The notes beneath the pieces were generated by a model that saw nothing but the letters and a program-made list of their open reading frames with translations, was not told the DNA's origin and ran no database searches. Positions 1-64,000 of a stretch of 64,000 bases of DNA are shown piece after piece. Every line of letters begins with the position of its first letter. The stretch's first letter is position 1. Source of the DNA: an uncultured Pelagibacteraceae bacterium (GTDB lineage Bacteria > Pseudomonadota > Alphaproteobacteria > Pelagibacterales > Pelagibacteraceae); contig CACMAX010000001.1 in assembly GCA_902611845.1 (NCBI GenBank), positions 209,445 to 273,444 on the forward strand, in the 5' to 3' direction. Both the position numbers and the translations under genes were made by a program.

Positions 1-2250
1 GACTTCAACATTCATACCTATTTCTGAATGACCTACATCAATTCTACACAATGCAATATTTTTATTCAAAGTAGGAGACAGACATCCACTTGTAACAACG
101 CCAACCTGGGATCTTCCAATATGAACGCAATCACCGTGATTAGCTTTTTCTTTGCCTACAAGTTCTAATCCAACTAATTTCTTTTGTGGATTTTCTTTTC
201 TCTTTATTAATGCTTCTTTCCCAATGAAATCTGCTGTTTTTGTTTTTAAAGGAACCGTAAATCCAACACCAGCTTCAAACGGGTCAACTTGGCCATCAAA
301 TTCATTACCAAATAATATTAGACCAGCTTCAATTCTTAATAAATCTAATGCTCCAAAACCAGCAGGTATTAATCCTTCATCTTTACCAGCTTCCACAAGC
401 ACATCCCAAACTGCTGGTGCATCAGAAGGGTGACACCATATTTCATATCCTAACTCACCTGTATATCCTGTTCTAGAAACCATTAATGGAATTCCGCTAA
501 GCTCTTTTACTCTGCAGATTGTAAACCTAAACCATTGTAATTCTGAAATAGAAGGTTGTGTTGGTGGAGTAAAAATAAACTTTTCTAAAATTTTTCTACT
601 ATTTGGCCCTTGTAGAGAAATATTATTTATTTGATCAGTAGAGTTTTTAACTAAAACATTAAATTTTTTCTTTTTTGCCTGTTCTTTTAACCATTCACCT
701 GCATATTCATCACCACATACCCATCTAAATCCATGATCACTCATTTTTAACAATGTTCCATCATCAAACATAGAACCATTTTCATAACACATCGAAGAAT
801 AAACAATTTGTCCAACTGACAATTTTTTAACATTTCTAGTTAAAGTATAGTCCATCAATTCTTCTGCATCTGGACCTAATATTTCAAATTTTCTTAAAGA
901 AGATAAATCAATTAAAACTGCTTTTTCTCTACACGCTGTATATTCATTTATTACCCCGTGTTTAGTGTAATCATTGGGCAACCAATATCCTCTAGCATCA
1001 ACAAAGTTTCTTGTTAATTTAGAAGTTCTTTCATGAAATCCTGTATTTTTTGTCAGTTTTAATTCTGAGTCTGGTTTCATTCTAAATGCAAAAGATTTTG
1101 TAAATTCTCTTTTTTTTTCATAAGTTCTAACAAAAATATCTGTAGGGTTCCATGAATTACATGGATCTATATCACTTGGACAGGCTGATGTTCCGCAGGT
1201 TAAATCTTTTAAAGCTCTTAATATTACATAATCTCCAGGTCTAGCAAATGACTCATCAGAAAGTACAGTATTCAAACCTCCTGCCGAAGTATTAAAAAAT
1301 AAATTTATAGCGTGCCATCCTTTTTGTCTATTAACCCCAAAATTTTCCATAGCACCACTTAAGTTATCTGAGCAATTTGGATGCCCAAAATAACCCGCAT
1401 CTTCGTAATACTTTGATGTACAAGCAAGATTAAAAGTGTCATGTCTACCAACGGTATCTCTTATTACCTCTACTAAAGGTTCATGATCTGTGTCAAAAAA
1501 TTTTGAATATAATCCCGGCCCTGGAAAAGTATTACCCATAAAGGTCCTGGTTGTTTGCCAATCTAAACCTTTCTCTACACCTTTACCTAATTTAGCTGTA
1601 TCGAAAGCAACAAAATCTGAACATTGTCTACCAGTTGGACAAATTATTTGAATATAATCTCCTTCTTTAACCTCAAAAGAAATCGCTGATTGTTTTGCAA
1701 TATTTTTTTCGTCTAGAGGATCAAAAATTGGATCTGGAATTATTCTATGTTCTTTATAATCAACAATATTATTTCTTTTAATAAATAAAGTTAGTTCAGT
1801 AGGAGGATTTTGTTCATGAACTAACATATCATTGCCAGGCGCAGCAAAAATACAATAACATTTATCTTTTGAGCTTATTTTAATTTTTTCTCCTGGTGGA
1901 GTGTCTTTATCAAAAAGGATTGAAGATTTAGACTTTGCAATTTTAAGATTTCTTTTTTCTAATTGACGTAATGCAATTTTTGAACTTTCTTCATTTCTAT
2001 TTAAAATTTTAATTATGTCATTTTCTGATTTAGAAGATTTTAAATTTAAAATCGATGGATCTGAATTTCCATCAGAATTAAAAACAACTATTTCGCAAAT
2101 TTGATTTCCTTCATTATTAATAATTTCAATTTCATCATCTGGAAAAATCTGAACTCCTGTAAGTCCACCACCATTAATTACGTATCTTTCAACCCCAGGT
2201 GGCAAAACATTTAATCCAGGTTCATTTATTCTTAAATTTTCTTCTAACAT
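1..2250 (-). CDS. tdm: Trimethylamine N-oxide demethylase Tdm (DUF1989 + GcvT-like domains); 3' end runs off the window
   Basis: Not in the ORF track because there is no stop inside the window. Hand translation from the ATG at 2250 gives MLEENLRINEPGLNVLPPGVERY..., the DUF1989 motifs DTVGRHDTFNLACTSKYYEDAGYFGHPNCSDN and SACPSDIDPCN, then GcvT-like TGYTGELGYE. It is divergent from a TmoX-like binding protein. Confidence 0.88.
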   Translation of the reverse strand, partial: MLEENLRINEPGLNVLPPGVERYVINGGGLTGVQIFPDDEIEIINNEGNQICEIVVFNSDGNSDPSILNLKSSKSENDIIKILNRNEESSKIALRQLEKRNLKIAKSKSSILFDKDTPPGEKIKISSKDKCYCIFAAPGNDMLVHEQNPPTELTLFIKRNNIVDYKEHRIIPDPIFDPLDEKNIAKQSAISFEVKEGDYIQIICPTGRQCSDFVAFDTAKLGKGVEKGLDWQTTRTFMGNTFPGPGLYSKFFDTDHEPLVEVIRDTVGRHDTFNLACTSKYYEDAGYFGHPNCSDNLSGAMENFGVNRQKGWHAINLFFNTSAGGLNTVLSDESFARPGDYVILRALKDLTCGTSACPSDIDPCNSWNPTDIFVRTYEKKREFTKSFAFRMKPDSELKLTKNTGFHERTSKLTRNFVDARGYWLPNDYTKHGVINEYTACREKAVLIDLSSLRKFEILGPDAEELMDYTLTRNVKKLSVGQIVYSSMCYENGSMFDDGTLLKMSDHGFRWVCGDEYAGEWLKEQAKKKKFNVLVKNSTDQINNISLQGPNSRKILEKFIFTPPTQPSISELQWFRFTICRVKELSGIPLMVSRTGYTGELGYEIWCHPSDAPAVWDVLVEAGKDEGLIPAGFGALDLLRIEAGLILFGNEFDGQVDPFEAGVGFTVPLKTKTADFIGKEALIKRKENPQKKLVGLELVGKEKANHGDCVHIGRSQVGVVTSGCLSPTLNKNIALCRIDVGHSEIGMNVEV

Positions 2251-2254
2251 TTTA

Positions 2255-2313
2255 AATCAATGATTACTTATGTTTGAGAATAAATCAGTACTGATTAATT
2301 GTATATATAAATT
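2255..2313. promoter_or_regulatory. Palindromic candidate operators in the tdm/tmoX divergent promoter
   Basis: Perfect 14-bp palindrome AATCAGTACTGATT (2283-2296), AATCA-A-TGATT (2255-2265) and near-palindrome TTAGTACCAA (2304-2313). Confidence 0.45.
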
Positions 2314-2391
2314 TTAGTACCAACTTCTGTTGACTGTAAGATTAAATTTAAGGATAATTAAACACTTAATATATTAAGAGAGGAGAAATAA

Positions 2392-3336
2392 ATGAAGAAA
2401 CTTTTATCAATAATTTCTGCTTTTTTGATTACATTTGCTCTAAGTTTTACAGGTGCGAATGCAGATAAAAGCGGAGTTGTTAAAATCCCAACACACAATT
2501 GGTCAAGTCAATTAGTTGGAGCTGAAGTTGTTGGTGAATTGCTAAAAATGGTAGGTGAGAAAGTAGAGTATATTAATATGGACTCACAAGCAGTATACCA
2601 AGCAATGGCAGACGGTGATATTGATCTAGTTCATGAAATTTGGGAAGGTGCGTTTGGAGCATCTTATGAAAAAGCAAAAGCTGGTGGTGGAATTGAAGAA
2701 ATTCTTACTCACGATGCTGTAACTAGAGAGGACTGGTGGTATCCAAACCATGTTGAAAAACTTTGTCCTGGTCTACCAGATTGGAAAGCTCTAAATAAAT
2801 GTGCAGATCTTTTTGCAAGAGCAGACTCTGGAGGTAAGGGAGTGTTTATCGGTGGTCCTGTTGATTGGTTAAAACATGATGCTGAAAAAGTTGAGGCTCT
2901 AGGAATGAACTTCATGGTGAAAAATGCAGGTTCTGCAGATGCAATTTGGGCTGAATTAGATGCAGGTGTAGCGCAAGGAAAAGCTGTAGTTGTTTTTAAC
3001 TGGTCACCAAATTTCATCGGTGCAAAATATCCAGGTAAGTTTGTTGAGTTTCCTAAACATGATCCAGCTTGTACAAAGGATCCTTCATGGGGAATCAATA
3101 AAACTGCACTTTATGATTGTGGAAACCCAGCAAGTGGTTATTTAAAATTAGCAGTCAATGCTGATTTCAAAAAAAATCATCCTGCGGGATATAAGTTGTT
3201 GAAACAGATGAATTTTTCTGGTCCAGACATTGACAAAATGGCTAACTACAAGGACACGGATGGTTTAGAAGTATCAGCAGCTGCTCAAAAATGGTTAGAT
3301 GATCACAAATCTAAATGGAGCAATTGGATTAAATAA
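2392..3336 (+). CDS. tmoX: TMAO/betaine-type ABC transporter substrate-binding protein (TmoX-like, OpuAC family)
   Basis: Signal peptide, motifs HNWSSQ, HEIWE, REDWWYP and CPGLPDWKALN, strong SD (AGGAG), and position next to tdm. Confidence 0.85.
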   Translation: MKKLLSIISAFLITFALSFTGANADKSGVVKIPTHNWSSQLVGAEVVGELLKMVGEKVEYINMDSQAVYQAMADGDIDLVHEIWEGAFGASYEKAKAGGGIEEILTHDAVTREDWWYPNHVEKLCPGLPDWKALNKCADLFARADSGGKGVFIGGPVDWLKHDAEKVEALGMNFMVKNAGSADAIWAELDAGVAQGKAVVVFNWSPNFIGAKYPGKFVEFPKHDPACTKDPSWGINKTALYDCGNPASGYLKLAVNADFKKNHPAGYKLLKQMNFSGPDIDKMANYKDTDGLEVSAAAQKWLDDHKSKWSNWIK

Positions 3337-3352
3337 TTTTTAGTCTATTTAT

Positions 3353-3393
3353 AAACGAACCGACATAATCTTAAGTCGGTTCGTTTTTTTTTT
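3353..3393 (+). terminator. Intrinsic terminator/stabilising hairpin after tmoX
   Basis: Stem AAACGAACCGAC-(10 nt)-GTCGGTTCGTTT followed by a long T run. Confidence 0.8.
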
Positions 3394-3426
3394 ATTTTAT
3401 GTTAAGCTCTCTTAAATTTTTTTATT

Positions 3427-4455
3427 ATGAATGATCAAATCAAAATTTCATGTTCAAATATTTGGAAATTATATGGAGAAAATCCAGAAAAGTTTTTAAA
3501 AGAAAATAATAATAATCCATCAACCGAACAACTAAAATCAAATAAATATATACCTGCGGTAAGAGATGCATCTATCGATGTAAAAACTGGAGAAATATTG
3601 GTTATTATGGGATTGAGTGGATCTGGTAAGTCAACATTATTAAGATGTATGTCTAAACTTATTCAACCAACTGATGGTCAAGTTTTTTTTGAGGGTAAAG
3701 ATTTATTAAAAGCTAGCGATAAAGAGTTAATCGAAATAAGAAGACATAAAATGGGAATGGTATTTCAGCATTTTGCTTTATTACCTCACAGAACAGTTTT
3801 ACAAAATGTTGCATTTCCTTTAGAGGTGCAAGGAATAGAGCCTATTAAAAGAGAAGATAGAGCAAAAGAGGTCATTAAATTAGTTGGTCTTGAGGGTAGA
3901 GAAAAATATTATCCTAGAGAACTTTCAGGAGGTCAACAACAAAGAGTTGGACTAGCAAGGTCTTTAGCGGTTGAACCAGATGTTTGGTTTTTAGATGAAC
4001 CTTTTTCAGCTTTAGATCCATTGATTAGAAAAGAGATGCAAAACGAGTTTTTGAGACTTCAAAATATGCTTAAAAAGACAATTGTTTTTATAACCCATGA
4101 TTTTGATGAAGCTATACGATTGGCAGATAGAATAGCAATAATGTATGAAGGGTTAATAGTCCAAGTAGGCACTCCTGAAGAATTAATCACGAAACCAGCT
4201 ACTGATTATGTTGCAGAATTTACAAAAGATATTCCTAGATCTAAGTTATTAAATGCTGAAAGTGTTATGAATAATGAGGATAAAAAACTCTATGATAATA
4301 CTGTTAACTGTAAAGAAAAAATTGAAAAAATCGCATCAAAAGTTTTAAAATCCGAAGGATCTTACTCTGTTATTGATGAAAATAAAAAAGTTATTGGTTC
4401 ATTAAGCAAAAAAGAAATAATCAAAGCTTTATTTGCCGAAGATAAGAATGAATAA
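3427..4455 (+). CDS. tmoW: Quaternary-amine ABC transporter ATP-binding subunit (ProV/OpuAA family)
   Basis: Walker A GLSGSGKS, signature LSGGQQQRVG, Walker B FLDEPFSALD. Confidence 0.85.
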   Translation: MNDQIKISCSNIWKLYGENPEKFLKENNNNPSTEQLKSNKYIPAVRDASIDVKTGEILVIMGLSGSGKSTLLRCMSKLIQPTDGQVFFEGKDLLKASDKELIEIRRHKMGMVFQHFALLPHRTVLQNVAFPLEVQGIEPIKREDRAKEVIKLVGLEGREKYYPRELSGGQQQRVGLARSLAVEPDVWFLDEPFSALDPLIRKEMQNEFLRLQNMLKKTIVFITHDFDEAIRLADRIAIMYEGLIVQVGTPEELITKPATDYVAEFTKDIPRSKLLNAESVMNNEDKKLYDNTVNCKEKIEKIASKVLKSEGSYSVIDENKKVIGSLSKKEIIKALFAEDKNE

Positions 4456-6460
4456 AATTAAAACCATTTTTAAAGGAAAATTTTTATTTATTTTTGGACC
4501 ATTCTTTTTGTTATGGTTGCTTCGTTATATTGTTCCTAATTATACGATTTCATCTAAAACACCACATTGGGCTTATATACCTCCAAAAAGTTGCTTGGGA
4601 GGATGCGGATCAATAGATGGATTTATACCTTTTGTAGATTGGACAAATGCATTAATTCAATTTCTGAGAAAGTATGAAATTTTCGGTTTGTTTACTTTTA
4701 GAGATTTCACAAGAGGTATAGCGAACTACGTCGATAAATTTTTAGATTTTACAGAAGCAGTCTTGCACAAAGGTTTTCCAAGCTACGAAATAGGACCTTT
4801 GCCTTGGATATTTATAATAACTCTTACAGTGATTTTAGGTTTTTATTTGAGAGGTTGGAGATTGGCATTGTTGGGAGGAACATGTTTTGCGTACTTAATA
4901 TTATTTAGTAAACGGGGAATATGGGAACTATCAATGAAATCTTTAGCAGCTATTTCTGTCTCTGCACCTTTGGCTGCATTAATAGGATTGTGTTTGGGTA
5001 TACTTGCGGTCAAGAGAAAAAAATTTGCAAACTTTCTATGGCCAATGTTAAATATTTTACAATCTTTACCTCATTTTTCTTATTTAATTCTGGTTGTTAT
5101 ATTTGTTGGAATAGGGACTAAAGCTGGAGTTATTGCAACCGTAATATTTGCATTTCCACCAATGGCTAGATTAACTATTTTAGGATTACAAAATATATCA
5201 CAAGAAATAAAAGAAGCTGGTGTGATGGCTGGTTGCACAAAGTGGCAAATGTTATTTAAAGTTGAAATTCCGGCAGCTAGATCTCCAATTATGCTGGGAA
5301 TAAATCAAGTTATAATGCAATGTCTTGCAATGATAGTTATAGCAGCATTTATTGGACAACCTGGTTTAGGTCATGACTTGTTAATTAGATTACAAGGCTT
5401 AAGGCTAGGTGAGGCTTTTGAAATTGGTGTTGCAGTTGTTTTGATCGCAATTACACTTGATAGGTATAGTCAAGCTTTAGCATTAAAAGAACCAGAGCGA
5501 AGAGAGGGAAATTTTGTAAAGAGAAATCCATATTTGTGTGCAACTTTTTTTGCAATTATAATTTGCTCTATCTTAGTTTTTCTTTTTCCATTTTTTAATG
5601 AATATCCAAAGGAGTTAACAGTTTCAGCATCTGTATATTTAGATAATGCCATTAAATCATTTACAAGATCTTTGTTTGTACCGTTAGGAATATTTAGAGA
5701 TTGGATGTTAATATATTTTTTGATGCCTCTTAAAGCTGTATTTCAATCTATGCCATGGACTGGAGTAATTTTATTTGTCGGAGCAATTGGGTGGAAGCTT
5801 GGTAAAATGAGACTGGCATTAACAGTTATGTTATTCGTATTTTTTATAGCATCATCTGGTTATTGGGTAAGAGCAATGATTACTTTATATATGGTATTTG
5901 CATCATTAGTAATATGTGCACTTATTGGAATTCCTTTGGGGATATGGGCATCAAAGAAAGAGAGCAGAACAAAGTTAGTTTTAAATATTTGTGATATTTT
6001 TCAAACATTTCCATCATTTATTTATCTACTTCCAGCAATAATGCTATTTCAAATAAGTGATGTTTCAGCAATATTTGCAATAGTTATATATTCCTCAATA
6101 CCAATGATAAGATATACTGTTTTTGGATTAAGAAATGTTCCACAACAAATTATAGAGGCATCTATAACCTCTGGATGTACAGAAAGACAATTATTATGGA
6201 AAGTAAAAATGCCTTTAGCCTTTCCAGAAATTATACTAGGTGCAAATCAAACATTAATGTTTGCTTTATTTATGGTAATGATAGCTGGATTTATTGGAAC
6301 TGTTGATTTGTCGCAAGAAATATTTAGGGCATTGTCTTTTAGTGACGGTGGCAAAGGTTTAATAATAGGATTATGTGTTGCATTTATAGGTTTGACTGCA
6401 GATAGATTGTTAGTTGAATGGTCAAATCAAATGAAGAAAAAATTAGGATTTATCAACTAG
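4448..6460 (+). CDS. tmoV: Quaternary-amine ABC transporter permease with two fused ProW-type modules
   Basis: Two permease repeats with EAA-like loops (IKEAGVMAGCTKWQML; IIEASITSGCTERQLL). The start is placed at ATG 4448, overlapping the upstream stop. Confidence 0.82.
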   Translation: MNKIKTIFKGKFLFIFGPFFLLWLLRYIVPNYTISSKTPHWAYIPPKSCLGGCGSIDGFIPFVDWTNALIQFLRKYEIFGLFTFRDFTRGIANYVDKFLDFTEAVLHKGFPSYEIGPLPWIFIITLTVILGFYLRGWRLALLGGTCFAYLILFSKRGIWELSMKSLAAISVSAPLAALIGLCLGILAVKRKKFANFLWPMLNILQSLPHFSYLILVVIFVGIGTKAGVIATVIFAFPPMARLTILGLQNISQEIKEAGVMAGCTKWQMLFKVEIPAARSPIMLGINQVIMQCLAMIVIAAFIGQPGLGHDLLIRLQGLRLGEAFEIGVAVVLIAITLDRYSQALALKEPERREGNFVKRNPYLCATFFAIIICSILVFLFPFFNEYPKELTVSASVYLDNAIKSFTRSLFVPLGIFRDWMLIYFLMPLKAVFQSMPWTGVILFVGAIGWKLGKMRLALTVMLFVFFIASSGYWVRAMITLYMVFASLVICALIGIPLGIWASKKESRTKLVLNICDIFQTFPSFIYLLPAIMLFQISDVSAIFAIVIYSSIPMIRYTVFGLRNVPQQIIEASITSGCTERQLLWKVKMPLAFPEIILGANQTLMFALFMVMIAGFIGTVDLSQEIFRALSFSDGGKGLIIGLCVAFIGLTADRLLVEWSNQMKKKLGFIN

Positions 6461-7419
6461 TGAAAGAAATATTAATAATAGGTGGAGGGGCAATGGGATC
6501 AGCTTTTACTTTTCCATGTATTGATAATAAAAACAAAGTAATAATAACAGAGCCATATAATAAAGTTTTTATTAAAAATTTATCTTCAAATAATAAATAT
6601 CATTCAAGTTTGAAAAAAAATTTACCTAGTAAGTTAAAGTATAAAAAATATTCAACAAACTTACTAAAAAAAAAATATGATTTAGTTGTTATTGCTTTAA
6701 GTTTATCAGGAATAAAATTTATAAGTGAAGAATTCAAACAATCAAAAATCAAAAGTCCAGTTCTAATTCTTACTAAAGGCTTAAAGTATGATAGAAAAAA
6801 GCAAAAAATTTATACTATTTCTGAAGATATAAAAAAAAATAATAAAAATATAAACATATCTGTCTTAAAAGGACCTTGTTTAGCAAAAGAACTTTCTAAT
6901 AAAAAACAAACAAGTGTTGTTGTTGCTAATAAAAATATAAAAACTGCAAAGAATATATGCAAAATGATTTCTACAAAATATTACGTAACAGAGACTTCAA
7001 AAGATATTATTGGAATAGAAATTTGTTCAGCAATAAAAAATATTTATTCTATGATAATTGGAGCTGGAGATAGTTTAAATATGTCATCAAGTTTATTCAA
7101 AAAATCTATTAATGAGATGATATATATTACTAAATATTTTAAAGGAAAAATTGAAACCGCTCTTGGATTAGCTGGAGTTGGAGATCTATACGTCAGTGCT
7201 GCAGGAGGTAGAAATAGTAAAATGGGAGGGTACCTGGGGCAAGGCTATACATTTAATAATGCTAAAAGAAAATTTATGCCAAATGAAACTGTAGAGGGAG
7301 AGCAACTTGCAAGAGAAATTGCTCCATTTATACTAAAAAAAATACAACAAAAAAAAATCCCTTTGATGACAAAATTAATTAAATCTATAATTAACAATAA
7401 AAAATTAATATTAAATTAA
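6460..7419 (+). CDS. gpsA: NAD(P)H-dependent glycerol-3-phosphate dehydrogenase family protein (divergent GpsA)
   Basis: Motifs IIGGGAMGS, TKGL, GPCLAKE, AIKNIY, GVGDL, GRNSKMG and VEG. The GTG start at 6460 overlaps the tmoV stop. Confidence 0.72.
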   Translation: MKEILIIGGGAMGSAFTFPCIDNKNKVIITEPYNKVFIKNLSSNNKYHSSLKKNLPSKLKYKKYSTNLLKKKYDLVVIALSLSGIKFISEEFKQSKIKSPVLILTKGLKYDRKKQKIYTISEDIKKNNKNINISVLKGPCLAKELSNKKQTSVVVANKNIKTAKNICKMISTKYYVTETSKDIIGIEICSAIKNIYSMIIGAGDSLNMSSSLFKKSINEMIYITKYFKGKIETALGLAGVGDLYVSAAGGRNSKMGGYLGQGYTFNNAKRKFMPNETVEGEQLAREIAPFILKKIQQKKIPLMTKLIKSIINNKKLILN

Positions 7420-7421
7420 AA

Positions 7422-8507
7422 ATGGCGAGTATTAAAATAGATAAAGTAAATAAGTATTTTGGAAGTACACATGTTATCAAAGATGTTTCTCTTGATATAA
7501 AGAGCGAGTCTTTTACTGTTCTAGTAGGACCAAGTGGTTGTGGTAAATCTACAATTTTAAGAATGATTGCTGGTTTAGAAGAAATTAATTCTGGCACAAT
7601 ATCTATTGATGATAAAGTTGTTAACGATTTACCACCTAAAGAAAGAAATATTGCAATGGTATTTCAATCTTATGCCCTTTACCCGCATATGACAGTATTT
7701 GACAATATGGCTTTTGGTTTAAAGATTGAAAAAAAATCGAAAGAAGAAATAGAGCAAAGAGTAATGGAAGCTGCTAAAATTCTACAAATTGAGGAGTATC
7801 TTGAGAGAAAACCCAAACAATTATCTGGAGGACAACGTCAAAGAGTAGCCATAGGTAGAGCTATTACAAGAAAACCGAAAGTTTTTTTATTCGATGAACC
7901 ATTATCTAACTTAGATGCGGCTTTAAGAGTACAAATGAGAGTAGAGTTGGCAAAACTACATGATCAACTTAATGCAACAATGATTTACGTAACTCATGAT
8001 CAGACTGAAGCCATGACACTCGCAAATGATATTGTTGTATTGGATCAAGGTATAGTTTCACAAAAGGGATCACCAATGAATTTATATAATAACCCAGATA
8101 ATTTATTTGTTGGAGGTTTTATCGGGTCTCCAAAAATGAATTTTATAGATAGTAAAGTTTTAAGTAAAAGCTCAAAGAGTTCTGAAGTAGATATAATGGG
8201 GACTGGAAAGTTAAATGTACCAAAAATTTCTGAAAATACTCAAGAAGGGGATAGTATAAAAATTGGTATAAGACCAGAGCACTTGATATTAAATGCAAAA
8301 ACAGACTCATTATGGGAAAGTAAAGTGTTCGTTGTAGAAAAATTAGGGTCAGGAACATATTTATATTTAGAGAAAGAGGGAGACCCTCTTGTTGTACAAA
8401 CTGATGGGGACACGAATATTAAAGTAGGTGATACTGTTAAAATAGGTTTTGATCCATTTAGATGCCATTTATTTGATAATAAAGGTATTTCTTTTAAAAA
8501 TTCCTAA
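7422..8507 (+). CDS. Carbohydrate ABC transporter ATP-binding protein (MalK/UgpC family)
   Basis: GPSGCGKS, VFQSYALYPHM, LSGGQRQRVAIGRA, DEPLSNLDA and a C-terminal TOBE-like region. Confidence 0.93.
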   Translation: MASIKIDKVNKYFGSTHVIKDVSLDIKSESFTVLVGPSGCGKSTILRMIAGLEEINSGTISIDDKVVNDLPPKERNIAMVFQSYALYPHMTVFDNMAFGLKIEKKSKEEIEQRVMEAAKILQIEEYLERKPKQLSGGQRQRVAIGRAITRKPKVFLFDEPLSNLDAALRVQMRVELAKLHDQLNATMIYVTHDQTEAMTLANDIVVLDQGIVSQKGSPMNLYNNPDNLFVGGFIGSPKMNFIDSKVLSKSSKSSEVDIMGTGKLNVPKISENTQEGDSIKIGIRPEHLILNAKTDSLWESKVFVVEKLGSGTYLYLEKEGDPLVVQTDGDTNIKVGDTVKIGFDPFRCHLFDNKGISFKNS

Positions 8508-8520
8508 ATCAATCTCAGGT

Positions 8521-8542
8521 AGTATTGTATAATATACATACT
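8521..8542. promoter_or_regulatory. Candidate operator upstream of the sugar-binding protein gene
   Basis: Perfect 6-1-6 inverted repeat TGTATA-A-TATACA (8526-8538), flanked by AGTA/TACT. Confidence 0.45.
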
Positions 8543-8619
8543 TGTTATTCCTCTTTTAAATGTTCATTATGTGATAATTTTTAAATAACTTTAAAAAACA
8601 CGAAAAAAGAGGGGAATAT

Positions 8620-9948
8620 ATGTTTAAAAATATATTAATAACAATCTCTGCAATAGCTTTTGTTTTTAATTCAATTGCATTTGCAGATATCAAATTCTGG
8701 ACGACAGAAACTCAACCAGCAAGAATGGCTAAACAAGAAGAGATGGCTAAAGCTTTTGAAGCTAAAACTGGAATTGGAGTTGAAGTTATTCCGATTGATG
8801 AAAAAGATTTAGGAACAAGAGCTACTGCAGCAGCAGCAGCGGGAGATCTTCCTGATGTAATTTATCATACACTTCAATATGTATTACCATGGGCTGAAGC
8901 TGGAATTTTAGATGTTGATGCAAATAATGATGTCGTTAATTCACTTGGAAAGAAAACTTTTGCTCCTGGTGCTTTAAAGATGGCTAAAAAAGGTGGCAAA
9001 ATTGCTGCTGTGCCAGTAGATGGCTGGACTCAAATGGTCGTTTACAGAAAAGATTTATTTGCAGCTGCTGGTTTAGAACCACCAACGACTTATGCAAATA
9101 TAGAGAAAGCAATTGATGCTTTATCTAGCAATGAGATGTTTGGATTTGTTGCGGCAACTAAAACTGACGAAAACTTTATGAGTCAGGTTTTGGAACATGT
9201 TTTTCTTGCAAATGGCGTAAACATAGTAAAAAAAGGTGGAACAAAAAAACAAGGAAGAGCTTTAAAAAATTCTTTACAGTTTTATAAAAAATTAGCTAAG
9301 GCTAGCCCTCCAGGAGAACTTTATTGGAAACAATCAAGAGAACTTTATTTCGCTGGTAAAACTCCAATGATAATATGGTCACCGTTTATTATGGATGAAT
9401 TAGCTGGTTTAAGAGACTCAGCTCCACCAACAATTAATAGTGATCCTACATCACCTGAATTGGCATCTAAAACTGGTTTTATAACTAATTTTAGTGGACC
9501 AAATAATGTAAAAGGTGCAGCTTGGGCAGATGTTAGATACTTTGGTATAACTGCAGATGCAGATACTGATGAAGCTAAGCAGTTTATTCTTTATTCAATG
9601 GATGAAGGATACACAAGCACTTTATCTATAGCACCAGAAGGTAAGTTCCCTGTAAGAAGAGGTAATGCAAGTGATCCAAATGCATTTACAACAGCTTGGA
9701 GTAAACTGCCTGTTGGAGTTGATAGAAAAGCTCCTTTAACAGATCTATATTCTGCAGATGTAATAAATAATATTGTTGCTGGTTTAGATACTGCTAACAG
9801 ATGGGGAGTAAAAGAAGGTGAACTATCTAGAGCATCTAAAATTATTAACAATAAGTTTATAAATAGAATCACTAGACAATATATTGACGATCAATTGACG
9901 CTAGATGAAGCAGTAACTGAAATTAACACTGTGCTAGCTAGCTTCTAA
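8620..9948 (+). CDS. Carbohydrate ABC transporter solute-binding protein (family 1 type)
   Basis: Signal peptide (SIAFA-D), FEAKTGIGVEV, GDLPDVI, VPVDGWTQMVVYRKDLF, and SD GAGGGG. Confidence 0.9.
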   Translation: MFKNILITISAIAFVFNSIAFADIKFWTTETQPARMAKQEEMAKAFEAKTGIGVEVIPIDEKDLGTRATAAAAAGDLPDVIYHTLQYVLPWAEAGILDVDANNDVVNSLGKKTFAPGALKMAKKGGKIAAVPVDGWTQMVVYRKDLFAAAGLEPPTTYANIEKAIDALSSNEMFGFVAATKTDENFMSQVLEHVFLANGVNIVKKGGTKKQGRALKNSLQFYKKLAKASPPGELYWKQSRELYFAGKTPMIIWSPFIMDELAGLRDSAPPTINSDPTSPELASKTGFITNFSGPNNVKGAAWADVRYFGITADADTDEAKQFILYSMDEGYTSTLSIAPEGKFPVRRGNASDPNAFTTAWSKLPVGVDRKAPLTDLYSADVINNIVAGLDTANRWGVKEGELSRASKIINNKFINRITRQYIDDQLTLDEAVTEINTVLASF

Positions 9949-9962
9949 TAATTTAAATTATT

Positions 9963-9998
9963 AAAAAAGCGGGTAATATTAATTATCCGCTTTTTTTT
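9963..9998 (+). terminator. Hairpin + T run between the SBP and permease genes
   Basis: AAAAAAGCGGGTAAT-ATTA-ATTATCCGCTTTTTTTT, ending immediately at the ATG at 9999. Confidence 0.75.
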
Positions 9999-11258
9999 AT
10001 GAGTTCAAAACTTGCAAAAATTGAAAAAAGAACAGCTTATTTATTAATATTACCATCGGTTCTTTTAGTATTTTCTATAATTTTATTTCCAATATTTTCC
10101 AACATTTGGATCAGCTTTAAAAATGTAGAGCTTAAAGATTTGAGAATTCCTGAACCAAGAGCAAAAAAATTAGTAAAATCAATTAAGGATAATCCAAATC
10201 AAATAAAAGTAATTTATAAATTAAGAAATAGTTCTCTTACACAAGAAATTACTAATGTAAAATTTAAAGATAAATATCCAGATGATATCGAACCAATAGA
10301 TTTAGACAATAAATGTCAATTTAAATCAAATTTACTTAAATGCGAACTAGGTAATTGGCCAAAAAAATATCGAGAAAATTTAGAAATAGTTTTTCAAAAT
10401 ACTAATAATCAAGAAATTTCTAAGAAGGAACTAAAATCCTTTAAACCTAAACTCTCAGGTAAGTCACAAAATATATTATTAACCTATGAATTTACGTTAA
10501 ATAATTTCAAAAAAGTAATCAAAGATAAAGCTTTCATAGATCTATTATCAACAACTTTTTATTATACTTTTTTTGGAACCATAGGTGCAATAGTTTTTGG
10601 AATTTTGGCAGCACAAATGGTAAATCAAAAATTTTTTGGAAGAACATTTATGAGAAGTGTTCTTTTATTTCCTTATGTTGCACCAGTTGTTGCTCTTGCT
10701 TATACCTGGGAACTTTTACTTGATCCAACAAGTGGAACTTTAAATAATTTATTAATTAATTATCAAATTATTGATGGACCAATAAATTTACTAGGACAAA
10801 AATATGTAACTTTAAATATACTTGGTTTTGATTTTAAGTTGAGGCTAGCATTAACAACAGTAATTATTTTTGAAATTTGGAGATATTTTCCTTTAGCATT
10901 TTTATTTATTCTTGCTCGTCTTCAAGCAGTTCCAAAAGAACTTTATGAAGCAGCTGATGTTGATGGCGCAAATCCTATTCAAAAATTTCTTAACATAACT
11001 TTACCCCAGATATTAGCAGTGATTTCAATTCTATTTATGATTAGATTTATTTGGAATTTTAATAAATTTGAAGACATCTTCTTACTCACTGGCGGAGCAT
11101 CAGGAACAAGAACATTACCAATCAATGTATATCAACAAGGTTTTTCAATCGGGGATATTGGTATGGGTTCTGCAGTTTCTATTGTAATTGTAGTATTTCT
11201 GTTAATTTTTATGTTTATCTATTTTAAACTTTTAGGAAAAAGAGCGGATGAAAATTAA
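9999..11258 (+). CDS. Carbohydrate ABC permease (MalF-like) with a large soluble insert
   Basis: EAA loop LYEAADVDGA, motifs RSVLLFPY and WNFNKFEDIFLLTGG, and a ~110-aa hydrophilic insert after TM1. Confidence 0.9.
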   Translation: MSSKLAKIEKRTAYLLILPSVLLVFSIILFPIFSNIWISFKNVELKDLRIPEPRAKKLVKSIKDNPNQIKVIYKLRNSSLTQEITNVKFKDKYPDDIEPIDLDNKCQFKSNLLKCELGNWPKKYRENLEIVFQNTNNQEISKKELKSFKPKLSGKSQNILLTYEFTLNNFKKVIKDKAFIDLLSTTFYYTFFGTIGAIVFGILAAQMVNQKFFGRTFMRSVLLFPYVAPVVALAYTWELLLDPTSGTLNNLLINYQIIDGPINLLGQKYVTLNILGFDFKLRLALTTVIIFEIWRYFPLAFLFILARLQAVPKELYEAADVDGANPIQKFLNITLPQILAVISILFMIRFIWNFNKFEDIFLLTGGASGTRTLPINVYQQGFSIGDIGMGSAVSIVIVVFLLIFMFIYFKLLGKRADEN

Positions 11259-12441
11259 AAATATATTAACTTATTGTGTTATCTCATCATTATTTTTGTT
11301 TTCATTAATTTGTATTTGGAAAATCTTAGTTACATTACAAGGAATTGAATTAATAAATTTTAACTTTAATAAATTATTTATCTTTGGAATAATTCTTTGT
11401 GTAATAAATCTTCTTGTTGGAAAAAAATTCAATTTAAATATCAAAATAACTTTACTTGCTCTTTTATTTTCTATTTTTGATTATTTCATCTCAATAAATT
11501 TACCTATTTGGTACAGTTTTGGTATATTCTTAATCTCACTGTTTTTCTTTAATACTATAAAAAACTACGACAAAAAATTTTTGTCAAAAAATCACTCGTC
11601 TCAAAAATTATTCTTTAATTTTTTAACACTGTTTGGGATTACACTTTTCTCTTTTGTAATTCTTTTCCCTTTTTACATGATGTTAGTTACAAGCTTTAAA
11701 ACTCAAGCATTATTATTATTAAACCCATTAGACTTTAGTATTAACTTTGCACAAGGATTGCCAGAATTATTCAAATCTTATTTTATAGTATTCAAAGATT
11801 ATAATTTTGGAAGATATATGCTTACTAGCACAATAGTCTCTTTAGGCACAGTCATTATAACACTAATATTTGCAATTCCGGCTGCTTACGCAGTTGCAAG
11901 ACTTAAATTCTTTGGAAAAAATTTTTTATCAACATCAATATTGATAATTTATTTGTTTCCAGCGATAGTTTTGGTGATACCTTTATATACAATTTTTAGT
12001 CAACTTGGTTTGAGAAATTCTATTGAAGGTTTGTTAATAGTTTATACAGCTACGACTTTACCAGTAGCAATTTATATGCTGCAAGGTTACTTTAAAAGCA
12101 TACCAAAAGAACTTGAAGAAGCTGGAATTATAGATGGTCAAAATTGGCTTGGTATAATTTTTAAAATTATACTTCCGCTAAGTTTACCTGCAATATCATC
12201 AGTAGCTTTGTATGTATTTATGATAGCTTGGAATGAATTTTTATTTTCATTAATGTTTTTAGACAGACCAAATACATTCACATTATCAAGAGCTATTCAG
12301 TTTCTGAATGTTGGAGCTGAAACACCCAGACAATATTTGATGGCAGGATCTGTAGTAGTAACTTTGCCTATTTTAATAATTTTTGTTTATTTTGAAAAAT
12401 ATTTAGTAAGTGGTCTTACTGCAGGAAGTGTTAAAGGATAA
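11248..12441 (+). CDS. Carbohydrate ABC permease (MalG-like) with an extra N-terminal hydrophobic extension
   Basis: PAAYAVARLKF, EAA loop LEEAGIIDG, AWNEFLF, SGLTAGSVKG. Confidence 0.9.
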   Translation: MKIKNILTYCVISSLFLFSLICIWKILVTLQGIELINFNFNKLFIFGIILCVINLLVGKKFNLNIKITLLALLFSIFDYFISINLPIWYSFGIFLISLFFFNTIKNYDKKFLSKNHSSQKLFFNFLTLFGITLFSFVILFPFYMMLVTSFKTQALLLLNPLDFSINFAQGLPELFKSYFIVFKDYNFGRYMLTSTIVSLGTVIITLIFAIPAAYAVARLKFFGKNFLSTSILIIYLFPAIVLVIPLYTIFSQLGLRNSIEGLLIVYTATTLPVAIYMLQGYFKSIPKELEEAGIIDGQNWLGIIFKIILPLSLPAISSVALYVFMIAWNEFLFSLMFLDRPNTFTLSRAIQFLNVGAETPRQYLMAGSVVVTLPILIIFVYFEKYLVSGLTAGSVKG

Positions 12442-13709
12442 TGCCAAATAGACTTGAAGAAGCAAAAAAAGTTTTATTAGGTAACAGAAAAAATGGTTAT
12501 ACACTACCCACTAATAACAAATTATATCCTGCTCAATGGAATTGGGACTCAGCTTTTATAGCGCTCGGTTATTCTTACTTTAATTTAGATTTTTCAATTA
12601 CAGAAATTGAAACATTACTTGATGGCCAGTGGGATGATGGAATGGTGCCACATATTCTTTTTCATGAAAAAGATACATCTTATTTTCCAAATCATACTAC
12701 TTGGAAATGCGGAAAAAAAATACCATCATCAGGAATTACTCAGCCACCTGTACTAGCTATTATACTAAAGAAAATTATAGAAAATAATCAATTAAATGAT
12801 GATCAAAATTCAAGAATTTTAAAAATTTTAATAAAAATAAAAAAATACCATGAATGGTTTATAAAATTCAGAGATCCAAATAAAACTGGATTAGTATCTA
12901 TTTTACATCCATGGGAAAGCGGTTATGACAATTCACCAATTTGGGACGAACCTATGAGTAATATTTTAGTTGATAAAGAACTAAATTATCAAAGAAGAGA
13001 TTTAGAGGTATCTAATTCAGACGAGAGACCTCTTAAAAAAGATTATGACAGATATGTTACTATCAGGGATCAATTTAGAGATGTTAATTATGACCCTAAT
13101 AAATTATATGAACTATCAATATTTAACGTAGTTGACGTTGGGTTTAATTCACTTTTTTTAAAAGCAAATAAAGATTTAGTTAATTTGTTGAAAAAATTTA
13201 AATTAAATTATGATGAATTAGATTTCTTTATTTCAAAAAGTGAAAGTGAAATAATTAAATTATATAATTATGATAGTGATGAATTTGTATCAAAAGATTT
13301 AAATACTAATAAAGATATTCTAATTCCTTCGATTACTAACTACTTTACTTTAATTGCTGATTTAAAAAATGATAAATTAAATAAAAAAATAATAAATAAT
13401 TTAAAAAACTATAATTTAAATGAGAAATATATTTTTTCTACAATAAAATCTGATCATCAAACTTTCGAAGAGAAAAGATATTGGCGAGGTCCAGTTTGGA
13501 TAAATTGCAATTGGTTAATTTATGAAGGGACAAAAAACAAAGATAAAGAGTATTCAATTAAAATTAAAAATGAAACAATATCTTTAATTGAAAATAAAGG
13601 TTTTCACGAATACTATAGTTGTAATGATGGTTCAGTTATGGGGGCAAACAATTTTTCTTGGAGTGCTGCCTTATACTTAGATCTAGTGATGCAAAAAAAT
13701 GAAAATTAA
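12441..13709 (+). CDS. GH63/MGH1-like glycoside hydrolase (glucosylglycerate/mannosylglycerate hydrolase-like)
   Basis: Motifs YPAQWNWDSAF, GMVPHI, GITQPP, HPWESGYDNSP, YWRGPVW, GFHEYY and FSWSAA. Confidence 0.82.
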   Translation: MPNRLEEAKKVLLGNRKNGYTLPTNNKLYPAQWNWDSAFIALGYSYFNLDFSITEIETLLDGQWDDGMVPHILFHEKDTSYFPNHTTWKCGKKIPSSGITQPPVLAIILKKIIENNQLNDDQNSRILKILIKIKKYHEWFIKFRDPNKTGLVSILHPWESGYDNSPIWDEPMSNILVDKELNYQRRDLEVSNSDERPLKKDYDRYVTIRDQFRDVNYDPNKLYELSIFNVVDVGFNSLFLKANKDLVNLLKKFKLNYDELDFFISKSESEIIKLYNYDSDEFVSKDLNTNKDILIPSITNYFTLIADLKNDKLNKKIINNLKNYNLNEKYIFSTIKSDHQTFEEKRYWRGPVWINCNWLIYEGTKNKDKEYSIKIKNETISLIENKGFHEYYSCNDGSVMGANNFSWSAALYLDLVMQKNEN

Positions 13710-14856
13710 TTGGAATTATCCTACTACAATTTGGGTTGGAGAGAACAGAATTCAAGATTTAAGCATAGCATGTAAAAATTTGAAAATTAATAAACCATTA
13801 TTTGTCACAGATAAGGATTTAATTAATCTAAAAATGGTTCAAGATATAATTAAAGATTTAAAAAAAACCCATAATCATCTTCAAGTTTTTTCAAATTTTT
13901 CAGGTAATCCTGTAGGTGAGAATGTGGAAGAGGGAGTAGGGGAGTTTAAGAAATTAGGTTGTGATGGAGTTATTGCATTTGGTGGTGGCAGCGGTCTTGA
14001 TGTAGGTAAAGCTATTGCTTTCATGTCAGGACAGTCAAGACCAATATGGGATTTTGAAGATATAGGTGATTATTGGAAAAGAGCAGATGAAACTAACATT
14101 GCACCTATTATTGCTGTACCCACTACAGCGGGGACAGGATCAGAAACTGGAAGAGCCTCAGCTATAATTAATAAACAAACAGGTATAAAAAAAATTATTT
14201 TCCACCCAAAATTTTTACCTTCAATAGTAATTTTAGATCCTAATTTAACTTTAGATCTTTCTCCAAGATTGACAGCAGCGACAGGCATGGATGCTTTGGC
14301 GCACAATTTAGAAGCTTTTTGTGCACTTGGATTTCATCCGATGGCTGATGGAATTGCGATTGAGGGAATGAAGTTAATTAAAAACTCGTTAATTAAAGCA
14401 GTTAAAAACGGTAAAGATTTAAATGCTAGAGCAGAATTATTAGCTTCAGCTAGTATGGGTTCTACTGCTTTTCAAAAAGGGCTTGGCGCTATTCATTCTT
14501 TAAGTCACCCTATTAATGCGCAATTTAATGTTCACCACGGTTTATCAAATGCTATCTTTATGCCTTATGTATTAACTTTTAACAAAGAAATGATTGAAAA
14601 AAGGATAATTTCTATATGTGATTATCTCGAACTGAATAAAAGTTTTGATAGTTTTTTACAATGGATTTTAGAACTAAGAAAAGAATTAAATATACCTCAT
14701 AAATTATCAGAAATTATTGATGTAAATAAAATAAATTTAGAGCAGTTATCAGTTATGGCATTAGAAGATCCTTCAACTTCTACCAATCCAAGGACAATGA
14801 GCAAGGATGACATGAAAGCACTTTATGAACATAGCATTTCAGGTAAATTATTTTAA
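13699..14856 (+). CDS. Iron-containing alcohol dehydrogenase family protein
   Basis: GGGSGLDVGK, PTTAGTGSE, GMDALAHNLE, GAIHSLSH and HHGLSNA. Confidence 0.92.
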   Translation: MKINWNYPTTIWVGENRIQDLSIACKNLKINKPLFVTDKDLINLKMVQDIIKDLKKTHNHLQVFSNFSGNPVGENVEEGVGEFKKLGCDGVIAFGGGSGLDVGKAIAFMSGQSRPIWDFEDIGDYWKRADETNIAPIIAVPTTAGTGSETGRASAIINKQTGIKKIIFHPKFLPSIVILDPNLTLDLSPRLTAATGMDALAHNLEAFCALGFHPMADGIAIEGMKLIKNSLIKAVKNGKDLNARAELLASASMGSTAFQKGLGAIHSLSHPINAQFNVHHGLSNAIFMPYVLTFNKEMIEKRIISICDYLELNKSFDSFLQWILELRKELNIPHKLSEIIDVNKINLEQLSVMALEDPSTSTNPRTMSKDDMKALYEHSISGKLF

Positions 14857-15638
14857 TGAAAAGAATTCTTATAGTTGAAGGTAATCTTAGAGAAGAAAAT
14901 CAAAGCTTTACTGATGGTGGAATTAAAACACATACTGAAAGTTTAAAAGATAGTATTAGTTATTTTACAGATCAATTAGATATTGATGTTGTAAATCCTT
15001 CATCTGATGAAAATATTAGTGAAGTAGCTAAAGATTTAACTAAATATAATGGAATGATATGGGGCGGTAGTAGTTTAAATATTTACAATGATACTCCAGA
15101 AATAAGAAGACAAATAAACTTTATGAGGGAATGTCAAAAGAATATAAAAAATATATTTGCAATATGTTGGGGAATGCAAGTTGCTGTAACTGTTGCTGGT
15201 GGTGAAGTAAAGAAATGCCCCATTGGTGCACATAGGGGAATAGCTCATGACATAGAAATAAACGAAAACGGCCTTAAACATCCGCTTTATAAAAATAAAA
15301 ATAAAAAATTTAATACCCCTGCGTTTAATTTTGATGAGGTTGTAAAATTACCTGAGGGCTCTACATTACTTTCATCAAACCCAATAAATAAAGTCATGGG
15401 TATAAATTTTAACGTTGGTCAAACCAATGTATGGGGAATTCAATATCACCCAGAGATAACTTATGCCAAAATGATAAGCTTAATTCATTTTAGGAAAGAT
15501 CGACTGTTAGAAAAAAAAGCCTTTATTGACCAAATGGAAATAGACTCTCATGTAAAAATTATAGAAGAAGAAAATAAAATTTCTAATAAAGATGCAAGGA
15601 TGAAAGAATTAGAAAATTGGCTAAATAACTTAAATTAG
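14856..15638 (+). CDS. Class I glutamine amidotransferase-like protein (possible gamma-glutamyl hydrolase)
   Basis: Oxyanion GGSS, nucleophile ICWGMQ and QYHPE (Cys-His-Glu triad). Confidence 0.85.
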
Positions 15639-17314
15639 AATAAGCCTTCTATTTCACCTTTTTCATTAAGCTTAATAGAGTCTGCTGCAGGAACTCTTGG
15701 AAGTCCAGGCATTGTCATGATGGCTCCACATATAACAACAATAAATTCTGCACCTGAAGATAATCTTACTTCTCTAATTGGTAATGAGTGACCTGTTGGA
15801 GCACCTTTTGCATTTGGATCAGTAGAAAAACTATATTGTGTTTTAGCTACACATATCGGTAAATTTCCATAACCCGCTTCTTCAAAAGATTTTAATTGAT
15901 CTTTTATTTTACTGTCAGCAACAACTTCGTTTGCTCGATAAATTTCTTTTGCAACAGTCTCAACTTTCTTCAACAAAGGTGTTTTTTCATCATATAAAAA
16001 TTTAAAATTTCCTTTTTTTTGATCAATTAAATCTACGACATGTGAAGCAAGTTCTTTTGTTCCTTCACCACCATTTGACCAATGAGTGCATAAAGTAGCT
16101 TTAACTCCCATATTATCACAAGCATTTATTAACTCTTTCACTTCATTATCAGTATCTGCAACAAAATGATTAACAGCAACCGCTACCGGTAAACTAAATT
16201 TTTTTACGTTTTCAATGTGTCTTTCTAAATTTACTAAACCTTTTTTTAACGCGTCTACATTTTCATTTTTTAAATCATCTTTAGCTACACCACCGTGCAT
16301 TTTTAATGCTCTAATTGTTGCAACAATAACTACACACTCAGGTTTTAAATTTGATTTTCTACATTTAATATCTAAAAATTTTTCTGCTCCAAGGTCTGCT
16401 CCAAATCCAGCTTCAGTTACAACATAATCTGCTAGTTTTAAACCTGCTTTAGTTGCTATTACAGAGTTACAACCGTGCGCAATGTTTGCAAAAGGACCAC
16501 CATGAATAATTGCTGGATTATTTTCTAACGTTTGAGTTACGTTAGGCCTGATTGCTTCCTTTAATAAAACAGTCATTGGTCCGTGAGCATTTAAATCTTT
16601 TGCAAAAATAGGCTTTCTATCTCTTGTATAAGCAACTGTAATATTACCGATTCTCTTTTCCAAATCTCCCAGATCATTTGCTAAACAAAAGATAGCCATT
16701 ATCTCAGATGCTACCGTAATATCAAAACCGTCTTCTCTTGGAAAACCATTAGCAACTCCACCTAAATTAATATTGATAGATCTTAAAGATCTATCATTCA
16801 TATCCATAACTCTTCTCCAAACTACTCTTCTTACATCTATATTTAATTTATTTCCCCAATAAATATGATTATCAATTAAGGCTGACAATAAATTGTGAGC
16901 CGATGTAATTGCATGGAAGTCTCCCGTAAAATGTAAATTGATTTGTTCCATTGGAACAACTTGAGCATATCCTCCACCTGCTGCTCCACCTTTCATTCCA
17001 AATGAAGGACCTAAACTAGGTTCACGTAAACACACTATAGAATTTTTACCAATTTTATTTAATCCATCATTTAAACCAACTGAAGTAGTAGTTTTTCCCT
17101 CCCCTGCAGGAGTTGGCGTAATAGCAGTAACTAAAATTAATTTTCCATTTTGTTTATCTTTTAAACTATCTAAATATTCTAAATTTATTTTAGCAATATG
17201 ACGTCCCATAGGGCTAAAAGCACTCGGTTCGTCTGGAACATTAATTTTACCCAAAATCTCATTTATGGGTTTCATTTTTGCTTCTCGTGCAATTTGGATA
17301 TCTGATTTTGACAT
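15635..17314 (-). CDS. fhs: Formate--tetrahydrofolate ligase
   Basis: [41 protein letters not shown]. Confidence 0.98.
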
Positions 17315-17435
17315 AAATCTAATTACTTATTAATGAGCAGAATTACTATCCTTTTTTGTCACGTATTTAAACATCTAAAAAATATATATAAAAAAAATTA
17401 GCAAAAACTTATATTTAATTTTATAAAACTTACGG

Positions 17436-18692
17436 ATGCAGAAATATTCAGTATTTAGTCTAATCAAAAATGCTTTCTCCAATCACCAAAATTGGGAAGT
17501 TGCTTGGAAAGATCCAACTCCAAAAAGTGAATATGATGTAGTCATCATTGGAGGAGGAGGACATGGTCTTGCTACTGCATATTATTTAGCAAAAGAACAT
17601 AACATTAGAAATGTAGCTATCATTGAGAAAGGCTGGATTGGTGGTGGAAATGTTGGTCGAAATACAACGATCATAAGATCAAATTTTATGTACGATGCTA
17701 ATGCAAGATTTAATGAATTTGGAATGGATTTATGGAGAAACTTAAGTCAAGAACTGAACTTTAATGTGATGTTTTCTCCAAGGGGAATATTAAACTTAGC
17801 CCACTCAGATGCTCAAATGAACGCCTACGCTCGAAGAGGAAACTCTATGAGATTAAATGGAATAGATGCAAAATTATTAGATAGAGAAGAAGTTAAAAAA
17901 TTAATTCCAATGGCTGACTTTAGTGATGAAGTACGTTTCCCAATTTTTGGAGGCTTAATGCAACCAAGTGCTGGTACCGCAAGACATGATGCAGTTGCTT
18001 GGGGTTATGCACGTCAAGCAGATGATATGGGAGTAGATATTATACAACATTGTGAGGTCACTGGTTTTGATGTTGTTAATGGAAAGATAAAAGGAATTAG
18101 GACTTCAAGAGGAGATATTAAAGCAAAAAAAGTTGGATTATGTGTTGCAGGTAGCACAAATATATTAGCTGAAAAATTAAATATGACACTGCCAATAGAA
18201 ACTCATGTACTGCAAGCTTGTGTTTCAGAACCTGTAAAACCATTATTAGACGGAGTAGTAACTTTTGGTGCAGGCCACTTTTATATAAGTCAATCAGATA
18301 AAGGTGAGATGGTAATGGGTGGTGATCTTGATGGATATAATAGTTATGCTCAAAGAGGTAACTTGCCAACTATACAACATGTATTGACAGGCGGCTTAGC
18401 TTTGTTTCCATTTTTAAGTAGATTAAAAATGTTAAGGACATGGGGAGGGATCATGGATATGTCAATGGATGGTTCTCCAATAATTGATAAAACTCATATT
18501 GAAGGTTTATATTTAAACTGCGGATGGTGTTATGGAGGTTTTAAATCAACTCCTGTCTCAGGTTGGACATTTGCTCATACAATTGCGCAAGATCAAGTTC
18601 ATGAATTAAATTCAGAATTAAGATTAAATAGATTTTCTACAGGCCATCTTTTAGATGAAAAAGGTTTAGGAACTAAAACCTGGATTGGTTAA
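17436..18692 (+). CDS. soxB: Sarcosine oxidase beta-family subunit (N-methylglutamate dehydrogenase MgdA-like)
   Basis: GGGGHGLATAYYLAK, GGGNVGRNTTIIRSN, RHDAVAWGYA and GWCYGGFK. The C-terminus DEKGLG differs from the canonical SoxB GAAAVAH. Confidence 0.88.
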   Translation: MQKYSVFSLIKNAFSNHQNWEVAWKDPTPKSEYDVVIIGGGGHGLATAYYLAKEHNIRNVAIIEKGWIGGGNVGRNTTIIRSNFMYDANARFNEFGMDLWRNLSQELNFNVMFSPRGILNLAHSDAQMNAYARRGNSMRLNGIDAKLLDREEVKKLIPMADFSDEVRFPIFGGLMQPSAGTARHDAVAWGYARQADDMGVDIIQHCEVTGFDVVNGKIKGIRTSRGDIKAKKVGLCVAGSTNILAEKLNMTLPIETHVLQACVSEPVKPLLDGVVTFGAGHFYISQSDKGEMVMGGDLDGYNSYAQRGNLPTIQHVLTGGLALFPFLSRLKMLRTWGGIMDMSMDGSPIIDKTHIEGLYLNCGWCYGGFKSTPVSGWTFAHTIAQDQVHELNSELRLNRFSTGHLLDEKGLGTKTWIG

Positions 18693-18695
18693 AAA

Positions 18696-18965
18696 ATGTT
18701 ATACATCAAATGTCCTTATTGTGGTTTAAGAGCACAAAAAGAATTTTCATATGGAGGTGATGCAACTGTAAAAAGACCTAATATAAATGAAGAAGTATCA
18801 AGTGAGGAGTGGGATAATTTTGTTTATATGAGAAAAAGTCCAAGAGGGAAACATGTAGAGTTATGGCAACATATAGCAGGATGTAGACAATGGATTAAAG
18901 TGCAAAGAGATACCGCTACACATGAAATTTTCCAAACAGCAAAAGTCACAGAAGAAATAAGATGA
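18696..18965 (+). CDS. soxD: Sarcosine oxidase delta-family subunit
   Basis: CPYCG, EFSYGG, WQHIAGCRQW Zn motif. Confidence 0.93.
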   Translation: MLYIKCPYCGLRAQKEFSYGGDATVKRPNINEEVSSEEWDNFVYMRKSPRGKHVELWQHIAGCRQWIKVQRDTATHEIFQTAKVTEEIR

Positions 18966-21958
18966 GCCAACCATTCAGATTAAATAAAGAGGGATTAATT
19001 AATCGAAACAAAAAAATATCTTTTACTTTTAATGGTAAAAAATTATTTGGATATGAGGGAGATACGATTGCATCTGCTTTGATTGCAAATGGAATACACC
19101 TAGTTGGTAGAAGTTTTAAGTATCATAGACCCAGAGGTTTTTTTGGAGCAGGAGTAGAGGAACCAAACGCAAAGCTTCAAGTAGAATTCAATGGTCATTC
19201 AGAGCCAAATGTTAATGCAACAGAAATGGAACTCGTTGAAGGTTTGTCCGCAACAAGTCAAAATTGTTGGCCATCAGTTAATTTTGATGTTGGTGCAATT
19301 AATAATTTTTTAAAAATGTTTTTCCCTGCAGGGTTTTATTACAAAACATTTATGTGGCCTAAAAGTTTCTGGTATAAAATTTACGAACCTTTCATTAGAA
19401 AAGCCGCAGGATTAGGGGTTGCTTCGATAGAAAAAGATAAAGAGAGATATGAACATAAATTTGAGTATTGTGATTTGTTAGTTACTGGATCTGGACCCTC
19501 TGGATTAGCAAGTGCTTATGCTGCTGCAAAAAATGGAGCAAAAGTAATTTTAGCCGAGGATAAACCAAGATTTGGAGGAACACTTTTAACTGATGACGTA
19601 AGTATCGATAATTTATCAGGAAAAGATTGGGCAGAAAAAATAATTACTGAATTAAAATCTATGCCTAATGTCACTGTAAAAAATAGATCTCAAGTTTTTG
19701 GTTACTATGATCATAACATGCTGGTAATGTTTGAGAGAGTTAGTGATCATTTAGAGACAAAATCAAAATTCACCCCAAGACAAAGACTTTGGTATATTAG
19801 GGCCAAAGAAACAATTTTATCAACGGGTTCAATTGAAAGACCAATTGTGTTTGGCAACAATGATACTCCAGGAATTTTTTTATCAGCAGCTGCAAAAGAA
19901 TATATGAAAGTCTATGGAGTTTTAGTAGGAAAGAAACCTTTAATATTTACTAATAACGATAGTGCATATGAAACAGCTTTAGAGTTCAAAAAAAATAATG
20001 TTGAACCAATTATATTAGATACTAGAGAAGAACATTCATCAGAATTAATCGATGAAGCTAAATCAAAAGGAATTGATATAAGATTTTCCCACGGTGTTAT
20101 TGTCGCTAATGGATACAAAAAAGTTAAATCTGCAAAAATTGGCAAACTGAATAAAGATAAAAATTCTTTTGAGAAAATAGAAACTGTAGATTGTGATTGT
20201 ATTTGTGTATCTGGATTTTGGACACCATCTGTACATTTAGCATCACAGTCAGGAAATAAACTTAAGTATGAAGAAAAAATTGATGCATTTATTCCAGATA
20301 AGAAAAAACAACATGAGACCTCAGTTGGCGCAGCAAATGGATCATTCACATTAGAAGAAAGTTTAAAACATGGTTTTGAAAATGGTTCAAATCTTTCCGC
20401 AAAAATTACAGAGACTAAAACAGAAATCTCAATTCCAAATGTAAATGAAAAGAAATACGGAGCTCATGATAAATTTTGGTGTATGCCGTTACCTAAAAAT
20501 GAAAATCCAAAAAGATTTGTTGACTTTCAGAATGATGTATCTGTCTCTGATATAGAAATCGCACTAAGAGAAGGTTACAGATCAATAGAGCACGTCAAAA
20601 GATATACAACGCTTGGAATGGCAACAGATCAAGGCCGTACAAGTAATTTAAATGGTCTTCAGTTGGTATCTAATATAGAAAATAAAATAGTTCCTGAAGT
20701 GGGACACACAACATTTAGACCACCTTTCACACCAATTACAATCGGGACAATAGTTGGTCGTGAAGTAGGTATGGAATACATGCCAACTAGAAAAACTCCA
20801 ATGCATGAATGGCATGAGAAAAATAATGCTGTATTTGTTGATGCGGGTGCTTGGAAAAGACCTCGATATTACAAACAAGGAAATGAAACTTTATTTGAAG
20901 CCTCAAAGAGAGAGGCAAAAAATGTTAGAGAGAATGTTGGTATATGCGATGTAACAACATTAGGAAAAATTGATATTAAAGGCCCAGATGCAGCAGAATT
21001 TTTAAATAGAGTTTATACAAATGCTTGGATGAAATTACCTGTCGGAAAAGCAAGATATGGATTAATGCTTAGAGAAGATGGAATTGTCATGGACGATGGA
21101 ACAACAACAAGAATTTCAGAAAATCATTATCATATGACAACTACAACCGCACAAGCTGCAAATGTTTTATCTCACTTAGAATATTATCTTCAAATTGTTT
21201 GGCCAGAATTAAACGTAAACGTTGTATCTACAACTGAGCAATGGGCAGGGGCTGCAATTGCCGGACCTAAATCTAGAGACATGTTATCAAAATTATATCC
21301 GGACTTAGATGTTTCAAATGATGCATTGCCTTTTATGGGCTATAAAGAAGCAGAATTTTTTGGTGTTCCATCAAGAATTTTTAGAATTTCATTTTCTGGT
21401 GAGCTTGCATATGAGATTAATGTCAAATCAGATCATGGTTTGTTCATGTGGGAGAAAATGATGGAAGTAGGAAAAGAATTTGGAAATCAGCCTTACGGAA
21501 CTGAAGCTTTATCAACATTAAGAATTGAAATGGGACACGTTGCAGGACCAGAATTAGATGGCCGAACAATCCCATCAGATGTTTCATTAAATGGATTAGT
21601 TTCAAAGAAAAAAGATTTTATTGGCAAAAATTCTTTAGGAAGAGAAGCATTTAATGTTGAGAGAAGACAAAAAATTGTTGGACTTATTCCAATTGATAGA
21701 AAGTCTAGTATTCCTGAAGGATCTCATATTGTTCAAGATCAGAATGCAAAATTACCTAATCCTAAACTTGGTCACGTTTCTTCTTCTTGTTGGAGTGTAG
21801 AAAATAATAATCCATTTTCTCTAGCAATTATGAAAGATGGAAAAAACATGATAGGTAAAAAGTTTTTTGCAGTATCACCATTAAAAAATAAATCAATAGA
21901 AGTAGAAGTTATATCTTCACATTATGTTGACCCAGAAGGAAAAAGAGTTAGATCATGA
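18962..21958 (+). CDS. soxA: Sarcosine oxidase alpha-family subunit
   Basis: GRSFKYHRPRG, EHVKRYTTLGMATDQG, TTFRPPFTP and a C-terminal GcvT domain. Confidence 0.95.
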   Translation: MSQPFRLNKEGLINRNKKISFTFNGKKLFGYEGDTIASALIANGIHLVGRSFKYHRPRGFFGAGVEEPNAKLQVEFNGHSEPNVNATEMELVEGLSATSQNCWPSVNFDVGAINNFLKMFFPAGFYYKTFMWPKSFWYKIYEPFIRKAAGLGVASIEKDKERYEHKFEYCDLLVTGSGPSGLASAYAAAKNGAKVILAEDKPRFGGTLLTDDVSIDNLSGKDWAEKIITELKSMPNVTVKNRSQVFGYYDHNMLVMFERVSDHLETKSKFTPRQRLWYIRAKETILSTGSIERPIVFGNNDTPGIFLSAAAKEYMKVYGVLVGKKPLIFTNNDSAYETALEFKKNNVEPIILDTREEHSSELIDEAKSKGIDIRFSHGVIVANGYKKVKSAKIGKLNKDKNSFEKIETVDCDCICVSGFWTPSVHLASQSGNKLKYEEKIDAFIPDKKKQHETSVGAANGSFTLEESLKHGFENGSNLSAKITETKTEISIPNVNEKKYGAHDKFWCMPLPKNENPKRFVDFQNDVSVSDIEIALREGYRSIEHVKRYTTLGMATDQGRTSNLNGLQLVSNIENKIVPEVGHTTFRPPFTPITIGTIVGREVGMEYMPTRKTPMHEWHEKNNAVFVDAGAWKRPRYYKQGNETLFEASKREAKNVRENVGICDVTTLGKIDIKGPDAAEFLNRVYTNAWMKLPVGKARYGLMLREDGIVMDDGTTTRISENHYHMTTTTAQAANVLSHLEYYLQIVWPELNVNVVSTTEQWAGAAIAGPKSRDMLSKLYPDLDVSNDALPFMGYKEAEFFGVPSRIFRISFSGELAYEINVKSDHGLFMWEKMMEVGKEFGNQPYGTEALSTLRIEMGHVAGPELDGRTIPSDVSLNGLVSKKKDFIGKNSLGREAFNVERRQKIVGLIPIDRKSSIPEGSHIVQDQNAKLPNPKLGHVSSSCWSVENNNPFSLAIMKDGKNMIGKKFFAVSPLKNKSIEVEVISSHYVDPEGKRVRS

Positions 21959-22533
21959 AAAATGTTTCTGCACTAGAAAATATTCATAAACATGGATTGT
22001 TTGGCAATCACGATAGTAAAGATGAGCTAATAAATATTAGAGAAATCAAAGATGTTTTGATTTATCAAATTGTTAAATATAAAAAATCTTCAATTAGTAT
22101 TGATAAAATAAAAATAGATAATTTAAATTTACCTGAGACACTTTTGGTTTCTTCAAATAAAAATACAAGAATTTTATGGATGGGACCTGATAATTGGTTA
22201 GTCTTTTCAAAAAATAAAGAAATAGAAAAATCTATTTTAGAGAACATAAGTCATGATGATTTTGCATTAACAGATCTATCTCATTCAAGAACAATACTGG
22301 AATTGGAAGGTTCTTTAGTAGATGAAGTATTGAAAAAAGGTTGTCCGTTAAATTTAGATGGTCTTGATGAAGGAAAATGTTCTAATTCTGCTTTTCATGC
22401 AATTACAATAACTATTGATTTTATAAGTTCAAATCCAAGAAAAGTAAGAATATTTGCTTTAAGAAGTTTTGGTGAATCTCTTTATCATTCAATAACTGAT
22501 GCTTGTTTAGAATTTGGCTATAAAGCTGAATAA
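21955..22533 (+). CDS. soxG: Sarcosine oxidase gamma-family subunit
   Basis: WMGPDNWL, DLSHSR, KGCPLNL, RSFGESL; ATGA overlap with soxA. Confidence 0.88.
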   Translation: MKNVSALENIHKHGLFGNHDSKDELINIREIKDVLIYQIVKYKKSSISIDKIKIDNLNLPETLLVSSNKNTRILWMGPDNWLVFSKNKEIEKSILENISHDDFALTDLSHSRTILELEGSLVDEVLKKGCPLNLDGLDEGKCSNSAFHAITITIDFISSNPRKVRIFALRSFGESLYHSITDACLEFGYKAE

Positions 22534-22536
22534 AAA

Positions 22537-24153
22537 TTATTCTGAAGTTTTAAATTTAGTTTTTTGAATAATAACCACAAACACAATTGGAATTATTAAA
22601 GTTATTAGTGTTACTGTTATCAACAAAATACCTAGATCTGAATAATCGGCAGTGGTAAGAATAGCATTTGTTACCTTATCTTTTACCTCTCTAGTAATAA
22701 CATAAATTTCATTTAAATATTTAGTCCCTAAAGCACTTGCTGATAAAGCAAGATTTGTAAAAGATGCGAATACTGCAAAGAAAGTTGCTTTTAAGTGCGA
22801 AGGCGCATTTTTAGCAATCCATGCAAGCAAAGGTATCATTGAGACTTGTCCCAAAGGTGACTCAAGTGCAGTATTTAATATTGCAATAAACTTGGCATCA
22901 ACAACTCCATTAGTAATTGATGATGTCCAATTGTGAAATCCATAATACATACCAACACTTGGTAAAAATAAAATTGCACCTGCAATGGATAAAATCACTA
23001 TTATTTTAGCTATTGAGTTGTTTGCCATAAATGGTCTTAATAAGATAATCCCTACAAGGGTTAAAACTGAAGCAATAAGTGATAACACTGAAAAAAATTG
23101 TTCATTGAATTCAAGTACATCAATTTCAAACCAAGATAAACCTGGACCAGGTCCTGGCATTGCTCTAAAAATAAAAATTATTATTGCTGTACCTACAACA
23201 GTAAGTCTTAAATCCTGAGGAAGTTCTTTAACTAATTTACTCATTAAAAATAGAATAATTGCCATTGAACCTACGAAAACAATTTCTTGAGCAAAAGGCA
23301 CTTTGAATGATCCAATACCTAAAGTGAAAATAACAAAAACCAAGCTTCCACCTAATATCCACCAGTTAACTTCAGTTTTTTCTGAAGGAGCATAATCTTG
23401 GTCACCCTCTAAACCTTGTTCAATAAGCTTTCTTTTCTTTTGATTTTTTAGATATGAAGCAAGAAATATTCCTAGTACAGATACAATTGGAATAATTAAA
23501 GCATATATATAAATTGAACCGTATAAACTTATCTTATCTGCTTGTTCAAGTTCGTCTACTCCTTTAAAGAGGATAACGTTAGCTAAAGCAACTAAAACAG
23601 TTCCACCAATTATTGCAAATCTTCCAAGAGTTTGCATTGTTGTATGCATAAGTTTGATTTCATCTCTTGAAAATTTATTTCCACTATCATCAACTAAAGG
23701 AACTGCTTCTACAGTCATAGCATCAGCTACAACATCTTGCACAACATAACCAATCGGAGCAAGCAAAACACTAATCACAAACCATGTTTCAACTGAAAGA
23801 ATTGAGGACATCCATTCAGTATGAATTATTAAACCGTACATTATAATTAAACTTAATGAGATTAAGGAAGCTCCTACAAAAACCATGTAATTTTTTTTAT
23901 TCCAGATAAGATCAACAAGATGACCTAAAGGCATCTTTAGTGCCCATGGAATTCCAGCCCAAAAACCCAGTCCAGCAAGAAAAGCAGCAGATAAGTTTAG
24001 ATAGTCTTTAACAAAAAAAGTTCCAACAATACCTGTTAGTCCTGAAATACCAGCAGCAAGATAAATCATCAATGGTGGTAGATAGGTCCATTTAAACTGT
24101 CTTCCTAAATCTATTAAAGTACTATCTATAAATCTCAAAATTTTATTACTCAT
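22537..24153 (-). CDS. BT1/FBT-family (folate-biopterin transporter-like) MFS permease
   Basis: IPWALKMPLGHLVD, QDVVADAMTVE, ATFFAVFASFTNL, and about 12-13 hydrophobic segments. Confidence 0.72.
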   Translation of the reverse strand: MSNKILRFIDSTLIDLGRQFKWTYLPPLMIYLAAGISGLTGIVGTFFVKDYLNLSAAFLAGLGFWAGIPWALKMPLGHLVDLIWNKKNYMVFVGASLISLSLIIMYGLIIHTEWMSSILSVETWFVISVLLAPIGYVVQDVVADAMTVEAVPLVDDSGNKFSRDEIKLMHTTMQTLGRFAIIGGTVLVALANVILFKGVDELEQADKISLYGSIYIYALIIPIVSVLGIFLASYLKNQKKRKLIEQGLEGDQDYAPSEKTEVNWWILGGSLVFVIFTLGIGSFKVPFAQEIVFVGSMAIILFLMSKLVKELPQDLRLTVVGTAIIIFIFRAMPGPGPGLSWFEIDVLEFNEQFFSVLSLIASVLTLVGIILLRPFMANNSIAKIIVILSIAGAILFLPSVGMYYGFHNWTSSITNGVVDAKFIAILNTALESPLGQVSMIPLLAWIAKNAPSHLKATFFAVFASFTNLALSASALGTKYLNEIYVITREVKDKVTNAILTTADYSDLGILLITVTLITLIIPIVFVVIIQKTKFKTSE

Positions 24154-24156
24154 AAA

Positions 24157-24597
24157 TTATTCTGTTAAATTTAATAATATTAATGCATTTTGTTTAGTTT
24201 CTTTACACCAAAGTTCATAACTTTCACAAACTCTCCACAAATGATCAAATGCTCTTTGAGATAATTCTAAAGGAAAGTGACTTTTTGCATAATATAATTT
24301 TGGGATTTTCATTAGTTGTTTAATCATAGAATCTTTTTGTATTTGTAAAAGTCTTATAGTTTCTTGATTAATCTTTTTTTTTGTAGATTTATCTATGTAG
24401 TCATTATTCTCAAGTTCTTTAAACCATTTATCATGAAAATTTCCTGAGCTAATTTCATTATAATCATCTGATGCAATAAATATTTCAAAAGCTTGAATAT
24501 TGGTTAAATTTGGATTTTTAATCTTGATTTCATATATCTTTTGATAAATGATTTCAGCAACATATAATACAAATGGTCTTGATTTATCAGTTTCCAA
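24157..24597 (-). CDS. Hypothetical protein
   Basis: 146-aa ORF filling the gap between co-oriented genes; SD-like GGAG upstream; no recognisable motif. Confidence 0.7.
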   Translation of the reverse strand: METDKSRPFVLYVAEIIYQKIYEIKIKNPNLTNIQAFEIFIASDDYNEISSGNFHDKWFKELENNDYIDKSTKKKINQETIRLLQIQKDSMIKQLMKIPKLYYAKSHFPLELSQRAFDHLWRVCESYELWCKETKQNALILLNLTE

Positions 24598-24607
24598 ACT
24601 AAACTCC

Positions 24608-25063
24608 TCAAATGTCTACTGAATAATAGCACGAATTAGGATCGTCTTTATAGTGCGCAAAAGGCCCACACTCTTTAAAACCAAAACTTTTAAAAAGTTT
24701 TCTAGCGGGCGCAAAAAAATCACCCGCACCAGTTTCGACACTTAGTTTAGTAATTCCTATTTGTTTAGATTTTTCAATAAGATGTGAAATTATTTTTCCA
24801 CCATATTTTTTATTTCTAAATTTATCTGAAACTCTTATAGATTTAAATTCTCCATGCGTTTCATCAAATAATTTTAAAGCTCCACAACCAATTAATTCAT
24901 TATTTTCCCACAAACTCCAGAATTTTATACTTGGATCCTTTAATCCAGGTATATCTAATACATGCGAACTCCCCTCAGGAGAAACTGATCTCAATTCAAT
25001 AAAATGCTTAGTTAGCAACTCATTTACTTGCGGATCATCAAAATTATTTTCTATTGATTTCAT
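24608..25063 (-). CDS. GNAT family N-acetyltransferase (YsnE-like)
   Basis: SPEGSSHVLD, GCGALK, GEFKSIR, LSVETG and FGFKECGPFAHY. The start is placed at MKSIEN (25063). Confidence 0.88.
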   Translation of the reverse strand: MKSIENNFDDPQVNELLTKHFIELRSVSPEGSSHVLDIPGLKDPSIKFWSLWENNELIGCGALKLFDETHGEFKSIRVSDKFRNKKYGGKIISHLIEKSKQIGITKLSVETGAGDFFAPARKLFKSFGFKECGPFAHYKDDPNSCYYSVDI

Positions 25064-25114
25064 AGTTTCGAAAAACATATAATCTAAATTTAGATTAAAC
25101 CAAGAAAATTAAAT

Positions 25115-25738
25115 ATGTGTGGAAGATACGTAATAACTAGCCCCGTTACAAAAACAAAAAAACTTGTTAAGTCAGCTATACAAGTTGAAGATAATGAAAA
25201 TTATAATGCACATCCATTTCAAAAATTACCTGTAATTAAAAAATATAATAATGGAAATACTCTAGAAAATTTAAAGTGGGGAGTAGTACCTAGCTGGGCT
25301 AAGCAAAAAGATTTTAAACCTTTAATAAATGCAAGACTAGAAACTATAGATGAAAAAGTGTCTTTCAAAAAATTAATTCGACTACATAGATGTGTAGCTG
25401 TAGCAGATGGTTTTTATGAGTGGAAAAGAGAAAAAGAAAATAAAACACCTTATTATTTTTTAAGAGAGGATAAAAAGCTTATGTATTTAGCGGCTATTTA
25501 TGACAACGATCAATTTTGTTTAATAACCGAGGATGCAGATGAAAATATTAAAGAAATACATCATAGACAGCCTGTTATAATCAATGAAAATGATGTTAAT
25601 AGATATTTAAATCTTGAATTAACAGGATCGAGTTTTCTGAAAGAGTGTAAAAAAACAAAATTAAACTTTCATGAAGTTTCAAAGGAAGTTAACAAACCCA
25701 CAAACAATAATATTTCTTTGATCCAAACAATTTCTTAA
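25115..25738 (+). CDS. SOS response-associated peptidase (SRAP/YedK/HMCES family, abasic-site crosslinking)
   Basis: N-terminal MCGRY, INARLET, ADGFYEWK, IHHRQPVI. Confidence 0.92.
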   Translation: MCGRYVITSPVTKTKKLVKSAIQVEDNENYNAHPFQKLPVIKKYNNGNTLENLKWGVVPSWAKQKDFKPLINARLETIDEKVSFKKLIRLHRCVAVADGFYEWKREKENKTPYYFLREDKKLMYLAAIYDNDQFCLITEDADENIKEIHHRQPVIINENDVNRYLNLELTGSSFLKECKKTKLNFHEVSKEVNKPTNNNISLIQTIS

Positions 25739-25740
25739 AA

Positions 25741-26784
25741 CTATTTTTCTATAGTTGTTAAATGTCCCATTTTCCTTTTAGCTTTAACTTCTTTTTTTAA
25801 ATAATCATAAAAAAATTCATTTTCTTTAAATTTTTTATTTTTATATTCTAATATATCTTCACCAATCAAATTAAGCATTTTTGCATTATAAATTTTTTTT
25901 GTTTCTAATTTTTCAAGCCCACATACAGCTCTTATATGATTTTCAAATTGGCTAATGTTGTGCGAATTTATAGTTAGATGTCCAGAATTATGTACTCTTG
26001 GTGCAACTTCATTAGCATATAAATTATTATTTTTATCTATAAAGAATTCAACGCACATTGTACCAATATAATCAAGCTCTTCAGCCACTGTTTTTGCCCA
26101 GTCCAATGCTTTATTTTTAATTTCATCACTTATATCGGCTGGAATTTTGGAGTGTTTTAAAATCTGGTCTTCATGATAATTTTCAATTGGATCATAAATT
26201 TCATATTTTTGATGACCAAATCTTGTAACCACTACTGAAATTTCTTTTTTTAAATTTACTATCTTTTCTAAGATGTAGCCTTTTGAAAAATCAAAATCTT
26301 CATTTAAATCATTTGCATTATTTATTTTATATTGGCCCTTTCCATCATAACCAAGTGTACAAGTTTTTAATAAGCCAGGTATTAATCTATCGTTTATTTT
26401 TATATCATCTAAATCGTTAATACTTACAAACTGTGTTGTAGTTATATTATTTTTATTTAAAAACTCTTTTTCAGACATTCTATTTTGAATTAATTTATTT
26501 ATTTCTGGGCTTGGTAATACAGATTTGGTTTCATTAATTTTTTTCAATATATCATATGGGATATTTTCAAATTCATAAGTAACAAGATCAACTTTTTCTA
26601 AAAAGTTATTGATAATATTTATGTCTTGGTAGTCTCCATAAATAAATTCATCTGCAAAATTGATTGCGGGTGCATCTTTATCATCTGATAAAATAACAGT
26701 TTTAATATTAAGTTTTTTTGCTGCGGATGCTAATAGACTTCCTAATTGTCCTCCACCTATTATTCCTAGATCAGGTTTAGACAT
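25741..26784 (-). CDS. purK: N5-carboxyaminoimidazole ribonucleotide synthase
   Basis: GIIGGGQLG, TYEFEN, GYDGKGQ, APRVHNSGH, KRKMGH. Confidence 0.96.
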   Translation of the reverse strand: MSKPDLGIIGGGQLGSLLASAAKKLNIKTVILSDDKDAPAINFADEFIYGDYQDINIINNFLEKVDLVTYEFENIPYDILKKINETKSVLPSPEINKLIQNRMSEKEFLNKNNITTTQFVSINDLDDIKINDRLIPGLLKTCTLGYDGKGQYKINNANDLNEDFDFSKGYILEKIVNLKKEISVVVTRFGHQKYEIYDPIENYHEDQILKHSKIPADISDEIKNKALDWAKTVAEELDYIGTMCVEFFIDKNNNLYANEVAPRVHNSGHLTINSHNISQFENHIRAVCGLEKLETKKIYNAKMLNLIGEDILEYKNKKFKENEFFYDYLKKEVKAKRKMGHLTTIEK

Positions 26785-26787
26785 TAA

Positions 26788-27282
26788 TTACTTTGGTTTT
26801 TTTTTTACTTTTGATGTTTGTTTTTTTCGCCAATTTAAAAGTGTTTTTTTTACATTGTTATCATACGTAGCTATAATTGAAGCAGCATATAAACCAGCAT
26901 TGATTGCACCATCTTCACCAATTGCAACTGTGCCAACAGGAATTCCTTTAGGCATTTGAGCAATTGATAGAAGGCTATCTAAGCCTTTTAACTTTTTACT
27001 TTCAATAGGAACACCTATTACTGGAATTCTAGTTATTGCAGCAATCATACCAGGTAAATGTGCTGATCCTCCTGCCCCAGCAATAATAATAGAAATATTA
27101 TTATTTTCTGCTTTCTTTGCATAAGTATATAGTCTATCAGGCGTTCTGTGTGCAGAGACGATATTTGTCTCATAATTAACTTTTAAAATCTTAAGAACTT
27201 TTTCACAATTCTTCATTGTTTTGTAATCAGACTGACTGCCCATTACAATTGATACTTTATGTGATTTTTTTTTGTATTTCAT
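26788..27282 (-). CDS. purE: N5-carboxyaminoimidazole ribonucleotide mutase
   Basis: MGSQSD, SAHRTP, AGAGGSAHLPGM, MPKGIPVGT. Confidence 0.98.
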   Translation of the reverse strand: MKYKKKSHKVSIVMGSQSDYKTMKNCEKVLKILKVNYETNIVSAHRTPDRLYTYAKKAENNNISIIIAGAGGSAHLPGMIAAITRIPVIGVPIESKKLKGLDSLLSIAQMPKGIPVGTVAIGEDGAINAGLYAASIIATYDNNVKKTLLNWRKKQTSKVKKKPK

Positions 27283-27386
27283 GAAACCAATATCAATTTA
27301 CAGATATTTCCCTTAAATTGCAATTTTTAGCTAAGGACAGTTTAAGTTAGTGACAATCATAATAATAATAATAGTGTATACCAAAT

Positions 27387-28355
27387 ATGAATTATCGAAT
27401 TGATAATCTTCAGTATTGTAAATGGTCTAGAGAAATCTTTGAAATAAATAATAAAGCTGGATTAAATGCGGTTCACGTAACGTTAGTTTATCATGAGGAC
27501 TATGATGAATTACAACAAAGAATACAAGAGTGGAATAAACATTTTGAAGAAAATAAAGATCTTATATTTCTAGGCAATAACTACAATGATATTACAAAAG
27601 CAAAAGAAGAAAATAAAACTGCAATTTTTTTTGGATTTCAAAATTGTTCTCCAATTGAAGATGACATAAGTCTTATAGAAAAAGTACACTCACAAGGTTG
27701 TCGATTTATGCAATTAACTTATAACAACCAATCATTATTAGCCACCGGATGTTATGAAAAAAATGATAGCGGAGTTACTAATTTTGGAAAAGAGGCTATT
27801 AAAGAAATGAATAGAGTAGGTATCGTTGTTGACATGTCTCATTCAGCAGAGAAAAGTACACTTGATGCAATTGAAATTAGCCAAAAACCTATTGCGATCA
27901 CTCATGCAAATCCAACTTTTTGGTTTGAAGCTAAAAGAAATAAATCTACAGAATTATTAAAAGTTTTATCCGATAGTGGAGGAATGTTAGGGTTATCATT
28001 GTATGCTCATCATTTAAAAGATGGAACGAATTGTAAAATAGAAAGTTTTTGTGAAATGGTTGCAAGAACAGTTGAAATTATGGGTATTAATAATGTTGGA
28101 ATAGGATCAGACTTATGTTTGAACCAACCAGACAGTGTAGTTGAGTGGATGAGAAATGGAACTTGGTCAAAATCAAAAAATTTTGGTGAAGGCAGTAAAG
28201 ATAAACCTGGTTTTCCAAAACAACCAGATTGGTTTTTGGATGCAAGAGGATTTAATAATTTAAGTACAGAACTAAAAAATAAAGGTTTTCAGGAAGAAGA
28301 GATAAATAAGATACTTGGCAATAACTGGTTTAATTTTTATAAAGGAATTAATTAA
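27387..28355 (+). CDS. Membrane dipeptidase (M19) family amidohydrolase with an altered metal site
   Basis: QLTYN, VDMSH, ITHAN and GIGSD are present, but IDNLQY and FGFQN replace the usual DGHND and EG motifs. Confidence 0.8.
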   Translation: MNYRIDNLQYCKWSREIFEINNKAGLNAVHVTLVYHEDYDELQQRIQEWNKHFEENKDLIFLGNNYNDITKAKEENKTAIFFGFQNCSPIEDDISLIEKVHSQGCRFMQLTYNNQSLLATGCYEKNDSGVTNFGKEAIKEMNRVGIVVDMSHSAEKSTLDAIEISQKPIAITHANPTFWFEAKRNKSTELLKVLSDSGGMLGLSLYAHHLKDGTNCKIESFCEMVARTVEIMGINNVGIGSDLCLNQPDSVVEWMRNGTWSKSKNFGEGSKDKPGFPKQPDWFLDARGFNNLSTELKNKGFQEEEINKILGNNWFNFYKGIN

Positions 28356-30007
28356 TGCAAGTTCCACTAAGAGATCCTAAAATTGTAATGAAACTTTCTA
28401 GGCTTGGATCGTTTCATCAATCTAAATTATCTTTTCTAAGATCATTTTTAAATGAGTTCAAAGATTGGAGATATAACAGAGATTTGTTTGACTTGAATGA
28501 TAGGGGATATGGAGTTGCTATTTATTCATTTTCAAAAGATAAAAAAACATATTCTTTAGTTTGTTTTGCTAATGAACTTAAAGATGAGGAAAGATCTGAT
28601 AGAGTAATAGCAACTAAATGGGATGCTGCATTTGCTTTGTATGATGGCATTCCTTCAAAAATTGATATTGATAGACTTTCACAAAATGTCCCTAAACAAG
28701 AAGTAGGGAGACTTTCTTATAAAGAACTTACTCTTTCAAGAGCAAATAGATCAGTTAGAGCATTTAATTATGTGGTTGAGTGTTTATCAAAAGGCATCCA
28801 GCCCAATACTAATGAGCTTTCAAAAGTTGGATATTTGTACAGAACAACTGCAGTATATGGCTCAGGAAAATTTGGACTAGCAGACAGGTTTAGAATTAAA
28901 AATAGAGATGAAATAAATGGTCCTTTTAGATTGGAAATGATGTTAGTTTACCTTGTAAGACAATTCACTTTCGATCAAGTCAATCATATAGCAAAACATA
29001 AAAATCCTAAAGATGCTGTAGAATTAGACTTGGATATTTGCAGAAATTTAGGAATTGGAAATTCAACTGGATTAGGAATGGCACCATTTATTGTTAACCA
29101 CCCTTCATTATTAAATAATTGGATTCTCGCTAAAGAGACAGCTTTAAAAAAAATAAGAGAAATAGAAAAAGTATCAGAAGAAGAGTTTAAAATTTTTTAC
29201 AATTGTTTAACAAAATCTTTAAAAAATGTAACTTCATGGAATACTGACAGCGAATACCAAAAGAAAAAAATAAACAATTTAATTAATGATTTACAGCATT
29301 TAATTAATTATTTGAAAGATAATATTGATAAATCAAATTTTTATATATTTGATAAATTATATAACTGGGCAGAGGAAAATTTATCTGAAGAAGGAGTTGA
29401 GTATTTGGTTTCTATAATGATGGAGCCATATAATGAAATAACTGATCCTTTAATTTCTCAAATGAGTTCAGACGAGGATAGTAGTTTTAATATACCTGTA
29501 GACAGAACTATAAATGACCTAAGAGAAATAATTGAGAAAAATTATTCAGATATTTTAAAAATTGATTTTTCAAAAAATGAAAACAATAAAAAATTTTGGT
29601 TCATTTCAAAAAATAAAGAAGAACCTAGGATTGGAGATCGGTTTGAAGATAATGGCTCAGAACTTGAGCAGCCTACAGCTATTGCTAGAGATATTAAAAA
29701 ACTTTATGAAACTATTTTTACATTAAAAAACAGCTTAAAGATTGGCAATTTTCTAGTACAGAACAATGATTTAAGACATATTGTAAGAAGAGTGTTTATA
29801 ACAGAGAAATATCCATATTCTGAAATTCAAGATAACACCATTGGCTCAAAATTAGTTCCTATTGATATGCTAAGACTTAAACTATCTTTTTTTGGGGCGG
29901 TAAAGTTTGATCCAAGATCTGATAAATGGTTAAGGATTTGTATGTTTCAAGGAGCTCCATTACCAAATGAACTGAATTCATTTAATCAATATTGGATATA
30001 TAACTAA
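28355..30007 (+). CDS. Conserved-looking hypothetical protein (550 aa)
   Basis: Long ORF with a TAATG overlap to the dipeptidase; enzyme-like blocks RANRS, RTTAVYGSGKFG, GIGNSTGLGMAPF and FFGAVKFDPRSDKW. Confidence 0.75.
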   Translation: MQVPLRDPKIVMKLSRLGSFHQSKLSFLRSFLNEFKDWRYNRDLFDLNDRGYGVAIYSFSKDKKTYSLVCFANELKDEERSDRVIATKWDAAFALYDGIPSKIDIDRLSQNVPKQEVGRLSYKELTLSRANRSVRAFNYVVECLSKGIQPNTNELSKVGYLYRTTAVYGSGKFGLADRFRIKNRDEINGPFRLEMMLVYLVRQFTFDQVNHIAKHKNPKDAVELDLDICRNLGIGNSTGLGMAPFIVNHPSLLNNWILAKETALKKIREIEKVSEEEFKIFYNCLTKSLKNVTSWNTDSEYQKKKINNLINDLQHLINYLKDNIDKSNFYIFDKLYNWAEENLSEEGVEYLVSIMMEPYNEITDPLISQMSSDEDSSFNIPVDRTINDLREIIEKNYSDILKIDFSKNENNKKFWFISKNKEEPRIGDRFEDNGSELEQPTAIARDIKKLYETIFTLKNSLKIGNFLVQNNDLRHIVRRVFITEKYPYSEIQDNTIGSKLVPIDMLRLKLSFFGAVKFDPRSDKWLRICMFQGAPLPNELNSFNQYWIYN

Positions 30008-30015
30008 AGTAATTA

Positions 30016-30624
30016 ATGAGAAGTTATAGTGAAATTGACACGATTGTTAAACGTTCAACAAAAGCGAAAGGTTTCTCCTGGGGAGTTGCAGAAGAAATAG
30101 GAAAGAACATTAAGCAACTCGAGTTATTTGGTTTACCAGGAATAAAAAACATAAACCAATATTTTAAGATTTTTAATAATGAGAATTTTGAAAATTGCCA
30201 ATCTTTTAACAAAAGCAACAGACCTCAAAACTTTTACTGTCCAATTAAACTTGGATTAAGTTTTTTTGATCAATCTATCTCTATCCAAGAACTAAATGAT
30301 ATAGAAATTGAAAAAATGGCTTACCCTTTGATATTTTTGCCGTTTGTCAGCAGATCTTCTGAAATAATAGGAAAGAGAATTTTTTTAAAGATAGATCAAA
30401 AAGAATTTTTATTAAATTTCAATCAATCAATTTATTCAAATTATTTAAGTAGTGAGGTTGTAGAAAAAGCCGATGTAATTAAAATCCAATTCTTAGAAAA
30501 CAAGAATAATTTTTCCGAAGAAGATTGGAAAGAATTAACAAAATTATCTGAAAACACATTTGTTGAAGAAACAGATGAATTAAAACAAAAAACTGCAGGA
30601 GCAGGATTAATAGATAATGACTGA
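30016..30624 (+). CDS. DUF3726-like protein
   Basis: N-terminus RSYSEIDTIVKRSTKAKGFSWGVAEE and C-terminus ETDELKQKTAGAG fit my recollection of this family; not verified by HMM. Confidence 0.6.
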   Translation: MRSYSEIDTIVKRSTKAKGFSWGVAEEIGKNIKQLELFGLPGIKNINQYFKIFNNENFENCQSFNKSNRPQNFYCPIKLGLSFFDQSISIQELNDIEIEKMAYPLIFLPFVSRSSEIIGKRIFLKIDQKEFLLNFNQSIYSNYLSSEVVEKADVIKIQFLENKNNFSEEDWKELTKLSENTFVEETDELKQKTAGAGLIDND

Positions 30625-30784
30625 TAACTTTGAATATAAATCGGACAAATCAGATAAAAATGAATTAAATGATATTTGTGATGAATGTAAAAAAGAAGAT
30701 GAGACAGTAACTCAAAATTTAATACTCACAGGATATAAACTTTGTAACTCCTGCAGAACATCAAAAACTTTATTTCCACTTTAA
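30617..30784 (+). CDS. Small CxxC-x18-CxxC zinc-finger-like protein (55 aa), missing from the ORF track
   Basis: Hand translation MTDNFEYKSDKSDKNELNDICDECKKEDETVTQNLILTGYKLCNSCRTSKTLFPL. The start overlaps the upstream gene, and the TAA overlaps the stop of the convergent gene (TTAA). Confidence 0.7.
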   Translation: MTDNFEYKSDKSDKNELNDICDECKKEDETVTQNLILTGYKLCNSCRTSKTLFPL

Positions 30785-31326
30785 ATATTCGTACTAATAG
30801 GTAACGAATTAATTTTTGTCATTACGAAAGAAATTGTCAAAAAAGAAATAATTAAAAAAGACAAAAATACAATTCCAAATGCTTTTAAATTTGATTTTAA
30901 ATTTAAAATATGTCGTGTTGCAATGATTAATGAAGCAAAAATCCAAAATTGAGTAAGAAAAATAATTAAAAGCACTAATTCTGGCGTGACAGCAAAAAAT
31001 CTTATTAGTCCTGGAGCATGTGCGTACCCAACGGCTATAAGGACTCTTTTAAATGGAATTTTTCTATCTTTATCAGGAAAAATTTTAACTCCAATTACAA
31101 ATATAAAAATTGCCCATACCAGCCAAGTTAATAATGCTGTTAAACCAGATATACCAACAGACGTTTTAACAATTGTGTTCGCTGCAATAGCACCAGCAAC
31201 CCCATCTAAAATCATGATAAGAATTGCAAAATAAATTCCAGCTTCTCCATAATATCTTGGAGTTCTATAAAGAGTTTTATCAAGCTTTAACGATTTAAAA
31301 ACAATATCTAAAAACTGAGCAAACAT
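30781..31326 (-). CDS. YIP1-family membrane protein
   Basis: About five TM segments and the motif VGYAHAPGL. Confidence 0.65.
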   Translation of the reverse strand: MFAQFLDIVFKSLKLDKTLYRTPRYYGEAGIYFAILIMILDGVAGAIAANTIVKTSVGISGLTALLTWLVWAIFIFVIGVKIFPDKDRKIPFKRVLIAVGYAHAPGLIRFFAVTPELVLLIIFLTQFWIFASLIIATRHILNLKSNLKAFGIVFLSFLIISFLTISFVMTKINSLPISTNI

Positions 31327-31433
31327 TAATTATCTTTATTTTTTTTTTGCGCCTTATATGAAACGATTAATGGGAATATTATTAGAGCAATAGCGATTAT
31401 AATGCAAACAACTATGAAAAAGGTTTTCGTCAT
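31326..31433 (-). CDS. 35-aa single-pass membrane microprotein, missing from the ORF track
   Basis: Hand translation MTKTFFIVVCIIIAIALIIFPLIVSYKAQKKNKDN; its TAA overlaps the YIP1 ATG (TAATG). Confidence 0.6.
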   Translation of the reverse strand: MTKTFFIVVCIIIAIALIIFPLIVSYKAQKKNKDN

Positions 31434-31434
31434 A

Positions 31435-31461
31435 TTTAGGGGGAATTAAATTCCCCCTAAA
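31435..31461. terminator. 12-bp stem hairpin downstream of the aminomethyltransferase gene
   Basis: TTTAGGGGGAAT-TAA-ATTCCCCCTAAA; there is no U-tract 3' of it on the minus strand, so a terminator role is uncertain. Confidence 0.5.
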
Positions 31462-31471
31462 AAAATTTTTA

Positions 31472-32827
31472 TCACTTACTGACTACTTCTCTTGTATTTG
31501 CGTTGTAAGATTCTGTAAATGGAATATCAACTACAACTGCATCAACTGGTTCCCCAGGTTTATCAGAATATTTTTCTGGTAGATGGACTTTAAATTTCGA
31601 TCCAACTTTACCTCTTGGAAAACCATTTGCATTTAGCGTGCCATCAAATGGAACATATCCCATAGCAATATTTTTCCCCTTTTCTGGGTGATACCATGGA
31701 GAAGTTATAAATCCTACAGGCTCACTGCCGTTTTCTGAAATTAACCAAAAATCTGGAGCATATTCTTCAATAGGTTTTCCTCCTAATTCAAGTCCAACTA
31801 ATTGAAGTTTGTAAGGTTTATGACCTGCTTTTAAATCAGCTTTCATTTTCTCGAGAGCTTTTTTACCAATGTAATCTGCTTTTTTGTTCCATTCACCTTT
31901 ACCAGATAAAGAAACTTGATATCCAAGATTACATTGAAATGGATTATGCTCATGATCCATATCTTGTCCCCATGAAAGAATTCCAGCTTGTATCCTTCTA
32001 TGGTGTGCAGGAGCAATTACCATTAAGTTATGTTTTTTACCTGCTTCAAGAACAGCATTCCACATATCTTCGGCATATAAAGTTGCTTCTCTTAAATATA
32101 TTTCAAATCCAGACTCGCCTGAAAAACCTGTTTGAGAAATTATACAACTTCTTCCACCAACTTTTGCAGAAGCCAATCCATAAAAAGGCATGTTATCAAT
32201 ATCAACTTCACTTCCACAAAGATCTTTCATCAAAGCTTTTGCTTTAGGACCTTGAATTTGTACAGGACAAGCATCTATTTCATTAATTTGAACATTAAAC
32301 CTTTCATCTGCATTTACTCCTTGCAGATATAATCCTATATCACTATCTGATAAACTAAACCAAAATTCATCTTTAGAAATTCTTAAAAGAATAGGATCAT
32401 TTAATACTCCTCCATAAGAATTACACAAAATTACATATCTTCCTCTCATTGGAGAAATTTTTGTAGCATCTCTTGTAATTACATAATCAACAAATTTTTC
32501 TGCATCTGGTCCTTTAACTTGTATTTGTCTTTCAACTGCAACATTCCACATTGTTACATGGTTTTTAATTGCTTCGTACTCAACCATTGCACCACCATCT
32601 TCAGGTTTAACATAACCTCTTGGATGATAAATTCTGTTATAAACAGTTGCTCTCCAACATCCTGCTTTCATAGATAAATGCCAGTATGGAGATTTCCTTA
32701 CTCTTGTTGATATTAGCATCTCAACTTTAGTAGGTCCGCTTTGTCTCAAATTATATGGTACTTTTCTATCAGACTGATCTACTGATGTTGTATGTCTTAG
32801 TTTACTATAGTCAAATTCATTAGACAT
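31472..32827 (-). CDS. GcvT-family THF-dependent aminomethyltransferase/demethylase (DmdA/LigM-like, substrate unknown)
   Basis: TRVRKSPY, MWNVAVERQ, NDPILLR, QTGFSGESGFEIY, RRIQAGILSWGQD, NPFQCNLG. Confidence 0.88.
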   Translation of the reverse strand: MSNEFDYSKLRHTTSVDQSDRKVPYNLRQSGPTKVEMLISTRVRKSPYWHLSMKAGCWRATVYNRIYHPRGYVKPEDGGAMVEYEAIKNHVTMWNVAVERQIQVKGPDAEKFVDYVITRDATKISPMRGRYVILCNSYGGVLNDPILLRISKDEFWFSLSDSDIGLYLQGVNADERFNVQINEIDACPVQIQGPKAKALMKDLCGSEVDIDNMPFYGLASAKVGGRSCIISQTGFSGESGFEIYLREATLYAEDMWNAVLEAGKKHNLMVIAPAHHRRIQAGILSWGQDMDHEHNPFQCNLGYQVSLSGKGEWNKKADYIGKKALEKMKADLKAGHKPYKLQLVGLELGGKPIEEYAPDFWLISENGSEPVGFITSPWYHPEKGKNIAMGYVPFDGTLNANGFPRGKVGSKFKVHLPEKYSDKPGEPVDAVVVDIPFTESYNANTREVVSK

Positions 32828-33548
32828 AGTTATTCTCCTTCAACCACTTGTTAGTTTCCTTCAAGCCGCCGAATGTATAAATGTGGAAATAATCAGTATG
32901 CGATTTAACTTTCCCAATTAAATCATTAGGGTCTTTAGGTTTCAATAAATCCAACGCCTTACTAAAATTAGATTTAAGAAAGTTAATGGAATTTTTTGCC
33001 CCTACAATATTAGCAAATTTAATTAAGCTAGATATTTTCATTGGCCCAGTTATTCCAACATGAACTGGTATTGTTTGTTTTGAGATAAAATCTATAATAG
33101 GCTGAGTATCCATTAGCCACTGTGTAACTATATAATCAGCATAAGGCTTTTTATCTATCATAGCTTTTTCTAAATCAGAGTCGGATATATCAGGACTCCC
33201 CTCGGGATGTCCAGCAATTCCAATCTTGATACCATCAAAAAACCCTGTCTCAAGCATTTGATATGAGCTATCAAATTTTCCGATTGGGTCACGACTTCCG
33301 CCTATCACCAAGACCTGCTTAACACCCAAATCTTTACATCTAGAAACATAATCTTTCAGCTGATTTTCATTATTTATTGACCTTGCAGGGAAGTGAGGAA
33401 CTGGATTAAATCCCTCTTTAACTAACTCCCCAGACTGTTGAGCTGTCTCTTTATAATCACCTCCAGGTAGCATTGTAACATAAACATCTTTTACCTTTGG
33501 CAACGTGCTTAAATCAGTTTTAGGACCTATTTCTAAAGAAAAATTCAT
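32820..33548 (-). CDS. metF: Short methylenetetrahydrofolate reductase-family flavoprotein
   Basis: PVPHFPAR, LVIGG, GIAGHPEG, IVTQ, HIYTFGG; 242 aa; overlaps the AMT start. Confidence 0.82.
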   Translation of the reverse strand: MNFSLEIGPKTDLSTLPKVKDVYVTMLPGGDYKETAQQSGELVKEGFNPVPHFPARSINNENQLKDYVSRCKDLGVKQVLVIGGSRDPIGKFDSSYQMLETGFFDGIKIGIAGHPEGSPDISDSDLEKAMIDKKPYADYIVTQWLMDTQPIIDFISKQTIPVHVGITGPMKISSLIKFANIVGAKNSINFLKSNFSKALDLLKPKDPNDLIGKVKSHTDYFHIYTFGGLKETNKWLKENNYV

Positions 33549-33652
33549 AAGTAAATTCTTAATTATTTTATATTCCGTGTCTATAAAAATATTAAACAGC
33601 TGAACACATTGTAACCCATTGTCATGATCTGAAAATTTAATTAAATTTAGTC

Positions 33653-34870
33653 ATGGAAAATAAATTATCTCAAATTACAGAATTATTCTCCAAAACAAGA
33701 CAACAAACTCTATCCCTGTGCGAGAACTTAGAGGCTGAGGATATGGTCATACAGCCCAGTAAAAATGTCAGTCCTCTTAAGTGGCATCTTGGTCACACCA
33801 CATGGTTCTTCGAAAAATTCATCTTGTCAGAATTGGATGAAAGTTACAAACCTTTTAACAAAGATTACAATTACATATTTAATTCGTATTATAATTCTGT
33901 GGGTGAGTACAATCCTCGAAATAAGAGAGGTTCACTAAATAGACCCATCTTAAAAGATGTTGTAAAATATAGACACTATGTAACTGAAAATATTATTGAT
34001 TTTTTAAAAAGGACAAAAAATAACAGGACATCATTTTTAGTTGAACTAGGTTCAAATCACGAACAACAGCATCAAGAATTAATGTTAATGGATATTAAAA
34101 ATATTTTTTACAATAATCCATTGATGCCGACTTATAATTCTAACGATGATAAACCAACTGCTAAAGAAGAAAATGAATTGACATTAGAAACTAGTAAAAA
34201 ATTTAAATATGGAAACAACGAGGATATTTTTTGTTACGATAACGAATTACCAGTATCAGAAATACAATTAGATCCTTTTAAAATATATTCATTTGTTACC
34301 AATGGAGAGTGGAAAGAATTCATTAATGATGGAGGATATAAAAACCATGAGTATTGGTTATCTGATGGATGGGATTTTGTAAATAATAACAAATTACAAA
34401 AACCAATGTATTGGATAGATAATAACAATTATTTTACATTAAATGGTGTAAAAAAAATTGATAATGAAAAGCCAGTTTCTCATATAAGTTTCTATGAAGC
34501 AGATGCATTTGCAAGATACAAAAACAAAAGATTACCAACTGAATTTGAACTAGAGTATTTTTTAAAACAATCTAAGAAAAAAGGTAATTTTTTAGAAAAT
34601 AAAATTTTCCGTGAAGTGGAAGAAAAAGCAGACGATGTTTATGGAAATTTATGGGCTTGGACAAGTAGTAATTACACACCTTACAAAAAATACAAACCTT
34701 ATGAAGGAAATCTAGGAGAATATAATAATAAGTTCATGTGCAATCAGTTTGTCTTAAAAGGCGGCTCACATTCTACGTCTATTAATCATGTCAGAGCATC
34801 TTATAGAAATTTCTTTTACCCAAGTGATACTTGGCAGTTTTGTGGCGTCAGACTAGCTGATGACATCTAG
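33653..34870 (+). CDS. egtB: Ergothioneine sulfoxide synthase EgtB (DinB_2 + FGE-sulfatase domains)
   Basis: SPLKWHLGHTTWFFE, FNSYY, HEQQHQEL (3-His Fe triad), YNNKFM, RASYRNFF. Confidence 0.92.
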   Translation: MENKLSQITELFSKTRQQTLSLCENLEAEDMVIQPSKNVSPLKWHLGHTTWFFEKFILSELDESYKPFNKDYNYIFNSYYNSVGEYNPRNKRGSLNRPILKDVVKYRHYVTENIIDFLKRTKNNRTSFLVELGSNHEQQHQELMLMDIKNIFYNNPLMPTYNSNDDKPTAKEENELTLETSKKFKYGNNEDIFCYDNELPVSEIQLDPFKIYSFVTNGEWKEFINDGGYKNHEYWLSDGWDFVNNNKLQKPMYWIDNNNYFTLNGVKKIDNEKPVSHISFYEADAFARYKNKRLPTEFELEYFLKQSKKKGNFLENKIFREVEEKADDVYGNLWAWTSSNYTPYKKYKPYEGNLGEYNNKFMCNQFVLKGGSHSTSINHVRASYRNFFYPSDTWQFCGVRLADDI

Positions 34871-35832
34871 TGACTAATTTAAAATTAATAAACATAAACA
34901 ATCAAATTCAAGATGATAAAAAATTAATCTTACAAGGATTATTAAATAAAAAACAAAAATATTTACTACCTAAATATTTTTATGATGAAAAAGGTTCGAA
35001 GTTATTTAATAAAATTACAAACCTTAAAGAATATTACCCAACAAACAAAGAGTTAGAAATACTAGGTAGTTCACAAAAAGAGATAAGAAAGAAATTACCA
35101 ATTAATTCAACAATTGTAGAATTTGGTAGTGGCTCAAATAAAAAAATTAATAAATTTATAAATTCATTAAGTGAACCCAAAGAATATATTCCTATAGATA
35201 TTAGTAAGGAATATTTGTTTGAAAATGCATCGATAATTGCAAAAAAATTCTCAGATTTAAAGGTAACAGCAATATGTGCTGACTTTAGTCAGACCGATAG
35301 ATTAAATAAAATTTTAAAAAATAAAAAAAAAATAGTCAGTTTTTTTCCAGGATCGACCATAGGAAATTATTTACCCAAAAATGCAAAAAAAATATTAAAA
35401 AATTTTTCAAAAATCATAGGTAAAAATTCTTATTTAGTAATTGGGGTAGATTTAATAAAAAATAAGAAGACCCTTGAAAATGCTTACAATGATAAATCGG
35501 GAGTTACAGCAAAATTTAATAAAAATATATTAAATGTAGTAAACAAAATTTGTAATTCAAATTTTCAAACAAAAAATTTTGATCATAAAGCATTTTACAA
35601 TTTAAAAAAAAACAGAATTGAAATGCATCTTATTTCAAAGAAAAATTTCACGTTAAAAATTAATAAAAAGAATATTAAATTTACTAAAGATGAAACCATT
35701 CATACTGAAAATTCTCACAAATATTCAAAAAATAACTTTGTTAAATTAGTTAATAAATCTGGATTTAAAGTCTTAAAATATTTTGCAGATAAAAAAAATT
35801 ATTTTGGAGTTTTTTTGTTAAAAGTGAAGTAA
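34870..35832 (+). CDS. egtD: L-histidine N-alpha-trimethyltransferase EgtD
   Basis: PKYFYDEKGSKLF, EYYPT, EFGSGS, PIDIS, FPGSTIGN, AYND, HTENSHK; the GTG start overlaps the egtB stop. Confidence 0.92.
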   Translation: MTNLKLININNQIQDDKKLILQGLLNKKQKYLLPKYFYDEKGSKLFNKITNLKEYYPTNKELEILGSSQKEIRKKLPINSTIVEFGSGSNKKINKFINSLSEPKEYIPIDISKEYLFENASIIAKKFSDLKVTAICADFSQTDRLNKILKNKKKIVSFFPGSTIGNYLPKNAKKILKNFSKIIGKNSYLVIGVDLIKNKKTLENAYNDKSGVTAKFNKNILNVVNKICNSNFQTKNFDHKAFYNLKKNRIEMHLISKKNFTLKINKKNIKFTKDETIHTENSHKYSKNNFVKLVNKSGFKVLKYFADKKNYFGVFLLKVK

Positions 35833-35840
35833 GTTTTATT

Positions 35841-36470
35841 ATGGCTCAAAAAGACGTAGGTAACAAAATTCCCATTTATAAGTTAAAAGACACCGATGAA
35901 GTGATGAAATATTACGATGAATGGGGAGATGGTAATAAATATGATAAGGATATGGTCGATTGGAATTATACAGGACCAAAAGAAACAACAAAAGTATTTT
36001 CAGAATTCCAAAAAAACAAAGACGCAAAAATTTATGATGCTGGTTGTGGAACTGGATTGGTGGGTGTTGAATTAAAAAAATATGGTTTTAAAAATTTTCA
36101 TGGGGCAGATCTTTCAAAAAAGTTATTAGAATTAGTACCAAATGATCTTTATGAAAAGCTTGAACAAGTAGACTTGAATAAACCCATTAATAAAAAAGAT
36201 GACGAATATGACTCTGTTATGTGTGTTGGTACATTTACTTTTGGACATGTAAAGCCACCAGCTTTGGAGGAATTTATCAGGATTACAAAGAATAATGGAT
36301 TTATCTGTTTTACTATTAATGAGGGAATACATGAAGAATATGGTTTTGATAAAAAAATTGAGCAACTTAAAGAGCAAAATAAATGGAAAGAAATAAAATT
36401 TTTTAAATCAGATTACATTGCGAGCAAAGACGTAAATGCTTGGTTAGGGTTATATCAAGTGATAAAATAA
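35841..36470 (+). CDS. Class I SAM-dependent methyltransferase, substrate unknown
   Basis: Motif I IYDAGCGTGLVG, GADLS, CVGTFTFGHV. Confidence 0.88.
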   Translation: MAQKDVGNKIPIYKLKDTDEVMKYYDEWGDGNKYDKDMVDWNYTGPKETTKVFSEFQKNKDAKIYDAGCGTGLVGVELKKYGFKNFHGADLSKKLLELVPNDLYEKLEQVDLNKPINKKDDEYDSVMCVGTFTFGHVKPPALEEFIRITKNNGFICFTINEGIHEEYGFDKKIEQLKEQNKWKEIKFFKSDYIASKDVNAWLGLYQVIK

Positions 36471-36473
36471 ACC

Positions 36474-37649
36474 ATGTCAGAAATTTACAATATTATAGAT
36501 AAACAAAAGTTAGATATTGTATCTAAACCAATTAGTGAAGCTCATGGTTTACCAAATGAATGCTACATCAGTAAAGAATATACTTTAATTGAAAGAAAAA
36601 AATTATTTGAAGATAAGTGGATCGTCATTGGAGTTGGAAGTTCTATTCCAGATGAAGGTGATGTGAAACCAATTGATTTACTTGGAATACCCTTACTTAT
36701 TGTTAGAACAAAAAATAAAGAAATAAAAGTTTTTCATAATATTTGTAGTCATAGAGGAGTTAAATTAGTTAAAGAAGCTGGCAAAATTAGAAATGTTATG
36801 AGGTGCTCATATCATTCATGGTCATATGACTTAGAAGGAAAATTAGTAGCTACACCTCATATAGGAGGCATGAATATTCATCAAACACCTGAATTTGATA
36901 AATCAAAAAGTAATTTAAAAGAGATAAGATCATATATTTGGTTAGATCTAATTATGATTAACATTAACAACAATGAAATTTCATTTGAGGATTATATCAG
37001 TCCTTTAAGTCAAAGATGGGAAAAATTTTGGCCCTTAAAAGATAGAGAATTAATTTATCATGCAAATGATTATGGTTATTTTAAATTAGATGCAAAATGT
37101 AATTGGAAATTTGCAATTGAAAATTATTGTGAAAGCTATCATTTGCCTTGGGTTCATCCAGGATTAAATTCTTATTCAAAGTTAGAAGATCACTATCATA
37201 TTCAAGGTCTTCCAAATCGTTTCGCCGGACAAGGAACAGTGGTCTACAATCCAAGGTTTGAAGGAAAAGAAAAATTTCCTTGCTTTCCTAACTGGCCAAA
37301 AGATAAGGAAAATATAGCTGAGTATGTAGCACTATTTCCAAATGTTATGTTAGGAATTCACAAAGATCATTATTATGCTTATTGGTTAGAGCCAATCAAT
37401 CATGAGCTTACAGTAGAACATATGGAAATTTATTATGTTGGAGATGAAGCGGCAACTTCAACAAAGTATAAAACTTTAAGACAAAAAAATCACAAACAAT
37501 GGGAAGACATTCAAAAAGAAGATGTAGATATAATTCAAAGTATGCAAATAGGCAGAAACTCACCAGCTTATAATGGTGGTAATTTTTCTCCAAAGATGGA
37601 CAATCCAACACATCATTTTCATAAGTGGGTTGCTGGTAATTTAATTTAA
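36474..37649 (+). CDS. Rieske non-heme iron oxygenase alpha subunit (choline monooxygenase/betaine demethylase-like)
   Basis: Rieske motifs CSHRG and CSYHSW; mononuclear site NWKFAIENYCESYHLPWVHP and EDVD. Confidence 0.9.
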   Translation: MSEIYNIIDKQKLDIVSKPISEAHGLPNECYISKEYTLIERKKLFEDKWIVIGVGSSIPDEGDVKPIDLLGIPLLIVRTKNKEIKVFHNICSHRGVKLVKEAGKIRNVMRCSYHSWSYDLEGKLVATPHIGGMNIHQTPEFDKSKSNLKEIRSYIWLDLIMININNNEISFEDYISPLSQRWEKFWPLKDRELIYHANDYGYFKLDAKCNWKFAIENYCESYHLPWVHPGLNSYSKLEDHYHIQGLPNRFAGQGTVVYNPRFEGKEKFPCFPNWPKDKENIAEYVALFPNVMLGIHKDHYYAYWLEPINHELTVEHMEIYYVGDEAATSTKYKTLRQKNHKQWEDIQKEDVDIIQSMQIGRNSPAYNGGNFSPKMDNPTHHFHKWVAGNLI

Positions 37650-37664
37650 AGTTAAAACCTAAAA

Positions 37665-38075
37665 ATGAAAATTATACTAATCATGGGACTTCCAGGCGCA
37701 GGAAAAACTACATTAGCTGATGAACTTGCCCCATTGTTAAATGCAAAAAGATTAAATGCAGATGAAGTAAGAAAAGCTGCAAACGATTGGGATTTTTCAG
37801 AAGAGGGAAGAACAAGACAAGCAAAAAGAATGGCTTACTCTGCATTACAATTAAAAAATGAAGGAAATTATGTGATTGCAGATTTTATTTGTCCAACTCC
37901 AAAGGCAAGAAGTTTATTTCCTGCAGATTATATAGTCTGGGTAGACACAATAAAAGAAGGTAGATTTGATGATACTAATAAAATGTTTGTTAAACCAGAA
38001 AAATATGATTTTCATGTTACCACACAAGATGCTAAGTCTTGGGCACCAAAGATTTTAAAGGAGATAAAAAAATGA
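37665..38075 (+). CDS. Small P-loop kinase, adenylyl-sulfate kinase (CysC)-like
   Basis: GLPGAGKTT, LNADEVRK, WDFSEEGRTRQAKRM, IADFICP; only 136 aa. Confidence 0.7.
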   Translation: MKIILIMGLPGAGKTTLADELAPLLNAKRLNADEVRKAANDWDFSEEGRTRQAKRMAYSALQLKNEGNYVIADFICPTPKARSLFPADYIVWVDTIKEGRFDDTNKMFVKPEKYDFHVTTQDAKSWAPKILKEIKK

Positions 38076-38446
38076 CGTACCAATGGGACAATAAAAAACC
38101 AACAGCTCAAATGTTAGGAAGATGGCAACCGTTTCATGATGGTCACTATACTCTATTTAAGGAAATTATAAAAAAAACAGGACAAGTATGTATTCAAATT
38201 AGAGATGTACAAGGTGTTGATGATAACCCATTTGATTTTGAAACTGTCAAAAAAAATATTGAGGAAAAACTTAATCCAGAGTTTGAGGGTAGGTTCAAAA
38301 TTATGCTTGTCCCTAATATTACAAATATTTGTTATGGAAGAGGTGTTGGATATAAAATTGAAGAAATAGTTTTACCTGAAGAAATTCAAAAAATTTCAGC
38401 AACTAAAATTAGAGCTAAGATGAGAGAAGAAGGTAAATTAAAATAA
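38072..38446 (+). CDS. Small HxGH-motif nucleotidyltransferase (cytidylyltransferase-like superfamily)
   Basis: GRWQPFHDGH, DNPF, ISATKIR; ATGA overlap with the kinase and AGGAG SD. Confidence 0.78.
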   Translation: MTYQWDNKKPTAQMLGRWQPFHDGHYTLFKEIIKKTGQVCIQIRDVQGVDDNPFDFETVKKNIEEKLNPEFEGRFKIMLVPNITNICYGRGVGYKIEEIVLPEEIQKISATKIRAKMREEGKLK

Positions 38447-39220
38447 GTGACTGTAAAAATAAATAAATTATCACCTGGTGTTAAAAGAGTTTTAATTAAT
38501 GATCCAAAAACTTATAATTCCTTATCATACAATACTCTTTCGTCTTTATTAAAAGCATTCAAAAAATTAGATAACGACAAAGAGACTAGAGTTATTATTT
38601 TAGAAGGGGCTGGTAAAGGATTTAGTGCAGGCCATAACTTAAAAGAGGTAAGAGGTATAAAAAATAGATCTAATCATTTAAAACTATTTAAACTTTGTTC
38701 AAAACTAATGATGCAAATAGTAGAAGGAAACAAACCAGTAATAGCAAAAGTTCATGGTGCTGCTTATGCAGCTGGTTGTCAATTAGCAGCTAGTTGTGAT
38801 CTTGCATATAGTACAAACTCAGCAACATTTGCTACACCTGGAGTAAAAATTGGATTATTTTGTAGTACACCAATGGTAGCTGTCAGTCGAAAAATTAGTA
38901 GAAAAAGAATGATGGAAATGCTCTTAACTGGAGATCCAATTACTGCAAAATATGCAAAGGAAATAGGTTTGATAAATGATCATTACAGTCCAAAAACTTT
39001 GAATAAAAAAGTTTTAGATATTGCAAAAAAAATATCTTCAAAATCAAATTTAACCATCAAAATAGGTAAAAAAGGTTTTTATAAACAATTAGAAATGCCA
39101 TTAGGTAAAGCTTACGATTACACAAGTAAGATGATGACACTTAATATGTCATCTTATGATGCTAAAGAAGGTATTAGTGCATTTATCGAAAAAAGAAATC
39201 CAAGTTGGAAAAACAAATAA
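38447..39220 (+). CDS. Enoyl-CoA hydratase/isomerase family protein
   Basis: FSAGHNLKE, AKVHGAAYAAGCQLAASCD, TPGVKIGLFC. Confidence 0.92.
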   Translation: MTVKINKLSPGVKRVLINDPKTYNSLSYNTLSSLLKAFKKLDNDKETRVIILEGAGKGFSAGHNLKEVRGIKNRSNHLKLFKLCSKLMMQIVEGNKPVIAKVHGAAYAAGCQLAASCDLAYSTNSATFATPGVKIGLFCSTPMVAVSRKISRKRMMEMLLTGDPITAKYAKEIGLINDHYSPKTLNKKVLDIAKKISSKSNLTIKIGKKGFYKQLEMPLGKAYDYTSKMMTLNMSSYDAKEGISAFIEKRNPSWKNK

Positions 39221-39280
39221 CCATTAAGTTGAAGTCACTTAAAAAAAAGATTAAGTTGTAATCAAAGGAGAAAATCAATC

Positions 39281-40633
39281 ATGGATGGATGCTGTGGCCC
39301 TGGATATGCTAGTCCTGCAGAAGCAATAAAAGCACCAAAAGAAAAGCTTTTATATACAATAGCTATCTACACAGGGACGGGAATACAAAAACCAGACTAT
39401 TTAGCAACAGTTGATGTTGATCCTCAAAGCCCAACTTATTCTAAAGTAATTCATAGACTTGAAATGCCAGGTATTGGTGATGAATTGCATCACATGGGAT
39501 GGAATGCATGCTCTTCTTGTCATGGCGACTCAAATATGAGCAGAAAATATTTGTTAGTTCCAGGTGTTAGATCAAATAACATTTATGTAGTTGATACTGC
39601 ATCTGATCCTAGGGCTCCTAAAATACATAAAGTAGTTGATGGATCTGAAATAAAGAAAAAAACTAATTTATCAGGACCGCATACAGTTCATTGCCTAGGT
39701 TCTGAAATTATCATTTCTTTTCTTGGAGATGCTCGAGGAGAAGCTCCAGGAGGATATTTACATTTAAATAAAGATTTTGAAATTGTAGGTAGATGGGAAA
39801 ATTCAATGGGAGACATACCTTTTAGTTATGACTTCTGGTATCAACCAAGACACAATGTAATGGTTAGTTCTGAATGGGCTGCTCCTAATACATTCATGCC
39901 TGGATTTGATTTAGAGGAAGTTGGTCATTTAAAATATGGAAGAAGACTTCATGTTTGGGATTTTAAAAAAAAAGAGCCAGTTCAAACGATGTATTTAGGT
40001 GAAGACGGTTTAATACCTTTAGAAGTAAAATTTATGCATAATCCTGATAGTAGTCATGGATTTTGTGGTGCTGCGCTAAGTGCAAATGTAATTCATTTTT
40101 GGAAATCAAAAGAAGGTAAATGGGAATGGGAAAAAATAATTGATGTTGAAAATGAACCACATCCTGATTGGCCAATTCCTGTACCTGGAGTTATGTCGGC
40201 AATATTGGTTTCTATGGATGATAAATATCTCTATATAAATAATTGGCTTCATGGAGATATGAGACAATACGATATTTCAGATCCGCACAATCCTAAATTA
40301 ACTGGTCAAGTTTGGATGGGTGGATTGTTAGGAAAGGCTCCAGAAGTAAATGGTGTTAAAATTGCTGGTGGTCCTCAAATGTATCAATTATCTTTAGATG
40401 GTAAAAGGATGTATGTAACAACATCATTATTTTCTACTTGGGATAATCAATTTTATCCTGAAATAAGAAAACAGGGGGGAGCAATGATTATGATTGATTG
40501 TGATGTTGAAAATGGTGGGATGAAAATTAATAAAGATTTTATTGTTGATTTTGGTAAAGAGCCAAATGGACCTAGTAGGTGCCATGAAAGTAGATATCCA
40601 GGTGGAGATTGCACAAGCGACATCTGGCTATGA
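39281..40633 (+). CDS. SBP56/SELENBP1-type protein, candidate cytoplasmic methanethiol oxidase
   Basis: CCGPGYASP, DELHHMGWNACSS, HTVHC, YDFWYQPRHNVM, PLEVKF, GGPQMYQLSLDGKR, RYPGGDCTSDIWL; no signal peptide. Confidence 0.9.
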   Translation: MDGCCGPGYASPAEAIKAPKEKLLYTIAIYTGTGIQKPDYLATVDVDPQSPTYSKVIHRLEMPGIGDELHHMGWNACSSCHGDSNMSRKYLLVPGVRSNNIYVVDTASDPRAPKIHKVVDGSEIKKKTNLSGPHTVHCLGSEIIISFLGDARGEAPGGYLHLNKDFEIVGRWENSMGDIPFSYDFWYQPRHNVMVSSEWAAPNTFMPGFDLEEVGHLKYGRRLHVWDFKKKEPVQTMYLGEDGLIPLEVKFMHNPDSSHGFCGAALSANVIHFWKSKEGKWEWEKIIDVENEPHPDWPIPVPGVMSAILVSMDDKYLYINNWLHGDMRQYDISDPHNPKLTGQVWMGGLLGKAPEVNGVKIAGGPQMYQLSLDGKRMYVTTSLFSTWDNQFYPEIRKQGGAMIMIDCDVENGGMKINKDFIVDFGKEPNGPSRCHESRYPGGDCTSDIWL

Positions 40634-40995
40634 CAAAGATTACAATCTCAAACAGAAATAACAGTGCATTTGAAGTCAGTGGAAAAAAACCTTTATTAAA
40701 CGAATTAAGAGATCAAGGTGTCGATCTTCCATACGGATGTCAGTATGGAGGATGTATTACATGTGCAGCTAAACTAATAAATGGGGAAGTAGATCAACGT
40801 TCTCAAGTTGCTTTAAATAACAGACAAATAAATGATGGATATATTATTTTATGTGTTGCTAAAGCAAAAACAGATTGCACAATTGAGATAGGAGTTGAAA
40901 GTCATGATAAATTATACCGAAATCCTTTTCTTGATCCTTTAGAGCCACACGAATTAAAAGCAGATATTGCAAGTAAAAAGGATGAAAAAAAATAA
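40630..40995 (+). CDS. Plant-type 2Fe-2S ferredoxin
   Basis: LPYGCQYGGCITC...LCVA; ATGA overlap with the SBP56 stop. Confidence 0.9.
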   Translation: MTKITISNRNNSAFEVSGKKPLLNELRDQGVDLPYGCQYGGCITCAAKLINGEVDQRSQVALNNRQINDGYIILCVAKAKTDCTIEIGVESHDKLYRNPFLDPLEPHELKADIASKKDEKK

Positions 40996-40997
40996 AA

Positions 40998-41447
40998 ATG
41001 AACCATAACGAACCTTATAGCGCTGAATATTTAAAAGATATTTTAAGCTCAGTTAAGACAATTGCTATGGTTGGTGCTAGCCCTGATAAAACTAAATTTA
41101 GTTATGGTGTATTAAGAGTTTTGCACGAAACTGGCTATGATATGATACCTGTAAACCCTAAACCAGGTATAAAGGAAATTAGAAATTTAAAAGTTTATCC
41201 AAATTTATCTGCTATCGATAGACCCGTTGATATGGTTGAAGTATTTAGAAAATCAGAGGATCTTTATGGAATTGCTGAAGAGGCAATATCAATTGGAGCA
41301 AAGGTTTTGTGGGGACAAATCGGTGTAATTAATCATGATGCAGCAAAAATTGCTGAAGATGCAGGTTTAAAAGTAGTTATGAATAGATGTCCAAAAATTG
41401 AACTCTTCAGACCATTTTGGAAACCGCGACTAGATCTTAAAATTTAA
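40998..41447 (+). CDS. CoA-binding domain protein (YccU-like), copy 1
   Basis: TIAMVGASP, IPVNP, VDMVEVFR, LWGQIG, VVMNRCPKIE. Confidence 0.88.
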   Translation: MNHNEPYSAEYLKDILSSVKTIAMVGASPDKTKFSYGVLRVLHETGYDMIPVNPKPGIKEIRNLKVYPNLSAIDRPVDMVEVFRKSEDLYGIAEEAISIGAKVLWGQIGVINHDAAKIAEDAGLKVVMNRCPKIELFRPFWKPRLDLKI

Positions 41448-41455
41448 ATCAAATT

Positions 41456-41881
41456 ATGGATACAACACTTTTAGATGAAAAAATAAAAGAACTATATTTA
41501 AGTTATAGGACGATAGCAATTGTTGGAGCAAGCCCAGACTCAAAAAAAACTTCCAATATAATAATGAAATATTTAAGAAATACAGGTTACAAAGTTTTTC
41601 CCGTTAATCCAGTAACAGATAATAAAATTATACATGGTGAACCAGTTTATAAAAAACTAACGGATATTAAAGATCATGTTGGAATTGTTAATGTTTTTAG
41701 ACCTAGTGAGGAGGCTGAGGAAATAGCAAAACAAACAATAGAAATTGGTGCAAATGTATTATGGTTGCAATTAGGAATTCACAACGAAAATGCAGCTAAA
41801 TTAGTCTCTCAAAATAAAATTTATTATATCTCTAATAAATGTATTAAAAACGAATACGATAGATTATTCAAAACTATATAA
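41456..41881 (+). CDS. CoA-binding domain protein (YccU-like), copy 2
   Basis: TIAIVGASP, FPVNP, IVNVFRP, LWLQLGI, NKCIKNE. Confidence 0.88.
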   Translation: MDTTLLDEKIKELYLSYRTIAIVGASPDSKKTSNIIMKYLRNTGYKVFPVNPVTDNKIIHGEPVYKKLTDIKDHVGIVNVFRPSEEAEEIAKQTIEIGANVLWLQLGIHNENAAKLVSQNKIYYISNKCIKNEYDRLFKTI

Positions 41882-41947
41882 TATCAAATTATTAAGTGTG
41901 ATATTAAGACCTTTTATTTCATTTTAAATTTAAGATAAATTTAAAAT

Positions 41948-42409
41948 ATGAAATCCAAAATTTTATTTTTTTTAATTACATTTTTTTATTTTAATTCTTC
42001 ATTTGCCGATGTTTTAAAACCAAGTGTGAATATAGATCCAAAACAAGTTGTTTTAATTCAATTAAAGGCATTAATGAAAAATGACAGTCCATATAAAGAT
42101 AGAGGGATTGAGCAAACATGGGAATTTGCACATCCAAATAATCAAAGGATGACAGGTCCATTAGATAGATTTAAAAGAATGTTAAAAGGGGCTTCATACT
42201 CGATGCTGATTGATCACAAAGAAAATACAGTAACTGAAATTTACAAATCAAGTTCAATGGCAACTTATGAAGTTGTTGTCTTGGATAAGGACAAACAATA
42301 TTTTAAATTTAAATGGAAAGTTGAAAAGAATAATAAAGAAGGCAATCTTTTAGATTGCTGGCTAACAACAGCGGTTTCACAACCAATACCAATGGGATCA
42401 TCAATATAA
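41948..42409 (+). CDS. Exported protein, DUF4864-like
   Basis: Signal peptide (SSFA-D), WEFAHP, GPLDRFKRM, CWLT. Confidence 0.6.
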   Translation: MKSKILFFLITFFYFNSSFADVLKPSVNIDPKQVVLIQLKALMKNDSPYKDRGIEQTWEFAHPNNQRMTGPLDRFKRMLKGASYSMLIDHKENTVTEIYKSSSMATYEVVVLDKDKQYFKFKWKVEKNNKEGNLLDCWLTTAVSQPIPMGSSI

Positions 42410-42612
42410 TGAAAAAGCCTCCAATGTATATTAGGTATGCAATTCTAATGTTTATATTATGCTTTCCAACAATTTCATCCACTCAACTTGGGTGGTATTT
42501 TTGGGGAAGTGAAGTTGGGATTAATATTGGCATGGTAGTAGGTACAATTTCCGTCATAGTTGCCGCTTATTTAATGTTCAGAATGGGCTGGCGTGACGCA
42601 GATGATGAATAA
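42409..42612 (+). CDS. Small two-TM membrane protein (67 aa)
   Basis: MKKPPMYIRYAILMFILCFP...GWRDADDE; TAATG overlap with the upstream gene. Confidence 0.65.
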   Translation: MKKPPMYIRYAILMFILCFPTISSTQLGWYFWGSEVGINIGMVVGTISVIVAAYLMFRMGWRDADDE

Positions 42613-42658
42613 TAGAATTTTGTTTCGTTAGTAATTAAAATTTAGTAGGAATCTGATA

Positions 42659-45091
42659 ATGAAATCCAAAGCAAAAGTTGTTGTAGTGGGTGGTGGAGTA
42701 GTAGGAGTTAGTGCACTCTATCACTTAGCAAAAAAAGGTTGGTCAGATGTTGTTTTAATTGAAAGAAAAGAATTAACATCAGGCTCAACTTGGCATGCGG
42801 CTGGCTTATTACCATTATTTAATATGAGTTATTCTGTGGGACAACTTCATAAGTATGCTGTCAATTTGTATAAAACTTTAGAAGAAGAGACAGGCAAGAA
42901 TGTAGGTTTCAGCGTTGTATCTAATATTAGATTAGCAAGCACTAAAGATAGAATGGATGAATACTTTCAATACGCTGGTGTTGCTCAAACAATAGGTGTT
43001 GATGTAAAATTTTTAACTCCAGATCAAGTTAAGGAAATATGGCCATTATGCAATACATCAGATTTAGTTGGTGCAATACAACACCCTGAAGATGGATATA
43101 TCCAACCAGCAGATTTAACTCAAGCACTTGCAACAGGTGCAAGAAATAGAGGAGCAGAAATTTATAGAAATACAAATGTTGTTGGAATGAAACAAACTAA
43201 AGATGGCTGGGTTGTTGAAACAGATAAAGGGTCCATAGAATGTGAACATATTATTTCTTGTTCAGGAAATTTTGCAAGACAAACTGGAAAGATGGTTGGA
43301 TTAGATATTCCAGTTATTCCAGTAGAACATCAATACATTGTTACTGAACCCCATCCAGAAATTCAAAAAAGAAAAAAAGATGGATTACCAGAGATGGGAG
43401 TTTTAAGGGATAGTGATAGCAGATGGTATATGAGAGAAGAAGCAGGTGGATTAATTTTAGGACCATATGAAGATGGTGCACCAGCTTGTTATGTAGATGG
43501 ACCATCAAAAGATTCTGAATATGAATTATTTCAGGAAGATTTGGATAGATTGGCTCCACACATTGAAGGTGCGATACATAGAGTCCCTGCTTTTGGAGAA
43601 GTGGGAGTTAAGAAAGTTTATAACGGTGCAATTTGTTATACACCTGATGGTAACCCAATTGTTGGTCCTGCTTGGGGATTGAAAAATTTTTGGATAAATG
43701 AAGGTCATAGCTTTGGTATCACTGCAGCAGGTGGAGCAGGATGGCAACTTGCTGAATGGATTGTAGATGGTGAACCCACAATTGATATGCTTGGTGTTGA
43801 ACCAAGAAGGTATGGAGATTATTGCTCTAAATCATATTTAAAAGCTAAAAATGAAGAAGCCTACAGTCACGTTTTCATAACTCACTTCCCTGATGAAGAA
43901 AGACCAGCAGCAAGACCATTAAGAACAGCACCATGTTATGACAGAATTAAAAATTTAGGAGCAGTGTTTGGTCAAAAATTTGGATGGGAACGACCTAACT
44001 TTTTTGCAACTGATGGAATGGAGCAAAAGGATGATTGGTCATTTAGAAGATCAAAATGGTTCAATGCAATGGAAAAAGAATGCAAAAATGTAAAAGAAAA
44101 TGTAGGTCTTTTGGATATGACTGCATTTGCAAAATGTAGAATTAAAGGACCTGGTGCTGAAGAATTTTTAGATAATTTAGTTGCAAACAAATTACCAAAA
44201 AAAGTTGGAAGAATTAATTTATGTCACGCTTTAAATACTAAAGGTGGAGTTCATTCTGAATTTACTATTATGAGAGAGTCACATGATAGCTTTTATTTAG
44301 TATCAGCAGGAGCTTTCCAAAGATTAGATCATGATTGGATTTTAAAATGGATGCCTTCAGATGGTTCAGTGCAGTTTGAAAATTTAACTAATAGTAATGG
44401 AGTTTTGGTTGTTTCAGGTCCAAAAGCAAGAGAGTTAATGCAAAGAGTTTCAAAAGATGATTTTTCAAATGAAAACTTTAAATGGCTAAGTGCAAAAATG
44501 GTTGATGTAGGGTACGCACCAGTAAATGCTATGAGAGTTAATTTTGTTGGTGAATTAGGATGGGAACTTCATCACCCAATTGAATATCAAAATCATATTT
44601 TTGATAAACTTATGGAAGCAGGACAAGATCTTGGGATAAAGCCTTATGGTATTAGAGCTATGAATAGTTTGAGAGTAGAAAAATCATATAAATTAGTTGG
44701 AACAGAATTATCGATTGAATACTCACCTTATGAAAGTGGTCTTGATAGATTTATACACCCTAATAAAGGAAGTTTTATTGGACTTGAAGCATTGAACAAG
44801 TGGAGAGAAAAAGGTTTTGATAACAAACTTGTTACCTTAGAAGTTCACAATCCAAAAGATGCAGATGTTTTGGGCAATAACCCAATTTATGAAAATGGAA
44901 GTGTAATAGGAAGAGCAACAGGTGGAGATTTTGGTTTTAGAATTGGAAAATCTTTAGCATTAGGAATGGTTAAACCAGAATTAGCAAATGTTGGACAAAA
45001 ACTTAAAATTGAAATATTAGGTGAGAAATATGATGCAACAATTTTAGATGAAAGTCCTTACGATCCTGAAAACAATTTATTAAGAGCTTAA
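42659..45091 (+). CDS. GcvT-family FAD-dependent oxidoreductase (dimethylglycine dehydrogenase-like)
   Basis: [33 protein letters not shown], and a C-terminal GcvT domain. Confidence 0.9.
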
Positions 45092-45840
45092 TGAAAATAT
45101 TAGTCGCTGTTAAAAGAGTTATTGATTACAACGTTCAAATACGAGTTAAAGAAGATGGCTCAGGTGTTGTTACTGACAACGTTAAAATGTCAACAAATCC
45201 ACCAGATGATAATGCGATAGAAGAAGCAGTAAAAATTAAAGAGGCTGGCAAAGCTAAAGAAATAGTTGCAATTACAATTGGTGAAGAAAAAGCTCAAGAA
45301 ACAGTTAGAAAAGCTTTAGCAGTTGGAGCGGATAGGGGAATACATGTCAAAGTTGATAATGTGATTGAACCATTAGCAGTTTCAAAAATTTTAAAAAAAA
45401 TTGTAGAAAAAGAAAATCCTGATTTAGTATTTATGGGAAAACAAGCAATTGATGATGACTGTAATCAAACTGGTCAGATGCTTGCAGCTTTATTAAATTG
45501 GCCTCAAGCAACTTTTGCATCTAAAATTGAAGTAAAAGATAATGCATTAGAGGTAACACGTGAAATTGACGAAGGTTTGGAAACCATTGAAGTGAATGTT
45601 CCAGCAATTGTTACATGTGATTTAAGATTAAATGAACCAAGATATGCTTCACTTCCAAATATTATGAAAGCTAAGAAAAAACCAATAGAACAGATAAATG
45701 CTTCAGATTTAGGAGTTGATATCAATCCAAGAATCGAACAAATTAAAGTTGAAGAGCCACCAAAAAGAAAAGCTGGAATAAAAGTCGCTAGTGTAGAAGA
45801 ATTAGTGCAAAAATTAAAAAATGAGGCTAAGGTAATTTAA
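45091..45840 (+). CDS. etfB: Electron transfer flavoprotein beta subunit
   Basis: [33 protein letters not shown]. Confidence 0.97.
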
Positions 45841-46794
45841 ATGTCGGTATTATTAATTGCAGAACATAACAATAAAGAAGTAAGACCATTTACATATAAT
45901 GCTATTACAGCAGCTTCTCAAATAAACGAGGATCTTCATGTTTTGGTTTTAGGTCATCAGGCTGACGAAGTTGCAAAATCTTTATCTGAAGTTCCAAGTG
46001 TAAAAAAAGTTATTCATGTCGATAATGAGATTTACGAAAACTATATCGCAGAAAATTATACATCAGCAATAATTAAGCATGCAGAAAATTATTCACACAT
46101 TGTAAGCTCAGCAAATACATTTGGCAAAAATTTAATGCCAAGAATCGCAGCATTACTAGATACGTCTCAAGTAAGCGATATAATTAAAGTTATTTCTGAA
46201 GATACTTTTTTAAGACCAATTTATGCAGGAAATGCTTTTGCTACGGTTAAAAGTAATGACAAAAAAAAATGTGTTACTATTAGACCGACGTCGTTTGACC
46301 CTGCTGATAAGAGTGGTGGATCTGCTGAAATTACAAAATCTGATCCAGCAGAAGCTAGTTCATCTACTAAATTTCTAAAGAAAGAAGAAGTTAAGTCAGA
46401 CAGACCAGAGCTTGGAACAGCCAGAATAGTAATTTCTGGTGGCAGAGGAATGCAAAATGGTGAAAATTTCAAATTAATCAGTGATATTGCTGATAAACTT
46501 AATGCAGCAATTGGAGCATCAAGAGCAGCAGTTGATGCTGGTTATATCACTAATGATCATCAAGTAGGACAAACGGGAAAAGTTGTGGTTCCAGATTTAT
46601 ATATTGCAGTTGGAATTTCAGGTGCGATACAGCACTTAGCAGGAATGAAAGAAAGTAAAGTTATTGTAGCTATAAATAAAGACGGTGAAGCTCCAATTTT
46701 TAGTGTCGCAGATTACGGATTAGAAGCAGATCTTTTTGAGGCGCTTCCTCAGTTTTTGTCAGAATTGAACAAATTAAACACTATACAAAAATAG
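45841..46794 (+). CDS. etfA: Electron transfer flavoprotein alpha subunit
   Basis: RPIYAGNA, SGGRG, GASRAAVDAG, QVGQTGK, GISGAIQHLAG. Confidence 0.97.
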   Translation: MSVLLIAEHNNKEVRPFTYNAITAASQINEDLHVLVLGHQADEVAKSLSEVPSVKKVIHVDNEIYENYIAENYTSAIIKHAENYSHIVSSANTFGKNLMPRIAALLDTSQVSDIIKVISEDTFLRPIYAGNAFATVKSNDKKKCVTIRPTSFDPADKSGGSAEITKSDPAEASSSTKFLKKEEVKSDRPELGTARIVISGGRGMQNGENFKLISDIADKLNAAIGASRAAVDAGYITNDHQVGQTGKVVVPDLYIAVGISGAIQHLAGMKESKVIVAINKDGEAPIFSVADYGLEADLFEALPQFLSELNKLNTIQK

Positions 46795-46818
46795 CAAATA
46801 CTGTAAGAAATTATCATT

Positions 46819-48438
46819 ATGTCCAGAGAAGTGATGGAATACGATGTTGTCATCGTAGGTGGTGGACCATCAGGACTTTCAACTGCAATTAAATTAAAGC
46901 AGTTAAATCCAGATATTAATGTCTGCCTTTTAGAGAAAGCATCTGAAATAGGTGCACATATTTTATCAGGGAACGTGTTTGAAACACGTGCTTTAGACGA
47001 ACTAATACCTAATTGGAAAGAATTAAATGCTCCAATAAAAACAAAAGTTACAAAAGAAAAATTTTTATTTTTAGGAAAACAAAAATCATTAAGTTGGCCA
47101 ACATGGTTGCTTCCCAAGGTTCAACAAAATCATAACAATTATATTATAAGTCTTGCAAATCTTTGCAGATGGTTAGCAGAGCAGGCTGAGGGATTAGGAG
47201 TTGAAATATTTCCAGGATTTCCAGCAAGTGAAGTTTTATATAATGATGATGGATCAGTTAAAGGTATTGCAACCCAAGATATGGGTATCGACAAAGAGGG
47301 AAATAAAAAAGATACTTATGAACCAGGAATGGAATTACATGCAAAAGTTACAGTCTTTGCAGAAGGATGCAGAGGTCACTTAGGAAAAGAATTAATTAAG
47401 AAGTTTGAGTTGGATAAAGGTAAAAATCCTCAACAATATGGAATTGGTTTTAAAGAAATTTGGGAGATAGATGAAAAAAATCATACAGAAGGTTTAGTAA
47501 TGCATACTGCTGGATGGCCTTTAGACAATAACACCTACGGTGGAAGTTTTATGTATCATGCAGAAAATAAACAAGTTTTTCTTGGTTACGTAATTGGATT
47601 AGATTACCAAAATCCTCATCTCTCACCTTTCGATGAATTCCAAAGATTTAAAACTCATCCAGATATAAAAAAAATAATTGAAGGTGGAAAAAGAATTACT
47701 TATGGTGCAAGAGCTTTAATTGAGGGAGGTATACAGAGTTTACCTCAGATGTTTATGCCAGGTGCTTTGTTAGTTGGATGTGACGCGGGAACGTTAAATA
47801 TGCCTAAAATAAAAGGGTCTCATACTGCAATGAAAAGTGGAATGATCGCTGCAGAAACAATTTATGAGCATCTTACAAAAAATATAAATTTATCTACATA
47901 TGAACAAAAATTTAAAGAAAGTTGGGTTTACAAAGAATTATATGAGGCGAGAAATGTAAAACCAAGTTTCTCTTGGGGTTTAATTCTAGGTATATTATTT
48001 ACTGGAATTGACCAGATTTTATTTAGAGGAAAGCTTCCTTTCACATTAAAGCATAAACACGCTGATCATGAAGCTTTAAAACCAGCAGATAAAATGCCAA
48101 AAATTGATTATCCTAAGCCTGATAACGTTATTACTTTTGATAAAACTAGTTCGGTTTATTTAACAGGTACAATTCATGATGATAATCAGCCAGTCCACTT
48201 AAAACTTAAAGATCCAGATTTGCCAATAAAATATACTTTAGAAAAATTTAATGAGCCTGCACAAAGATATTGTCCAGCAGGAGTTTATGAAGTTCAAGAA
48301 GTAAATTCTGTTCAAAAATTTGTAATAAATGCACAAAATTGCATACATTGTAAAACTTGTGATATTAAAGAGCCATCTCAAAATATTACTTGGGTCACAC
48401 CAGAAGGCGGAGGTGGACCTAAATACGGAAATATGTAA
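46819..48438 (+). CDS. ETF-ubiquinone oxidoreductase
   Basis: VGGGPSG, GAHILSG, KIKGSHTAMKSG, RYCPAGVYE, NCIHCKTCDIK. Confidence 0.96.
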   Translation: MSREVMEYDVVIVGGGPSGLSTAIKLKQLNPDINVCLLEKASEIGAHILSGNVFETRALDELIPNWKELNAPIKTKVTKEKFLFLGKQKSLSWPTWLLPKVQQNHNNYIISLANLCRWLAEQAEGLGVEIFPGFPASEVLYNDDGSVKGIATQDMGIDKEGNKKDTYEPGMELHAKVTVFAEGCRGHLGKELIKKFELDKGKNPQQYGIGFKEIWEIDEKNHTEGLVMHTAGWPLDNNTYGGSFMYHAENKQVFLGYVIGLDYQNPHLSPFDEFQRFKTHPDIKKIIEGGKRITYGARALIEGGIQSLPQMFMPGALLVGCDAGTLNMPKIKGSHTAMKSGMIAAETIYEHLTKNINLSTYEQKFKESWVYKELYEARNVKPSFSWGLILGILFTGIDQILFRGKLPFTLKHKHADHEALKPADKMPKIDYPKPDNVITFDKTSSVYLTGTIHDDNQPVHLKLKDPDLPIKYTLEKFNEPAQRYCPAGVYEVQEVNSVQKFVINAQNCIHCKTCDIKEPSQNITWVTPEGGGGPKYGNM

Positions 48439-48813
48439 TTAAGATAAATCGATTGCAAACTTTTTTAAGGTTTCAATTGGAATAAGCTTTAAAGTGTTTT
48501 TATGAGTTTTTTTTAAATAAATTGGACATCCTTTTCCAGCTTCTAAAGCTCGAGCATACCAGCCTGCACACACGCACCAACTATCTCCATCTTTTAAACC
48601 TGGAAAACCAAACTCAGGATGAGGTGTAATTAAATCATTGCCTGCTTCTTTACACCATTCTAAAAATTCAGTATTTACTTTTGCACAAACAGTGTGCACA
48701 CCATGATCATTTTCATCTGTATTGCAACATCCGTCTCTATACCATCCTGTTAAAGGATCATTTGAACATAACTCTAAGTCTTCGTCTAAAACGTTTTTTT
48801 GTTTATCAGCCAT
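48439..48813 (-). CDS. DUF2237 family protein
   Basis: PLTGWYRDGCC, HTVCA, GNDL, PGLKDGDSWCVCA. Confidence 0.88.
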   Translation of the reverse strand: MADKQKNVLDEDLELCSNDPLTGWYRDGCCNTDENDHGVHTVCAKVNTEFLEWCKEAGNDLITPHPEFGFPGLKDGDSWCVCAGWYARALEAGKGCPIYLKKTHKNTLKLIPIETLKKFAIDLS

Positions 48814-49414
48814 GAAACAATCTTGTTAATTTTTTATCAATATCTATGTTAAAAGAAAATGATCTTCTTTCACCATCAGATTTAAATGGATATGCAGTAT
48901 GCATTAAATTATTTGGGAATAAGATAAGATCACCAACTCTTGGTTTATGATTAAATATAGAATTATTTAAAAAAGATTTAGAACCATAAATAAAATCAAT
49001 TGTTCCGTTAGTTTTAATTTTTTTATGTCCCTTTGTTAAATTGTTTGGAATTTTTAAATAACCAACTCCAGAAACATTGCCATCATGAAAATGTACAGGG
49101 TTATAATCATTTTTAAATTGTCTTACGACCCATAAATTCTTAATTTTAATATTTTTTGACTTCTTATTAAGATTTTTTTTTAAATATTGATTTACACTTT
49201 TAAAAATAAAACTTTTTAAATTTTTTTTAATAAATTTATTTTTTAATTCAATTTCTTGCTCAACTTGACCTACTAACTTTTTTGAGTAGTCATTTGATTT
49301 CAATTTTTTTTTATCTTTGATAATACTTTCAACTTCATCATTAATTTTTTTTACCAAATTTAATGGAATTTTAACAACAGCAATTTTTGGTCCAAACGGA
49401 CTTAAAACTTTCAT
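48806..49414 (-). CDS. Putative 2OG-Fe(II) oxygenase
   Basis: YNPVHFH, SGVGYL, GDLILFP, LMHTAYP, RRSFSFN. The start is placed at MKVLSPFGP (49414) to avoid overlap with hisI. Confidence 0.75.
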   Translation of the reverse strand: MKVLSPFGPKIAVVKIPLNLVKKINDEVESIIKDKKKLKSNDYSKKLVGQVEQEIELKNKFIKKNLKSFIFKSVNQYLKKNLNKKSKNIKIKNLWVVRQFKNDYNPVHFHDGNVSGVGYLKIPNNLTKGHKKIKTNGTIDFIYGSKSFLNNSIFNHKPRVGDLILFPNNLMHTAYPFKSDGERRSFSFNIDIDKKLTRLFHG

Positions 49415-49421
49415 TAATTTT

Positions 49422-49889
49422 TTATATTTTTGTTGGATTAGGTTGTCCTTTATAAACAACTTCTGGATCGAATTTTTTTTCTTCTTCTTCAAATTTCATT
49501 TCGATTTGTCTTGCATTATCAATTTTACCCAAAGGAACAGATCTGTAAAAACAGGATCTGTACCCAACGTGGCAACTAGAACCTTCGCCAATATCTACAG
49601 TCATCCACACTGCATCTTGATCATCATCAATTCGAATCTCTTTTACTTTTTGAACAAACCCACTTGTTTTTCCTTTATGCCAAATTGATTGCCTTGATCT
49701 GCTCCAGTAATGTGCTTCTTTGGTTTCAATAGTTAACTTGAAGGCTTCGACATTCATATACCCATGCATTAATATTTCTTTTGTTTTTGAGCATGTTGTA
49801 ATGACGGGAATCAATCCATCATTGTCGAATTTAGGAGATAAAAGCTTGCCTTCTTCTATTTCTGCTACATTTTCTCTTTTTTTAAACAT
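49422..49889 (-). CDS. hisI: Phosphoribosyl-AMP cyclohydrolase
   Basis: GLIPVI, HYWSRSR, WHKGKTSG, DDDQDA, SCHVGYRSCF. Confidence 0.92.
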   Translation of the reverse strand: MFKKRENVAEIEEGKLLSPKFDNDGLIPVITTCSKTKEILMHGYMNVEAFKLTIETKEAHYWSRSRQSIWHKGKTSGFVQKVKEIRIDDDQDAVWMTVDIGEGSSCHVGYRSCFYRSVPLGKIDNARQIEMKFEEEEKKFDPEVVYKGQPNPTKI

Positions 49890-49967
49890 ATATGTGGAAT
49901 TATCTAACATAATAATAAATATAATAAATATTTTAAAATTAAGGTTTTATATATATAAAAGCACGTC

Positions 49968-50570
49968 ATGAAATTAGTAAAAAACGAAAACGAAAAAAAA
50001 ATTAACGAAGTAACAGACAAGGAAGCTGAAGAAGCTTTCGTTAAAATTCTTAAGTGGTTAGGTGAAGATCCTACCAGAGAAGGTTTATTGGAAACTCCAA
50101 AAAGAGTAACAAAAGCATTTAAAGAATATTTCAAGGGATACAAAGAAGATCCTAAAGCAGTTTTAGATAAAACATTTGGTGATGTTGAAGGCTATAGCGA
50201 TATGGTTGTTCAGAAAAATATTTCAGTTCAAAGTCATTGCGAACATCACATGGCACCAATTATAGGAATTGCTCATGTAGCATACATTCCAAATCAAAGA
50301 GTTGTAGGATTAAGTAAAATAGCAAGAGTAGTAGAAGTATTTTCTAAAAGATTACAAACACAAGAAAGATTAACTGTTCAGATCGCTAATACTTTAATGG
50401 AGTCGTTGGATGCAAAAGGAGTTGCGGTAACAATAGATTCAACTCATCAGTGTATGACTATGAGAGGTATAAAAAAAGAGCAAGCTACCACAGTTACAAA
50501 TTTTTATCTTGGACAGTTTAAAGACGATTTAAGTTATCAAAATAGATATTTGCGATTTATTGCAAAATAA
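49968..50570 (+). CDS. folE: GTP cyclohydrolase I (type IA)
   Basis: REGLLETPKRV, SHCEHH, GLSKIAR, RLQTQE, HQCMTMRG. Confidence 0.97.
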   Translation: MKLVKNENEKKINEVTDKEAEEAFVKILKWLGEDPTREGLLETPKRVTKAFKEYFKGYKEDPKAVLDKTFGDVEGYSDMVVQKNISVQSHCEHHMAPIIGIAHVAYIPNQRVVGLSKIARVVEVFSKRLQTQERLTVQIANTLMESLDAKGVAVTIDSTHQCMTMRGIKKEQATTVTNFYLGQFKDDLSYQNRYLRFIAK

Positions 50571-50585
50571 TATTTACTGATAAAC

Positions 50586-51587
50586 ATGGCGGACTCATTT
50601 AAAGCAGTTGTAATAAACAATCAGAACGAAAATTTTACAAGAGAAGTCAAAGAACTAAGTTTAGATCATTTTAAAGATGGTGAGGTGCTAGTTAAGATAG
50701 ATTATTCCGATCTTAATTGGAAAGATGCAATGATACTAAAAGATGGTGGTAAATTAGTTAAAGAGTATCCAAGAATACCTGGTATTGATTTTTCTGGAAC
50801 TGTTGCACAAGGAGATGGTGAAGAATTTAAAGAAGGAGACAGAGTTATATTAACAGGTTGTAGAGCAGGTGAACTTTTTGATGGTGGATATTCTCAATAT
50901 GCAAAAGTTAAAAAGGATCATATTACAAAAACACCTGAGGGAATGACAAATAAACAAGCTATGATTTTAGGAACTGCTGGTCTTACAGGTTTGTTATGTG
51001 CCTTTGCAGTTAAAGCAAGAGAGGAACTATTGATGCAATCAAAAGTAAATGATGTGTTGGTAACAGGTTCTACAGGTGGAGTTGGAATGGTGGCAGTAAT
51101 GGTTCTTGCAAAGATGGGAATTAATGTAACAGCTGTAACTGGTAAACCAGATAAAGCAGATTATCTAAAAGAACTTGGTGCTAAAAACGTTATAGATCGT
51201 AAAGAATTTGAAGGTGAAGCAAGATTAATAGATAAAGGAACATGGGATGGTGTTGTAGATACTGTGGGTGGTAACATTTTATCTAATGCAATAGCTCAAA
51301 CTAAACCAAAAGGAATTGTTGCCATATGTGGAAATGCTAGTGGCAATAAATTAAATACCTCAGTAATTCCATTTATTTTAAGAGCAGTCAAATTATGGGG
51401 AGTAGACTCGGTTAATATTAGTAAAAAAAGAAAAGAGTTTGTATGGGGAGAATTTCCTGCTTTGCTAGATTTTAATATTTTAGAAAAATCAGTAAATACT
51501 ATTGGATTAGATGAATTATTAAATGTCTATCCTGATATATTAAAAGGAAATTTAAAAAATAAAATAGTAGTGGATGTAAATAAATAA
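50586..51587 (+). CDS. acuI: YhdH/AcuI-family acryloyl-CoA reductase-like MDR oxidoreductase
   Basis: YSDLNWKD, IPGIDFSGTV, GTAGLT, TGSTGGVG, VDTVGG, PFILRAVKLWGVDSV. Confidence 0.72.
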   Translation: MADSFKAVVINNQNENFTREVKELSLDHFKDGEVLVKIDYSDLNWKDAMILKDGGKLVKEYPRIPGIDFSGTVAQGDGEEFKEGDRVILTGCRAGELFDGGYSQYAKVKKDHITKTPEGMTNKQAMILGTAGLTGLLCAFAVKAREELLMQSKVNDVLVTGSTGGVGMVAVMVLAKMGINVTAVTGKPDKADYLKELGAKNVIDRKEFEGEARLIDKGTWDGVVDTVGGNILSNAIAQTKPKGIVAICGNASGNKLNTSVIPFILRAVKLWGVDSVNISKKRKEFVWGEFPALLDFNILEKSVNTIGLDELLNVYPDILKGNLKNKIVVDVNK

Positions 51588-52477
51588 TGGATTGGGATAA
51601 ATTAAAGATATTTCATGCAGTTGCTGAGGCAGGTAGCTTTACTAGTGCAACAGTAATTCTAAATCTAAGTCAATCTGCAATTAGTAGACAAATTCAATCT
51701 TTAGAAGAAGATTTAAAAGTTAAATTATTTGAACGTCATGCTAGAGGTTTAACACTAACTGAAAATGGTGAATATGTATTTAAAACAGCTCATGAAGTTA
51801 TCTCCAAATTAAAAGAGGTAGAAACAACTTTAGGAGATAAAAAACATAAACCATCCGGAAAACTATCAGTAACAACCGTTGTTAGTTTTGGAACAACTTG
51901 GCTGACGCCAAGAATACAAGAATTTATGCAATTAAATCCAGAAATTGAAGTTGAACTCATATTTGATGATAGGGAGTTAGATTTAAGCACAAGACAAGCA
52001 GATATTGGAATATTTATGAGAAGACCGAAACAACTTAATTATATTCAAAAAAAGCTCATAGATATCAATTATCACATCTACGGATCACCAAAATACTTAG
52101 AAAAACATGGATATCCCAAGACAGTTAATGACCTAAATAAGCACAACTTTATTTCATTTGGTAGAGGAGCTCCATCACCAGTTTATAATCCAGATTGGGC
52201 ATTAAAACTTGGAATGAAAGATAATAAAAAAAGAAAAACTGTAATGAGAGTGAATAGTGTTTATGGTTTACTATTAGCTGTTCAAAGTGGTGTAGGATTA
52301 GCTGCAATTCCAGATTACTTAACTGTGAAACAACCAAATATTGTTAAAGTTTTACCAAGCGTTCAAGGTCCAACTACCGAGGCACACTTTGTATATCCTC
52401 AATCACTTAAAAATGTTGCTAGAGTTCAAGCTTTTAGAAACTTCCTTTACAGTAAAATTTCTGAGTGGGAATTTTAA
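51587..52477 (+). CDS. LysR-family transcriptional regulator (LsrB/VtlR-like N-terminus)
   Basis: MDWDKLKIFHAVAEAGSFT HTH, LSQSAISRQI, LFERHARGL. Confidence 0.93.
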   Translation: MDWDKLKIFHAVAEAGSFTSATVILNLSQSAISRQIQSLEEDLKVKLFERHARGLTLTENGEYVFKTAHEVISKLKEVETTLGDKKHKPSGKLSVTTVVSFGTTWLTPRIQEFMQLNPEIEVELIFDDRELDLSTRQADIGIFMRRPKQLNYIQKKLIDINYHIYGSPKYLEKHGYPKTVNDLNKHNFISFGRGAPSPVYNPDWALKLGMKDNKKRKTVMRVNSVYGLLLAVQSGVGLAAIPDYLTVKQPNIVKVLPSVQGPTTEAHFVYPQSLKNVARVQAFRNFLYSKISEWEF

Positions 52478-52510
52478 ATAATTTATCCAAAAAACAGTAC
52501 TAATTGCGAT

Positions 52511-52569
52511 TGATTATCAATTGCGACAATATTGCAATTGATAATCATTTTCATTGAGAATAGTTATCA
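52511..52569. promoter_or_regulatory. Fur-type iron boxes / 14-bp inverted repeat upstream of the Fe(III)-binding protein gene
   Basis: TGATTATCAATTGC-N9-GCAATTGATAATCA. GCAATTGATAATCATTTTC matches the 19-bp Fur consensus at 15/19. TGAGAATAGTTATCA matches the 7-1-7 consensus at 12/14. Confidence 0.72.
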
Positions 52570-52622
52570 TCCGCATTGCAGGACTAATTACGTTTAATAT
52601 AAATATAAATTTAAGGAGTAGA

Positions 52623-53645
52623 ATGATAAAATTGACAATAATTTCATTGTTTTTCGCTTTAATTTCAAGTTTTACGATTGCAGCTGAGGTCAATATTTTT
52701 AGTGCAAGACACTATGATTCTGACATTCAATTATATGAAAAGTTCACAGCAGCAACAGGAATTAAAGTAAACGTAGTATCAGGTAAGGATAAAGCCCTGC
52801 AGAAAAGAATTACAGAAGAGGGAGCAGACTGTGTTGGAGATTTATACATCACAGCTGATGCTGGAAGATTAGGTGCATTTGCAGCCAAAGGCATGATGCA
52901 AAACGCTGGTTGGTCAAAAGCTATTAAGGATGCTGTACCTGCACAATTTAGATCTGCTAAATGGACTGGAATAGCTAAGAGAGCAAGAATAATTTATTAT
53001 TCACCTGAAAGAGTAAATGCAAATGAACTAAATGGCATGACTTACGAAGGTCTAGCTGATCCAAAATGGAAAGGTAGATTAGTAATAAGAAAATCTAATA
53101 ACATTTATAACCAGTCTTTAGTTGCTTCACTAGTTAAGAATAATGGTAAAGCAAAAACTGCAGAATGGTCTAAAGCTGTTGTGGCAAATATGGCCAGAAC
53201 TCCAAAAGGTAACGATCGTGCTCAAATCATGGCTGTAGCTGCTGGAGAAGCTGATATAGCTGTTGCAAACACATACTATCATGCATTGATGTTATCTGGA
53301 AAAAAAGGTGCTGAACAACAAGAAGCAGCAAAAAAAGTAATGCCTTTTTTCCCTAATCAACAAGATAGAGGAACGCACATTAATATTAGTGGAGCTGGTA
53401 TGCTTAAACATGCACCAAACAAAGCTAATGCTGTAAAATTAGTTGAGTTTTTATTATCAGAAGAGGCTCAAAATCATATTGTGAATAATACTTTTGAGTA
53501 TCCAATGATCGGTGGTGTAACACCTAATGATTTAGTTCCAGGTAAAGAGATGAACTTTGTAATGGATACTAAAACAAGTGTTAAGTCATACGGTGCAAAA
53601 CAAGCAGATGCATTAGAAGTAATGTTGGCTGCAGGTTGGAAATAA
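52623..53645 (+). CDS. Fe(III) ABC transporter substrate-binding protein (FutA/FbpA-type)
   Basis: SARHYDSD, ITADAGRL, KRARIIYY, SNNIYNQSL, GNDRAQI, ANTYY; SD AAGGAG before ATG 52623. Confidence 0.93.
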   Translation: MIKLTIISLFFALISSFTIAAEVNIFSARHYDSDIQLYEKFTAATGIKVNVVSGKDKALQKRITEEGADCVGDLYITADAGRLGAFAAKGMMQNAGWSKAIKDAVPAQFRSAKWTGIAKRARIIYYSPERVNANELNGMTYEGLADPKWKGRLVIRKSNNIYNQSLVASLVKNNGKAKTAEWSKAVVANMARTPKGNDRAQIMAVAAGEADIAVANTYYHALMLSGKKGAEQQEAAKKVMPFFPNQQDRGTHINISGAGMLKHAPNKANAVKLVEFLLSEEAQNHIVNNTFEYPMIGGVTPNDLVPGKEMNFVMDTKTSVKSYGAKQADALEVMLAAGWK

Positions 53646-53819
53646 ATGATAGCTGTTAAAAAAAAATTTACTACGGAAGTTGATTATAATAAATCTTCCA
53701 AAGCCTGTCCTGCATGTGCTTCGGAGTGTGAAAAAATCAATAAACGTGTAAATAATAGAAAATTGTCTGAAATTAAAACTAAGGAGGTTCCGCATATCCT
53801 AAAAGTATTTAATTTTTGA
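53646..53819 (+). CDS. 57-aa basic CPACxxxC microprotein, missing from the ORF track
   Basis: Hand translation MIAVKKKFTTEVDYNKSSKACPACASECEKINKRVNNRKLSEIKTKEVPHILKVFNF; the ATG directly follows the SBP TAA. Confidence 0.62.
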   Translation: MIAVKKKFTTEVDYNKSSKACPACASECEKINKRVNNRKLSEIKTKEVPHILKVFNF

Positions 53820-53832
53820 TTTTCTAAAGTTT

Positions 53833-53870
53833 GTGCCTATGGTTTGGTCTCCTAAGCCATGGGCACTTTT
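53833..53870 (+). terminator. Hairpin + T run between the Fe-SBP unit and the permease
   Basis: GTGCCTATGGTTT-(8 nt)-AAGCCATGGGCAC-TTTT, a 13-bp stem with two G-U pairs. Confidence 0.7.
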
Positions 53871-53902
53871 GATTTTCATGATTATAAGGCGGATTATAAT
53901 AT

Positions 53903-55513
53903 ATGAAATTTAATTCCTGGTACCTTTCTTCATTTTTAGTTTCATTTGTTGTTGCAATTCCAATTTTAACTGTGTTTGCAAGTTTCTTCCAAGAAACAAC
54001 TAATTACTTTGATATTTTAAAAAATACATTTTTAATTGAATATATTTATAATTCCTTGATATTACTTTTAGGAGTTTTAGTTCTTACATTATTATTAGGT
54101 GTTGGCAGTGCATATGTAGTTTCATTTTATGATTTTCCAGGCGTTAAATTTTTTAAATGGGCTTTAATATTATCTTTTGCAGTACCTGCTTACATTTATG
54201 CTTATTCATTAACTGCTTTTTTTGAAAACTTTGGAACACTATACTCAATAATGAAATCTTTATTTGGACCTGGTGAATATAATCAATCCATTCCAAAATT
54301 TGATGGTATGCTTGGTGCTATTTTATCTATTTCTTTTTCACTATTTGGATATGTTTACGTTTTAACTAGAGCATCTTTTCATTATCAGTCTCAAAATTTA
54401 ATAGAATTAGGACAAAATCTAGGTTTTTCAAAATATAAGTCTTTCTTTAAAATCATTTTACCATCTGCAAGACCAGCGATAGTTGCGGGTTTGGCATTAG
54501 TTGCTATGGAAACTTTATCAGATTTTGGAGCAGTATCATTTTTTGGAATAGCGACTCTTACTACTGGAATATATGATTCATGGATATCTTTTGATGATTT
54601 AGCTTTTGCAAATCAACTCTCATTTTTTTTATTATTATTTATTCTAGTACTTTTTTTTATAGAGAATATCTCAAGAAAAAAAGCTCAATATCACTCTCCA
54701 GTTAAGGGAGGAATTAAAGAAAAGAAGAAAATTAAATTAAACTTTTCAAAAGGGTTTTTAGCATTCGGATTTTGTTTTTTAGTTTTTTTAGTCAGTTTTT
54801 TATTCCCTGTTTTACAAATGTTGTATTGGACAATAATTTTTCCAAAAAATTTATTTGATTTAAATACTTTTCAATTATTTATAAACACAATTTACCTAGT
54901 ATTTTTATCAAGTGTAGTTCTAGTAATTTTTTCATTTATTTCAAATTATGGAAACAGAGTAACTAAAAGTAAATTCTTAAATTATCTTACAACATTTTCT
55001 ATTACTGGTTATGCAATCCCTGGTGTAATTTTAGCTGTAGCATTCATCACTTTTATTGCTTGGTTTGATAATACTTTTATAAAAGCCTTTGAATTTAATT
55101 CTATAAAAAGAGTATTTATAGGATCTATTTTTGGTTTAGTAATAGTTTATTTTATCAGATTTTATTCATTAGCTTATAACGGTTTGAAAACTGGTTATGA
55201 AAGACTAAATAGGTCAATTGATGAAAGTTCTTATCTTCTTGGTTACTCGAAAATAAAAACTTTTTTAGGAATTCATGTTCCTTATTTAAAAAATTCTGTT
55301 TTTCTTATAGGGATATTGATTACTATAGAAGTAATAAAAGAATTACCTATAACTTTGATATTGAGACCATTTAACTTTGAAACATTCGCTACAACAGCAT
55401 ATATTTTTGCATCTCAAGATCTTTTAGAGGCTGCAGCAGTTCCATCATTATTCTTGATATTAATTGCAAGTGCATTTATTTTGATTACGTCTAAATTTAT
55501 TTTGAAAGACTAA
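53903..55513 (+). CDS. Fe(III) ABC transporter permease (FbpB-type)
   Basis: LSFAVPAYIYAY, ARPAIVAG, METLSDFG, GYAIPG, KELPITLILRPFNFET. Confidence 0.93.
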   Translation: MKFNSWYLSSFLVSFVVAIPILTVFASFFQETTNYFDILKNTFLIEYIYNSLILLLGVLVLTLLLGVGSAYVVSFYDFPGVKFFKWALILSFAVPAYIYAYSLTAFFENFGTLYSIMKSLFGPGEYNQSIPKFDGMLGAILSISFSLFGYVYVLTRASFHYQSQNLIELGQNLGFSKYKSFFKIILPSARPAIVAGLALVAMETLSDFGAVSFFGIATLTTGIYDSWISFDDLAFANQLSFFLLLFILVLFFIENISRKKAQYHSPVKGGIKEKKKIKLNFSKGFLAFGFCFLVFLVSFLFPVLQMLYWTIIFPKNLFDLNTFQLFINTIYLVFLSSVVLVIFSFISNYGNRVTKSKFLNYLTTFSITGYAIPGVILAVAFITFIAWFDNTFIKAFEFNSIKRVFIGSIFGLVIVYFIRFYSLAYNGLKTGYERLNRSIDESSYLLGYSKIKTFLGIHVPYLKNSVFLIGILITIEVIKELPITLILRPFNFETFATTAYIFASQDLLEAAAVPSLFLILIASAFILITSKFILKD

Positions 55514-56568
55514 TGGCTATTAATTTTTTTGAAATTGAAAATGTATCTTTTGCTGCTGGCGGGAAAAATAAAGTTAATAATGTTTCTTTAAAAATTGAAA
55601 ATGAAGGAGAAATTGTATGTTTACTTGGCCCCTCCGGCATAGGTAAAACCACAATATTAAGAACTATTGCAGGTTTAGAAAAAATTAATAAAGGTAAAAT
55701 TAATCTAAAAGGTAGAACAATTTCTTCTGAAAATATTCATATCGAACCAGAAAATCGTAATATTGCTCTATCATTTCAAGAGAACAGCTTATTTCCTCAT
55801 TATAATATAGAAAAAAATATTAATCTTGGTTCAGATAGAGTGAAAGATGATAAAAAAATACAAACTAAAGAAGTAATTAATTTTTTAAACTTAAACAAAA
55901 TATTAAATAAATTTCCACATGAGATTAGTGCCGGTGAAGCCCAAAGAGCTTCTTTAGCAAGGTCATTGGTCTCTCAACCAGATTTACTAATGCTTGATGA
56001 GCCATTATCTAATGTAGATCAAAGTTTTAAGGAGGAAATTCAAGTTGAATTAAAGCAAATTTTAACAAATTCTAAAATAACAACAATAATTGTAACACAC
56101 GATTCTTATGAAGCTTTTTATCTTGGCAGTAAATGTGGAATAATATTAGATGGTGAATTAAAACAATATGATGATCCATATAACGTTTATCATTTACCAA
56201 ATTCAGTAGAAGTAGTTAATTTTTTAAATAGAGGTACATTAATACCAGCAGAAGTTACCAGTCCGAAAAGTCTTGAAAATGAAGATTTAGGTACAATAAC
56301 TGGAAATTTCGCTAGACCGTTTCCAATAGGATCTAAAGTAAAATTATTAATACAACCAGAGGACTTACAGCATGATGATGCGAGTAATCTCAAACTTGAA
56401 GTAGTAGATAGAAAATTTAGAGGATCAAATTTTATTTATACATTAAAAACATTAAGCAATAAATTAATACCAGTTTTTGTGCATTCTCATCATATTCATC
56501 AACATGAAGTTGATGAAAAATTTGGTATAAAAAGACCCATTCACATCGATCATATTGTTTGCTTTTAA
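55513..56568 (+). CDS. Fe(III) ABC transporter ATP-binding protein (FbpC-type)
   Basis: GPSGIGKT, FQENSLFPH, ISAGEAQRASLAR, LDEPLSNVD. Confidence 0.9.
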   Translation: MAINFFEIENVSFAAGGKNKVNNVSLKIENEGEIVCLLGPSGIGKTTILRTIAGLEKINKGKINLKGRTISSENIHIEPENRNIALSFQENSLFPHYNIEKNINLGSDRVKDDKKIQTKEVINFLNLNKILNKFPHEISAGEAQRASLARSLVSQPDLLMLDEPLSNVDQSFKEEIQVELKQILTNSKITTIIVTHDSYEAFYLGSKCGIILDGELKQYDDPYNVYHLPNSVEVVNFLNRGTLIPAEVTSPKSLENEDLGTITGNFARPFPIGSKVKLLIQPEDLQHDDASNLKLEVVDRKFRGSNFIYTLKTLSNKLIPVFVHSHHIHQHEVDEKFGIKRPIHIDHIVCF

Positions 56569-56594
56569 ATTTAATTGTATAAATTACATTAAGT

Positions 56595-59033
56595 ATGAAG
56601 GAGTTACCAAAAAGTACTAAAGTAGTAGTTATTGGCGGAGGTGTTGCAGGAACATCTTGCGCCTATCATTTAGCTAAATTTGGTTGGAAAGATGTAATAT
56701 TACTTGAAAGAGATCAATTAACATCAGGAACTACTTGGCACGCCGCAGGTCTTCTAGGTCAATTAGGTGCATCATCTACAATTACCAAAATTAGAAAATA
56801 CTCTTTAGATCTTTATAAAGAATTAGAAAAGACTACAGGATTATCAACTGGGATGAAGCAAAATGGTGCAATTACAGTTGCATCTACTAAAGAAAGAATG
56901 CAAGAATTGCTAAGACAAGCAACGACTGCACAATTGTCTGATGTTGAAGTAGAAGTCTTAGATCATAAAAGACTAAAAGAATTATATCCAGTGATTCATA
57001 GTGAAGATCTTGTAGGTGGTGTTTACATGCCAAAAGATGGACAAGCAGATCCTGTTGGAGTTACTAACGTGCTTGCAAAAGCTGCAAGAATGGAAGGTGC
57101 TCAAATTTTTGAAAAAACTCCTGTAAAAAAAATACTTACAAAGAATTCAAGAATAAGTGGAGTTGAAACAAAAAAAGGTATTATAGATTGTGAGTATGTA
57201 GTTATGGCTACAGGAATGTGGTCTAGACAATTAGGGGAAGAAATTAATGTTAGCGTTCCTTTATACCCAAATGAACATTTTTATATAATCACTGAACCGA
57301 TGAAAGATTTACCTCAAAACCTTCCTGTCTTAAGAGATTATAATGCTTGTTTATATTTAAAAGAAGATGCTGGAAAAATGCTTGTAGGTATTTTTGAACC
57401 AAATGCAAAACCAGCATTTAAGGAGACAGGGAGAGTACCTGATGATTTTTCTTTTGGCGAACTTCCAGATGATTTTGATCATTTTGAACCGTATTTAGAA
57501 AAGTCATTTCATAGATTACCAATGTTAGAGAGTGCAGGAATTAGAAAATTTTTCTCAGGCCCAGAATCTTTTACTCCAGATACGCAATACTTATTAGGAG
57601 AAACTCCTGAGGTAAAAAATTTATACACTTGTTGTGGCTTTAATAGCATCGGAATTGCTAGCTCAGGTGGAGCGGGCAGAGTAACAGCTGAATGGATGAT
57701 GAACGGACATATAAATGAGGATTTATTTTCATTAGATATTAAAAGATTTCAGAAATTTCACTCTTCAAAAAACTTTATTATGGAAAGAGTTACAGAAACA
57801 CTCGGTGATTTGTATGGAATGCATTGGCCATTTAAACAGCACAATACATCAAGAAATCAAAAGCTTTTACCTTATCACGAGGAATTAAAAAATGCTGGAG
57901 CTTGTTTTGGAGTTGCAGGAGGTTTTGAAAGACCAATGTGGTATTCATTAAATGGTAAAGAGCCTAAATACGAATATAGTTTTAATTATCAAAATTGGTA
58001 CCCATCAGCAAAGCATGAAACTTTAAATGCAAGAAAAAATGTTGGACTTTTTGATTTTTCAACTTTTTCAAAGTTTGATTTAAAAGGGGAAAAAACTCAT
58101 CAAGAACTTCAAAAGTTATGTACTGCTAACATTAAAAACGAAATTGGTAAAACAACATATACCCATATGCTGAATGAAGATGGTGGAATAGAAACAGATT
58201 TAACTGTTGTATGTATGGATAAAAACTTTTTTAGAGTTGTAAGCTCTGCAGCTACAAGAGAACACGATAAATATCATATATTAAAATATTTAGATGAAGG
58301 CGTATCTTTTAAAGATGTAACAGAAGATATTTGTTGTTTAGGATTGTTTGGTCCAAAGAGTAGAGAGATGATCTCGAAAATAAGCAATGATGATTTTAGT
58401 AAGGATAAATTTAAGTTTGGAACTGGAAAGTTCATAATGATTAATGGTGTTAAAGTTTGGGCCCAACGACTTTCTTACGTTGGTGAATTAGGATTTGAGC
58501 TTTATGTTGAATCAAGTTTTGCTAAGAATTTATATGAAATTCTGATTGATGAGGGTAAAAACTTTGAACTGTCTCATTGTGGAATGCATGCAATGGATAT
58601 TATGAGAATGGAAAGTGGATTTGTTCACTGGGGACATGATATTTCACCTGAAGAAAATCAGTATCAAGCAGGTTTAAAATTTGCAATTAGTTATAAAAAA
58701 AATGTCAACTTTATTGGAAAAGACGCTTTATTGAAAATTAAAGACCAAAAATTAGATAAGAAGATGATGATGTTTACTCTTAAAGACAGCAAACCTGGTG
58801 AGCCACTTTTACTACATGAAGAACCTATCTATATGGATGACAAAATAATTGGTAGAACAACTTCAGGAAATTATTCTTTTTGTTATGATAAAAATCTTTC
58901 ATTTGGATATGTCAATTCTGGAAATACAGTTGAAACATTAAAAGACAAAAATATATATATTGAAATTGAAAAACAAAAATATCCAGTTGAGGTGTTAGAA
59001 AAACCTTTAAACAATAAAAATTTTAAGAACTAA
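56595..59033 (+). CDS. GcvT-family FAD-dependent oxidoreductase (sarcosine dehydrogenase-like)
   Basis: GGGVAG, LTSGTTWHAAG, DGQADP, GPESFTPD, SYVGELGFE. Confidence 0.9.
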   Translation: MKELPKSTKVVVIGGGVAGTSCAYHLAKFGWKDVILLERDQLTSGTTWHAAGLLGQLGASSTITKIRKYSLDLYKELEKTTGLSTGMKQNGAITVASTKERMQELLRQATTAQLSDVEVEVLDHKRLKELYPVIHSEDLVGGVYMPKDGQADPVGVTNVLAKAARMEGAQIFEKTPVKKILTKNSRISGVETKKGIIDCEYVVMATGMWSRQLGEEINVSVPLYPNEHFYIITEPMKDLPQNLPVLRDYNACLYLKEDAGKMLVGIFEPNAKPAFKETGRVPDDFSFGELPDDFDHFEPYLEKSFHRLPMLESAGIRKFFSGPESFTPDTQYLLGETPEVKNLYTCCGFNSIGIASSGGAGRVTAEWMMNGHINEDLFSLDIKRFQKFHSSKNFIMERVTETLGDLYGMHWPFKQHNTSRNQKLLPYHEELKNAGACFGVAGGFERPMWYSLNGKEPKYEYSFNYQNWYPSAKHETLNARKNVGLFDFSTFSKFDLKGEKTHQELQKLCTANIKNEIGKTTYTHMLNEDGGIETDLTVVCMDKNFFRVVSSAATREHDKYHILKYLDEGVSFKDVTEDICCLGLFGPKSREMISKISNDDFSKDKFKFGTGKFIMINGVKVWAQRLSYVGELGFELYVESSFAKNLYEILIDEGKNFELSHCGMHAMDIMRMESGFVHWGHDISPEENQYQAGLKFAISYKKNVNFIGKDALLKIKDQKLDKKMMMFTLKDSKPGEPLLLHEEPIYMDDKIIGRTTSGNYSFCYDKNLSFGYVNSGNTVETLKDKNIYIEIEKQKYPVEVLEKPLNNKNFKN

Positions 59034-59904
59034 CTTTCCTTTTTCTACTTTCGGCCTGAACAAATAAAACTCCAAAAACAATTATTCCAATAACTCCAAA
59101 AGTTTTATTAAAATCAAAAGGTACTCCAAATATATAAAAATTGATTAATGTTGACCAAATTAGTTGTGAATATTGAAAATTAGTAACAAAAGATAAATTT
59201 GATAGCTGAATTGCAAATATAATTAAAAGGTGGCTAGTAAAACCTAATACACCTAGAAATACTAACCATACCCATAACTTTTTATTCTCAATAGGTGTCC
59301 AGTCTAGTATTACATAAATAGAGAAAACAATGGCCCCAACAACAGCAGCATAAAATAACGCCACTAAAGGATCATTATTACCAGAAATAAATTTTGTAAA
59401 AAATTGATATAAAGCCCAACATACTGGTGGCACCAAAGGAAAAATTAAGTCTAAACTTAAGACTTTCATACTAGGACTCATTGAATAAATTATACACCCG
59501 AAGCTTAATAACATTAAAATTATACCTTTAGATGAAAGAATATCTTTTAAAAACAATGCAGTTAAAATTGATACTATTAATGGAGCTGAGAAGAAAACTA
59601 CATAGATATCGACAAGGTCAAATTTTTGTAAAGAATGAATGAAAAAAAAAGTAGCAAAAACCATTAATATAGATCTAATAATATTAATTTTAAAATTGCT
59701 TTTTAAGTTTAACTTAGGTTTCAATATTGCAAATAAAATTAAAATAATAATAAAGTGAAAAAAAAATCTGCCCCAAATTACTTGATTTAATGGCATTAAT
59801 GTTCCCAGATATTTTGCAGTAGAATCTTGGCAAACTAAAATAAAAAATCCAGATATAGATAAAATTATAACTTTGGTAATAGATTTATTTTTAAGAAAAT
59901 TCAT
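59023..59904 (-). CDS. DMT/EamA-family transporter
   Basis: About 10 TM segments, QDSTAKYL, QVIWGRF, FQYSQLIWS. Confidence 0.85.
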   Translation of the reverse strand: MNFLKNKSITKVIILSISGFFILVCQDSTAKYLGTLMPLNQVIWGRFFFHFIIILILFAILKPKLNLKSNFKINIIRSILMVFATFFFIHSLQKFDLVDIYVVFFSAPLIVSILTALFLKDILSSKGIILMLLSFGCIIYSMSPSMKVLSLDLIFPLVPPVCWALYQFFTKFISGNNDPLVALFYAAVVGAIVFSIYVILDWTPIENKKLWVWLVFLGVLGFTSHLLIIFAIQLSNLSFVTNFQYSQLIWSTLINFYIFGVPFDFNKTFGVIGIIVFGVLFVQAESRKRKVSS

Positions 59905-59919
59905 AATTTCGATTAAATT

Positions 59920-60993
59920 TTAGACTGAACTAAGATTATCTAAAATTCTTTTTGAGCACTGTTCTGTATTACTAGAGCCTTGAAGATCTTTTGTTCGACT
60001 GTCTTTATCTTTAAGAGTTAATTCAATTGATTTTACTATTCTATCAGAAGCTTCTTTCTCACCCAAGTACTCTAGCATCATTGCAGCTGACCAAATCTGT
60101 CCCACTGGATTGGCTATTCCTTGGCCCGCAATATCTGGCGCAGATCCATGTACAGGTTCGAATAATGATGGGTATTTATTTGTTGGATTAATATTTCCAG
60201 ATGGTGCAATTCCAATAGTTCCAGTACAAGCTGGTCCTAGATCAGATAGAATATCCCCAAAAAGGTTTGATGCGACTATCACATCAAAACGTTCAGGACT
60301 TAGAACAAATCTAGCAGCTAATATATCAATATGGTATTGATCAGTTTCTATATCAGAAAAATTTTTTTTATTCTCATTAAATCTTTCATCCCAATAAGGC
60401 ATTGTAATTGATATTCCATTTGATTTTGTTGCACTTGTTAGTTTTTTTCTTTTTCTTTTTTTAGCTAATTCAAAAGCAAATTGTTGAACTCTATCTATTC
60501 CATATTTTGACATTATTGTTTCTTGAATAACCACCTCTCTATCAGTTCCCTGATACATTCTTCCACCGACTGATGAATATTCACCTTCAGTATTTTCTCT
60601 TACAATTATCATGTCAATATCACCTGGCTTTTTATTAGCTAATGGAGCATTTACACCTTCAAAAAGTTTTACAGGTCTTAAGTTAATAAATTGATCAAAC
60701 TCTCTTCTAAATTTTAACAATGATCCCCAAAGTGTTATGTGGTCAGGGTATTTATCTGGCATACCAACTGCACCAAAGAAAATTGCATCATGTTTCGTGA
60801 GCTTTTCCTTCCAATCATCTGGCATCATTTTTCCATGTTTTTGATAATAATCACATGATGCAAAATCATAATCCTCAATATTTAATTTAAATTGATGTTG
60901 TTGTGAAATTTCTTTTAATATTTTTTGTGCTTCAGGTACAACTTCTTTGCCAATGCCGTCACCAGCAATAGAAGCTATAGAATATTCTTTCAT
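59920..60993 (-). CDS. ttuC: Tartrate dehydrogenase / D-malate dehydrogenase (decarboxylating)
   Basis: GDGIGKEV, DHITLWG, RREFDQFINLRP, RENTEGEY, TKSNGI, FEPVHGSAPDIAG. Confidence 0.85.
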   Translation of the reverse strand: MKEYSIASIAGDGIGKEVVPEAQKILKEISQQHQFKLNIEDYDFASCDYYQKHGKMMPDDWKEKLTKHDAIFFGAVGMPDKYPDHITLWGSLLKFRREFDQFINLRPVKLFEGVNAPLANKKPGDIDMIIVRENTEGEYSSVGGRMYQGTDREVVIQETIMSKYGIDRVQQFAFELAKKRKRKKLTSATKSNGISITMPYWDERFNENKKNFSDIETDQYHIDILAARFVLSPERFDVIVASNLFGDILSDLGPACTGTIGIAPSGNINPTNKYPSLFEPVHGSAPDIAGQGIANPVGQIWSAAMMLEYLGEKEASDRIVKSIELTLKDKDSRTKDLQGSSNTEQCSKRILDNLSSV

Positions 60994-62028
60994 CTATTTA
61001 GCGAATGTGTCGTTAAATTGCTTAGTAACTCTGACAAAAGTTGTGCACTTGCTTAATTGTTTTAAAGAGGGTGCCCCAACATATGTACAACTACTTCTTA
61101 CACCACCTAAAATATTTAAAATGGTATCATTAATTTTACCACGGTACTTAACTCTTACTGTTCTACCTTCACTACTTCTGTAGTCTGATAGTCCACCATA
61201 ATGTTTGTTATTTGCAGTTTCAGAACTTGATCCGTAAAATTCAACATACTTTGATCCATTAGTTTTTACTAATTTTCCTTCACCTTCATCATGACCTGCA
61301 AACATTCCTCCAAGCATAACAAAATCAGCTCCACCACCAAATGCTTTAGCAACATCACCTGGACATGTGCATCCGCCATCTGCAATTATATGTGCACCTA
61401 ATCCATGAGCTGCATCAGCACACTCTATTACCGCACTTAACTGAGGATAGCCAACTCCAGTTTGTATACGTGTTGTACAAACACTTCCTGGTCCAATTCC
61501 AACTTTGACAATATCAGCACCTGATAAAATTAATTCTTGAGTCATGTCAGCAGTAACAACGTTTCCTGCAATAATTGTTTTTGTTGGATATTTATCTCTA
61601 ACAGATTTTAAAAATTTACTAAAATGCTCTGAGTAACCGTTTGCTACATCAATACAAATGAACTTAATGAAACTAAATTCTTTTAAAACTTTATCTAAAT
61701 TTTGGAAATCTTCTTTTTTAGTGCCAATACTTAAAGCTACATTTGTATATATTGATTTTATTTTTTTAAATTTTTTGATTTTTTTTACGTCATGCTGTTT
61801 TGTTAAGCATGTAATCATCCCATATTCTGATAACTTTTGTGCAACACCTAGCTCTCCAACACCATCCATGTTAGCAGCCATAATAGGAATTCCAGACCAT
61901 TCGTTTTTACTGTATTTAAAACGATAAGTTCTCTTTAGATTTACATCTTTTCTACTTTTAAGAGTGCTTCTTTTAGGTCTAAAAAGTACATCGGAATAAT
62001 CTAGTTTTAGCTCTTCTTCAATTCTCAC
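60994..62028 (-). CDS. guaC: GMP reductase
   Basis: [48 protein letters not shown]; probable GTG start at 62028. Confidence 0.96.
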
Positions 62029-62150
62029 AAAAATGAAGGTATACATCCAATGAATGATAATTCAATTTAATAATTGATCTTATTAACGTTGTATTTTAAC
62101 AATTTTAAAATTACTGATTGAATTATAAAAATATAAATTAAAATAAATAA

Positions 62151-63026
62151 ATGTTTGAAGGTTTTAAGAGTAAATACGTACAAGTTAAGAAAGGAAAAGT
62201 GTTCTGTAAAATTAAAGGAGACGGACCGCCTTTATTATTACTACATGGTTATCCTCAAACACATTTAATGTGGCACAAAACGGCTCCTGAGTTATCAAAA
62301 AGCTTTACTGTAGTTGCAGCAGACTTAAGAGGTTATGGAAACAGTTTAGCTCCACCATCTGATAATAAACATTATAATTATTCAAAACGAGAAATGGCGA
62401 GTGACATGAAACAAATGATGGTAAAATTAGGGTATAGTAAATTTTATGTTGCAGGCCATGATAGAGGTGGAAGAGTTGCTCATAGATTGGCAAGAGACCA
62501 CAGAAAAAACGTACTCGCTCTTAGCGTTTTAGATATTTGTCCAACTTTAGACATGTACGAACTAACAACTAGAGATTTTGCAAAAGCTTACTTTCATTGG
62601 TTTTTCTTAATTCAACCAAAATGGTTACCAGAAAGAATGATAATGAGTGATCCAAGAAAATGGATGAAGTATTGTCTAGATAAATGGTCTGGCAATCATA
62701 AATTTGGAAAGGTTGAGGAGGGTTATCTAAAGTGCTTTAAGCAACCAGAGAGAATTCATGGATCATGTGAGGATTATAGAGCATCTGCTACTATTGATCT
62801 TGATCATGACAGATACGATCGAAAGAAAAAATTAAATATTCCTATTCAAGTTTTATGGGGAAAAAATGGAGTAATAGGAAAACAATTTAAACCAATCAAA
62901 ATTTGGCAAAATTACTCAAATAAAAAAGTTGTTGGAGCTGCAGTTAAATCTGGACATTTTATACCAGAGCAAAATCCCAAAGAAACAATTAAACAATTAA
63001 AAAGTTTCTTATTAAAAAATGCTTAA
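62151..63026 (+). CDS. Alpha/beta hydrolase, haloacetate/fluoroacetate dehalogenase type
   Basis: HGYPQT, GHDRGGRV, LDICPT, YFHWFF, EDYRA, GHFIPE. Confidence 0.82.
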   Translation: MFEGFKSKYVQVKKGKVFCKIKGDGPPLLLLHGYPQTHLMWHKTAPELSKSFTVVAADLRGYGNSLAPPSDNKHYNYSKREMASDMKQMMVKLGYSKFYVAGHDRGGRVAHRLARDHRKNVLALSVLDICPTLDMYELTTRDFAKAYFHWFFLIQPKWLPERMIMSDPRKWMKYCLDKWSGNHKFGKVEEGYLKCFKQPERIHGSCEDYRASATIDLDHDRYDRKKKLNIPIQVLWGKNGVIGKQFKPIKIWQNYSNKKVVGAAVKSGHFIPEQNPKETIKQLKSFLLKNA

Positions 63027-63807
63027 AATTATTCCTAATAAAAAAAATATAGGTGCAGAATTAATCTGTGATTTAAATAAAATTAATAATTCTACATTAA
63101 AAAAAATAAAATCTGCTCTCTCAAAATATGGGATGATTTATTTTAGAAACCAAAAATTGAATTCTGATCATTATGTAAAATTTGCAAAAAAATTTGGAAA
63201 ACTCGCAAACTATCCAAGACTTAAAGGATTGAATAAAAAATATCCTCAAATTACTGTTGTTCAAAGAAAATCTACAGATAAAGGCCCTAGTTTTGGTGAA
63301 CAATTTCATACAGACTCAATTTATACTAAAAAACCACCAAGATTTACTATGCTGCTATCGAAATTAGTTCCAAAAAAAGGTCAGGCTAATACAGATTTCT
63401 GTTCCCAATATTTAGCTTATGAAAAATTACCAGCCAACTTTAAAAGAAAGTTTAAAAATGAAAAATGTGTATTTTCATCAGAAGGACCTATTTCTGTAAC
63501 AAGATTAGAAAGAGAGAAAGAAAAAGGGAAAAAAGCTAAAGAACTTATTTCAAAGCATAAATTAATAAGAAAAATAGATAATAAATATACTTTATATTGT
63601 AGCCCAGGTCATTTTATTCGTTTTGATAACAGTAAAATTGATAAAAAATTTAAAACTTATTTATTCAAACACCAAGTAAAAAAAAGTTTTCAATATTCTT
63701 TAGAATGGGAAAAGAACCAATTAGCCATTTGGGACAATAGATCTATGCTTCATCAAGCAACAGCTTTTAAAGGAGATAGAATTATGTATAGAATTACTGT
63801 CCAATAA
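63019..63807 (+). CDS. TauD/TfdA-family 2OG-dependent dioxygenase
   Basis: FHTDSIY (HxD), WDNRSMLH, RITV. Confidence 0.9.
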   Translation: MLKIIPNKKNIGAELICDLNKINNSTLKKIKSALSKYGMIYFRNQKLNSDHYVKFAKKFGKLANYPRLKGLNKKYPQITVVQRKSTDKGPSFGEQFHTDSIYTKKPPRFTMLLSKLVPKKGQANTDFCSQYLAYEKLPANFKRKFKNEKCVFSSEGPISVTRLEREKEKGKKAKELISKHKLIRKIDNKYTLYCSPGHFIRFDNSKIDKKFKTYLFKHQVKKSFQYSLEWEKNQLAIWDNRSMLHQATAFKGDRIMYRITVQ

Positions 63808-64000
63808 TGTTTCAGGTCTTTCTAGGGTTAACACCATTTATAGGCATTACTCTTATTGGATATCTTTTAGGATATATTAAAATTTTTGATTTACAAAAGG
63901 CTAGAATTTTTAATTTATTTTCATTTTATATCGCAGTTCCTGCTTTAATTATAAAATTAGTTGCGCAAAGTGATGTTGGGGAAATAGATGTATCTCAAAT
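63807..64000 (+). CDS. AEC (auxin efflux carrier)-family transporter, 5' fragment truncated by the window end
   Basis: Hand translation MFQVFLGLTPFIGITLIGYLLG...FSFYIAVPALIIKLVAQ; TAATG overlap with the tauD-like gene. Confidence 0.68.
   Translation, partial: MFQVFLGLTPFIGITLIGYLLGYIKIFDLQKARIFNLFSFYIAVPALIIKLVAQSDVGEIDVSQ

Follow-up and report, generated by a model that had tools for sequence, protein, structure and literature searches.

The window analyzed in this study is a stretch of 64,000 nucleotides from the genome of an uncultured Pelagibacteraceae bacterium, and it contains a gene for a protein of the SBP56 family followed by a ferredoxin gene. This locus raises two questions: which type of SBP56 protein is encoded here, and whether this protein works alone or together with the products of its neighboring genes. 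The questions matter for methanethiol, which DMSP demethylation releases as its principal volatile product; this demethylation is among the largest oceanic organic sulfur fluxes, and SAR11 bacteria are the most abundant organisms that carry it out. An earlier interpretation, made from the letters of the DNA alone (hereafter, the sequence-only reading), had proposed a cytoplasmic methanethiol oxidase of the SELENBP1 type coupled to a ferredoxin.

The SBP56 gene is located on the forward strand at positions 39281..40633 and encodes a protein of 450 aa (50.4 kDa). The match to the Pfam family SBP56 (PF05694) covers its full length, with residues 4-450 aligned to positions 2-453 of the 453-position profile (692.6 bits, E 2.9e-208, cut-off 34). 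Because the alignment runs from end to end with this E-value, the assignment is no chance match. Only one solved structure was matched, PDB 2ECE from Sulfolobus tokodaii (E 1e-127, residues 9-448). The gene is preceded by a Shine-Dalgarno-like AAAGGAG on the same strand (39264..39270, 10 nt 5' of the ATG), which was read from the sequence. Between the upstream stop and position 39281 the frame has no other start codon, which leaves no room for a 5' extension; by inspection of this start and of the hydrophilic N-terminus (MDGCCGPGYASPAEAIK), no signal peptide was found on the protein.

The motifs found in the protein are CCGPGY (residues 4-9), DELHH (67-71), GWNACSSC (73-80), HTVHC (134-138), YDFWYQPRHNVM (183-194), PLEVKF (246-251), and GGDCT (441-445), the last lying inside RYPGGDCTSDIW (438-449). 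Six residues are putative copper ligands (H70, H71, H134, H137, D184, and E248), and all six are unvarying in 149 SELENBP1-type relatives. The conserved cysteines are C4/C5, C77-x2-C80, C138, and C444; Cys444 is variable among relatives both with and without a ferredoxin partner.

GWNACS, HTVHC, and GGDCT, all present in the window protein, are the motifs by which cluster-1 methanethiol oxidases were defined (PMC10936201). In the residue numbering and proposed copper site of the cluster-1 enzyme RdMTO (PMC13603461), the six ligands correspond to His75/76, His139/142, Asp189, and Glu253 with an offset of 5, and C444 corresponds to Cys448. The MtoX equivalog model of NCBIfam (NF052453) gave only 161.9 bits for the window protein, far under the cut-off of 650, and 759.7 bits for a control, a genuine Skermanella MtoX whose gene adjoins an SCO gene. 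With a genuine MtoX-linked SCO protein as the query, no tblastn match was found within the whole window at E<=1. Neither SCO nor MauG was found among the annotated neighbors from 31.5 to 48.8 kb, the absence of MauG being judged from these annotations only, with no MauG seed sequence used. In a FastTree phylogeny of 97 sequences, which did not include RdMTO itself, the window protein is located inside a marine alphaproteobacterial clade among the roseobacter copies, and the outgroups to this clade are MtoX and an SBP56 clade of ~40% identity. Between the window protein and the roseobacter copies, identity is 85-90%, with 90.2% for the copy on a Phaeobacter inhibens plasmid. The ORF is assigned here to the SELENBP1-type cluster-1 SBP56 proteins and not to the MtoX orthologues, and its product is predicted to be a cytoplasmic, copper-dependent oxidase of methanethiol or other alkyl thiols.

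What the sequence-only reading had observed for this protein is borne out, and its interpretation is borne out in part. Its ORF positions, the gene's own Shine-Dalgarno sequence, and the overlap with the ferredoxin gene are correct; all the SELENBP1-type motifs that it quoted were found, as was every His, Asp, and Glu residue proposed as a copper ligand for SELENBP1 and RdMTO. The lack of a signal peptide and of mauG and sco neighbors agrees with the inspections described above, and the distinction from MtoX, for which a phylogeny had been suggested, is upheld by both the model scores and the tree.

Cluster 1, as defined for Rhodobacteraceae, already contains two characterized methanethiol oxidases, RdMTO from Roseobacter denitrificans OCh114 (UniProt Q166Z5) and RlMTO from Ruegeria lacuscaerulensis, with biochemistry dated 2024 and 2026 (PMC10936201; PMC13603461). 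RdMTO was found to be a Cu-dependent methanethiol oxidase in vitro (PMC13603461; PMC10936201). The products of the cluster-1 enzymes are disputed, being H2S and H2O2 in one study (PMC13603461) and sulfane sulfur without H2O2 in the other (PMC10936201). The window protein resembles both enzymes in its length of ~450 aa, the lack of a leader, the SBP56 subfamily, the motifs, the His/His/His/His/Asp/Glu set, and the C-terminal Cys. These orthologues were missed by the sequence-only reading, although its SELENBP1 type, copper ligands, and ferredoxin linkage all stand. Unlike the reading of the locus proposed below, the published work on RdMTO and RlMTO treats the enzyme as a single protein, and activity is known for these orthologues only. 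No mention of a ferredoxin, a CoA-binding protein, or an operon was found in the two papers (PMC10936201, PMC13603461), and literature searches returned no link between SBP56/SELENBP1 and ferredoxin or CoA-binding proteins. What is new here is not the enzyme family but the conserved partnership and the fusion evidence, which are in none of the searched papers.

In humans, SELENBP1 oxidizes methanethiol in the cytosol and depends on Cu for this reaction (Pol et al., 2018; PMC10362175), and the window protein shares with it the fold family, the proposed copper ligands, and the cytosolic location. RdMTO is ~53% identical to SELENBP1, a figure that belongs to RdMTO and not to the window protein (PMC13603461). 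MtoX, known from Hyphomicrobium sp. VS and Ruegeria pomeroyi, oxidizes methanethiol in the periplasm and is accompanied by the accessory genes SCO and MauG (PMC5739008). It has the Pfam family SBP56 and H70, H71, H134, D184, and E248 in common with the window protein, and copper dependence and the overall reaction are alike in MtoX and the SELENBP1 type. Unlike the window protein, MtoX has a signal peptide and SCO/MauG neighbors, and it is ~26% identical to the SELENBP1 type. The selenium-binding protein of S. tokodaii (2ECE) is an archaeal member of the same beta-propeller family with the same motifs. A third SBP56 clade (e.g., Marinovum algicola pMaD9) is ~40% identical, leaderless, and DMSP-linked and has the same ligand residues; unlike the window gene, the M. 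algicola gene adjoins dmdA, an acyl-CoA synthetase gene, and 'DMSP breakdown' genes, and it has no ferredoxin neighbor. For eukaryotic SELENBP1, we know of no ferredoxin or CoA-binding partner; the window enzyme's genes include both.

The ferredoxin gene (40630..40995, forward strand) encodes a plant-type [2Fe-2S] ferredoxin of 121 aa (Pfam Fer2, PF00111; 50 bits, cut-off 21), and its ATG overlaps the TGA of the SBP56 gene as ATGA. The cluster ligands C37-x4-C42-x2-C45-x29-C75 have the plant-type spacing; the score with the photosynthetic-type model TIGR02008 (fdx_plant) is 74.4 bits, under the cut-off of 81.15. The nearest PDB entry is 3p63 (E 9e-20), and a weak match to the NCBIfam family YfaE was also found (35 bits). 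In alignments, the ferredoxins that are partners of SBP56 have the signature GVESHDxLYRNPF, followed in the window copy by the tail LDPLEPHELKADIA. Only 25 representatives were found at E<=1e-30 among 1.84 billion proteins, and the subfamily is therefore small. Thus, the partner ferredoxins are classed here as a separate small subfamily with this signature. A separate homologue search with the ferredoxin gave only near-identical SAR11 sequences. Two longer SBP56 homologues were considered as SBP56-ferredoxin fusions and rejected: the one of 604 aa (P0004) is an over-extended ORF, and the one of 563 aa (P0077) looks like the product of a chimeric contig.

A ferredoxin gene was found directly 3' of the SBP56 gene in 78 of the 78 related genome loci, a count that overstates the universality of the pairing since the 80 genome loci were the closest relatives out of 596 matches. 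Among more divergent metagenome loci, it was found at this position in 56 of 71. The genome loci belong to SAR11, SAR116, roseobacters, Rhizobiaceae, Hyphomicrobiales, Geminicoccaceae, Granulosicoccaceae, and Spiribacter. The SBP56-ferredoxin pair was also found in a Chloroflexota genome, in the actinobacterium Marmoricola, and in the haloarchaea Haloferax and Natronococcus. The module is also present at Roseobacter and Phaeobacter loci other than that of RdMTO, which was outside the comparison. The ferredoxin is missing in approximately one-fifth of the divergent loci, in one whole subclade (L128-L136), and on two of the four haloarchaeal plasmids. In the SBP56 tree, the pairing is restricted to the SELENBP1-type clade, and MtoX and the outgroups of 40% identity have SCO or DmdA contexts in place of the ferredoxin.

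This distribution bears on the possibility that the adjacency to SBP56 is incidental in SAR11 and that the ferredoxin serves a Rieske oxygenase encoded three genes upstream (36474-37649). The oxygenase gene is in the same gene string and on the same strand, with neither a reductase nor a ferredoxin of its own nearby. However, the 39 non-SAR11 genome loci all have the ferredoxin after SBP56, as do 56 of the metagenome loci, and no Rieske gene is adjacent in any of these; several SAR11 loci carry the SBP56-ferredoxin pair without a Rieske gene, and the start/stop overlap is with the SBP56 gene. A role for the ferredoxin in the upstream Rieske oxygenase was rejected on synteny, and we regard it as highly improbable.

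The loci that lack the ferredoxin, together with the accessory genes of MtoX, are relevant to a second possibility, namely that the ferredoxin is a maturation or maintenance factor only, a role in maturation having been suggested by the sequence-only reading. Its task would be the reduction of Cu(II) during loading, or of an active site that has become over-oxidised or thiol-blocked, and it would have no part in turnover. YfaE, which re-activates class I ribonucleotide reductase, provides an analogy for such a factor, as do the SCO and MauG proteins of MtoX. Some lineages manage without the ferredoxin, the enzyme by itself shows activity in vitro when copper is supplied, and each SBP56 clade has its own accessory gene, that of MtoX being the copper chaperone SCO. 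The weak YfaE match of the ferredoxin also fits, and a reported enzyme-Cys-S-S-CH3 adduct would need resolving (PMC10936201). Nevertheless, the ATGA coupling and the near-universal adjacency suggest roughly 1:1 production of the two proteins, which occasional repair does not need; the fusion of the ferredoxin to a CoA-binding domain is left unexplained; and no copper chaperone was found in any locus. A purely maturational role appears, on balance, somewhat unlikely.

Alternatively, the ferredoxin could be the electron donor in a catalytic cycle of the monooxygenase type, CH3SH + O2 + 2e- + 2H+ -> HCHO + H2S + H2O, and the H2O2 of the in vitro assays would then stem from uncoupling, as a side product. 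The closest relatives of the ferredoxin are low-potential plant-type and cyanobacterial ferredoxins, which suits this role. To our knowledge, SAR11 bacteria have no catalase; if so, a cytoplasmic source of H2O2 would be costly, and this too favors an electron donor. The ferredoxin core, on the other hand, is near neutral (pI 6.2), unlike classical donor ferredoxins, and a search of ~170 loci for an FNR-type ferredoxin reductase, with the reductase portion of a protein in which ferredoxin and reductase are fused as the query, found none. The biochemical reports point both ways: one laboratory saw no H2O2 from RdMTO and RlMTO (PMC10936201), but the other measured it in stoichiometric amounts (PMC13603461). 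We consider a donor role of this kind unlikely.

The third conserved member of the module is CoA_binding_2 protein 1 (40998..41447, forward strand; 149 aa; Pfam PF13380, 126.6 bits), and it is followed by a tandem paralogue, CoA_binding_2 protein 2 (41456..41881, forward strand; 141 aa; PF13380, 115.8 bits). The cut-off of this Pfam family, which is of the YccU / PH1109 / TT1466 type, is 22.8 bits. The PDB matches of protein 1 include 2duw (E 2e-34) and PH1109 (2d59, E 2e-22), and binding of CoA by this protein is suggested by homology. A CoA_binding_2 gene was found after the SBP56-ferredoxin pair in all 75 evaluable genome loci. The two window proteins are 43% identical to each other, and full-identity copies of protein 2 were found only in loci L001-L018; judging from these loci, protein 2 is specific to the SAR11 subclade of the window. 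Natural fusions of Fer2 with CoA_binding_2 were found in at least 47 protein clusters (57-88% identity), and 3 of the 3 fusions checked for context are encoded immediately 3' of an SBP56 gene. Because the two are often fused, the CoA-binding protein probably works physically with the ferredoxin. Additionally, C262, C407, and C434 of SBP56 are invariant solely among members of the clade with a CoA-binding protein; among the residues examined in the ~150 relatives, none tracks the presence or absence of the ferredoxin.

On the Phaeobacter plasmid, IclR is followed by SBP56-Fdx-CoAb-rhodanese-persulfide dioxygenase-ECH-acyl-CoA synthetase-DmdA-like, with scores of 367 bits for the persulfide dioxygenase (Blh dioxygenase half) and 377 bits for the DmdA-like protein. 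The Chloroflexota cluster includes an MBL-fold protein and a rhodanese. In total, a rhodanese was found in 13 of 36 non-SAR11 loci and a persulfide dioxygenase in 6 of 36; in the SAR11 loci, neither was found (0/37). Such contexts raise the possibility that the ferredoxin and the CoA-binding protein accept the output of the enzyme. Electrons would pass to the ferredoxin, the enzyme acting as a dehydrogenase, and/or sulfur would leave as a CoA persulfide and then go to sulfide or to the rhodanese and persulfide dioxygenase. The position of these two genes directly downstream in Phaeobacter and Chloroflexota is in line with this, as are the Fer2-CoA_binding_2 fusions, the three cysteines of the CoA-binding-protein clade, and sulfane sulfur as a reported product. 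The absence of a rhodanese and a persulfide dioxygenase from the SAR11 loci is not; furthermore, a low-potential ferredoxin is ill-suited as an acceptor for thiol-to-aldehyde oxidation, and the binding of CoA is deduced by homology alone. The likelihood of an acceptor role is judged to be low.

The gene upstream of SBP56 encodes an enoyl-CoA hydratase (crotonase) of the ECHDC3 / PRK08139 type (38447..39220, forward strand, 60 nt 5' of the SBP56 gene; Pfam ECH_1, 181 bits; NCBIfam PRK08139, 337.5 bits with a cut-off of 313). Among solved structures, it matches 3myb and human ECHDC3 (2vx2, E 6e-62) best. AcuH (5xzd) was matched only at E 1.6e-28, and DmdD is absent from the 49 structure matches at E<=1e-20. 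The idea that the crotonase is the missing MTA-CoA hydratase (DmdD/AcuH) of DMSP demethylation in SAR11 was rejected as a claim of orthology, the crotonase being of the ECHDC3 type; activity on MTA-CoA is possible. The crotonase gene was found upstream of SBP56 in 39 of 40 SAR11 loci, and an orthologue (PRK08139, 387 bits) is located downstream in 14 of 39 non-SAR11 loci. With regard to the module as a whole, the sequence-only reading had named conservation of the ferredoxin linkage among the tests of its proposal, and the linkage is strongly conserved in the genome and the metagenome loci; it named the ferredoxin partner correctly and missed the downstream CoA_binding_2 proteins and the upstream crotonase.

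The module is transcribed in seawater. Contigs from four seawater metatranscriptomes bridge the junctions ECH-SBP56, SBP56-Fdx, Fdx-CoAb1, and CoAb1-CoAb2, including those between 39220 and 39281 and between 41447 and 41456, and one RNA contig spans 40478-40769 with 0 mismatches; these contigs carry no strand information, and DNA carry-over is possible. A scan for promoters and terminators in this AT-rich DNA gave 32 promoter-like sites, with 34.5 expected.

The explanation that we prefer, and consider probable, is that a cytoplasmic SELENBP1-type thiol oxidase, orthologous to RdMTO, is co-expressed with a dedicated ferredoxin, one or two CoA-binding proteins, and a crotonase, and that the ferredoxin and the CoA-binding protein may form its redox and sulfur-handling accessory. 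From methanethiol, and probably from further short alkyl thiols, the oxidase would form formaldehyde together with reduced sulfur (H2S and/or sulfane sulfur), the methanethiol in SAR11 coming mainly from DMSP demethylation and methionine breakdown. It would be co-transcribed and translationally coupled with the [2Fe-2S] ferredoxin, with the crotonase gene before it and the CoA-binding genes after it. The ferredoxin may be the old core partner, common to the archaea, and the CoA-binding protein a gain of one large clade. In this accessory, the ferredoxin, together with the CoA-binding protein where present, may deliver single electrons to the oxidase or to its sulfur adduct. Such electrons would maintain an active copper/cysteine site or free the enzyme of a bound persulfide or mixed disulfide, CoA-SH possibly serving as the thiol carrier. 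In the cell, the oxidase would then give other products than it does by itself in vitro. It is plausible, as the sequence-only reading had proposed, that the formaldehyde enters the THF pathway and that the sulfide supplies a sulfur-auxotrophic cell.

Three observations count against the proposed role of the partners. Recombinant RdMTO is active in vitro with copper alone (PMC13603461), and the partners are therefore not strictly required for turnover. The ferredoxin is missing in some loci, and no examined SBP56 residue tracks it. Finally, no ferredoxin reductase that could act as a source or sink of electrons was found in the ~170 loci.

A further-reaching version, which we offer tentatively, is that the private ferredoxin, joined or fused in one large clade to a CoA-carrying protein, acts in each turnover by delivering or withdrawing electrons and by handing over the sulfur as a CoA-linked persulfide, so that the products are water and a carried persulfide or sulfide rather than free H2O2 and H2S. 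Equally tentatively, this would apply to SAR11, SAR116, and roseobacters, which have the methanethiol oxidase that is most widespread in the surface ocean, and to the related enzymes of Chloroflexota, Actinobacteria, and haloarchaea. If true, it would explain why two laboratories obtained different products from the same lone enzyme.

The two papers with conflicting products both assayed the enzyme alone, and the conserved partners lead to a testable hypothesis that the physiological system is multi-component. The partners may set the products and the output of H2O2 and may link the oxidase to CoA-thioester (DMSP-type) catabolism. For SAR11, the locus would provide an expressed cytoplasmic route, predicted from the encoded proteins, by which methanethiol is turned into formaldehyde and reduced sulfur. 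The range of the partnership extends from bacteria of the sea to salt-loving archaea. Humans, too, oxidize methanethiol with an enzyme of the SELENBP1 type, and a multi-component system, if confirmed, would be a reason to look for a corresponding partner of human SELENBP1.

The SBP56 gene, predicted to encode a methanethiol oxidase of the SELENBP1 type, lies at window positions 39281-40633 (+ strand, 450 aa) and is followed by a ferredoxin gene at 40630-40995 (+ strand, 121 aa). The window has a G+C content of about 30% and matches contigs from single-cell genomes of Pelagibacteraceae (SAR11) at 99-100% identity. As claimed in the sequence-only reading, the two genes overlap, the ferredoxin ATG lying on the SBP56 TGA as ATGA, and the SBP56 gene has its own Shine-Dalgarno sequence, AAAGGAG, 10 nt ahead of the ATG. 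The SBP56 protein matches the Pfam SBP56 family end to end (692.6 bits) and contains all the SELENBP1-type motifs quoted in that reading; among solved structures, its sole relative is 2ECE, a selenium-binding protein of Sulfolobus (E 1e-127). The second gene encodes a Fer2-domain ferredoxin with ligands C37, C42, C45, and C75 in plant-type spacing. Its nearest kin are cyanobacterial and plant ferredoxins, and it scores slightly below the TIGR02008 cut-off.

Against the NCBIfam equivalog model for periplasmic MtoX, the SBP56 protein reaches just 162 bits, short of the cut-off of 650; the MtoX of a Skermanella plasmid, followed by an SCO gene, served as positive control (760 bits). Two features said to separate it from MtoX were found: position 39281 is the earliest start codon downstream of the preceding stop, leaving no room for a signal peptide, and no SCO-like sequence is present in the entire window. 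The protein is predicted to be cytoplasmic. The three cysteine motifs defining the "cluster 1" Rhodobacteraceae methanethiol oxidases, RdMTO of Roseobacter denitrificans and RlMTO of Ruegeria lacuscaerulensis (PMC10936201), are present. The proposed copper site is also intact: H70, H71, H134, H137, D184, E248, and C444 match, at a constant offset, residues with a proposed role in copper binding and catalysis in RdMTO and human SELENBP1 (PMC13603461). RdMTO and SELENBP1 share about 53% identity (PMC13603461), with just 26% for MtoX (PMC5739008), and the roseobacter copies share 85-90% identity with the window protein. Judged by these motifs, intact ligand residues, and identities, the protein belongs to the SELENBP1 type, which makes it a SAR11 representative of a kind of enzyme characterized before. 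Copper-dependent degradation of methanethiol in vitro is on record for its orthologues (PMC13603461); the products were H2S, H2O2, and HCHO in one laboratory (PMC13603461) and sulfane sulfur without H2O2 in another (PMC10936201). A protein annotated as methanethiol oxidase of the sea spider Nymphon striatum (P0079) shares 77% identity with the SAR11 protein, far above the 53% given for the human-bacterial comparison, and is therefore probably a bacterial sequence inside an animal assembly.

The enzyme itself is already known. Marker-gene surveys imply that it occurs in SAR11, a point on which no discussion was found in the literature searched, and the open-access SBP56/SELENBP1 papers searched mention no ferredoxin, no CoA-binding protein, and no operon.

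The sequence-only reading had made its proposal depend on a conserved ferredoxin linkage, and the linkage proved to be conserved. By tblastn and profile searches of the best 80 of 596 genome hits, the ferredoxin gene is immediately 3' of SBP56 in all 78 evaluable loci, and a CoA_binding_2 gene follows the ferredoxin in 75 of 75. These loci come from 41 SAR11 species genomes as well as SAR116, roseobacters, Rhizobiaceae, Hyphomicrobiales, Geminicoccaceae, Granulosicoccaceae, and Spiribacter. Because they represent close relatives, metagenome contigs were surveyed with an actinobacterial SBP56 homologue as query; here the ferredoxin is directly downstream in 56 of 71 evaluable loci and a CoA-binding gene is found in 10 of 61. 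The SBP56-Fer2 pair is also found in Marmoricola, Haloferax mediterranei, and Natronococcus occultus, and a Chloroflexota genome has the order SBP56-CoAb-Fer2. No pair was found in the examined loci of Natronorubrum, Natrinema, Rubrobacter, and one further large genome.

In a tree of 97 SBP56 sequences, ferredoxin pairing extends throughout the SELENBP1-type clade apart from a small number of subclades that lack the ferredoxin. The CoA-binding gene is first seen at the root of a single large clade comprising the Chloroflexota sequence and all marine Proteobacteria, within which SAR11 is monophyletic and sister to SAR116. The MtoX outgroup is accompanied by SCO, and a 40%-identity outgroup clade lies within a dmdA/acyl-CoA-synthetase "DMSP breakdown" cluster. 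Gene order and phylogeny together mark the ferredoxin as a dedicated, evolutionarily old putative partner of SBP56. Its assignment to the Rieske oxygenase encoded three genes upstream (36474-37649) is contradicted by SBP56-ferredoxin synteny in taxa without the Rieske gene.

The third, roughly 40%-identical clade is common on plasmids of Sinorhizobium, Ensifer, Rhizobium, and Azospirillum. On Marinovum algicola pMaD9 (L089, 729-7371), it lies without a ferredoxin amid DmdA, acyl-CoA synthetase, and "DMSP breakdown" annotations. Only the clade with the CoA-binding partner keeps residues C262, C407, and C434 of the window protein invariant (88-91 of 91); outside it they vary (3-21 of 42), a pattern that may just mirror shared ancestry.

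The ferredoxins paired with SBP56 make up a small subfamily, with only 25 representatives at E<=1e-30 among 1.84 billion proteins and the signature GVESHDxLYRNPF behind the cluster-binding core. One representative is a Fer2-CoA_binding_2 fusion, and a search with it revealed at least 47 fusion clusters at 90% identity (P0252, P0394-P0438; 243-286 aa, mutual identity 57-88%) from JGI, ENA, NCBI, and Logan assemblies, some with hundreds of members. Since the fusion is directly 3' of the SBP56 gene in 3 of 3 contigs (L174:6001-6834, L175:6001-6837, L176:6001-6861), the two proteins, physically tied in the fusions, are predicted to form one functional unit belonging to SBP56. In the free-standing ferredoxin of the proteobacterial clade, a conserved tail, LDPLEPHELKADIA (window 40900-40995, residues 91-121), may be a docking peptide; it is missing in clades without the CoA-binding protein and replaced by a linker in the fusions. 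The near-neutral pI of the ferredoxin core (6.2), compared with acidic photosynthetic ferredoxins, is in keeping with a private docking partner. Downstream of the L174 fusion lie OsmC and a Pyr_redox_3 flavoprotein, the latter a possible reductase. Another protein, P0258 (432 aa), combines two Fer2 domains from the ferredoxin subfamily with an FAD/NAD-binding reductase in a single fused chain.

Upstream of SBP56, an enoyl-CoA hydratase gene is immediately adjacent in 39 of 40 SAR11 loci. In the window, this crotonase (38447-39220, + strand) is of the ECHDC3/PRK08139 type rather than DmdD or AcuH. It is the bacterial counterpart of human ECHDC3, for which no substrate was identified in the literature searched; the SELENBP1-type and ECHDC3-type families are gene neighbors in many bacteria. 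In non-SAR11 taxa, a crotonase of the same type lies downstream in 14 of 39 loci, together with a divergent IclR regulator (26/38), a rhodanese (13/36), an MBL-fold protein (6/36), an acyl-CoA synthetase (10/34), and a DmdA-like aminomethyltransferase (12/32). The full string is found on Phaeobacter inhibens pP30_b (L086), where IclR is divided from SBP56-ferredoxin-CoA-binding-rhodanese-MBL-crotonase-acyl-CoA synthetase-GcvT-like. The MBL protein encoded there scores 367 bits against the dioxygenase half of the bifunctional sulfur transferase/dioxygenase Blh, and the GcvT-like protein is nearest to DMSP demethylase (377 bits, cut-off 410). The separate rhodanese and MBL-fold protein (9309-10598), directly 3' of the SBP56-ferredoxin-CoA-binding genes, correspond to the two halves of Blh. 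By their predicted functions, the pP30_b and other non-SAR11 neighbors tie the oxidase to persulfide handling and a CoA-thioester pathway resembling DMSP/MMPA demethylation.

No rhodanese (0/37), dioxygenase (0/37), or IclR (0/36) gene was found in the SAR11 loci. In their place, the SAR11 subclade of the window has a second CoA-binding paralogue (41456-41881, + strand), 43% identical to the first (40998-41447, + strand). The gene at 41948-42409 encodes a DUF4864 protein whose N-terminus, MKSKILFFLITFFYFNSSFA, is clearly signal-like; it comes after the CoA-binding genes in almost every SAR11 locus and in no other taxon. At 31472-33548 (- strand), a 451-aa GcvT-family protein is nearest to DMSP demethylase, well under the cut-off (239 vs. 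410 bits), and its gene overlaps that of a 242-aa protein without Pfam or NCBIfam match.

The module is transcribed in the sea. Contigs of four seawater metatranscriptomes run along the whole gene stretch and span the crotonase-SBP56, SBP56-ferredoxin, ferredoxin-CoAb1, and CoAb1-CoAb2 junctions, one SBP56-ferredoxin contig (40478-40769) with 0 mismatches. As these contigs carry no strand information and DNA carry-over is possible, they are consistent with one transcript, short of proof.

Three roles can be considered for the ferredoxin, and they could not be separated because the enzyme works in vitro by itself, the ferredoxin is missing from some lineages, and about 170 loci encode no ferredoxin reductase. 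Service as a maintenance factor of the oxidase is the least doubtful of them; electron donation at each turnover is unlikely, and a function as acceptor and sulfur relay is equally improbable. In SAR11, methanethiol from DMSP demethylation or methionine breakdown would be oxidized by the window enzyme to formaldehyde and reduced sulfur, and the ferredoxin and CoA-binding partners would alter the working of the enzyme inside the cell.
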